Shown: in pieces, positions 1-49,476 of the stretch | Numbering within the stretch: the first letter of the stretch is position 1 | Layout: each line of letters starts with the position of its first letter | Assembly (NCBI RefSeq): GCF_001194135.2 | Contig: NC_068981.1 | Coordinates: 66,908,417 to 66,957,892 of the forward strand | Length of the DNA: 49,476 nucleotides | Reading direction: 5' to 3' | From: Octopus bimaculoides | Taxonomy: Eukaryota | Translations under genes and position numbers: made by a program | Notes under the pieces: model-generated | What the model saw: the letters and a program-made list of their open reading frames with translations, nothing else | What the model was told of the DNA's origin: nothing | Databases searched by the model: none

Positions 1-769
1 GGTGTTTATAATTGGTCGTTCCAAGCATAGAGTCTTGCAAACGGTGTTATTCGATCGAGGGTTTTTTTTTGAAGTGACTTAAAAGTTGGGAATATGTTTG
101 TAAGGTCAAATCAGAAACAGGAAGAGAAAATAAAAAGGGAGAGAGACAATAAACAAGTGAAGAAAGAGAAGGTGTGTTAGCTAGGGGTCAGGATAAAACG
201 ATAGAAGGAATGGAGAGGTGAGAGGGAGAGAGAGAGAGGAAAAAATGAGAGCGTAAAGAGTAAAAGAGTGTGAGGTATGTTAGCAGGGGTGTTGTGACAG
301 AGCTTAAGGGATGGGCATAGAAAGTGTAGAGAGAAGTAAAATTGAGGTGGAATGAAGAAGAAATGTCAAGTTGCTTAAATGAACAGGTTAGTGGTGAGTA
401 GAAGAGGAATTGAAGAATTTATATCTGTGAAGACGTATACACACATACGTATCCACACATGTATATAGACATTTACATACATCAATTCATATATACGCAT
501 ACAAACTCTTGTGTTTTACATGCATTCACGCTTATACACGCTCATTTATATCTCTTTTTGTATATATAAATTCTTACATACATAATTTAATGCATGTAGA
601 CTCACACACGCGCTTAAATGTATGCAAGTGTATGCATACACACATGCACACACACACACGCGCACGCACACACTCGCACGCACACGCGCGCACGCACACA
701 CACAGAGAGGCAGGTATACGTACATATATATATCTACACATACTCATATACAAATCCGTACTTATATAA

Positions 770-1383
770 AACATATATACCTATAATCATACATACTCAA
801 ATGTACCCGCTTGCATGCTCATATATGCATACATACAAACGTATATACACACATACATATATATACATATACATACATATATACATACACATATATATAT
901 ACATTTACACCTACATACATTCACACACATAATTCCTCTATCATACTTGAGGATCACGATCATTTAATTATATAATTGTATATGTATATATGTGCGTATG
1001 TATGTATGTATGTGCGTATGTATGTATGTATGTATGTATGTATGTATGTATGTATGCGTGGTGTATGTACATATAAGTAGAGGTGTGATAATAGATATGG
1101 ATACACGTATGTATGAGTTTGTGTATATACGTGAATGTGTATATATCTCTTATATATGTATATATATGTGTACGTGTGAGTGTATGTATGTATTATATAT
1201 ACGTATATATATATGTATGTATAAACATATATATGTGTGTGTGCGTATGCATATTTATATGTATATATGTGTATGTATATATGTACATGTATATATGTAT
1301 GTGTGTATATACGTGTGTATGTATGCATATATGAACATGCATGCGGGTACATGTAAATATATATGATTATAGGTATAGATATT
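770..1383. mobile_element. MITE/foldback-like insertion with long microsatellite-rich TIRs, flanked by TTATATAA duplication
   Basis: The start (aacatatatacctataatcatacatactcaaatgtacccgcttgcatgctc) mirrors the end (gaacatgcatgcgggtacatgtaaatatatatgattataggtatagatatt). TTATATAA lies at 762-769 and 1384-1391. The paralogous right arm has the empty site (cttatataggatcc on the minus strand near 2055-2065). Confidence 0.7.
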
Positions 1384-1650
1384 TTATATAAGGGATATTT
1401 GGGGTTTGACGGGCAACATTTGTTTTCTTAACGAAACACTTCAAACTTGGGACACTGGTAGAATGTGTCATATAAAACAGCTTCTCTTAACCTTCTTAAC
1501 AAAAAATTGTACATCGCAAGTTATTTCATGTTAAAGTTGTTGTATTTCTGTGATTTCAACCAATCACTGACGTCTATTCAGCTGTATACAGTTACTGCTG
1601 TTCGGTGTCAAGTGTGTTATTCCCTGTTTAATTATATCATTATTCCCTAG

Positions 1651-1865
1651 TAAGGGTTTAGGGTTTTAGGGTTAGGGTTCGGGTTTTAGGGTTAGGGTTC
1701 GGGTTTTAGGGTTAGGGTTCAGGTTTTATTGTTAGGGTTTTAGGGTTAGGGTTGGGGTTAGGGTTAGGGTTAGGGTTATGGTTATGAGTTATAGGGTTAG
1801 AGTTAAGGTTATGGCAAAAATAATCATAACCCTAACCGTAATCCTAAAACTAACCCTAACTCTAA
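1651..1865. repeat. Degenerate interstitial telomeric repeat, head-to-head (TTAGGG)n then (CCCTAA)n
   Basis: G-rich TTAGGG variants at 1651-1814 include three exact 20-mers gggttttagggttagggttc (1661-1720). A short spacer is followed by C-rich cataaccctaacc...taaccctaac at 1825-1865 and a 10-N gap. Confidence 0.9.
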
Positions 1866-2118
1866 NNNNNNNNNNTCAATAGACGTCAGTGATTGGTTGA
1901 AATTACCGAAATACGACAATTTTTTACATAAAATAACTTCGAATACAAATTTTTTTATCTGTTTTATACCACAAAATATACAAATATTCGAAGTTTGAAA
2001 GTGTTTCGGTACCAAAAACACTACAAAAAGAATGTTGCCCGTCAAAACCCAAGGATCCTATATAAGTAAAGATTTGTATATGAGCATGTATAGATATATA
2101 TATGTACGCATACCTGCA

Positions 2119-2165
<47 letters not shown>

Positions 2166-3064
2166 GTGTGCGCGCGCGTATGTATACACTTGCATACATT
2201 TATGCGCGTGTGTAAGTCTGTATGCATGCATTTATGTATGCAAGAATTTATATATACAAGAATAAATACAAATGAGTGTGTATATGCGTGAATGTGTGTA
2301 AAATACAAAAGTTTGTAAGCGCATATATGCGTTGGTATATGTAAATGTCTATATACATATGTGGTTACGTATGTGTGTATATATCTTTACAGATATGAAT
2401 TCTTTATTTCTTCTACTACTCACCAATAACCTGTCCATTTAAGAAACTTAACATTTCTTCTTCATTCTTCATTCCACATCAATTTTACTACCCTTTCCTT
2501 CTCTCTACACTTTCTATGTCCATCCCTTAAGCTCTGTCACAACACCCCTGCTAACATACCTCACACTCTTTTACTCTTTGCGCTCTCATTTCTTCCTCTC
2601 TCCTTCCCCATCACCCCTCCCTTCCTTCTGTCATTTTATCCTGACCACTAGCTAACACACCTCCTTCATCACTTGTTTATTGTTTCTCACCCCTTTTTTC
2701 TCTTCCAGTCTCTGATTTGACCTTACAAACACATTCTGAACTTTTAAGTCACTTCAAAAATAAACCCTCAATCGAATAACACCGTTTGTAAGACTCTATG
2801 CTTGGAACGACCAATTATAAATAGCATTGGAACTCACACACAAGGTGCAGGAAACTTATATATATACACCATTCTGCTTAAATAATGGAACTGCAAATAC
2901 AATATCCATACGTATCTCACGTCTGCTTTCATTCCTCCACTTCACTCTGTATTTCATAAACAAACATCGTAGCGTTGAAGCTGGAATATTTAAAAAAAAC
3001 AAAAAACATATGTAAATAATCCGATAGAATAAGTAATGTTGTTAAGGTAAAATGTTGATGGTAA

Positions 3065-3158
3065 TCCTCTTACGGCCGTTTCAGCGGTACAGTAATCCAT
3101 GTATTTTAAGAGTGCTTTCATTCCGAAAATTGGATACTACCTCCTTCGTCAGAGCGAA
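3065..3158 (-). ncRNA. Type I hammerhead ribozyme motif (PLE-type)
   Basis: Minus strand: TTCGCT-CTGACGA-AGGAGGTAGTATCCA[31 nt]TGGATTACTGTACCGCT-GAAAC-GGCC-GTA-AGAGGA. It has an intact core, GUA cleavage triplet, palindromic helix III and imperfect helices I and II. Confidence 0.7.
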
Positions 3159-3159
3159 T

Positions 3160-3545
3160 CTTATTCAGGGTTTCATATCTCGTGCTATGTTGTACTGGGT
3201 AAAATGAGATTTAGTTGTATATGAAGGTGCAGTTGTTAAGAGGAGGATGAAATGTTATAACAGGAGTTATGGGAAATGCGATTTAGGGAATGTTATAAAT
3301 GTTAAGCAGGTATTAATTGGTCAGTTATGAAGTTACAGGATGGCAGGAGTACAGGGTTAATCGAAATATAGATAATTAAACAATAAATGGTTAATTTCTT
3401 AAGTTTTAGCAAAATATTCAAATGTTGAACAATATCTATGGTTACAGGAAAATATAGCATCCGAAAACTTATTTAATGATGTAGTCCCATATCGGCGAAA
3501 GGATTTTCATGGAGTCTTTAATACACAATTTACATACACGTGTAA
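3160..3545 (-). mobile_element. Penelope-like element remnant adjoining the hammerhead
   Basis: The degenerate minus-strand translation includes NHRYCS...PITPVITFHPPL, resembling the PLE RT C-terminal/linker motifs (RICS...IPLVITYHP). It lies next to a PLE-type hammerhead. Confidence 0.4.
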
Positions 3546-3667
3546 TTGTATTGAATGGGGGTGCTTCTGCTGTTACTAACCAAGATAATGAGTATTGTAT
3601 ATTTATTTTTCAGTTCAAGTTCTTATATATACGAAGCTAGCTTTGTAGAAGATTTATATTTTGCGGT

Positions 3668-3670
<3 letters not shown>

Positions 3671-3745
<75 letters not shown>

Positions 3746-3813
3746 NNNNNNNNNNNNNNNNNNNNNNNNNNNNNNNNNNNNNNNNNNNNNNNNNNNNNNN
3801 NNNNNNNNNNNNN

Positions 3814-3860
<47 letters not shown>
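3671..3860. repeat. (CA)n and (TA)n microsatellites flanking an N gap
   Basis: Direct reading. Confidence 0.95.
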
Positions 3861-3868
<8 letters not shown>

Positions 3869-4269
3869 ATATATATATTACGGCCAGATCGATAGTCTCT
3901 CTTACACTTGCATTTCTTATCTTTTCTACTTTAGCTATGTTTAATTCATTCTCTATGACTGCAGTCTTCTAGAACTATTTTCGTTTATTTTATAGAATCG
4001 TCTTAAAAAAAAAATTCAAACTGGACATTAAAAGTAGTCACCTTAACCATCAGTTTAAAAGAACCATTAAAATCTACGAACATAGTAGAAAAATATATCT
4101 CTCTTTAAAATTTTGTGTTACATGGAATATAGACAGTAGCTAGCTGACTATACATTTTACAGCGTCAACATTTCAAGAATTATTTTTTTTTATCCATATT
4201 GTTACCTAGATAGTTATGTATACGAGGTTATATTATTTTACATAAAAGGTTAATATAGATTTGAATTCA

Positions 4270-4612
4270 AAGCTGGAGATTGTTCAGCTGTATCATGGCA
4301 ATGGTGACACTGCAACAGCAGAAAATGCACGTTTATACGAAGTGCCATAGCTTTCATAATATATTTTTTTCCAATTTATGTACTATATCGAGCTTGATTA
4401 AACACTTTGAAGAAAATTAAAAGCCATCATAAAAGCCACTCAGCTGGACGACCTTCACTTGAAGATGATAGAATTATTGTTGTGAAAGAATCATTAGAAA
4501 GACTACAAAGTGAAAGTCCATTTTGACATGACAGCACCTCATAAATTTCACTTAATACAAGGATTCCATAATGAAGTATTTGCAAGAGTTTTGCATAATG
4601 ACGATTATGCAA

Positions 4613-4646
<34 letters not shown>

Positions 4647-4648
4647 GC

Positions 4649-4712
<64 letters not shown>

Positions 4713-4900
4713 TATTTTAAAAAGAAAACGACAGTAACAGCTAACTGAAGCTCTAGAAAAAAGATAATGGTAAAAAAATTTTTTTGAAACTGAAACAATG
4801 TTTTTTTTTTAGGCTGAAAGGAATACATTTTCAAAAATTGAACTTTACAACGCTGTTCAAAATTCAGAATGCTGTGCAGTATAGATTACAGAAAGAAGAT
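4270..4900 (+). pseudogene. Degenerate Tc1/mariner-superfamily (DUF4817 HTH type) transposase remnant interrupted by (CAA)n
   Basis: Frameshifted pieces KLEIVQLYHGNGDTATA / TISSLIKHFEE / AGRPSLEDDRIIVVKESL / PHKFHLIQ match the HTH...GRP...PYKIQLVQ motif order of this family. Multiple stop codons. Confidence 0.55.
4612..4711. repeat. (CAA)n microsatellite
   Basis: Direct reading; it generates the spurious poly-Q and poly-V ORFs. Confidence 0.95.
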
Positions 4901-5695
4901 AGAATATTAATAGACTATTTATTATAATAACATCACCAACCCATTGTCGTTGCTTTGATTTTAGTAAATTATGAAGAGTTGAATTTTGTGTGGACAATGA
5001 TAAGAAGCAAATTAAAAATTGTAATCATATCAGCTTGCTCTGAATATTTGTCAATATATCTATCTATAGACTGTGACAAACATACATACCGCATAGTTGG
5101 AGTGTCCTTGGGAACAAATTTTTCGAATACTAGTAGTTACATTTTTTTTTCTTATTGTTATTATGTCAGGTATTATTGTCTTCATTTTGTATGTATTATA
5201 TTTAAAATATATTGATATTAAGCTATTCAAGCTATCCTATTAGCATTACTCTTTTCTAATGCAGTGTCTCTTTCTCAAAATATCTCCTGTCTTATCAGTT
5301 CTACGTTCAATATTTGTATATTTTCTTCCCCTACTACATCTTTTTTTCTTTTAATAATATTCTAATTTTAATGTGGTGGCGTAAGAACTCAACATAAAAA
5401 TAACAGGGGAACAAATATTTGTACAACGATTATCTCTTGTCTTCCATTGTAAACAACCAAGACACTTCAATTAAATCACTGGTAGCTGTGCATATGCCTT
5501 TCTACATAAAATCGCACAAGCGCATACACACAAGAATATGTATATGTACATATACATAAATATATCTATATGTACATATATATATATATACAGGTACATT
5601 TATGTTTGTATGCGAGTGTGTGTATACGTATATGGGATTCCTAGGTCTTAAATTGCATGCATAAATGTATAAATGTTGTGTATATATATATACAT

Positions 5696-5756
<61 letters not shown>

Positions 5757-6508
5757 CGTGCATACATAGACAATACAGCTGTATATATATATATATATAT
5801 ATATATANNNNNNNNNNNNNNNNNNNNNNNNNNNNNNNNNNNNNNNNNNNNNNNNNNNNNNNNNNNNNNNNNNNNNNNNNNNNNNNNNNNNNNNNNNNNN
5901 NNNNNNNNNNNNNNNNNNNNNNNNNNNNNNNNNNNNNNNNNNNNNNNNNNNNNNNNNNNNNNNNNNNNNNNNNNNNNNNNNNNNNNNNNNNNNNNNNNNN
6001 NNNNNNNNNNNNNNNNNNNNNNNNNNNNNNNNNNNNNNNNNNNNNNNNNNNNNNNNNNNNNNNNNNNNNNNNNNNNNNNNNNNNNNNNNNNNNNNNNNNN
6101 NNNNNNNNNNNNNNNNNNATATATATATATATGTGCATATATATAATGTATATCTCTAAACAATACAAAGATTAACACAAATAAAAACAACAGCAATGAG
6201 CTCATACCCCCCACCTTTCCATACACATATACACGTTCATAGTTACACCTAAATTTCAATTCCCCAAATATAGCCTCATAAATATGCATCGACACTCGCA
6301 CAAATGTATAATAATACCTATTCATATTCAAACGCGTACATTTTATCTGATTGAATTTCTTACCCTCTATCTATGCCCCTTTTCTCTCCGTGTCTGTGCT
6401 TCCTTATGTACATACACACACGCATACATACATACATACATCTATCCATCCATACATCCATACATACACACGCACAGACACAGGCACACACACACACACA
6501 CACACACG

Positions 6509-6542
<34 letters not shown>

Positions 6543-8992
6543 CACACAAACATATATATANNNNNNNNNNNNNNNNNNNNNNNNNNNNNNNNNNNNNNNN
6601 NNNNNNNNNNNNNNNNNNNNNNNNNNNNNNNNNNNNNNNNNNNNNNNNNNNNNNNNNNNNNNNNNNNNNNNNNNNNNNNNNNNNNNNNNNNNNNNNNNNN
6701 NNNNNNNNNNNNNNNNNNNNNNNNNNNNNNNNNNNNNNNNNNNNNNNNNNNNNNNNNNNNNNNNNNNNNNNNNNNNNNNNNNNNNNNNNNNNNNNNNNNN
6801 NNNNNNNNNNNNNNNNNNNNNNNNNNNNNNNNNNNNNNNNNNNNNNNNNNNNTATATATACGTATAAATGAATGTTTGCATGTATGAACTATATATTTAT
6901 ATATTCAGGCTGAAGAAAGTATACAATATATTGAGACTGAAAAAAGGAATACTCAAAGAGGTGTGGAGAGTGCAAAATATCGGAAGGCTGGGAACAATGG
7001 AGAGTTGGTTTATGAGTGAGAACTAAAAGATATCTGATTTCTAGGTAAGTGACTAGAACCATAGTAAGGGGCTAAGTAAATTAAGAGAAGGATAGTATTC
7101 AATTTGTTGAAGGCATGATTATATTGAGATGACCAAAAAGTTCGTTCGGTTTTTGTCGACGTTAAACTACAATCACTCTAATGAATTATTGAATTGACAG
7201 ACGTCCAAGAATATGTAAAAATTCACCTGGAAGAGGGTTTTGCCAGTAAAAACAGAACATCCTTTGAGCAAGAAGGAAGGGATTTATCCATAAGATGTGA
7301 CGCAAAACGGTTGAATATTTCGTTTTGTGTCTAAACTTAATACTTTTAAAGAATTTGGATAATAACTCCGTAATGAAATATCACCTATATAAAAGCTACG
7401 AAAGGGGAAAGTGATCTTTGTGTAGAAATTTAAAGATAATAGTTATTTGGTATACTGCTATTTAAAAACTTGGGAACAATAACGACTAAGAGGTGGTTTC
7501 ACATTCTTCAAAATCCAGGATCTCACTATCAGATGCAGTTGCACCTGTCAGGTTTCCAGCTATGAGATGTATGTAACGTTGAAATTATGGGATGAGTATT
7601 GTGGATGTGAACTATTTCGGCAGATGAATTTTTTGCGTCATTGAAAAACATTAGTAGATGCTGAGCAGATGAAAAGACAACAAATTGTCAACGGCTAGGA
7701 CAAATCAAATCAAATATTGAATTATTTCTAGTATTTGTGGCCGTAACGCAGATGATATATTGCCGCGAGGGAAAACCAAAGTGACTAAAGCCAGAGCCCA
7801 GACGTTCATGCCGCATCGTTCGATCGTGATATCTGTATGGAAGTGTAGCATTGGTCTGGGTAAGTCGCCTAACCAGTTGATGATGATTATTTAAGGTGTT
7901 TGGAAGAAAAGGAGTGAGTGTAAACCTTAAATGCAATTGTAAAAGCGAAATATAGATATAACCAAAGATAAAGAGTAAGTTAAAATACGTTAGACTTAAC
8001 GGGATTTTGTAGGTGACCTAACAAAGTAGTGTAAAATCGTACTAATTTCAGTAATGTTGTTAGATAGCAATTTGTCAATTGAAATGGATGAAATTATAGG
8101 CAACGATGCTGTTATATTGTGAAGGAATAGTAAAAATCAAAATAGCTAAAGGGAATGAAACTATAATATTTAAATACAACGAGGAAAAGTGAAATCTGCT
8201 GCTATAAAAAATTGTTGATCATGAAAAAATAATTACCATCTACTATTTCTTCCAATATAAGGAGATTTTATAAAAAAATATTTGAGTATTTACAATGATT
8301 AGGGAGAAAGGAGTGTAAATTCCAGTAGGAAATAAGATAAAAGGAAATTAGGCATTTTAATGAAATATAGGTAACCTAAAATGAATGCATTAAAATGACT
8401 AAGTTATTATTAATTCACTTTATTGTGACACTGGAGTTGTGTAATAAAGAAACGTCAACGATGCTGAAGTAATGTAAAATATACAGTAAAAAATAAGCTC
8501 AAATATTCTCTTCGTTAGCTGTAAGGTTAAAAAAAGACGATGAAATTGGAAGGAAGTGGAAAAAAGTTGGTAGAATCCTCTGTTTGCAAAAGTAACAGGC
8601 TTCCGATATTTAAGTGATTCAAATATTTCGCAGCATTTTGCAGAACGAAGTTGTCTAACCTAAAATGTTTGTATGTATGTATGTATGTATCTATCTATCT
8701 CTGTCTCTCTCTTTCTACGAACACACAGATACACACACAAATTTTGAAAACTAGAGAATCTTTAAACTAACATTACTTAAAAAATATTTTTGTATTTTAT
8801 TTTATTTCATGCTTGTTTCTATTCTTCAATTCATCATATTTCATATAATGGTTTAAATTCGCTCTTTTTTCCTCAAACGCTTGAAATAATTTAAATATTA
8901 ACTATATAATAACAGCAATATTAAAAATTATCAGTATAAAAGAAATTTTCCATTTCACTAATTTTTCTGCAGGCGGCATATCTCGGCGAATG

Positions 8993-9145
<153 letters not shown>

Positions 9146-9373
9146 TTGAATTTACCATTTTAATCCAGTCTAAACTTTATAAATATTTAAAATTAATTGT
9201 CTCTCCACATTATTTTTTAAATTGACAAGTTGTAATAGTTCCTGTAGCTAATTGAGAAGACGCTTCGCTGAACTGTTATCTACGGTTTCCTCCACTTCGT
9301 TACTTCTTTTCTTCCTTGCTATATCTCTTTACGCCTATCTTCTTACCTACCCCTAAATATAAGCATTCAAGCA

Positions 9374-9410
<37 letters not shown>

Positions 9411-9570
9411 ATCTGTCTACCTATTATATATATGTAGATAGGTACATACATAATACACATATAATAATGTATGCATATATGTATATTCATTTATGTACAG
9501 CTCCGTATATAGATTTTCAGGATTAAATAAAAAGACAACAAACGAAAAATATGACGTACCTGTGTGTGTA

Positions 9571-9605
<35 letters not shown>

Positions 9606-9630
9606 GTACTTGTATATGCATGTATGTATG

Positions 9631-9661
<31 letters not shown>

Positions 9662-10560
9662 NNNNNNNNNNNNNNNNNNNNNNNNNNNNNNNNNNNNNNN
9701 NNNNNNNNNNNNNNNNNNNNNNNNNNNNNNNNNNNNNNNNNNNNNNNNNNNNNNNNNNNNNNNNNNNNNNNNNNNNNNNNNNNNNNNNNNNNNNNNNNNN
9801 NNNNNNNNNNNNNNNNNNNNNNNNNNNNNNNNNNNNNNNNNNNNNNNNNNNNNNNNNNNNNNNNNNNNNNNNNNNNNNNNNNNNNNNNNNNNNNNNNNNN
9901 NNNNNNNNNNNNNNNNNNNNNNNNNNNNNNNNNNNNNNNNNNNNNNNNNNNNNNNNNNNNNNNNNNNNNNNNNNNNNNNNNNNNNNNNNNNNNNNNNNNN
10001 NNNNNNNNNNNNNNNNNNNNNNNNNNNNNNNNNNNNNNNNNNNNNNNNNNNNNNNNNNNNNNNNNNNNNNNNNNNNNNNNNNNNNNNNNNNNNNNNNNNN
10101 NNNNNNNNNNNNNNNNNNNNNNNNNNNNNNNNNNNNNNNNNNNNNNNNNNNNNNNNNNNNNNNNNNNNNNNNNNNNNNNNNNNNNNNNNNNNNNNNNNNN
10201 NNNNNNNNNNNNNNNNNNNNNNNNNNNNNNNNNNNNNNNNNNNNNNNNNNNNNNNNNNNNNNNNNNNNNNNNNNNNNNNNNNNNNNNNNNNNNNNNNNNN
10301 NNNNNNNNNNNNNNNNNNNNNNNNNNNNNNNNNNNNNNNNNNNNNNNNNNNNNNNNNNNNNNNNNNNNNNNNNNNNNNNNNNNNNNNNNNNNNNNNNNNN
10401 NNNNNNNNNNNNNNNNNNNNNNNNNNNNNNNNNNNNNNNNNNNNNNNNNNNNNNTATACATATATATATATATACATATATATACACCCGTATCTGTTTA
10501 CACTTACCTTTGTCGTTACCTTTACATATATGCATATTTATATGTATATATGTATGAAAA

Positions 10561-10607
<47 letters not shown>

Positions 10608-11713
10608 ACACATACCATTTTATATGCAATACTTATATAATTGTGCATATACGTAGATGTATATACAAACATACACTCACACACATACGCAAACACATAT
10701 GTATACTCACTCACACACACACACACACACACATACGAGCAGAAACATAGAAACTCACATTATACACTAGTATTTCTACGTGCTAACTCTTACATACTGA
10801 ATGCAATGGAAGAAAATCTGAAGGAAAATCTGACTGTTCAGACTGAAAGAATCAGAAACTGATATGGAAGGTGTCAAGTTTTCTTTTTTTACTTTCTCAT
10901 TCGCTACCACTGTCCATTAAATCATGATATTGTGACTGACATACATAACAATCTTAAATTTTGTCTTGGGAGAATTTTTCTTTTACTTTTGTTACTATTA
11001 CTTTAGGAAAGAAATACATCATATCCTGTTCCACTCTTCGCTATTCACTTATTTTAGTGATAGAAGGAAAATATATAAGGAAGAAAGTTAGGGACGATAT
11101 TAGGCTGAAACTAGATCTCAAAAAGAAATATAATTTCATTGCAGCTAGCTGTCACGTGCGAGTGAGTGTGATTTGGTGGTAAGTACAGTTCATTCGTTAA
11201 TTGTTTTAGGTGCCTATGTAGTTTCGAACAAACATAAATACCCTCTAGGCCCTTTCCTTCTGACCCTGTAGTTCATTAGGACTTTCTATGTGACAACTAG
11301 AGAGAGAAAGAAAGCTGCACCATCTATCACCAGGTTGGTAATCATTACAGCTGAGCAAACTGGAGTTACTTGAAGTGAATTGAAATGACTAAGAACTTTG
11401 CCTAACAAATTTTGCACTCACGGCCTTATGGTATGAACCCGACACAACAACAAGGCTATGCAACTCCACAACCAGATTTCTGTATTGAGCTAACGAGGAA
11501 GTATCTTCGTGATTACCCTTCGCCAAAAAAATAACAAAATAAAAAAACAAAAAACAACCCTCCCCCCAAAAAAACAAGAACAAAGAACAAAAACAGAAAG
11601 GAAAGCAGCCATGTCTCTTTCAAATCCCATTCTGTCGTTTTAAATAAGGAGATACATATTGACTAATACAATCTAATGTCTGAGAAAAAGCGACTACTGG
11701 ATTGCACGATGTG

Positions 11714-11725
11714 AACAACAACAGC

Positions 11726-11800
<75 letters not shown>

Positions 11801-11807
11801 AACAACA
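11714..11807. repeat. (CAA)n microsatellite
   Basis: Direct reading. Confidence 0.95.
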
Positions 11808-11999
11808 AAAACGTCGAGGTTTAAGTTTCAGACAATCAGCATTTTTATCTAACCATATACTCGGCTCTGTAGACGATGCTCATGATAACGATGATATCAA
11901 CATACAGTTGCATTATTATCCTCATTCCTCATATTTCTACAGACCAATATCATAATCATGATCACCATCGTAAACATGATGATCATTCTAATGACAATA

Positions 12000-13230
12000 A
12001 TCATCATAGTCATCTGGTAGCGTTCTTCTCTGAAAGCTAGTACTTTCTAGTTAATTACTTTTAGATCTAGTTTAGCTTGTATAAATATGGTTTCAGAGCA
12101 CTTTGATAATATATTTCGTTTGTTTGTTTCAGATACGTTTCTGGTTTCCATCTGTCAGTAGTTTCTGAATATCCATTTCAAAGTTATTTTTCAGAAAGTT
12201 TTCCATTTTATCTATGTTCGATTTCTTACTTATCAGAAGGGAAAACTACATCAGTATTTGTGAAAATAAAGAATTTTTACTCTACGATAATGTCCGTTAT
12301 ATTTGCCGTGTTGTGTTCATAACCCAAATCGTTTCTTTATGGCTCTAAATATATTCTATCCGTAGAAACCAATTACCACAGTTATGTGACGACAGAGCAT
12401 TATAATTGAGATTGTTTCAGTTTGCAGTTCATTAGTTAACAATTAGTTTCATGAAAATTGCATTAAGATGCATTTCGATATCAGGCCAATAACAGATTAA
12501 TCCCTAGTTCTCTTATTGTTTCCAGTGTTTGGTCTGGTTTATATCACCAGTGATATTAAGTAACCTATACACATATTGATATTAATGGACGTTGTGGATT
12601 TATAGATTTTAGTGTAGACGTTGTTATCCTCCAGTTCACTTTTTGTGTATATATTTCGTGTATATAGTCACGTCATCGTAAACTCGAACGTATTCTAATG
12701 AGGTTTATGTACAATAAACATTTAAAATATAGATTCGTTTCTCCATGAATTGATTTACTGGTCAGATTTAGTAAGCTAGCGTAACACATACACACACACA
12801 CACATACACACACATGCACACACACACACACACACACATTAATAATATATAAAGCACATATTTCTTATAATACATTGCAGGGAAGCAATACCACTAAGTT
12901 GAAATCGTATTGTTAACCATACTTTCATACAGCGCCCTTTTATCAAGACAGCTTAATATAACACGTCTTTGTCAATTTTGTGTTTAGCTCATTTCTTAGT
13001 TGGTATGTATTTTTTCTCTTCGCAGTTTATTTTTCTATAAGGTGTGTTTTCTGAGATTTATGTTGTTAGGATGTTTGCATTTTCGAAAGCTTGCATGATT
13101 ACTGAGCTTGTTTCATATAGACATTGTTTTAACTTCTTTATGTATGAAATAATAAATCTTTTTGTTGTATTTTCATGTTGTAATACTAAGTTGTTTTTAG
13201 AGTGTATGGCTATTTTGGGATGTTAGCGTC
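12000..13230 (-). mobile_element. Possible highly degenerate Penelope-like element (RT linker and GIY-YIG remnants)
   Basis: Minus-strand pieces FIISYIKKL...SVIMQAFENANI (~13050-13170) and IGFYG*NIFRAIKKR...ETIFIQ (~12050-12400) weakly resemble PLE ITLPYIKGL and YIG/GIY-YIG segments. Confidence 0.3.
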
Positions 13231-14188
13231 TAGACCAACTGTGAATGTTTTGTAGATTGATGCACCAAGATCAAATAAATGGATACGATCATTTAGAAAT
13301 GAATAGTTTAAATAGCACCAAAAGAAACAAACAGATAACAACAAAAAAAGCTAAAGATGCAAAAGATAAAATTAGACACAAAATATAAAATGCAACACAA
13401 CACAACTATATCAACACGAACAAAGGCAAGGTTTAAGATGTAAAACAAGATGTTGTAAAAGACGACACGAATATGTGTCGGTTCTCCAGTGTGATTAGAA
13501 CCACAATGACTTAAAGCAGATAAACAACTAAAGACCCAAAGATCATCTCCAGTCTTCTTACACGGCTTTCAATTTATTATACAGAAGCTGTGTTTTTATA
13601 GCAGTGACAGTTTCCAACTTATTTTTAGTATCTCATTCACGCTTTAGAATCAATCTCAGCCAATGGATGTATTCAATTCAGTCTTTTTTTTTTCATTTTG
13701 GTTTGATGTATCTAACTAGTCTGACTAACTGCTACTTCTAGTGCTATATTCTTTAGTTGATTTCGTCCACCAACTTTATTTATTTTTGACTTGCGGCAAA
13801 GTGACTTTGGCGTATTTACGAATAGTAAATTATATAGTAATAAGAGAAATGATTGTTTACGAATAGTAACTGTGAAAGAGTACGAACCACCAATTGTCGA
13901 TTGCGTGTCTAGTACGTTTCCAGTCACCCAAACAAAACCACTATGTATATAAATGAAACATTCAAATACAAAATGAAAGAAGCGTCTTGTATATAGGCAC
14001 AACTGGTGGTTACAACACATCACTCTAATCGAGAAATGTTTCCTTATACTGTGTTCGAATCTTTTGACTCCTTTGCAGGATAGGATCAGAATCTACCTGT
14101 ACCAGTATGATCTGTCCTACATGAAGACCAATGCTCCATGAAGGTTTATTATAAGTATTATTTTCTCTCTCTGTTTATTTCTGTGTTC

Positions 14189-14224
14189 CTTTCTGTTGAA
14201 GAATGTAGGCTCGAAACGTAAAAG
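14189..14224 (+). ncRNA. Minimal hammerhead-like motif (variant core) in a short interspersed repeat
   Basis: CTTT-CTGTTGA-AGAATGTAGGCTC-GAAAC-GTA-AAAG: helix I is CTTT/AAAG, A6 is replaced by T, and helix II is degenerate. Confidence 0.4.
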
Positions 14225-15511
14225 ACTTTCTCACTTCCCGAGCGTGAAACATCTGTTTGTTGTTTACACACCCGTCTTTGTCTTTTGTTTTGTATGACGG
14301 AAAACTATATTATTCAATAATTATCACCGCTGTCTAGAAACACTGCTATAAAATTGGCAAAAGGCTGTTGTGATGCGTATGCCTTTCTCAAGGAGATACG
14401 TAAGTTAACTGAATTCAACAAATGAACTAGAAAGCGTGTTCAGAACAAGGCTACATTTTATTCTAAGTTGTTTTTTATTTACAGAAGTATTATTCATTTG
14501 CTCTTTATCGAAGCTAACTTTAACTTTCAGACAGTAAATAAATTACATTGAGAAGCTATACAACTAATACATTTCGTATCTTTCTTGTTTTACTGTAAAA
14601 AGTCATACAATAATTAATTAAAATCAGATTGAAAGAAATTGCATCCTATTTGTTTTCCTGATTAGCAGAATAGGTATTAATTTGAAGCAACAATATGCAA
14701 AACTTGCTCTTACAGGGCCAATAAAACACTCGTAAATATATTCAGGAGGAATTGTTTACAATATAATTGTTATTAAGACTAGAAACGACAGACAACAGAT
14801 TGTCGTTAAAATAATGACAGTTTCTGTTAAACTGGTGGAGCGAGAATTTTTATATAACAGCCGAAAGCAAAACATCATCAATAATTCACTCGTTTTAAGA
14901 CATTCTTTCTCACTCTCCTATTCTCTTACTTTCCAACTCTCTCATTCTCTGTCTATATAAGTACATACACATTATGTATTAAAGTAAATACTGAAATACA
15001 CGTTCTCTTTCTCGTCCGCTTCTCCTTCTTTCACTTTATAATTTACACAGACACATCAAGACAGTTTCGAATATCATTATAATATAATGATTTCTGCTGA
15101 TTAGTTACGAAGCTAACTTTTTTGGAAAGAGAATAATTTTATCAGTTATGACAGGATATTAATGATACTTTTTGCCACCGGCTGAACACTATTGAAAGGG
15201 ACAAACAATATGGGTATGATTTGAACTCGGAACATACTGAAATGTAGTTACCAAGGTGATTTGAAAGGTTAAGTGGATCTCAGCAAGGAACGAATGAAGC
15301 AAACTACGAAATGGATAAGCCAAGAGATTAGAATCGAGAAAAATGAAATTATGTGATTATATATTGGAAAACATTATTTTGTATTTATCTCTCATTATGC
15401 ACACACACAGAGAGTCAAATCAAATAAATGAATGTTAAAATTAAGAATTAACAAACAAGTGGACGTGCACATGGAATGTATTAGTTTGACGCTCGGTAAT
15501 AAGAGTATGTG

Positions 15512-15546
15512 CCTGACGTTTCGAATATAGCTCCTCGTCAGAAAGG
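15512..15546 (-). ncRNA. Minimal hammerhead motif, same repeat family as 14189
   Basis: Minus strand: CCTTT-CTGACGA-GGAGCTATATTC-GAAAC-GTC-AGG, a canonical core with a GUC triplet. The downstream ccgagcgtcaaac is shared with the 14189 copy (cccgagcgtgaaac). Confidence 0.55.
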
Positions 15547-16053
15547 AAAACGGAAAAGTCCAAAGAAAGAAGAAAAATTCCAACAGCAGGTGTGTAGTTA
15601 CATACACAGACGTGCATACACGCATGTATATGTATGTGACTGTAGCCAGATGCGAATCACCGACATTACAATCAGTTATCTAGCGCCATAGAGACTGATT
15701 AAATGCTGACACATGTGTATGTGTGTGTAGGCATATTAAGTATATACCCATATGTATCTATATCTGTTTGTAGAAATACATATATTTTAGTATGTTTATT
15801 CGTATACCATAAGCCTTCTGTTAATACCCACTTTCACGTTAGCACTTTGATATCTACACTCTTATCTGAATATATTTTGAGCCATGCAGCAGCATATTTT
15901 CGCATATTTTTATGTTTTAACTATCAAGACTATAAGTAATTTTTAATAAAGTTACATTTGCATCCATTAAAAATAACGTGAATAAATTAATTGACGGTTA
16001 ATGTTTTCAAAATTAGAATAACGAGACTCACGTTGGAATCGCGCTATAATATT

Positions 16054-16268
16054 GGTTTTAAATGTTGGCACAAGGGCCAATAGTTTTAGAAGAGGGAGTA
16101 AGTCGATGAAATCAACCCCAGTGCTCAAATATAATTATTTTAGCGACCCCGAAGGGATGAAAGACAGAGTCGAACTCGGTGGAATTTGAATCCAGAACGT
16201 GAAGACAGGCGAAATGCCGCTAAGTATGTAGCCCTGTGCGGTGACGATTTTGCTTGCTTGTTGCCTTA
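16054..16268 (-). mobile_element. tRNA-derived SINE (octopus-type, gaccccgaaaggatgaaaggcaaagtcgac family)
   Basis: Matches the copies at 39884-41314 in reverse orientation. Confidence 0.8.
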
Positions 16269-16298
16269 CAATCATGCTGAAATATTAAAAATAGAGTT

Positions 16299-16450
16299 TA
16301 AAGCAGCGAGCTGGCATAATCATTAACTATGCCGAGCAAAAAGAACGTCCTGAATTCAAATCCACCGAGACCGACTTTGGCTTTTATCCGTTAGCGGTCA
16401 TTAAAATAAGTACATTCCTCCTCCGAAGTTGTTGGCTTTGTGCCAAAATT
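16299..16450 (+). mobile_element. Degenerate copy of the same SINE
   Basis: gcgagctggcataatc (A-box-like) and gaattcaaatcc (B-box-like). Confidence 0.7.
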
Positions 16451-16499
16451 ACCTCTAATACCTTTTTATATATACAGCTTTACATAGACCTACACATTT

Positions 16500-16943
16500 T
16501 TCAACTCCATCGATTAGTAAACGTTGTAATTGCAACACTACTATAATACCGGTGCACCTTCTTCAGGGTCTTTACTTTAATATTCTTTGATTTAACTGTT
16601 TAAAGTTTTTCGCTTATCAACTCTGCATTCTATGATGTAGAGTTGTTCGTTTATTGAGACTCGAACTATCTTCGATTGAAGTTTTGATTGGATAATCAAA
16701 AGTTTAATGTTTATTGTTTAAATGATTAATATTCATACTGAACAAATATGAATTTTCTCATGTGCAAGCATCTTAAAATTTGTTCGTGTCTAGAATTTTT
16801 TATATTACCCTTAGATATAAAAATTTGGTAAAATTCTTCTAAACATAGGTCACATTTATTAGTTCCAGTTCTGTATGGTTTTACAATACTAATCAATTCC
16901 CAATTGATTGTATAGTCTTTGTTTCTGTCTTTAGTAGACCACA
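16500..16943 (-). mobile_element. Penelope-like element 3' end (GIY-YIG C-terminal fragment plus pLTR-like tail)
   Basis: The minus-strand translation WSTKDRNKDYTINWELISIVKPYRTGTNKCDLCLEEFYQIFISKGNIKNSRHEQILRCLHMRKF matches the W..I...A.PY......C.LC..EK..I......LN.R.E....CRH..KF C-terminus of PLE ORFs. A degenerate CTGAAGA lies downstream at ~16560. Confidence 0.75.
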
Positions 16944-16975
16944 TATATATATATATATTTATATATATATATGTA

Positions 16976-17023
<48 letters not shown>

Positions 17024-17070
17024 AACATTTTATAAATGGAGTAATACGCATATGTTAAATGAATTCTTTT

Positions 17071-17160
17071 ATTTCCAACATATGTTTCGAAGATTACAAA
17101 TGGTTTCTTCCAAAGGAATAAGTGATGTTGATAAAGATGTAATCTTCTCTTCAGGGAAAT
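17071..17160 (-). ncRNA. Type I hammerhead ribozyme motif
   Basis: Minus strand: ATTTCC-CTGAAGA-GAAGATTACA[39 nt]TGTAATCTTC-GAAAC-ATAT-GTT-GGAAAT. Perfect 6-bp helix I, 10-bp helix II with G10.1-C11.1, palindromic helix III (AACATATGTT), GUU triplet. Confidence 0.8.
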
Positions 17161-17299
17161 ACATAGGAACCAGCTTAACCGTAAGACATTTTAAGCTAAC
17201 GTGATAACTTCTCTACCTACAGTTATCACATTCGGTTAAAATGTCTTACGGTTAAGCTGGTTCCTATGTATTTCCCTGAAGAGAAGATTACATCATTAT

Positions 17300-17304
<5 letters not shown>
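17126..17304. repeat. Near-perfect 69-bp inverted repeat (17126-17194 / 17236-17304)
   Basis: One mismatch between arms; an inner gtgataact/agttatcac pair extends the hairpin. Confidence 0.95.
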
Positions 17305-17340
<36 letters not shown>

Positions 17341-17726
17341 ATATATATATATGTGTACATATATATGTATAGATTAGGACAATCAGTAAGTTGTCATAAT
17401 TGGACTTAGAGTTTCAAATGCTGGAGCTAAGAGCTACAATGCATTCTCATTGGCTATTATGACAATAGACGTATAAAAGAATTGTTGAATAAAAGAGAAG
17501 TTACTCTAATAGGTAGGAAAAAATATAAAAGATAAAAAATAAACGCAACTATATTCTCGGAATACATAGACATAAAAACCACCTGCGTTCATAACGTCTA
17601 CATAGGTACACACACACACACACACACACACAAACATGTATATATACATGCCCATGCACACACAAACATATATATGCACTTACGCACTCATGCACATGTC
17701 CATATACATACACGCACACGCACACA

Positions 17727-17802
<76 letters not shown>

Positions 17803-17872
17803 TATATATACGTATATATGCACGCAACTTTATCCTCATATACACATAGGTGCATGCTTACATATATATTTA

Positions 17873-17911
<39 letters not shown>

Positions 17912-17931
17912 TCATACAGGCATACATCCAC

Positions 17932-18211
17932 ACTCACCGCATATATGAATATACGTGTATGTACACATATACACAAATATACCTGTATATATACATGTAC
18001 ATCCTCCTATCACACTCCTACAAGTGCAGATATACAAGCATAATCATATACATATACGTATAAAAGTAGACGTGTGCATGAAAGTATATGTATATGCATA
18101 TGCTTGTATATCTGCACTTGTAGGAGTGTGATAGGAGGATGTATATGTGTATATATCTATATATATCTGTGTATATATGCACAAATATGTATATTCATAT
18201 ATGTGGTGAGT
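17932..18211. repeat. Inverted repeat (17932-18057 / 18083-18211) with a 45-bp perfect core
   Basis: tacatcctcctatcacactcctacaagtgcagatatacaagcata and its exact reverse complement. Confidence 0.9.
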
Positions 18212-18297
18212 CTAAATTCAATAATAGGACGAATTCTTTTACAAGAATTTATCAAGTAGCTAGCGTGAAAAAAACCTCATAAGGGAAAAAATCCATA

Positions 18298-18783
18298 TAA
18301 ATTAATTTACAAATTTACCGTTAATTCTATTATTATCAAATGTCACTAATTTAAGTATGATAATAACAGAATCAACAATACAAGCGACGGCAGGCCAAAA
18401 AATAGCATTTAAATAACCGAGGGATTAAAATTAATCAAAGGACATACTGAGTATGTCTACCTACTTGAAATAACAATCAAAACCTGTTTTAAATCGCCAA
18501 AAAATACACTGGTGATAACTACAGAAATCAAACGAAGGCAAATTTTGCTTGATTTCTGTAGTTATCACCAGTGTATTTTTTGGCGATTTAATAACGAATT
18601 TTGACTGTTATTTCAAGCAGGTAGACGTACTTAGTATTTCCATTGATTAATTTTAGTTCCTCGGCTATTTAAATGCTATTTTTTGGCTTGCTGTCGCCTG
18701 TATTGTTGATTCTGTTATTATCATTCTTAAATTAGTGGCATTGGATAATAATAGAATTAACGGTACCTTTGTGAATTAATTTT
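18298..18783. repeat. ~234-bp-arm palindrome with 17-nt spacer; third partial copy at ~19012-19130
   Basis: ...atcgccaaaaaatacactggtgataactacagaaatcaa | acgaaggcaaattttgc | ttgatttctgtagttatcaccagtgtattttttggcgat...; arms are roughly 85-90% identical by eye. Confidence 0.9.
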
Positions 18784-19144
18784 AATAAATTATTTGTCTC
18801 GTAATTCTGTAACAAAATTATTTTACACTGAGAAGCTGCTGTGATTTCGGCGCGAAACGAATCAGTAGTGGCACATAATTCGGAAGGATAGGCTAGGAAT
18901 CGCTTATCCTGGTAATGCGTGCTGAAGAAGCTAAGGCTTATTGTGCCAATGCAGAAACTAGTTCACATAAATCCAAATACTTAAATGTATGTAAGTAGAT
19001 TGTTTTAACCAAATTTGCCTTCGTTTGATTTCTGTAGCTACCGCCAGTGTATTTTTGGCGATTTAATAACGAGTTTTGACTGTTATTTCAAGCAGGTAGA
19101 CATACTTAGTATGTCCTTTGATTAATTTTAATTATATATATATA

Positions 19145-19231
<87 letters not shown>

Positions 19232-19600
19232 ATATGTGTATGAGTACGTAAATGCACATATAGGTTTGTGTGTACATATACAGGTTTGTGTGAGTGCGTA
19301 CATATGTAGAAGTTATGAACACAGGAGGTTTTTATGTCTATGTATTGTGAAAATATGGTCGGGTGTATTTTTCATCTTTTATATTTTCATACCTATTAGA
19401 GTAACTTCCCTTTTATTCAACGGTTTTTCTTTTATAGCGTCTGTTTTCATAATAGCCAATGAGAATGCATCGTAGCTCTTAGGTCCGGCATTTGACACTC
19501 TGAGTCCTATCATGACAGCTTACTGATTGTCCTAAACTATATATATATAAATTCCTCTACTTAATATCGAGGTCTCATTTTGTTGTTGTTATTGTTGTTA

Positions 19601-19671
<71 letters not shown>

Positions 19672-20164
19672 AAGTTGCTTTTTATACCTTCTACGGACTG
19701 TACGAAGCTTAGTAACTTCCTACACCTGGATCCTTGGATCTTACTGTTACATATAATTATATATATGCGTGTGTATTCGTGTAAGTGTGTCCGTGTCCGT
19801 GTGAATGTGTGTTCGTTTGTGTTTGTGTGTGTGTGTGCTAATAAAAATATGCAATTTTCCATGCACATATAGCGATAGATACGTAGATACACATATATAA
19901 ATACATATACAGGTATACTTCAACTTACATCGTTTTAAGTTGAGTCTTTTCCAACTTTAGTGGTTTTTATAAAGAAATTAATGGAACCTCCCACTCAATT
20001 TCAGTCCATTTATTTGACTTTACGTCGGTCTCAGTCAACATATTTAAAAGCATAAGAATTATAAAAAAAATTAAAAAAAAAAACATAAAAAAGTCAACGT
20101 TGAAGTGGAAAACCAAATGCATGTAAAAATATTTAGAAACTATTTTTTCAATACAGATATAAGA

Positions 20165-20367
20165 GCTTTTATCTGTTTTAGTTATTACACCGCGGCCATG
20201 CTGAGGCATCGCCTTGAGTATTTAGTTGAGTGAATCGACCCCAGTACTTATTTTCTAAAGTCTGATACTTATTCTATCGTTCACGTTTGTCGAACTGCTA
20301 AGTTACTGGGACGTAAACACACTAAAACCGGTTGTCAAGTGCTAGTAGAGGACAAACACAGACACAA

Positions 20368-20395
<28 letters not shown>
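20165..20395 (+). mobile_element. SINE-like repeat 3' part ending in (CA)n
   Basis: gcggccatgctgaggcatcgcc...atcgaccccagtactta...ggttgtcaag...ggacaaacacagacac; a related inverted copy lies at ~36095-36230. Confidence 0.55.
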
Positions 20396-20402
<7 letters not shown>

Positions 20403-20794
20403 CATACATACAAACATACATATATGCATGCATATATATATATATATATATATANNNNNNNNNNNNNNNNNNNNNNNNNNNNNNNNNNNNNNNNNNNNNN
20501 NNNNNNNNNNNNNNNNNNNNNNNNNNNNNNNNNNNNNNNNNNNNNNNNNNNNNNNNNNNNNNNNNNNNNNNNNNNNNNNNNNNNNNNNNNNNNNNNNNNN
20601 NNNNNNNNNNNNNNNNNNNNNNNNNNNNNNNNNNNNNNNNNNNNNNNNNNNNNNNNNNNNNNNNNNNNNNNNNNNNNNNNNNNNNNNNNNNNNNNNNNNN
20701 NNNNNNNNNNNNNNNNNNNNNNCTTATCACTCGTGCCTGCGTCTAGATAATAAATTTTTGGAAATGTATTTTTTCTTGTTACGTTGTTTTCACG

Positions 20795-21030
20795 TTACGT
20801 TATAATAATGAACGAAAGAAAGAGTTTGTATACAGTGCTCAGGTGCACTACAACCAAAAAAAAAAAAAAAAGGGGCCATCAGGTGTACTGTTTGCGGATT
20901 TCAGGAAGCACGGAAATTTTGAAGGATGTTGTGTCTCGACAGCTAACAACTGAGGTGGGTAGTTTATTCCATGCTTCAGCAATTCTGAGCGTGAAAAAAA
21001 AAAGTTCGAAAGTATTGTGTTGAATGTCTT
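20795..21030 (-). mobile_element. CR1-type LINE 3' end fragment
   Basis: Minus-strand FFTLRIAEAWNKLPTSVVSCRDTTSFK resembles the CR1 RT C-terminus (FFSNRVVNAWNSLPESVV...SFK). A 3' UTR-like tail follows. Confidence 0.75.
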
Positions 21031-21918
21031 GGAATCAGTTACCGACGTAAGTTGAGGTATGTTTGTTTTTATATACACAAATATTCTCACACACTCACAA
21101 ACACACACACAAACGCACAAGCACACAAACACACAAGCACACAATCACACTCATGTGATCGCATATCGATCGTTAAGCCTTTACGGTGCTGGATAACCAG
21201 CTTTAATGCCGATGAATCGTATCATGACACTGTGACTGATTGGCAAAACGTTTAGTTCCGCGTACTAAACTCGCAGTTCTGATACAGCTCAGTTCACTGT
21301 GCTGTAATTTGGTGCCATAGTCTAGCATAGCACAGTCTAACACTGCCATAGACACTGTTGCGACTGCTGACGTGGGTAATCTCTAGAGCCCTGCCATATT
21401 TTCTGTAGTGATTATTTTGCAATTACTGTCGTTGTTTTCGTGGCGGTTTATTATTGAGATTTCTGTCGTGGTCATTGTAGTGTTTGCTGTTGTGACCGAT
21501 GTCTTAGTCAGTTGTGACTATTAATGCAGTAACTGTGATAGTCACTGAAGTTGTCGTAGTTGTTATCGTCGTGGTAATGGTGTCGTCGTGGTCGTCGTGG
21601 TTATGATCGCAGTAGTGATTTCCCCGTCGTCTTGGTCGTCATTATCAGTATTCCCTTTTATTTCACAGTTCATTATGTGTTAAAATGTGCATTTAATCTG
21701 CTGTCTTTGATGTGAAAACTTAAAACGATGCATAAGTTAATGTAAACATTCATGATAACACACCTACACACGCACACACAAACATCAGCAAGTAGGCAAA
21801 CAAACAAGTAAACACAAACAAACACACACCACATAAACAAATACAACTACCCCCCCCACCCACAAAACGAACGCATTACATACTGAAACAATACAAATAG
21901 ATAGTTAACTATTCAAAT

Positions 21919-21955
<37 letters not shown>

Positions 21956-24900
21956 TACTGACGGACACAATGCAACAAACCAATAAATACTTAAGGAAGC
22001 ATGCGAACAAACTAAACGTATAAACGAAGAAAACAAATACGTTCAGAAATAAACAAAATTAATCAAATTCGTCGAACAATAACATTTTTAATTTGACATT
22101 CAAACTAATGNNNNNNNNNNNNNNNNNNNNNNNNNNNNNNNNNNNNNNNNNNNNNNNNNNNNNNNNNNNNNNNNNNNNNNNNNNNNNNNNNNNNNNNNNN
22201 NNNNNNNNNNNNNNNNNNNNNNNNNNNNNNNNNNNNNNNNNNNNNNNNNNNNNNNNNNNNNNNNNNNNNNNNNNNNNNNNNNNNNNNNNNNNNNNNNNNN
22301 NNNNNNNNNNNNNNNNNNNNNNNNNNNNNNNNNNNNNNNNNNNNNNNNNNNNNNNNNNNNNNNNNNNNNNNNNNNNNNNNNNNNNNNNNNNNNNNNNNNN
22401 NNNNNNNNNNNNNNNNNNNNNNNNNNNNNNNNNNNNNNNNNNNNNNNNNNNNNNNNNNNNNNNNNNNNNNNNNNNNNNNNNNNNNNNNNNNNNNNNNNNN
22501 NNNNNNNNNNNNNNNNNNNNNNNNNNNNNNNNNNNNNNNNNNNNNNNNNNNNNNNNNNNNNNNNNNNNNNNNNNNNNNNNNNNNNNNNNNNNNNNNNNNN
22601 NNNNNNNNNNNNNNNNNNATATTAAATGCAAATAGATTTACATAAAAAAAAATAGTCGTATCATATCTATAGTTAAGTGCTAAACTATTATATTCACCAT
22701 TGTCGAGATGTCACTACTACAGCAGCTGCAACTGAAGCTGATGATGATGATGATGAAGACGACGGCAGTAACGAGAATAATGATTGATGATGATGATAGT
22801 CATATCATTATCTTGATGGTGACCACAATCATTTACATCATTAGTTTTGTTATTTGTATAACAATATGTTTTGATCAGTGAGAAATGAAAATAAGGTTGT
22901 TTTCCTCATCATGTCTAGAAAAAAATACAATTAGAAAACAATGTTTCCATTACATCACGGTATTTCTAATTCTGAACAATGCTGGTTTCTGTATTGTGTT
23001 GATACTCTTAATTGTTTGGGAGTAAGAAATCTTCCTTTGGACTGCACACAGCGCTTCAAATAACACGTATAAAACCCTCTTTCTCTAAAATGTTAAAACC
23101 ACTCCTTGAATGGTCAATTCTGACTACTCATTAATTTTCCGAAACAACTGATAATGAATATTATGGTCCTCAAGTAGAGCAATATCGATTTTATGACATT
23201 CGCTTATTTCTTTTTTGCTGACTATCTTTTGATTTGTTCTCGTTATGATACGGTCTATTCAAATATCTGTATATTTTGACGAAGTCTCAATATTTTTGCT
23301 CACTTGTCTTCCAAAATCTACGTAGTGCTATTTTGTAACGCCGGCATAACAATGAAATGTATCCTCTTAGCATAAATCCCAATGAAAATTGGAGCAAATT
23401 TTAAGGTGTTGCTTATAATCCTTCCTGATTTACACATAGTCGCTATTATGTAGGTAACATTTTCTGTTATTTCTTCACAAAGTCAATAAATGTATACCCT
23501 TTAAACAGTAAATATACATTCCAATAAGATTTGTATTTATATGTATTTTTGTATTTAGCAAAATTAACAAATTTTCTTGGATATTTTAACATTGCCTTGG
23601 TATAATCATTTCAAAATTTGATTAAATAAAAGCTAATGTTTTATAAGTACCTTGGAACTGCAACAGATGAGATAAGTTCCGTAAATTATTAAGCCAGGAT
23701 TCAATTCACTCGGTCATCTCTACCCCTCTAATGTCAAGTCAACTCTACTTTGGCTTGACACAAAGAACCTACATAATAATAAAAAAGAGAAGAAAATACG
23801 TAGTGTAAATGTAGAAGTTTTTCAGGATCTTTTGCTGCGTGAACGAAATAGCTTTGATTGTAAATTAAAATCGCGAGGCGTTACTTTGTGCTCCACCGCG
23901 CCCCCAAATTATATTTCCACTTACTACAAAGATGCAATATCTTAGGGTGATCGAGAATCGAAAGATGTGTCTTTCATGATTTTTTTTCAAGGACATGAGT
24001 TACATAGGTTGAGTGCTATGGTTTTAACTGAAAATCAAACCTGAGACGCATTATTGTTCTGCTGAGAGCTTAGCTTTTACATACAGACTTTATTTCGTTT
24101 GACATACAAACAAATACAAAAGGTAAAGTCGGTTGACTCAACAACAGAATATTAATGGTATTTTATTGATCCTAAACGAATTTACATTGACTCAATCTGA
24201 AATGTTGAATGAAGATTTCAAGAAACTTACTAGAAGATTTCAAAGAAATATTGAAAGAGTAAAGAACATAATGTAAGGCATTTATTATTGCACTTTGCCA
24301 TTTGCTTCTCTGCCCTTTCACGTGTCCAACTTATCTCGAGCGAAAGAATAACATCTGAAGCCACAACAGTTATTGCTCTTTCTGTAGTGTTGAATTTTGA
24401 TAAAAATTTTACAATGTTTACTTTAAAAGTCTTGGTTATTTTCTTGATGATAAAATGCTTTTTATGGAGGAGTTGGGGTGGTCAGAACTACCAAGAAAAA
24501 GAAATGTTTCAACAGTAAGAGCGAAAACTCTATCTACTATAAAATTACACCATACTATGGAAAATTACTTAATACAAAAAGAATATTACATTACCTCCAT
24601 TATCATACTTTTCGAAGAAGTTAGTAGTTCATGCTTGACATTCATCCCTGGCGGCATTTATGAAGCATTTAGTAGGTACCGCGGGTTATATCTAAAGAAA
24701 TTCTCTACACTGTCGCTCAACCTGCTAAAATTAGCGACCAAACCTCCCTAAAATCCCACCCTACCGTCTAAAGTAAAAATGGGAAAATGGAAGAGCACAT
24801 TGGATTATGTATTCCTTCTCACCCTAGTCTGAAAGTAAAATATGAGATGAGTTCGACTAGAACAGTTTTGATCAAACAACAGCGATAACAATAGCAAAAT

Positions 24901-25107
24901 ATTCACATACTAAAATCACGTGTTTCGTCGTCCGGTTCTTTGAGTTCAAGTACTCTTGAAATCCTGGAGAAGTCAATGGGGACCCATCGCAGTATATTCT
25001 TTGTTTTAATCACTATGGATCTCATTGACACAACCACGGCATTAGATTAACCACTGCTGTTAAACTCAAAATTTTCAAGTTTCTACATGCAGCAACAGCA
25101 ACAACAG

Positions 25108-25109
25108 CA

Positions 25110-25188
<79 letters not shown>
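25108..25188. repeat. (CTA)n microsatellite
   Basis: Direct reading. Confidence 0.95.
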
Positions 25189-26199
25189 TGACTACAAACA
25201 CAATGATAAGAAAATCAATATCGATAACAACATTAAAAGTAACAGTAATAGTAACAGTACCCACAATAACAACGTACGTTAACGTCTCAGTTTACATTAC
25301 AAACAAGTTAGATAGCTTTAGTGTAAAAACAAACAAACTATAAAGAGACTCACACAATGTTATCTTTATTTTAGCGAGAAACTTTCAACTACCTTCGAGG
25401 CAGCCAGCGTAGATCTTGAAAAGGAAGCTATTCAATCTGAAGTAATTTCGTTTGATAATATTTGTGTAATCTCGCACCACCAACCAGAACACTATTCCAT
25501 ATAGAATAAATTCAATTTAATGAGTAGTTAATGGAAATGTCAACTAGAGCATTAATATTGATTTCTAAAATTGGTACAAGGGTTACAGAATTTGCAGGAG
25601 TGAACAGTCGATGGAAGAAATCGACCCTTTGTCTGTTATTTGTATTTACAATTGTGTGCCCTTTGAAGAATAACAAGCAAAGTCGACACTCGCCAGCAGA
25701 ATTTGAATTCAGGATGTATAGGGATGTTTCTAAATACTGTAATACTACAAGACCTTTTGAACGGTGTTCAATCGATTGTACCATTCACTAGTTTTAATTT
25801 GACTATATCATATAGTTGGTCAGAGTGTCCTGACAATCTTATAGAATGGACAACATATTCTAGATTATATCAATCATAATTCAAATAGTGTTGTTCAGTT
25901 GCTTAACAGAAGAAAAACATCAACTAAAGTATGCTCTCAGTGCCTCGAAAAAATCTATCTATATTTAATATTTGAAATGAGTCTCGTTTATACAGGACAA
26001 TAAGTAAATAAGTATGGACTTAGATAATCTGCTTTGAGCAACTCAATAGACTTTAAAGAGACAGTTTGACATCAGAAATATGAAAACAGGAAGTCACCAT
26101 AACTATATAAGTATTTAGTGTATATGTATGCATAAATACATATGTATGCGTGGGCTTGTGTATATGTTTAAATATAAGTTAACACACACACAAACGCAC

Positions 26200-26319
<120 letters not shown>

Positions 26320-26906
26320 CGTGAAAGTATGTTGTATTAGGAAGACAAACTTAGTTCAATCAGTTCATTCATACACACAGTATGACATCAGAAATAAGAC
26401 AGAGAAGTGGTGTCTCTCTGTCTAGTGGCTATGGCGAAAGAAGGCGTGTAGTGGACGAAGCTGAAAGGGCTGAGAACAGGCATCTTCCATCGACTTTTCA
26501 AGGTTCACTCGGAATGAAAAGTGAGGGTGTATCAGGAGGGTCTCTAATTTATCTAACGGGTAGTTACTGTACCAAAAATGGTTAGGAGGAATGGAGCCAC
26601 GCGTTTGTAGATTAGAGAACAACAGTTAGGCGAGGATCTGTGCCCATGGTCGTCAAAGTCATCTTGAACTTGTGGGGTTCCTTCACTGACACTAATTGGA
26701 GCTCTCATGTTTCATTCATGGGTTCACATATTTTGTACACTATATATAAATTTTAACTCATCTTCCCCCGCTTTTTCCTTCTCCCTCATCATATCATGTA
26801 ACCTCAACATAAATTGTAAATTTGTAATGTTCCCACATCTGATAACACGGTGGCAAATGAAATCATCGTTACCATGATGATGACGACAGCGGCGTCGACG
26901 ACGACG

Positions 26907-26943
<37 letters not shown>

Positions 26944-26980
26944 CGACGACGATGATGATGATGATGATCATCATTATTGT

Positions 26981-27115
26981 TAAGGTGGCGAGCTGACAGA
27001 GTCTGTAGCGATTCGGACAAAATGCTTAGCAGCAGTTCTCCCGACTGTTTACGTTCAAATTCTATTGAAGAGGACTTTACTTTTCATCCTTTCGGGGCCG
27101 ATGAAATAAGTACCA
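26981..27115 (+). mobile_element. Truncated tRNA-derived SINE preceded by (GAC)/(GAT)n
   Basis: taaggtggcgagctgacaga...cttttcatcctttcggggccgatgaaataagtacc. Confidence 0.75.
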
Positions 27116-27191
27116 ATAAGTCATCATAAAATTTTTATGTCTCTGTGTCAAAATCTGAAACCACAATTGTCATTATCATTATCATTATCAA

Positions 27192-27251
<60 letters not shown>

Positions 27252-29479
27252 GGCCGTCAGTCGGGCAAGTCACGCTTGATAGCTTGATATCAGTTCCTCA
27301 AATTTGTTTACAAACTATATTATTTACGCTGGAAATAACTGTTTTTCGTTTCATATATTTAATTGCGGAGAAGAAGAGATCCGCTATCAACAGGTGAGTT
27401 TATTTTTATTTAAAGTTTTCCCATTTCATGGGGGATTTGCCAATATCAATTTTACATCAGTTGGAAAATTTGTTTTTTTCCTTCAGTTTTAGTTGATGGA
27501 ATCAGTCGCGAGTGAAAAACACTAGTAAAAGAGATGCTGAGTTTGCAGAGAACAACAGTGTCGATATGAAAGAGAGTGAAAGTGGGAAGATAAGTAACGT
27601 CTATACTGTGTCAATATCGCCTTGATACAAAGCAAACGACAGCAGCAGCAACTGTAAAATCAACTGCAAGAACATGAACAGCAACAAGAGGAACAACAAT
27701 ATGAACAAGAACAGCATCAGCAATAACAGCAGCAACAACATCAACGAGAAAAACATAACCCTTAAGCAGCAACAAAAAAAAAACTGCAATAGGGACAAGA
27801 GAGCATCAGCAATAACAACAAAAGCGATAATAACATCAACAACAAGAACAGAAGTAACAGTAATGGCTACATGAAGAAACGAAAGCCGTTCGGTGGGACA
27901 AGGTTACAGAGGTACTAAGCGGCAACAAAGTTGCAATTTGATATTTGACGGATTGAGAGGGGCTACTACTACTCAAGGTATGGGTTCAAGTCCCGTAGCC
28001 ACCTTCTGGCAACTTTTTCCTGTTCTATAAGTGTAAATACTGTCTTTCTCCGCTGTCCTTACAACTTTACTGCGTTCGAAATTTACTTTCTTGTCTGAAA
28101 AAATACCATATATATATATATANNNNNNNNNNNNNNNNNNNNNNNNNNNNNNNNNNNNNNNNNNNNNNNNNNNNNNNNNNNNNNNNNNNNNNNNNNNNNN
28201 NNNNNNNNNNNNNNNNNNNNNNNNNNNNNNNNNNNNNNNNNNNNNNNNNNNNNNNNNNNNNNNNNNNNNNNNNNNNNNNNNNNNNNNNNNNNNNNNNNNN
28301 NNNNNNNNNNNNNNNNNNNNNNNNNNNNNNNNNNNNNNNNNNNNNNNNNNNNNNNNNNNNNNNNNNNNNNNNNNNNNNNNNNNNNNNNNNNNNNNNNNNN
28401 NNNNNNNNNNNNNNNNNNNNNNNNNNNNNNNNNNNNNNNNNNNNNNNNNNNNNNNNNNNNNNNNNNNNNNNNNNNNNNNNNNNNNNNNNNNNNNNNNNNN
28501 NNNNNNNNNNNNNNNNNNNNNNNNNNNNNNNNNNNNNNNNNNNNNNNNNNNNNNNNNNNNNNNNNNNNNNNNNNNNNNNNNNNNNNNNNNNNNNNNNNNN
28601 NNNNNNNNNNNNNNNNNNNNNNNNNNNNNNNNNNNNNNNNNNNNNNNNNNNNNNNNNNNNNNNNNNNNNNNNNNNNNNNNNNNNNNNNNNNNNNNNNNNN
28701 NNNNNNNNNNNNNNNNNNNNNNNNNNNNNNNNNNNNNNNNNNNNNNNNNNNNNNNNNNNNNNNNNNNNNNNNNNNNNNNNNNNNNNNNNNNNNNNNNNNN
28801 NNNNNNNNNNNNNNNNNNNNNNNNNNNNNNNNNNNNNNNNNNNNNNNNNNNNNNNNNNNNNNNNNNNNNTATATATATATATATATATATATATATTCGC
28901 ATGCGTGCTTGTTGTTGATCTAAATACATCGACGTTACAAATGTAAAATTTTTTATTAACCATTTCTCAATTTTTCATATGTTACTATTAGTTCTAAATA
29001 TTTTATTTCCAACATATTTCATATGTCCAGCGACCTTTCAAGAACTGCCAGTGCTTTCTGGTCTTATTGTCTATGTGCGGTTATTTTAGTGGCAGTTTTC
29101 ATTGATATTTTATTGCAAACAAGAATCATAGGAATTATGACTTTTCTGTACTAAATTTGTTAACGCTGGACTTAAAAGCTTTTGACCATTGACACGAGTA
29201 TACTTTCTGTAGTCATTTTGCTAAATTTACTGTGTTGTCTGATATTTGTTGATATTATTTAGCATCAGATCAACAAATCGTCTTTTTACAGATATATGTA
29301 TCTTGGACAACGTTGTAGAATGGGATTTTCTATTTTGTAAACGTAGTGTATGATCAGCGGATCTTGGTAGTTGTTGCGAGTCGAGTGACTACATAGCGGC
29401 ATCATCACTGGTTTCTCCTAATCTTAGTGTTTCTGCTACGTCACTCAGTGTAACAATTTCTATTTTTTGTTTTTGGATG

Positions 29480-29860
29480 TATGGAAGGATAGACACGATA
29501 TTTCTCAGCAGCAGAAGAAAACCGAATACCAGGACTTGGTCAACGAAGACTTTTGTCAAGAGATGGCACGAAGCTTCATTTCCTATTGAAGTCTGCTGCC
29601 GTGGCTTTCCGGCCCGATTTATGCTTTGTTTCGTGCAGAAGATTTGTCTGAAAGCTATAACTGAATAAAGTCACCAAGGAGATAGACACCGCAGCTGAAA
29701 CGAGTTCAAGGTGGCTATCGCTGAAAACAGATCGTAAGTGGAACTCTTCCAAAAGTGAAGACTAATTTAGACCTCGTGGCGCTACTCAGGCAAAGTGTAT
29801 AGATTAAGGGGCGAAATACGTGCGACCACATGATACCTACTGACGATACAAAATGGTTTC
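29480..29860 (+). mobile_element. HERO-like (R2 group, restriction-like endonuclease) non-LTR retrotransposon 3' end remnant
   Basis: Frameshifted KKTEYQDLVNE / FPIEVCCRGFPA / AAETSSRWLSLK match the RLE C-terminal motifs K..KY..L, P.EVGCRGF and AAE..S.WLW.K. Confidence 0.7.
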
Positions 29861-31453
29861 CAGTATTGCGATGGATTTAGAAGAGCTTGCAAAACTTCTG
29901 AGTATTTCTAGCGCTTCGTGCCTGGAGCAAAGCATCTATGATGTTTATTTCACCCACTTGATCAACTATTATTATTACTATTATTACTCAACTCAGGAGA
30001 GGATTTTCTGTTCACTGCTACTGTGCTGACCAACAGGCTATTTTGTAAGTTATATTTCAAGAAAACCACATTGATGTTATTAGAATGGACAAGACGCGTG
30101 AAACTGAGGATCTTCTAAAGTTAATAGCATGTGGGGATTGAGATTACTGGTGCAACAGATTTCAGTTGCGACCACTTCAAGTAAAGTCTAAGATAAGTTA
30201 GCAACTAATGTTTTTTCTATACAACCCGGGTTTGAGATGTGAAATAAAAACGTGTTTTAACGGTTTCTTACTGTTGATGAAAGATGAAATAGTATTATTA
30301 TTAGTGGTGGTGGTGGCGGTCGTCGTCGTCGTAGTAGTAGTAGAGGTAGCAACAGCAGTAGCTGTGGCAGTAGTAATATTTAGTTTAGCTCACAGTCGAC
30401 CTTGCTGAGTAGACCTTTAAAAATATTCCAACCGTGACATCACGTTTTTTTGTTCTACTATGATTATATTATCTAACTGTTTCTTTAGCTTTGATTTTAT
30501 TGCCCATATTTCTTCTAGTTCTTAAGATGGCAAGGTATGATTTTGCTTGCTATTTCTTGTCTTCTGTACTGTTGGTAACAAGTCTTAGATCAGCCGTCAT
30601 GGAGAATACCTATGAAGAAAAGTGTTCCAGGTATGACGATCACATCTTTCAATACATCTATGGATAACATTGGCCATCATGTTCTTCATTATTAATTCAA
30701 GATGATGGGATGTGATTTTAAAAGTGTTTCTTTGTTATATAAAGAAAACAAAACAACCGCGTAGTGGCTAGCTTGCTGGTTCGTATGTGCATTGTATGTC
30801 GAATGTAACAATTCGAAGTTCACATGTTTCATTTTTAGATCTATGTGACATTTGTCATCAGAAATCTGTTTAATGACATGCGGCTTGTGGTTTAATGAGG
30901 TTATTAATTTGTGTGTTATATCGTTTATCTTAGTTTATGGCTAACTGTAATCCATATTGTGTTCTGTTCAACGTCGCCTTGAAAATAAGGTATTCATCTA
31001 TTCTATAGCTACGGTACATTTCCTTCATGTAATGCATTTTATGTGTGGTTGCATTCCGTTTTATTTAGGGATTGTTTCTAATGAATTTATTGAGTATAGT
31101 TGTGTGGCATAACCGTTATGGAGTAGCGTTTGTTTTATGCGATTAATCTCGTCTTTTCTTTGTGGTGCCTCTTTTGTGAAGAACATTTTCAAGGCTCTCG
31201 CATGTAAAGATTTTATAACTGATGTTTTATATCTATGTCGATAATATTCAATATCTCAAATCCTACAGAAATATTTATTGGTGTGTTTAATGTTTAATGA
31301 TGCAATGTGCATGTTTTGTTGTTTCTTTCTCTCTCTTTCTCTCTTTCACTCTCTCTCATACACACACACACACAAACACACGGACACATACACGTATGTA
31401 TATTTAATGTATATATATTACATATATAAACATATATGCATATACATGTATAT

Positions 31454-31548
<95 letters not shown>

Positions 31549-31649
31549 GTACATACAGATATATGTTTACACACATGCACACATACACACACAATATGTA
31601 TATATGTTTACATACATGCACACATATACACACACAATGTGTTATTACT

Positions 31650-31900
31650 CATTCGAGTCATAACAAGGGCAGAGCTTTCGTTGCAAGGTCATTGCCAAAT
31701 TCAATCTCAAGACTCTCCAGCCTCACAAAACTGAAGGAAAAAGGGGGTAAGCGATTCGGGAGAGACGTTAGAGGTTGAAGATCTGCAGTCGTCTGGAGAG
31801 AATGCTAGTGTTCATGTCAATGTTCAGTTGACGCTTGAGGTTCTGTTTCCCCACAGATGCCTTCTCACAAGGTCTTTAAACAAAAACCTAAAAAACACCA
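31650..31900 (+). mobile_element. Possible RTE-clade LINE RT remnant
   Basis: Degenerate FNLKTLQPHKT...AIRE...DAFSQGL resembles RTE FNLRRLQAHTK...IRELLFADD; many stops. Confidence 0.3.
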
Positions 31901-32072
31901 CAGGGCAATCGTATGAATAACACTGTAACTTTTCCACAAAATATGTAGGGGCTGGTTTAATTAAGATCACAAGATGGTCCATAAGTTGCTGGCTGAGACG
32001 AGTCCTGGCGACCGTCCAGCATTTGTAAGGTAAATCTTGTGCAAATTTTTAAGACATTATGCTTAGAAATAT

Positions 32073-32133
<61 letters not shown>

Positions 32134-32601
32134 TACACACACATAAAGATTTACTTTTCGTAATGAGATAAAAAAACCAAGCCTGTGTACACATAATACT
32201 ATACATACACAAACACACACATATATATCTATATATACATATATAGATATAAATGTAATATATATATTTCTATCTATCTATCTATCTATCTATCTCTCTA
32301 TCTATCTCTCTATCTATCTAATCTATCTATCTATATACATGTGTAGGTAAGCATATATATATATATGTATGTATATAAAAAGTATGGGGGTTTTGTTCAC
32401 AGGTGATCTAAACGATTAGGTACACTAGGTAAGTGCTGTAACGGATTACTAAGGCTCCAATGTTATAGCCGTGACAGTAGTTATGGAGCCATTGCAGTTT
32501 TCCGATATAGCAGATATATACTTGTTAAAGAAGACAACAAACGTTAAGGCAAGGCAAACATCTCAAGTTATATACATTATTATTATTGGAAAAAATTGAA
32601 A

Positions 32602-32657
32602 GTCTTACGGCTGTTTCTGGGATATCCCAGAGTATGGGATATTCCGTCGTCGGAGAC
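32602..32657 (-). ncRNA. Type I hammerhead motif, one core substitution
   Basis: Minus strand: GTCT-CCGACGA-CGGAATATCCCA[TACTC]TGGGATATCCCA-GAAAC-AGCC-GTA-AGAC. Helix I is perfect, U4 is replaced by C, and the helix III style matches the 3065 motif. Confidence 0.6.
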
Positions 32658-33250
32658 AAATAGGGAAAATGAGAAGGTTATAGATTAATGAAATAACAAC
32701 ATAGAGGATAGGAGTAACGGAATAAGGAGATTGAAGAAAGAGAAGAAAAAAGAAGCATAACAATTCACAGTTCAACTTTCCGATGTTGTAAAATAAGTGC
32801 ATAAGTCTTTAGGTGCAATCCTGCGTAAATCCATGTGGGTTAAAGTCCTGATATTGTAAACATCCAGAAAAAAGACGCGAACATATCAACGTTCAATAAC
32901 AGAATGTGGGTATCAAGTGGTAAAAAAGAAAGAAAAGCAAATAAATAGAAAGAGAGGTAGACAGAATGAGGGGGGGAGTTAAGGACTGGTGTTACAGATG
33001 AAGTAAGGTATATAAATATATTGTGCTTAAGAATATAGTGTTCAAAGATATCCAAGAAGATAAGAGAGAGGAGGAGGTAGAGGTAGATAATGTGAAAAGA
33101 TAAAACAAAATAGAGCAAAATGAAAGGGATTTAAAGAGAATAGTAGGTGCCAGTGGTATTCTTCAAGTCTATAGGGGTTGAGGAGGAAATCTAATAGTAA
33201 ATGATTGTGCCCGTTCTTGCAAATGTTAGTAGCTGTAGAGTTATTATTAG
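32658..33250 (-). mobile_element. Pyrimidine-rich PLE pLTR-like sequence upstream of the hammerhead
   Basis: Adjacent to the HHR motif; a degenerate TL.PHG-like ORF end (actttaacccacatgga) lies near 32835-32850. Confidence 0.3.
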
Positions 33251-33379
33251 CAATAGGGTAATGGGTGTGTAGGTAGTCGTGAATGGAGAAACTAGTTGAA
33301 TGTTAAATTATTTTGGAATAGGAGTTAGTATTAAATATTAGAGGATTTATTAAGTTAAGGTTTATTATCGCCGTCATTT

Positions 33380-33750
33380 CTAGTATCACTATCAATGCCA
33401 GCATTACCATTTTTATTATTATCGTCATTACTGTTATCGGCATCGCTGTTATAATAATAATAATTATTATTATTAGTAGTAGTAGCATTAGGAGTAGAAG
33501 TAGTATTACTAATAATAGTAGTAGTAGCAGTAGTAGTAGCGGCAGCAGCAGCGGCAGTAGTATCATTATTGGTAGTAGTGTTAGTATTAACAGTGGTAGT
33601 GAAGGTGATATTAGTGATGTTATTATTGCCGTGATGTTATCATAGCAACTATGAATTTGTGGTAGGAGTGTTAGTAGTAGTATTATTTTCAGTAATGGTA
33701 GTATTGCTGTTGGTGCTAGTATTAATATTATTACTAGTTTTATTAGCTGT
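33380..33750. repeat. Low-complexity (TAG/TAT/CAG)n trinucleotide region
   Basis: Direct reading; it explains the 207-aa I/L-rich ORF. Confidence 0.85.
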
Positions 33751-35585
33751 TTATAGCTATATGTGTATGTGTGTGTGTGTGTGTTTATGAGTGTGAGTAA
33801 GTATTGAATCTCTAAAATAATTTTCGGATTGCAATCCCTGCGAGAAAAAGACAAGGACAAAAACAAAGCGACAACATGCTGCCCAAACAAGCTAATCTTT
33901 TTGATTTCGATCTTGTTGAGTTTCATTCAGCATTTTTGTTTCCCGGCTACTTTTGTTCTTTCAATTGCAGCCATAACACAATATAAATCGTTCAAAGGTG
34001 TAGATTCCACGATTAGGAACAATACATAACGTGCCATATATCTTAGTTATTTATTAATTCTATATACGTAAATGTTTGCAGAAAATTAATTTTGGCATCA
34101 CAAACGATTGAGAAAAACCTTCTGGTTTATCAAAAACAAAGTAGTTATATTTTCTAAAAACTTCCTTTCCTCAGATCCAGACTATAATTCATAGAAATTC
34201 CCCTATTATATAAGAGACGATTGCCAAACTTCGTCATTTTATATTATTGTGAGATGAATTTGCTTTCGTTGTTTGAAAATTCTGTACATACATCCATAAT
34301 GTGCTTAGAAAAGACAAGATTTCTTTATTCAGCCTCTTCTAAATTCTTCCTAAGATCTACTATTGCACACATCTAGTGTAAATTGTCGTTGCAAAAGTTA
34401 TATGATTTTGGTAAGTAAAGCAAGCCACTTAATGGTGAATATATTGTTTTGTGTGGTGACCTTTAATGTTCAGTAGACTTTCGTATAACATCCACAATAC
34501 GGAGCCAGTATCAGAATTTCGCCCGAATAGAACAATTGGAAATTCTGGAATAGGTTTAAATATTGAAATTTCTTTCCACAATCTTATCCTTAGTTATGCC
34601 ATGATTCCATTAGCTATAGTGACTAGAGATTTACCAATTTATCTTTTACTTAAATAGACTGAATCAGCGAGACCGATTATTGACACGTCGCAGCGCCAGT
34701 GAGGAATGAAGTAAATAAGGAAATATTATTTATTTATCTATTGGTTCATTTCAATAACTTGTATATCCTTGTAGCTCTATGTTTGGGTGTTGATTTTTTT
34801 TATCTGTTCCTCCCAGATTGTCATGATTAGCGATGTCTTTTGGTTTTCAACAAAAAGTTTTATATTTCCAAGATTATATTACTCCACGCATTTCTCCCAA
34901 CTATATTAAGGTAAGTGTCTTTCTTACAACATGGCAAAATATTTTTATTTGATTACCAGCAAAAAATCGGAGAATATAAAAAATAATACAAAGAACTCTA
35001 TGATTTTCGAATGCGGACTAACTATATTTTCTGAATTCCAAAAGAAATACAATGAGAAAAATAGGGGAAAAAATATATATAAATAATTATAAATATTTTT
35101 CATCTGCTACAAAGTTACATTAAAGAATTCTGTTATTTTCAGTGAAATATAAATAACAATAGGTCTATATTCACCGGCGTCGAAGGATATTCTTTATATA
35201 TATGATTAGATCAAATTACAAAATAGATTTGTGGAAGCAAATGTATATGATCTGCCTTCTTTCGATTTTCTTTCTCCATTGCTCTCTCCATATATATATA
35301 TATATATATATANNNNNNNNNNNNNNNNNNNNNNNNNNNNNNNNNNNNNNNNNNNNNNNNNNNNNNNNNNNNNNNNNNNNNNNNNNNNNNNNNNNNNNNN
35401 NNNNNNNNNNNNNNNNNNNNNNNNNNNNNNNNNNNNNNNNNNNNNNNNNNNNNNNNNNNNNNNNNNNNNNNNNNNNNNNNNNNNNNNNNNNNNNNNNNNN
35501 NNNNNNNNNNNNNNNNNNNNNNNNNNNNNNNNNNNNNNNNNNNNNNNNNNNNNNNNNNNNNNNNNNNNNNNNNNNNNNNNNNNNN

Positions 35586-35621
<36 letters not shown>

Positions 35622-35944
35622 ATACATACATGCATATACATAGATATATATATATAGATGGAAAGATATGTATGTATAAATATATTTGTATATGTGTGTA
35701 TATTCATATAGATATGCAGACATATTCATATATACATATTTTACACATTCTACACATTTTACACGTGCATATATCAGTGAACATGTACGCATATGTATTC
35801 TACGCAAGCACAGACATTCATGTATAAATATATAACCAGATATAACCGTAAGTATATATCTACAAAAAAAGAAATACACATACCATTGCTCCTTATAAAT
35901 TCTCCAGTCGAAGGCATGTCAGGCACACACACATGTATAGACGC

Positions 35945-36300
35945 ATGGGTGTGTAGTTCAGAAGCTTGCTCTACTGTCATGTGGTTTCGGGCTCGGTTCC
36001 ACTGTGTGGAATTTTAAGCAAGGTATTATAGCCACAGGCTGATTTATACTTTGTGAGTGTTTGTTTCCTAATGTGCGCGTAATTTCCCGGTTCGACAAAA
36101 GAAATCAATAGAGTAAGTATCTGACATAAAACAAAGACAGCTAGTACTGGGGTTGATCTTTTGATCAAACGCTTTAAAGCGCTGTCCAAGTATGGTCGCA
36201 GTCCAATGACCGAAAAAAGTAAATGATAAATGGCAAAAATATAGGTCCCACCCATGCCAGCACGGAAGGGGGATGTTAACCGATAATGATGATAATGATA
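35945..36300. mobile_element. Composite of degenerate SINE fragments
   Basis: tRNA-like head at ~35945-36060, inverted gcggccatgct-family fragment at ~36095-36230, and tail cccacccatgccagcacggaa...gatgat. Confidence 0.5.
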
Positions 36301-36368
36301 TCCATACAGATAGTCACACAGACTATTTTATCGTGCACTTGTATGTATGCATATATGTACAGAGAGAG

Positions 36369-36404
<36 letters not shown>

Positions 36405-36782
36405 NNNNNNNNNNNNNNNNNNNNNNNNNNNNNNNNNNNNNNNNNNNNNNNNNNNNNNNNNNNNNNNNNNNNNNNNNNNNNNNNNNNNNNNNNNNNNNNN
36501 NNNNNNNNNNNNNNNNNNNNNNNNNNNNNNNNNNNNNNNNNNNNNNNNNNNNNNNNNNNNNNNNNNNNNNNNNNNNNNNNNNNNNNNNNNNNNNNNNNNN
36601 NNNNNNNNNNNNNNNNNNNNNNNNNNNNNNNNNNNNNNNNNNNNNNNNNNNNNNNNNNNNNNNNNNNNNNNNNNNNNNNNNNNNNNNNNNNNNNNNNNNN
36701 NNNNNNNNNNNNNNNNNNNNNNNNNNNNNNNNNNNNNNNNNNNNNNNNNNNNNNNNNNNNTATATATATATATATATATATA

Positions 36783-37038
36783 TTTAACGGGCAAGTATCT
36801 GAGCACTCTACAAACACGCGCACCCTTAACGTAGTTCTCAGGGAGATTCCGCATCACACACAATGTGACAAGCTAGGCCCTTTGAATTACAAGTATAACA
36901 CATTTTTCTCAGCTGCGTAGACTGGAGCAATGTGAAATAAAGTGTCTTGCTCAAGTGCACAATGCACCACCAGGAATCGAACTCACGATGTTTTGATCGT
37001 GAGCTGAATACCCTAACCACTTAGCCACTCGCTTTCAC
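36783..37038 (-). mobile_element. tRNA-derived SINE
   Basis: Minus-strand A box TGGCTAAGTGG and B box GTTCGATTCC, followed by cttgagcaagacactttatttcac. Confidence 0.85.
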
Positions 37039-37224
37039 CATGATCATATAGTTATATATTAATAAAACAAATTTGCATAGAGTACAAAATATACAGAAAG
37101 CTAAGGGGAGAAGACATGTTATCCAGGTACCACAGCTGCCTATGGGGATTCGGAATTGCGTATTAGTCGTAATGTTGGCAGATCTGACTCTCTCTTCCCC
37201 TCTCTCTCTTTCTCTCTCTGTATA

Positions 37225-38823
37225 TATATTCTTTTATCCATTTCGGCCATGTGGATGCGGTCATGTACCACCATGATTTTGTACTTTTTCATATTCTTCT
37301 TTGGCTGATTTCTTCAGGGTGGTGGTATTTCATATCATCACTCCTGTACGTACTTTTTCCTTGGTTGTTGGCCCATTTGGTGTATGAGGAAGTTTGACAT
37401 TGTACTCATGCCGGGCCATTGGTTTCTCTTGTAGAGAGAATATATCCAGTGTCATTTTTGAAGACATCCACTTCTACATTGTGTAGATTTCTTAATTTTG
37501 TTTTTTCACGGCGTTGAAGAGCTGTGGGCCTTGGAGCTCTAAGCTGTTGCAGTACCTGGTCCTGACTTTAATGGGTACAATACAATGGTACAATACAATG
37601 ACATCCAGTTCGGGCATTTATATAACACTCAATCCTGAAATTAGGTAGTAGCCCTTCTATAATTTTCCATATGTAGATTATTACATATCTGTCACACCTT
37701 CGCTCCAGCGAGTAAAGTCGTAGTTTTTGTAACCTTTCCCTGTAGTTAATATGTTGCACTGTTACAATATTTTTAGCGTAGTGACGTTGGATTGCTTCAA
37801 GCTCCGTTGTTTGATACTATGCGGTGATCACAGCTGAGAGCAGTAGTCCAGGCGTCTGAGAACAAAGATCCTCCACAGAGTCAATATGACTTCTTGATCT
37901 CTTATCTTGAAGGAGCCTAGTTGCCATCCTATCAGTTGCCTCTACTTCGTTGACATCTTGGTAATGTGCATATGAGATGTTGTTGTTGCTGTTGGCACTC
38001 CGTCGCTTACGACGTCGAGGGTTCCAGTTGATCCGATCAACGGAACAGCCTGCTCGTGAAATTAAAGTGCAAGTGGCTGAGCACTCCACAGACACGTGTA
38101 CCTTTAACGTAGTTCTCGGGGATATTCAGCGTGACACAGTGTGACAAGGCTGACCCTTTGAATTACAGGCACAACAGAAACAGGAAGTAAGAGTGAGAGA
38201 AAGTTGTGGCGAAAGAGTACAGCAGGGTTCGCCACCATCCCCTGCCGGAGCCTCGTGGAGCTTTTGGTGTTTTCGCTCAATAAACACTCCCAATGCCCGG
38301 TCTGGGAATCGAAACCGCGATCCTATGACCGCGAGTTCGCTGCCCTAACCACTGGGCCATTGTGCCTCCACGGATATGAGATGATGCACATAATAATTCC
38401 CAGGTCTTTTACTGTCTGTGACTGTGTGATTGCAGTGCCTCCGGGTCCTGTATATGCTGGCTGCGGTGCATTTGTGAGTTGAAAGTGCAGTGCTTGAAAT
38501 TTTCTAGCATTACACTGCATGTTGTTTTTTTCAGCTCACTTGTGTATTGCATTTAGATCCTGGTGGTTTCTTTGTTACTTGTGATGATTTTCTATGTCGG
38601 CGTAGCGAATGACAGTAACTGTCTGAGTAACTATGGGCATGTTTAGGAGAACTATTATAAACAGTAATGACTCTCCTAACAGTAATTATAAACAGTAATG
38701 GTCCCCAGACAGTTCCTTGGGAAACGCCACTCAGGATTTGTCCTTTATCAGAGAGGGCACCATTGGCTGAAGCTGCCTCACTTCTGTCTGTTAGGAAGTC
38801 ATGTTGCCACTCTCCCAGTTTAC
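37225..38823 (-). mobile_element. CR1/L2-group LINE reverse transcriptase remnant, split by a SINE
   Basis: Minus-strand motifs in correct order: GVSQGTVWGPLLF, RYAD, NARKFQALHF, VKDLGIIM, FKIRDQEVILTLWRIFVLRRLDYCSQL, YRERLQKLRLYSLERR, GPQLFNAV. Frameshifts and stops are present. Confidence 0.9.
37980..38373 (-). mobile_element. Full-length young tRNA-derived SINE with (AAC)n tail and 10-bp TSD
   Basis: Head gtggaggcacaatggcccagtggttagggc...ggtttcgattccc; TSD ATATGAGATG at 37970-37979 and 38374-38383. Confidence 0.92.
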
Positions 38824-38825
38824 TA

Positions 38826-39436
38826 TTAGGTTGTCAAGAAAGTTCTTGCGGAATGTTTAATTTTGGTTTTAAATTATGTATTTTCGAATTAATTTTCGTA
38901 AAATTACTTTGAATTTATATATCATTTTAAAGCCCGTTTTTCTCTCTATCTAATCGTGTTACTCTTCTTCATTTTGAATAATTAGGCCATTTTTTCCCCC
39001 GGAACGTTGAATACAACATGGACAAAAAGCAAATTCGCACAATGTCTTATTCCAGTTCAAGCTAGGCTGAAAAGCTGCGGAAACAGCTCGCGATATCAAC
39101 GGTGCGTTTGGCCCAGGAACCACTAATGAACGTACAACACAATGGTGGTTCAAGAAATTTCGTAGCGGTGACGATAGTCTTGAAGATGTCAACAACGATC
39201 AACGGATGTCAACAACGATCCACTAAGAGCCTTAGTCGAAGCCAATCCACGCACAACTGTTCGACAGCTTGCTTCTGAATTAAATGTAAAGTATACGACA
39301 ATTTCCAACCACATGAAAGAGATTGGAAAAACAAAAATACTTGAGAAATGGGCGCCGCACGAATTGAACAACAGCCTCCCCCCACCCCCAAAAAACGCAG
39401 TTTTGAAGTGTCGTCTTCCCTTCTTTTACGCAAAAC
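38826..39436 (+). mobile_element. Mariner transposon 5' half (left TIR plus transposase N-terminus, pseudogenised)
   Basis: TA plus ttaggttgtcaagaaagttcttgcgg is an Hsmar1-like TIR. ATG at 39018; LFQFKLG*KAAETARDINGAFGPGTTNERTTQWWFKKFRSGD...NPRTTVRQLASELNV...KWAPHEL. The element is truncated before the DD34D domain. Confidence 0.92.
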
Positions 39437-39883
39437 GACTTCTTGATCTCTTATCTTGAAGGAGCCTTTCACACATTTGAACAACGGAATGAGAGAAATT
39501 ACTGACTTTTCACCGCACATACACACATTAATATTACTAAATATATCTCACTTTTCCGTTTTGAACTTTGTCTACACTAGCCGAAAGCTAAAAATTTTGT
39601 TTCATGCTCGGAATATCTTAAATTGCAGTTTAGAACTAACATCTTTCTGCAGATACGTAGCTAATTATTTATTTTAAAAAAGTACACGTCGATATAATTA
39701 TCTTGATTAATTTATATCACACTCTGTTTTGTCAAATACTCATTAACACTTTATATCAATCTGATTGGCTTTAGGTGCATTTAGTTCTTATCACAAAAAT
39801 TTACAACACTCAAACGTTTCTTCTTGAGTACATTCGTATTTCCAGACACCATACATAATAACGCTGTCATTATGTATACACAC

Positions 39884-40160
39884 TAAGGCGACGAGCTGGC
39901 AGAATCGTTAGCACGCCGGGCAGAATGCTTAACAGCATTTCGTCCGTTTTTACGTTCTGAGTTCAAATTCCGCCAAGGTCGAATTTGCCTTTCATCCTCT
40001 TGGGGTGGAGAAATTAAGTACCATTAAATACCAGGGTCAATGTAATCGACTATCCCCCCCCCCACAAAAAATAATTGCAGGTCTTGTGTTTATAGTAAAT
40101 ATAATCGACTATCTCCCTTCCCCACAATTTCAGGCCTTGTGCCTATAGTAGAAAGGATAA
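39884..40160 (+). mobile_element. tRNA-derived SINE
   Basis: A box gagctggcagaatcg, B box gagttcaaattcc, and internal duplication of the taatcgactatc segment. Confidence 0.9.
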
Positions 40161-40174
40161 TGTATACACATATT

Positions 40175-40833
40175 GGTTTCAAATTTTGGCAGAACGCCAG
40201 CAACTTCGGGATGGCGGTAAGTTGATTACATCTACCCCAGTACTTAACTGGTACTTATTGTATCAACCCCAAAAGGATGAAAGGCAAAGTCTACATTGGT
40301 GGAATTTGAACACAGAACGTAATGACGGACAAAATGCTGCTAAGCATTCTGTCCGGCGTGCTAACGATTCTGCCAGCTCGCTATCTTAATAACAGTAATA
40401 ATCCTTTCTACTAAAGACACAAGGCCTGAAATTTCGGTGGAGGGATCTAGCTGATTACATCGACACCATGTTTTATTGGTACTTAATTTCTCGATCCCGA
40501 AAGAATAAAGGACAAAGTCGACCACAGCGGAATTTGAACTCAGAACGTAACAATGGACGAAATGCCACTATGAATTTTGCCCGGTGTGCTAACGATTCTT
40601 ATTTCTTTATTGCTCACAAGGGGCTAAACATAGAGAGGACAAACAAGGACAGACAAAGGGATTAAGTCGATTACATCGACCCCAGTGCGTAACTGATACT
40701 TAATTTATCGACCCCGAAATGACGAAAGGCAAAGTTGACCTCGGCGGAATTTGAACTCAGAACGTAACGGCAGACGAAATACCGCTAAGTATTTCGTCCA
40801 GCGTGCTAACGTTTCTGCCAGCTCACCGCCTTA
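40175..40833 (-). mobile_element. Three tandem copies of the same SINE family (~40175-40388, ~40397-40599, ~40600-40833)
   Basis: Each contains gattacatcgacccc...gaaaggcaaagtcgac...ggaatttgaactcagaacgtaa...gtgctaacga, but each has a different tail. Confidence 0.9.
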
Positions 40834-40849
40834 ATTATGTATACACATA

Positions 40850-40953
<104 letters not shown>

Positions 40954-41099
40954 NNNNNNNNNNNNNNNNAAACTCTACATTTGTATTTTGTCCCCTCTCT
41001 GTTGAGCCCTGTGTGGCTAATAAAGAAACCTATCTATCTATCTATCATTCTTTTTGTCGTCAGTATCATTTATGTTTTGGTTTATAATGAAAGTGAAAT

Positions 41100-41314
41100 A
41101 AAATTTAAACTTCCAAATTATGGCACGTGGCCAGTAATTTTAGTGGGAGGGAGTTGTCCAATGACAGCGACCCCAGTACATTACTGATACTTTATTTTAT
41201 CGATTCTGCAAAGATGAAATGCAAAGTTGACCTCGGTAGTATTTGAACTCAAAACGCGAAGAGTTAGAAAATTGTTCTTCATTGCGCTAACAATTTTGCC
41301 AACTTGCTGCTTTA
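41100..41314 (-). mobile_element. Older copy of the same SINE, followed by (AAC)/(AAT)n
   Basis: gaccccagtac...gcaaagttgacctcggtagtatttgaactcaaaacg. Confidence 0.8.
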
Positions 41315-41350
41315 GGAACAACAACAACAACAACAACAACAATAATAATG

Positions 41351-41406
<56 letters not shown>

Positions 41407-43014
41407 ACTACTAATAATAATAATAATATAGATATCACTGTCTTTCGAATAGTTTCTGCCTACCAAGTTCCTTTCACAAAGAATCCAGAGATTATGGTAA
41501 GAAAACTTTTCCAAGGTGATCAAACGTAGAATTACGTGTTTGTGACGCAAACTTGTTAGCTTAACAGCCATACCTACGTTGGCTGATGTTAGCCGTTGAG
41601 TGAAATGGATGATATTACGTGACATGTGAGCCTTTCTTAAGTGCATTAATAATGTACGTGAAGTAAATTCGTTTACAGCGGGAACTGAAATGAATTCGTT
41701 ATGCTGGTTCGTTAGTAATCCTCATTCTTGCTCTACAGTACATTCAAAATGACAAACGTAAATATATTAGGTTTTGAATTAAAACACTGTATTTTAAACG
41801 TGGAGAAACTATAAGGCGAGACGTTAATGCCTTCGGAATAAGCATTAATGCATAAGTGAATGAATTGGCTTTAAAAAAGGATAGAACATTATAAGCTAAA
41901 TCATGAGTTTGCAGGATGAGTATCTCCTTTATTATTGCATGCCTGATCACAAGAGTGTATTAGAAGAAATTTTAGTTTTAGGAATGGAAAAATACTGAAG
42001 AAGCGGTAAATTCCAAGAGATAAATGGAAGTACCAAAAAACAAGCGTTAAGCTCCCTGTAGTTTTAAAGAGGAACTACCAAAGAAAAACGGTAAGCTCCT
42101 TTAGAATAGATACCATGATGCAAATGGTTTTAATTTACTTGCACTAATGCGCTCGGGAAGTATATAATTGCACGATATCATACTGATCACTGTTATGAAA
42201 ATATAAAAATCATGTGTAAAGATTATGTTTGCAACAGAGTTAACAGACTAGAGGCCTACGTTGACATAAAAAAATCATTTACGTATTTCAAAATCCAAGC
42301 AATTTACAACTGAAACACCGCCTCTCCATAGAAGGTTTATTTCCTAGTACATTAACCAATAATTATCATAGATAATACGTTGTTAATTGTTTTATACTGA
42401 TTTAAATATGATTAACTTTCTCTTCAACTAACCTATTATTTTTATGTTCTGTTTTTACAAAGACACCAAAATATTGTTATTATCTTGTCTCTGATGTTTA
42501 CAATTTTGAAGATGGAGGTAGACTATAAATCTTTGGAACTTTTATGAATATACATTATAGAACTCGATGAATTTCATGAAAGAATTTCTGTGATATAAAA
42601 TATTTAAACTCGGCCATAAAATGTAATAAAAACAATAGTGTTTTATACAGAAATATTTTTTTCTCACCGATAATTTTCTTTGTTATGAAGAATATATATT
42701 CCTCTATAAAAATGCAAAACACCATTAAAAATCATTATATATATATATATATATATATGATACATCCCAATATTTCTTTGTTTAAAAAAGATTTATTATT
42801 TGGGCTGTGGGGTTATAAAAACCAACAAACTTTTGGACTATAAAACTTACGCATTTATGCTCAAATCAGGCTGAGTTCATCTTTGTATGTCACCCATTAA
42901 AGAAGTACGCATCTAGTACTAAGATCAATATGGTACCTTAAAGTCAACCAAATTACCTCTCCTAAAACTAGTTGGGCTTGTGCCAATGTCACAACTTATC
43001 ATTATCCTCATTAT

Positions 43015-43247
43015 TAAGGCGGCGAGCTAGCAGAGGCGTTAACAGGTCGAACAAAATGCTTAGCGGCATTTCGTCCGTCGTTACGTTTTGAGTTCAAATT
43101 TCACTGAGTTCAACTTTACCTTTTACCTTTCATCCTTTCAGAGTCGATAAATTGAGTGCTAGTGAAATACTGGGGTTGATATAATCGACTAGTCCTCTCC
43201 CGCAAAATTTCAGGCCTTGTGCTTTTAGTAGAAAGTATTATTATTAT
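43015..43247 (+). mobile_element. tRNA-derived SINE
   Basis: aaggcggcgagctagcagag...gagttcaaatt...caggccttgtgcttttagtagaaag(tat)n. Confidence 0.88.
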
Positions 43248-43440
43248 GTTTTGGGATGTGGATAGGAAAATTGCTAGAGCAAGAAACACAGTAACTTGCG
43301 GTATTTAATTGTGCTTCTCCTTATGATGAAAATTCAGATTCCGAGACTAAATACAATAAGTATTGAGTATTTAATTGACTGTTCCTTTCTCTAACAACTT
43401 GTGATTTTGTGTCAATGTTAGGCAATATTATCATTCACAA

Positions 43441-43669
43441 TAAGGCAGTAAGTTGGCAGAATCGTTATCGCGCCGGGCAAAATATTCAGCGGCATTTCGC
43501 CCCTCTCTACGTTCTGAGTTTAAATTCTGCCGATGTCGACTTTACCTTTCACGCTCTCAGTGTCGATAAAATAAGCACCAGTTGAACTACAGGGCCGATG
43601 TAACCGACCTTATATACCCTTCCCGAAATTGCTTGTCTTGTACAAACATTTGAAATCAGTATTATCATT
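43441..43669 (+). mobile_element. tRNA-derived SINE
   Basis: taaggcagtaagttggcagaatcgttatcgcgccgggc...gagtttaaattctgcc. Confidence 0.85.
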
Positions 43670-44039
43670 AACCTGAAATTACATGTGCGAACAGCTATGC
43701 TGTTGTTTTCATTGAAGAGCTAGTGTAAATATTTGCGAAGTGATTGATACAATAAAAGTTAGCAGCAAACTGAGCCTGCAATATTCATTGATTACCTGGT
43801 TTTTTTAGCGTTATTTGNNNNNNNNNNNNNNNNNNNNNNNNNNNNNNNNNNNNNNNNNNNNNNNNNNNNNNNNNNNNNNNNNNNNNNNNNNNNNNNNNNN
43901 NNNNNNNNNNNNNNNNNNNNNNNNNNNNNNNNNNNNNNNNNNNNNNNNNNNNNNNNNNNNNNNNNNNNNNNNNNNNNNNNNNNNNNNNNNNNNNNNNNNN
44001 NNNNNNNNNNNNNNNNNNNNNNNNNNNNNNNNNNNNNNN

Positions 44040-44324
44040 AAAAAGCTCCACGAGGCTCCGGCAGGGGATGGTGGCGAACCCTGCTGTACTCTTCCACCAC
44101 AACTTTCTCTCACTCTTACTTCCTGTTTCTGTTGTGCCTGTAATTCAAAGGGTCATCCTTGTCACACTGTGTCACGCTGAATATCCCCGAGAACTACGTT
44201 AAGGGTACACGTTTCTATGGAGTGCTCAGCCACTTGCACGTTAATTTCACGAGCAGGCTGTTCCGTTGATCGGATCAACTGGAACCCTCGACGTCGTAAG
44301 CGACAGGGTGCCAACAACAACAAC
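44040..44324 (+). mobile_element. Second copy of the young (AAC)n-tailed SINE (head lost in N gap)
   Basis: Reverse complement of ~37985-38270 with about 10 mismatches counted by eye. Confidence 0.92.
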
Positions 44325-46002
44325 TATACCTATAAGTACTTCTGAAAATCACTAATTTAAGCTTATAAAACGTTTATAAAGATTTCCGTGTTTTTGATAT
44401 TTATCTTAATGTTTGCCTAAGACTATTGAACTATTGATATAAAGTGTATCAACTACAAATACAACAATATACAGCGGTTGGATACGAATCACTATACCTT
44501 CAGGTAACAACCCGGAACTCCATCAAATACTTTCTGATATCAACTACTCCCTGCTACAGTCGAAAATAATAAACAAAAGACTTTCTGTAATTACTAAAGC
44601 AAAATTAAGTGAACATTGAATGATTGATTTTTTTTTTCATCTTTGTCAAGTGTATGTTATCTTAGTAGAAGTTATATCTATACCTCACACTGATTAAGTC
44701 AAGAAATCAAACTGATGATTAAATGAAATTTACTCACATGAATTTACCTCCATAAATTTGTAGCTTAAAAATGAAATGAAATAACTCTAGAAGGATGCAC
44801 TGTCGATTCATAGATTAACCTACCAACCGTCAAAGTAGAAATAAATCTTACACTTTTTTGTAGGAAAGGTAGCATAGTTGATTGCTAGTATTTTATAGAC
44901 TCCTGGAGATTGAAATTTCATAATCGAGAGGACAGAAGATTTAGTGCGTATCTTAATACAAGTCATTTAGTGTAATGATATACTTGTCTGCTAAATCATC
45001 GCTCCAACGTATGCCGTTAAGTACAATACTTTGATATGATATACGAGATAGGCTCCTTATATCTTTCAGTTGTTTTTGGTGAGTTATCGTCGGGAGAGAC
45101 AGTTCAGATTTTTGGAATTTAGTAAATTGTTATTTTTTTTATAGCAGAAGAGATAGTTTTCTCCATTTTGAATTTAATCAACTTATTGAAAGTTTGCCAT
45201 AACGTTATTGGAAATATGAGTTTCATTATTGAAAACCTACTTTGAATGTTTAGTTAATAATAAATCATTGGCTGACGGTTCTCCGGATATATTGGAAGAT
45301 GCATGTCTATTGATTCTTTCTTTCTTTACGTTGCTACCAAAGTAATTTGCTTTGTGGTTACTTTCTTCTTTTTTTAAAATTCCAATTTGCAATGAACTAA
45401 CTACATTATCAAGAAAAAAAGAAGGAGAATGATAGGCCATATTTTAAATTAACAGAAATGTGGGGAACATTAAATTTTAAATACTTCATGACATAAATTG
45501 AATTTTGCTAGATTATTCCCCACCGTAGAAAGAACACATCAACAACCACACGGCGAGTCGATTAAGAAGTCTACTTATATAATATTTCTTAAAGCGCCTT
45601 CCACAAGAATAGTTGTATGTATATTTGTATGACCTGCTTACACAGAAAAAAAAAAAATGTCTGCCGTAAAGAAAGAAGCAAACTCTAGTCAATCTGAATT
45701 TCTGTTCCAGCTCCGATTCTTGATTGGAAACTCCATTTCACGTGTACCATTACTGTTTCTGGTAAATATATATATAATGTATGTATCTAGATATCTAACT
45801 AATGTTTCTTTTAAAGTATTGGATTCTTTACAACACAGGAATAGGAAAATGGAGCGTATGAGATTCAAGTTTTACCAAGATTTTATGGCTGTAAGTAAAA
45901 ATGCTTTAGTTCCAATCTTTACAGGTTTTACGACTCTTAGGCAAAGCGTGTAAATGACAACTTCGAAATTAAGAGAGAGATTCTTGACCAATTGTTTTTT
46001 TG

Positions 46003-46040
<38 letters not shown>

Positions 46041-48658
46041 CAAATTAAAAGGGTAAAGGATTATCAATTTATTAATTAATAAATCAATTAATAATTAATA
46101 ATTTTTTTACCAAGCCCATCGGTATGAAAGCACCATTATTGGTGGAGAACTTATTCAAAAGCTCATATATATTTATAAATATAATTATAAATATTTATTT
46201 ATTTATTTATTTATTTATATATTTATATATATATCATCGATTTTGATTCGGTGGGAATCAGTTTCATTTGTCATGGATTCTGTCTGAGATTTGCAGCCTT
46301 GTATTATATTTTCTTATATAATTTTATATGAATACTATTATGTGTAGTCCTAATATATATAGTATTTCTTAAAGTTAATGTCGCCAGTTATTATATGTTC
46401 CTATATTCCATATTACCTCCGCCATTCGTAAAATATTACGAACAACTCAAACGCCGTAAGTCTACTGTTATATGGATGATCTTTTAACATTTTAAGCAAT
46501 TTGGTGACTTTCTTTTGCTATATTTCCTCCTTTCAATCTAATCTTTGATGAAACCGGTCTACTTTATAATATTCGATTTAGCGCCTCATTTTAGTTCGGA
46601 AGATATTCAATATATATTCATTGTTTCTCTTACTGCAAGAATCATCATATCTTACTTCGTAATAATTGCAGGAGGATTGTAAATTCTAGTTATTATCACA
46701 TCGATAATATTTTCTTCACCAACATCTTCAGGAATATGGTGCTCCATGTTTTTCGAATAATGTGGATTCTTTGAACTTCAAGGTAAACTTTTATATATCT
46801 CTTCAGTCTTGCTAAAATCTTTTGCTTCATCTGAACTCCATCAAGTTTTTGCTTTTCTTGAATTTTTCAGAATCATCGACAGAAACCTTGAATTTTGATT
46901 TCTGCCTAGTACTGATCATACCTAGTTCTTAATTTATTGTGCTTGCCATACTCTTTAGAACTATTAAAATTCGATAAGATGTTGAAGATAGTTCAGGTAG
47001 TTCGATTCCCAAATTAGTCGATTTAACGTATCCAGTTCAATTCTTTATTCTTAACATACCAATAATTCGACTTTGAAATAAATTTTGTTCAAAATAATGA
47101 AATAAGTACCAATATTCTACGGAAGTTGATTTGATCGTCAATGTCCCCATTTCCTGTACAAAACTGCTCTCGAGCCTAATAAAAAGAAAATAAAACTTAT
47201 GTTGTAAAAACACAGAACCAGATATAGTAAAGATTTTTGACGGCATAGAGTGAAGCGAATTTCCCAAAAAGTCGAAATATCAGAATATATTTCTCATTCA
47301 CAACTGGAACAAATTCATTCAGCTTATGATATTAGGAGTCAAAATTGTATGATCTTTTCTATGAATATCAGAAACACCTTTTCTAACTATATAAAAATAA
47401 AAACAGCAACCAAATAAATAAAGCAGTAATTACAAGATTGTGTCTTCAAATCTTTCTGATGAAGGAAAGTCCCTTCATACCATACTCAATCAATGACAGC
47501 ATTTTGGGGGAAATTCCCCCCCCCCCACCAAAAGAAAAAAAAGCGAAGAAGCCATAATTCATTTTTATATTTAAGCATGAAATTACCTATCCTATGTGCA
47601 CGTGGATAGTACTATCCTCATCAACACTCATAACATCAACACTCATAACATTTGAATTATACGAGATTTGTGCTTTAGGTGCGCCAATAGCTATAATTAA
47701 TACAGTGTATTCAACAATGAAGTAATAATAATAAGAGCAGGTGTTCAGATGTAGAATGGAGAGGCCTATCTCATTAAAAAATTTATGTGACTGGATGTGT
47801 TTAAGTGTGTGCGTGCGTGCGAGTGTTTAGATAAATATGTGTGTGTGTGTTTTTGTGTGTGTGTGAGTGAGTGCGTGTATGTGGTGAATATCAACTTAAA
47901 TTACATAGAGAACAGGCACATGCTATTATATAACCAAGGTTTGCATTCACTTCAAGTGATTGTATATTGTAAACGATAGAATGAGTGTAATTCACAAGTA
48001 TATACATGCGTGCACAAATATACGCGTACATACATTGATAGGTCACACACACAGTAACGTACAAGTATATATAAATATATATATTTTTTATATCGATTCT
48101 ACTTATTGTTAAATAATTTTATATATNNNNNNNNNNNNNNNNNNNNNNNNNNNNNNNNNNNNNNNNNNNNNNNNNNNNNNNNNNNNNNNNNNNNNNNNNN
48201 NNNNNNNNNNNNNNNNNNNNNNNNNNNNNNNNNNNNNNNNNNNNNNNNNNNNNNNNNNNNNNNNNNNNNNNNNNNNNNNNNNNNNNNNNNNNNNNNNNNN
48301 NNNNNNNNNNNNNNNNNNNNNNNNNNNNNNNNNNNNNNNNNNNNNNNNNNNNNNNNNNNNNNNNNNNNNNNNNNNNNNNNNNNNNNNNNNNNNNNNNNNN
48401 NNNNNNNNNNNNNNNNNNNNNNNNNNNNNNNNNNNNNNNNNNNNNNNNNNNNNNNNNNNNNNNNNNNNNNNNNNNNNNNNNNNNNNNNNNNNNNNNNNNN
48501 NNNNNNNNNNNNNNNNNNNNNNNNNNNNNNNNNNNNNNNNNNNNNNNNNNNNNNNNNNNNNNNNNNNNNNNNNNNNNNNNNNNNNNNNNNNNNNNNNNNN
48601 NNNNNNNNNNNNNNNNNNNNNNNNNNNNNNNNNNNNNNNNNNNNNNNNNNNNNNNNNN

Positions 48659-48702
<44 letters not shown>

Positions 48703-49154
48703 GAAAGACAAACGTACAAACAGCAGAAAAGCAACTGGCAAAACACAAAAATTACATGACCTGGAGCAAATCGGGATATATTTCATCCATTGCTTGCAAA
48801 GAAAATGACCACAATAGTGCCATTCGGTCTTTGTAGTTAAACATAATGGAATTACACAAAAAAAGTAGAAAAAATCCCCCAACAAAAGCAACAACAGAGA
48901 CAATACAAAAGACATGATACAGACAGGAGGAATGAATAAATACAGGAATAAATGATTGAATGAATAAATGTCATTGGAAACCCAAAGATCATTGTATATC
49001 TTTTTTTTCTTTCGTTAGCACCTCGAAATGAAAATAGCTAAGAAGTAGGGGGCTTCTTATGAATGATTTTGGCGAGAGATTCTTGAAAAGAAGGACATTT
49101 TTCGCAAGTTCTGCATACATATGTATGTATGTATGCATGTGTGTGTTGTGTGTA

Positions 49155-49209
<55 letters not shown>

Positions 49210-49426
49210 TTATAGTTATATACACACAAACGTATATCTCTCTCTATATATTACGTGTATGTATACATACACTGATACTTGCATGCATCTCTATGCATAT
49301 GGAATAATATACATATGTACGCATATACAGACATTTGAAAATACATATTGTACACACACATATATCTATATCTCTCTGTACACACGCACACACACGTTTA
49401 TATATATATATATATACATAGACACA

Positions 49427-49476
<50 letters not shown>

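What the first reader, a model, noticed from the sequence alone, without database searches (positions are those of the whole stretch)
5..2821. 2.8-kb inverted duplication centred on a head-to-head telomeric array
Seen: two diverged arms in inverted orientation each run into TTAGGG-type repeats on their own strand and meet at ~1815-1825. Known: molluscs use TTAGGG telomeres, and inverted subtelomeric sequence flanking (TTAGGG)n(CCCTAA)n is the signature of end-to-end chromosome fusion (e.g. human 2q13). Inference: this is either a fossil telomere fusion or a foldback/Helentron-like element carrying TTAGGG microsatellite. Arm divergence (~20% by eye) argues against a pure assembly artefact.
Basis: partly seen in the sequence, partly recalled or inferred. 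Interest (0 to 1): 0.7.

Follow-up and report, generated by a model that had tools for sequence, protein, structure and literature searches.

The report
Old fold-back repeat with telomere-like apex
The inverted duplication meeting at head-to-head TTAGGG-type repeats is real, but it is one of several decayed hairpin-shaped repeats in this stretch and is more likely an ordinary fold-back element or local fold-back duplication than the scar of a chromosome fusion.

Summary
Left arm 5-768 and 1393-1580 mirrors right arm 2821-2059 and 2058-1876. Identity is 86% by blastn and 88-89% over aligned columns. A TTAGGG-like array on the + strand (1661-1785) turns into CCCTAA-like repeats (1820-1865).

The strand switch lies inside the left contig, before the 10-N gap. 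Mirror register predicts about 149 bp missing at that gap, so the two sides are not continuous as written.

Corrections to the finding:
- Arm divergence is 7-16% (K2P), not about 20%.
- The left arm carries an extra 624-bp palindrome (769-1392), flanked by TATATA.
- Only 4 bases lie left of the repeat, so its outer edge and any target-site duplication cannot be judged.

The same window holds at least four more palindromes (17.1-19.6 kb) of similar divergence. No dispersed copy of the arms could be looked for, because no eukaryotic genome is reachable with these tools.

My ranking:
- Decayed foldback-type element with a telomere-like minisatellite at its apex: about 0.4.
- Local fold-back duplication at an interstitial telomeric tract: about 0.33.
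- Telomere-fusion scar: about 0.1.
- Assembly artefact: about 0.07.

A Helentron-like reading is not supported. Interest is low to moderate.

The parts
5..768 (+). Left arm, outer segment. Purine-rich unique part 5-420, then CA/CATA microsatellite-rich part 420-768. Mirror of 2821-2059.
   Evidence: blastn 85.7% over 781 columns, E = 0. Collinear global alignment. The outermost 32 bp (5-36 vs 2821-2790) and a 60-bp block (255-314 vs 2579-2520) are identical. K2P is 0.075 for 5-349 and 0.151 for 350-768.
769..1392 (.). Nested 624-bp palindrome present only in the left arm. Arms are about 769-930 and 1225-1384. (CATA)n mirrors (TATG)n around a unique centre near 931-975. TATATA lies on both sides (763-768 and 1385-1390); the matching site of the right arm has a single TATATA.
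   Evidence: Inverted repeat 761-920 vs 1233-1392 and 761-901 vs 1392-1258 at 87.9%. Arms 88% identical, K2P 0.13. The gap in the global alignment falls exactly at 769-1392. Flanks read.
1393..1580 (+). Left arm, inner unique segment. Mirror of 2058-1876.
   Evidence: It is 85% identical with many small indels, K2P 0.165. A 26-bp exact block (1553-1578 vs 1903-1878) abuts the gap.
1581..1660 (+). Left-only unique 80 bp between the arm and the array. Its mirror copy is either inside the gap or deleted.
   Evidence: No counterpart anywhere in the window.
1661..1785 (+). TTAGGG-like array with the G-strand pointing at the axis. It has a 20-bp higher-order unit (TTTTAGGG TTAGGG TTCGGG) about 3.5 times, then about 6 clean TTAGGG units.
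   Evidence: TRF rows. Pattern scan. Unit parse.
1786..1819 (.). Asymmetric 34-nt spacer at the apex: decayed telomere-like units plus CAAAAATAAT. It contains a local 7-bp stem, GGTTATG/CATAACC.
   Evidence: Register scan. The DNA fold of 1736-1865 is a hairpin with a 34-nt loop, -29.9 kcal/mol, z = -8.8, with 0 of 200 shuffles folding as well.
1820..1865 (-). CCCTAA-like array on the + strand (TTAGGG-like on the - strand), decayed, cut off by the gap.
   Evidence: TRF 1827-1865, consensus TAACCC. Pairs with 1785-1740 at 85%.
1866..1875 (.). Assembly gap of 10 N. Mirror register predicts about 159 bp here.
   Evidence: Gap list. Register sums are 3605 left of the gap and 3456 right of it.
1876..2058 (-). 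Right arm, inner segment. Mirror of 1580-1393.
2059..2821 (-). Right arm, outer segment. Mirror of 768-5. Homology stops at 2821/2822.
   Evidence: Beyond the boundary only 2 of 4 comparable bases pair.

Best explanation
WHAT IT IS. I read this as a decayed, non-autonomous foldback-type element. It is a unit made of two long inverted arms, at least 0.95 kb each, with a short interstitial telomere-like minisatellite as passenger sequence at its apex. It is not made from two chromosome ends.

PROPOSED HISTORY.
1. The unit entered or arose as a near-perfect palindrome. If it was mobile, it was moved in trans through its terminal roughly 30 bp. This step is inferred.
2. Once fixed, it decayed as neutral DNA. 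This is shown by 7-16% divergence between the arms, with a 2:1 transition bias and microsatellite-length changes.
3. Its centre became the most asymmetric part. This is shown by the 34-nt spacer, the roughly 149-bp deficit on the right, and the highest divergence and indel load next to the apex. It is the usual fate of palindromes that can extrude hairpins; that link is inferred from established knowledge.
4. A second, smaller palindromic unit (769-1392) sits in one arm only, with TATATA on both sides and a single TATATA at the matching site of the other arm. So palindromic units of this architecture behave as insertable, or precisely excisable, units in this genome. The presence or absence is shown; the direction of the event is inferred.

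THE TELOMERE-LIKE TRACT. It evolved in place by tandem duplication of a 20-bp three-unit block, not by telomerase.
For: - Collinear mirror homology of both sides from the outer end to within 80 bp of the arrays.
- Outermost 32 bp identical between the arms, followed by an immediate mismatch.
- The strand switch lies inside a contig, and the apex folds as a hairpin (z = -8.8).
- The nested palindrome is present in one arm only, with duplicated TATATA and an 'empty' site in the other arm.
- There are four further palindromes or inverted repeats at 17126-17304, 17932-18211, 18299-18782 (with an extra half-copy at 19011-19132) and 17360-17760 vs 19171-19549. Their K2P values are 0.11-0.14 and those with a defined centre have short unique loops. 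That is roughly one palindrome per 9 kb of read sequence, a density easy to reach for mobile families and hard to reach for rare rearrangements.
- The 20-bp higher-order unit in the array.
- No coding capacity in the arms.
Against: - No second copy of either arm occurs in the other 46 kb.
- No genome of the source organism could be searched, so the defining property of a mobile family, dispersed copies, is untested.
- A target-site duplication cannot be read, because only 4 bases lie left of the repeat. A palindromic TTATAA at both ends could be one, or could simply be part of the repeat.
- Arms of about 1 kb or more are long for a non-autonomous element and look like generic microsatellite-rich intergenic DNA.
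- The smaller palindromes at 17-19 kb show no clear target-site duplications, so they may not be mobile either.
- The termini match no transposon superfamily that I can name.
Confidence: 0.4

Rival explanations
1. Local fold-back inverted duplication. A pre-existing interstitial telomere-like tract stalled replication or broke. The 3' end folded back on a short inverted match within the tract (for example GGTTATG/CATAACC) and copied the adjacent 1-1.7 kb in reverse. A second switch at 2821/2822 returned to the original template. The locus would be single-copy.
For: - A short asymmetric spacer lies at the axis, with a 7-bp inverted match beside it.
- The arms look like ordinary intergenic DNA, rich in the same microsatellites as the rest of the window.
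- No other copy occurs in the window.
- The other palindromes lack clear target-site duplications.
- Telomere-like tracts are documented fragile and rearrangement-prone sites (PMC6410037).
Against: - The density of palindromes in this window would demand a very active local mechanism.
- The nested palindrome is absent as a whole from the other arm. At least that one is not a fold-back copy of neighbouring sequence.
- The outer junction cannot be inspected on the left.
Confidence: 0.33
2. Fossil telomere fusion. Either two chromosome ends with paralogous subtelomeres joined end to end, or sister chromatids fused after telomere loss (a breakage-fusion-bridge product). The result was head-to-head arrays flanked by inverted subtelomeric sequence, later shortened and decayed.
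For: - Both G-rich strands point at the junction, as at human 2q13 (PMC6410037).
- The arms are homologous and inverted.
- The structure sits at the very start of the window, which may be a scaffold end.
Against: - Orientation alone has a 1-in-2 chance in any palindrome.
- The arrays total about 200 bp and carry a 20-bp higher-order unit.
- Homology appears to stop after 0.95 kb on the right, and the next 46 kb has no telomere-like or subtelomere-like repeats.
- Other palindromes without telomere repeats occur nearby, so no special event is needed.
- Divergence of 7-16% implies a recent event, whereas the octopod species karyotyped in PMC5646656 all have 2n = 60 (listed). This last point holds only if the window is cephalopod, which is unverified.
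Confidence: 0.1
3. Assembly or scaffolding artefact. The 1.9-kb left contig is a paralogous copy from elsewhere, placed in inverted orientation through shared telomere-like k-mers or mate pairs. Alternatively, the turn-around comes from chimeric reads.
For: - A gap sits 50 nt from the axis, and its 10-N length is a placeholder.
- The left contig is the terminal piece of the window.
- The assembly has 13 gaps in 49 kb, mostly at simple repeats.
Against: - The TTAGGG to CCCTAA switch, with its unique CAAAAATAAT spacer, is inside a contig.
- That switch predicts an inverted arm on the other side, and the independently assembled right contig starts with exactly that arm.
- The arms differ by transition-biased substitutions and a 624-bp insertion, unlike chimeric-read palindromes, which have identical arms.
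Confidence: 0.07
4. Two separate copies of a roughly 1-kb retroposed element with a TTAGGG-type 3' tail, inserted tail to tail.
For: Both arms end at the same outer base, and the array lies at the same end of each.
Against: - Tail-primed insertion into an existing tail is expected to give head-to-tail copies, not tail-to-tail copies. This is inference from the target-primed reverse transcription mechanism.
- No RNA-polymerase-III or tRNA-like head, poly(A) or ribozyme signal was found.
- No other copy occurs in the window.
Confidence: 0.05

Closest known systems
Foldback and long-inverted-repeat DNA elements (Drosophila FB, Galileo, Tetris; whole-palindrome miniature elements such as MADE1)
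   Same: The structure is almost entirely two long inverted arms around a short centre. It has simple or tandem repeats inside the arms and no coding capacity. Other elements are nested within it. Titles and abstracts of PMC3573991 and PMC4079207, listed, describe long internally repetitive inverted repeats.
   Different: No dispersed copies, transposase partner or target-site duplication could be shown. The arm repeats are ordinary microsatellites plus a telomere-like tract, not an ordered family-specific subrepeat array.
Fusion-type interstitial telomeric sequence (human 2q13-2q14)
   Same: Head-to-head (TTAGGG)n(CCCTAA)n arrays with decayed units, flanked by inverted homologous sequence (PMC6410037).
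   Different: The arrays are about 200 bp, not about 0.8 kb. The flanking homology seen here is about 1 kb, not large subtelomeric duplicons. No evidence exists that the arms occur at chromosome ends or that synteny breaks here.
Head-to-head interstitial telomeric repeats with a linker, as classified in plants and animals
   Same: Exactly this arrangement is a recognised class of interstitial telomeric site: head-to-head, degenerate, with a linker (PMC9498494).
   Different: That class is descriptive and implies no mechanism.
Fold-back inversions, meaning inverted duplications with a short spacer, as seen in breakage-fusion-bridge cycles and replication template switching
   Same: An inverted duplication with a short asymmetric spacer and a short inverted match at the turn.
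   Different: Those events are usually described in tumours or constitutional rearrangements at scales from kb to Mb. Here the structure is old, small and fixed in an assembly.

Membership tests
Fusion-type interstitial telomeric sequence (telomere-telomere fusion scar) | Head-to-head arrays with both G-rich strands running towards the junction | tested here: met
   TTAGGG-type repeats on + at 1661-1812 and CCCTAA-type repeats on + at 1820-1865.
Fusion-type interstitial telomeric sequence (telomere-telomere fusion scar) | Flanks are subtelomeric sequences that also occur at present-day chromosome ends | not testable with these tools
   No genome of the source organism is available. Two metagenome scans with arm motifs found nothing.
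Fusion-type interstitial telomeric sequence (telomere-telomere fusion scar) | The site joins two ancestral chromosomes (a synteny break in relatives) | not testable with these tools
   No comparative genomes are available, and the left flank is only 4 bases.
Fusion-type interstitial telomeric sequence (telomere-telomere fusion scar) | The two arrays are independent telomeres rather than mirror copies of one array | tested here: inconclusive
   1820-1865 pairs with 1785-1740 at 85%, but any two telomere-like arrays pair at 6-nt offsets. Only 46 nt are available right of the axis.
Foldback / long-inverted-repeat transposable element | Long terminal inverted repeats making up most of the unit, with a short non-repeated centre | tested here: met
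   Arms of at least 0.95 kb and a 34-nt spacer.
Foldback / long-inverted-repeat transposable element | Target-site duplication at the two ends | not testable with these tools
   Only GGTG lies left of the repeat. No direct repeat of 1-4 bases is present (GGTG vs TAGC). A palindromic TTATAA at 6-11 and 2815-2820 could be one, or could be part of the repeat.
Foldback / long-inverted-repeat transposable element | Multiple dispersed copies in the genome | not testable with these tools
   None in the remaining 46 kb. The protein-word search on arm translations gave no hits, but a degenerate reverse-transcriptase fragment from the same window also gave none. That database therefore says nothing about this genome's repeats.
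Foldback / long-inverted-repeat transposable element | Arms built of family-specific tandem subrepeats (FB-type) | tested here: inconclusive
   The arms hold (CA)n, (CATA)n and the telomere-like tract, but no ordered subrepeat ladder.
Helentron / Helitron-derived non-autonomous element | Short subterminal inverted repeats and a 3' hairpin only, with no full-length arm complementarity, plus rolling-circle termini | tested here: not met
   Complementarity runs along the whole arms. No coding or RNA signature was found.
Fold-back inverted duplication (repair or replication origin) | Inverted duplication with a short asymmetric spacer and a short inverted match at the turn | tested here: met
   A 34-nt spacer, and GGTTATG/CATAACC flanking an 11-nt loop.
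Fold-back inverted duplication (repair or replication origin) | Single locus, with a related species carrying one arm only | not testable with these tools
   No comparative data.

The most novel reading that the evidence does not exclude
The structure is a surviving scar of a germline telomere fusion in a mollusc lineage. It would come either from sister chromatids fused after telomere loss (a fixed breakage-fusion-bridge product) or from two chromosome ends with paralogous subtelomeres. It would then mark a recent karyotype event in a group thought to have very stable chromosome numbers.
Probability: 0.08. Interest if true: 0.65.

Novelty: new member of a known kind. Interest (0 to 1): 0.27.

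Why it matters
Head-to-head telomere repeats flanked by inverted homology are routinely read as chromosome-fusion scars. This case shows the same picture arising where smaller palindromes of the same build are common. That is a caution for scans that call fusions from motif orientation alone.

If the arms prove to be a dispersed family, it would be a foldback element that seeds head-to-head telomere-like sites around the genome. If they prove single-copy, it would be a clean natural example of a fold-back duplication started at an interstitial telomeric tract. If they sit at chromosome ends, the fusion reading revives.

Practically, the locus also explains an assembly gap, and it predicts what that gap contains.

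Tried and rejected
1. COPIES ELSEWHERE, VIA PROTEINS. I translated stop-free frames of both arms and searched the 5.8-billion-protein collection. There were no hits. An exact look-up of ten window ORFs found none on record. A degenerate reverse-transcriptase fragment from 38.3-38.8 kb, used as a de facto positive control and as a way to name the organism, also found nothing. These negatives are therefore uninformative.

2. COPIES ELSEWHERE, VIA DNA. Two exact-motif scans of metagenome contigs were run, one with a 26-mer from the 60-bp identical block and one with a 27-mer from the terminus. Both found nothing, as expected for animal non-coding DNA.

3. RNA FAMILIES. Rfam found nothing at gathering thresholds. 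Only sub-threshold hits to microsatellite-derived miRNA models appeared. There are no tRNAs. So there is no ribozyme or SINE-head clue.

4. MIRROR SYMMETRY OF VARIANT UNITS. I tried to separate one duplicated array from two independent telomeres this way. With only 46 nt right of the axis and the 6-nt periodicity, the test has no power.

5. HOMOLOGY WITH THE 17-19.6 kb PALINDROMES. None was found beyond microsatellites.

6. REJECTED READINGS.
- Helentron-like: rejected because the arms are complementary along their whole length.
- Haplotype duplication: rejected because 7-16% divergence plus a 624-bp indel is far too much.
- Long-read chimeric palindrome: rejected because the differences are substitution-dominated.

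7. SOURCE ORGANISM. It could not be verified. Literature confirms TTAGGG as the only experimentally determined cephalopod telomere motif (PMC13218726; PMC6160780).
Full report
WHAT IS THERE

Reading 1-4200 and comparing the two sides of the gap confirms a large inverted repeat.
- 5-768 pairs with 2821-2059: 85.7% over 781 columns, 789 bits, E = 0.
- 1497-1578 pairs with 1957-1878 (85.5%).
- 1384-1420 pairs with 2065-2031.

A global alignment of 1-1660 against the reverse complement of 1876-2830 is collinear from end to end, with 813 of 919 aligned columns identical. It has one large interruption: 769-1392 exists only on the left.

Between the arms, Tandem Repeats Finder reports three things:
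- a TTAGGG array at 1666-1811 (22.5 copies, 72% matches);
- a 20-bp higher-order unit GGGTTTTAGGGTTAGGGTTC at 1661-1777 (5.9 copies, 82% matches);
- a TAACCC array at 1827-1865.

Twelve-mers of the telomere type occur 13 times, all within 1666-1865, against 0.09 expected. Both G-rich strands run towards the junction.

THE GAP

The change of strand, together with a unique CAAAAATAAT and 46 nt of CCCTAA-type sequence, lies left of the 10-N gap, inside one contig. The contig to the right of the gap begins at the mirror image of base 1580.

The best pairing register of the arrays is 1740-1785 with 1865-1820. That register gives 85% pairing, and a DNA hairpin of -29.9 kcal/mol with z = -8.8 and a 34-nt loop. 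The coordinate sum in this register is 3605. Immediately right of the gap the sum is 3456.

About 149 bp are therefore missing on the right. They correspond to the mirror copy of 1581-1739: 80 bp of unique sequence plus the part of the array built from 20-bp units. So the letters on the two sides of the gap are not continuous as written. Either the gap is about 160 bp or the right arm has lost this piece.

An assembler would be expected to fail exactly here, where the right array shares words with the reverse complement of the left array. Nothing is coding, so reading frame is not an issue.

IS IT AN ARTEFACT?

Probably not, for three reasons.
- The turn-around inside the left contig predicts an inverted arm beyond it, and the separately assembled right contig starts with that arm.
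- The arms differ by 53 transitions and 26 transversions over 5-768, by microsatellite-length changes and by a 624-bp insertion. That is evolutionary divergence. Chimeric reads would give identical arms, and raw long reads would give indel-rich noise.
- What remains unproven is only that the two contigs are neighbours. This rests on scaffolding plus the mirror logic.

CORRECTIONS TO THE FINDING

Divergence is lower than the roughly 20% judged by eye:
- K2P 0.075 in the outer unique part (5-349);
- K2P 0.151 in the microsatellite-rich part;
- K2P 0.165 next to the apex.

There are also a 60-bp and a terminal 32-bp block of perfect identity.

The arms are unequal in length. The left arm starts 4 bases from the window start. 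Of those 4 bases, 2 pair with the right flank and the adjacent one does not. The repeat therefore probably ends at 5/2821, but this cannot be established, and no target-site duplication longer than 4 bases can be read.

The window ends in (TA)n and has an odd length, so it may be a whole scaffold. If so, the structure sits at a scaffold end for assembly reasons.

THE NESTED PALINDROME

Positions 769-1392 are themselves a palindrome. The arms (about 769-930 and 1225-1384) are 88% identical. (CATA)n mirrors (TATG)n around a unique centre of about 45 nt.

It is bounded by TATATA on both sides, and the corresponding site of the right arm reads CTTATATAGG with a single TATATA. Neither of its arms is present in the right arm. 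So it is not a fold-back copy of neighbouring sequence. It entered the left arm, or left the right arm, as a unit.

THE NEIGHBOURHOOD

A masked self-comparison of the whole window shows that the finding is not alone.
- 17126-17304, 17932-18211 and 18299-18782 are each self-complementary. Arm identities are 90%, 87% and 90%.
- A further half-copy of the third lies at 19011-19132 (92%).
- All of these sit beside or within a larger inverted repeat, 17360-17760 vs 19171-19549 (88% over aligned columns). That repeat has (AC)n and (GT)n mirrored at its inner edges.
- Their K2P values (0.11-0.14) resemble those of the main structure.
- None shares sequence with the main arms beyond microsatellites, and none shows a clear target-site duplication.

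Palindromes with short unique loops therefore occur about once per 9 kb of read sequence here. Only one has a telomere-like tract at its apex.

WEIGHING THE EXPLANATIONS

Chromosome-fusion scar. This would need two things: arms that occur at chromosome ends, and a synteny break. Neither can be tested with the tools at hand.
- The only agreeing feature is array orientation, which any palindrome gets right half of the time.
- The two sides are collinear copies of one sequence right up to the arrays.
- The arrays are short and carry a higher-order unit, which shows evolution in place.
- Homology seems to stop after 0.95 kb.
- The following 46 kb has no telomere-like or arm-like sequence.
- Similar palindromes without telomere repeats lie nearby.
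- TTAGGG is the only experimentally determined cephalopod telomere motif (PMC13218726; PMC6160780). The octopod species karyotyped in PMC5646656 (listed) all have 2n = 60. A fusion young enough to leave arms 7-16% diverged would therefore be unexpected. This argument holds only if the window is cephalopod, which I could not verify.

The two remaining readings differ in one prediction: dispersed copies against a single locus. I prefer a decayed foldback-type element (0.40) for three reasons:
- a smaller unit of the same build demonstrably behaves as an insertable unit inside it;
- the termini are perfectly conserved for 32 bp and then stop;
- the density of palindromes is easier to reach by mobile families.

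A local fold-back duplication started at an interstitial telomeric tract (0.33) remains close behind.
- The arms look like generic intergenic DNA.
- The apex has a short asymmetric spacer with a 7-bp inverted match.
- Telomere-like tracts are known fragile sites (PMC6410037).
- The neighbouring palindromes lack target-site duplications.

Fusion gets about 0.10, artefact about 0.07, and tail-to-tail retroposed copies about 0.05.

A Helentron-like element is not supported. The arms are complementary over their whole length, and no rolling-circle, ribozyme or coding trace exists.

COMPARISON WITH WHAT IS KNOWN

Descriptively, this is a head-to-head, degenerate interstitial telomeric site with a linker, which is a recognised class (PMC9498494).

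Structurally it resembles foldback and long-inverted-repeat elements such as FB, Galileo and Tetris (listed). Membership is unproven, because copy number, target-site duplication and a transposase partner are untested.

It resembles the human 2q13 fusion site only in array orientation and inverted flanks.

VERDICT

This is a real, old palindrome of a kind that is common in this sequence. The telomere-like apex makes it look special, but the evidence does not favour a fusion. It counts as a new member of a known kind, with interest of about 0.27.

The decisive tests are:
- a genome-wide search with the arms;
- flank-anchored long reads across the gap, with a predicted gap content of about 160 bp mirroring 1581-1739;
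- the orthologous locus in a sister species.

Noticed in passing
window 17126-19549: A cluster of palindromes. 17126-17304 (179 bp), 17932-18211 and 18299-18782 are each self-complementary (87-90% arm identity). An extra half-copy of the last lies at 19011-19132. They sit beside or within a larger inverted repeat, 17360-17760 vs 19171-19549, with (AC)n/(GT)n mirrored at its inner edges. No clear target-site duplications.
   Followed up: partly
window 769-1392: A 624-bp palindrome present in the left arm only. It is flanked by TATATA on both sides, with a single TATATA at the matching site of the right arm (2059-2066). It is either an inserted unit or a precise excision.
   Followed up: partly
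window 1661-1731: The telomere-like array is organised as a 20-bp higher-order unit (TTTTAGGG TTAGGG TTCGGG) repeated about 3.5 times before the clean TTAGGG units. This points to growth by tandem duplication in place.
   Followed up: yes
window 39873-40845, 41161-41256, 43009-43662, 16049-16268: A repeat family of about 180 bp, present in at least eight copies in both orientations at 74-86% identity. It is probably a SINE-like or short dispersed repeat. It was not classified.
   Followed up: no
window 37982-38265 and 44041-44324: A 284-bp repeat, 96% identical, in inverted orientation. The first copy lies inside degenerate frames at 37571-38833 (-) that look by eye like a non-LTR reverse transcriptase. 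There was no Pfam hit and no protein hit.
   Followed up: partly
window 39184-39456 (+): A fragment resembling the helix-turn-helix of a Tc1/mariner-type transposase. The Pfam matches are weak and below cutoff: PF01498 at E = 2.8e-4 and 21.5 bits against a cutoff of 31.5.
   Followed up: partly
window 1-4 and 49399-49476; 13 gaps listed: The window starts 4 bases outside the inverted repeat, ends in (TA)n and has an irregular length. It may be a whole scaffold. Most of its 13 N-gaps are bordered by dinucleotide repeats, for example (AC)n | gap | (TA)n at 3671-3878.
   Followed up: no
window 5-2821, divergence gradient: Arm divergence rises towards the apex: K2P 0.075 in the outer unique part against 0.165 in the inner unique part, which also has many small indels. 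This may reflect palindrome-centre instability, but it was not tested against a null.
   Followed up: partly
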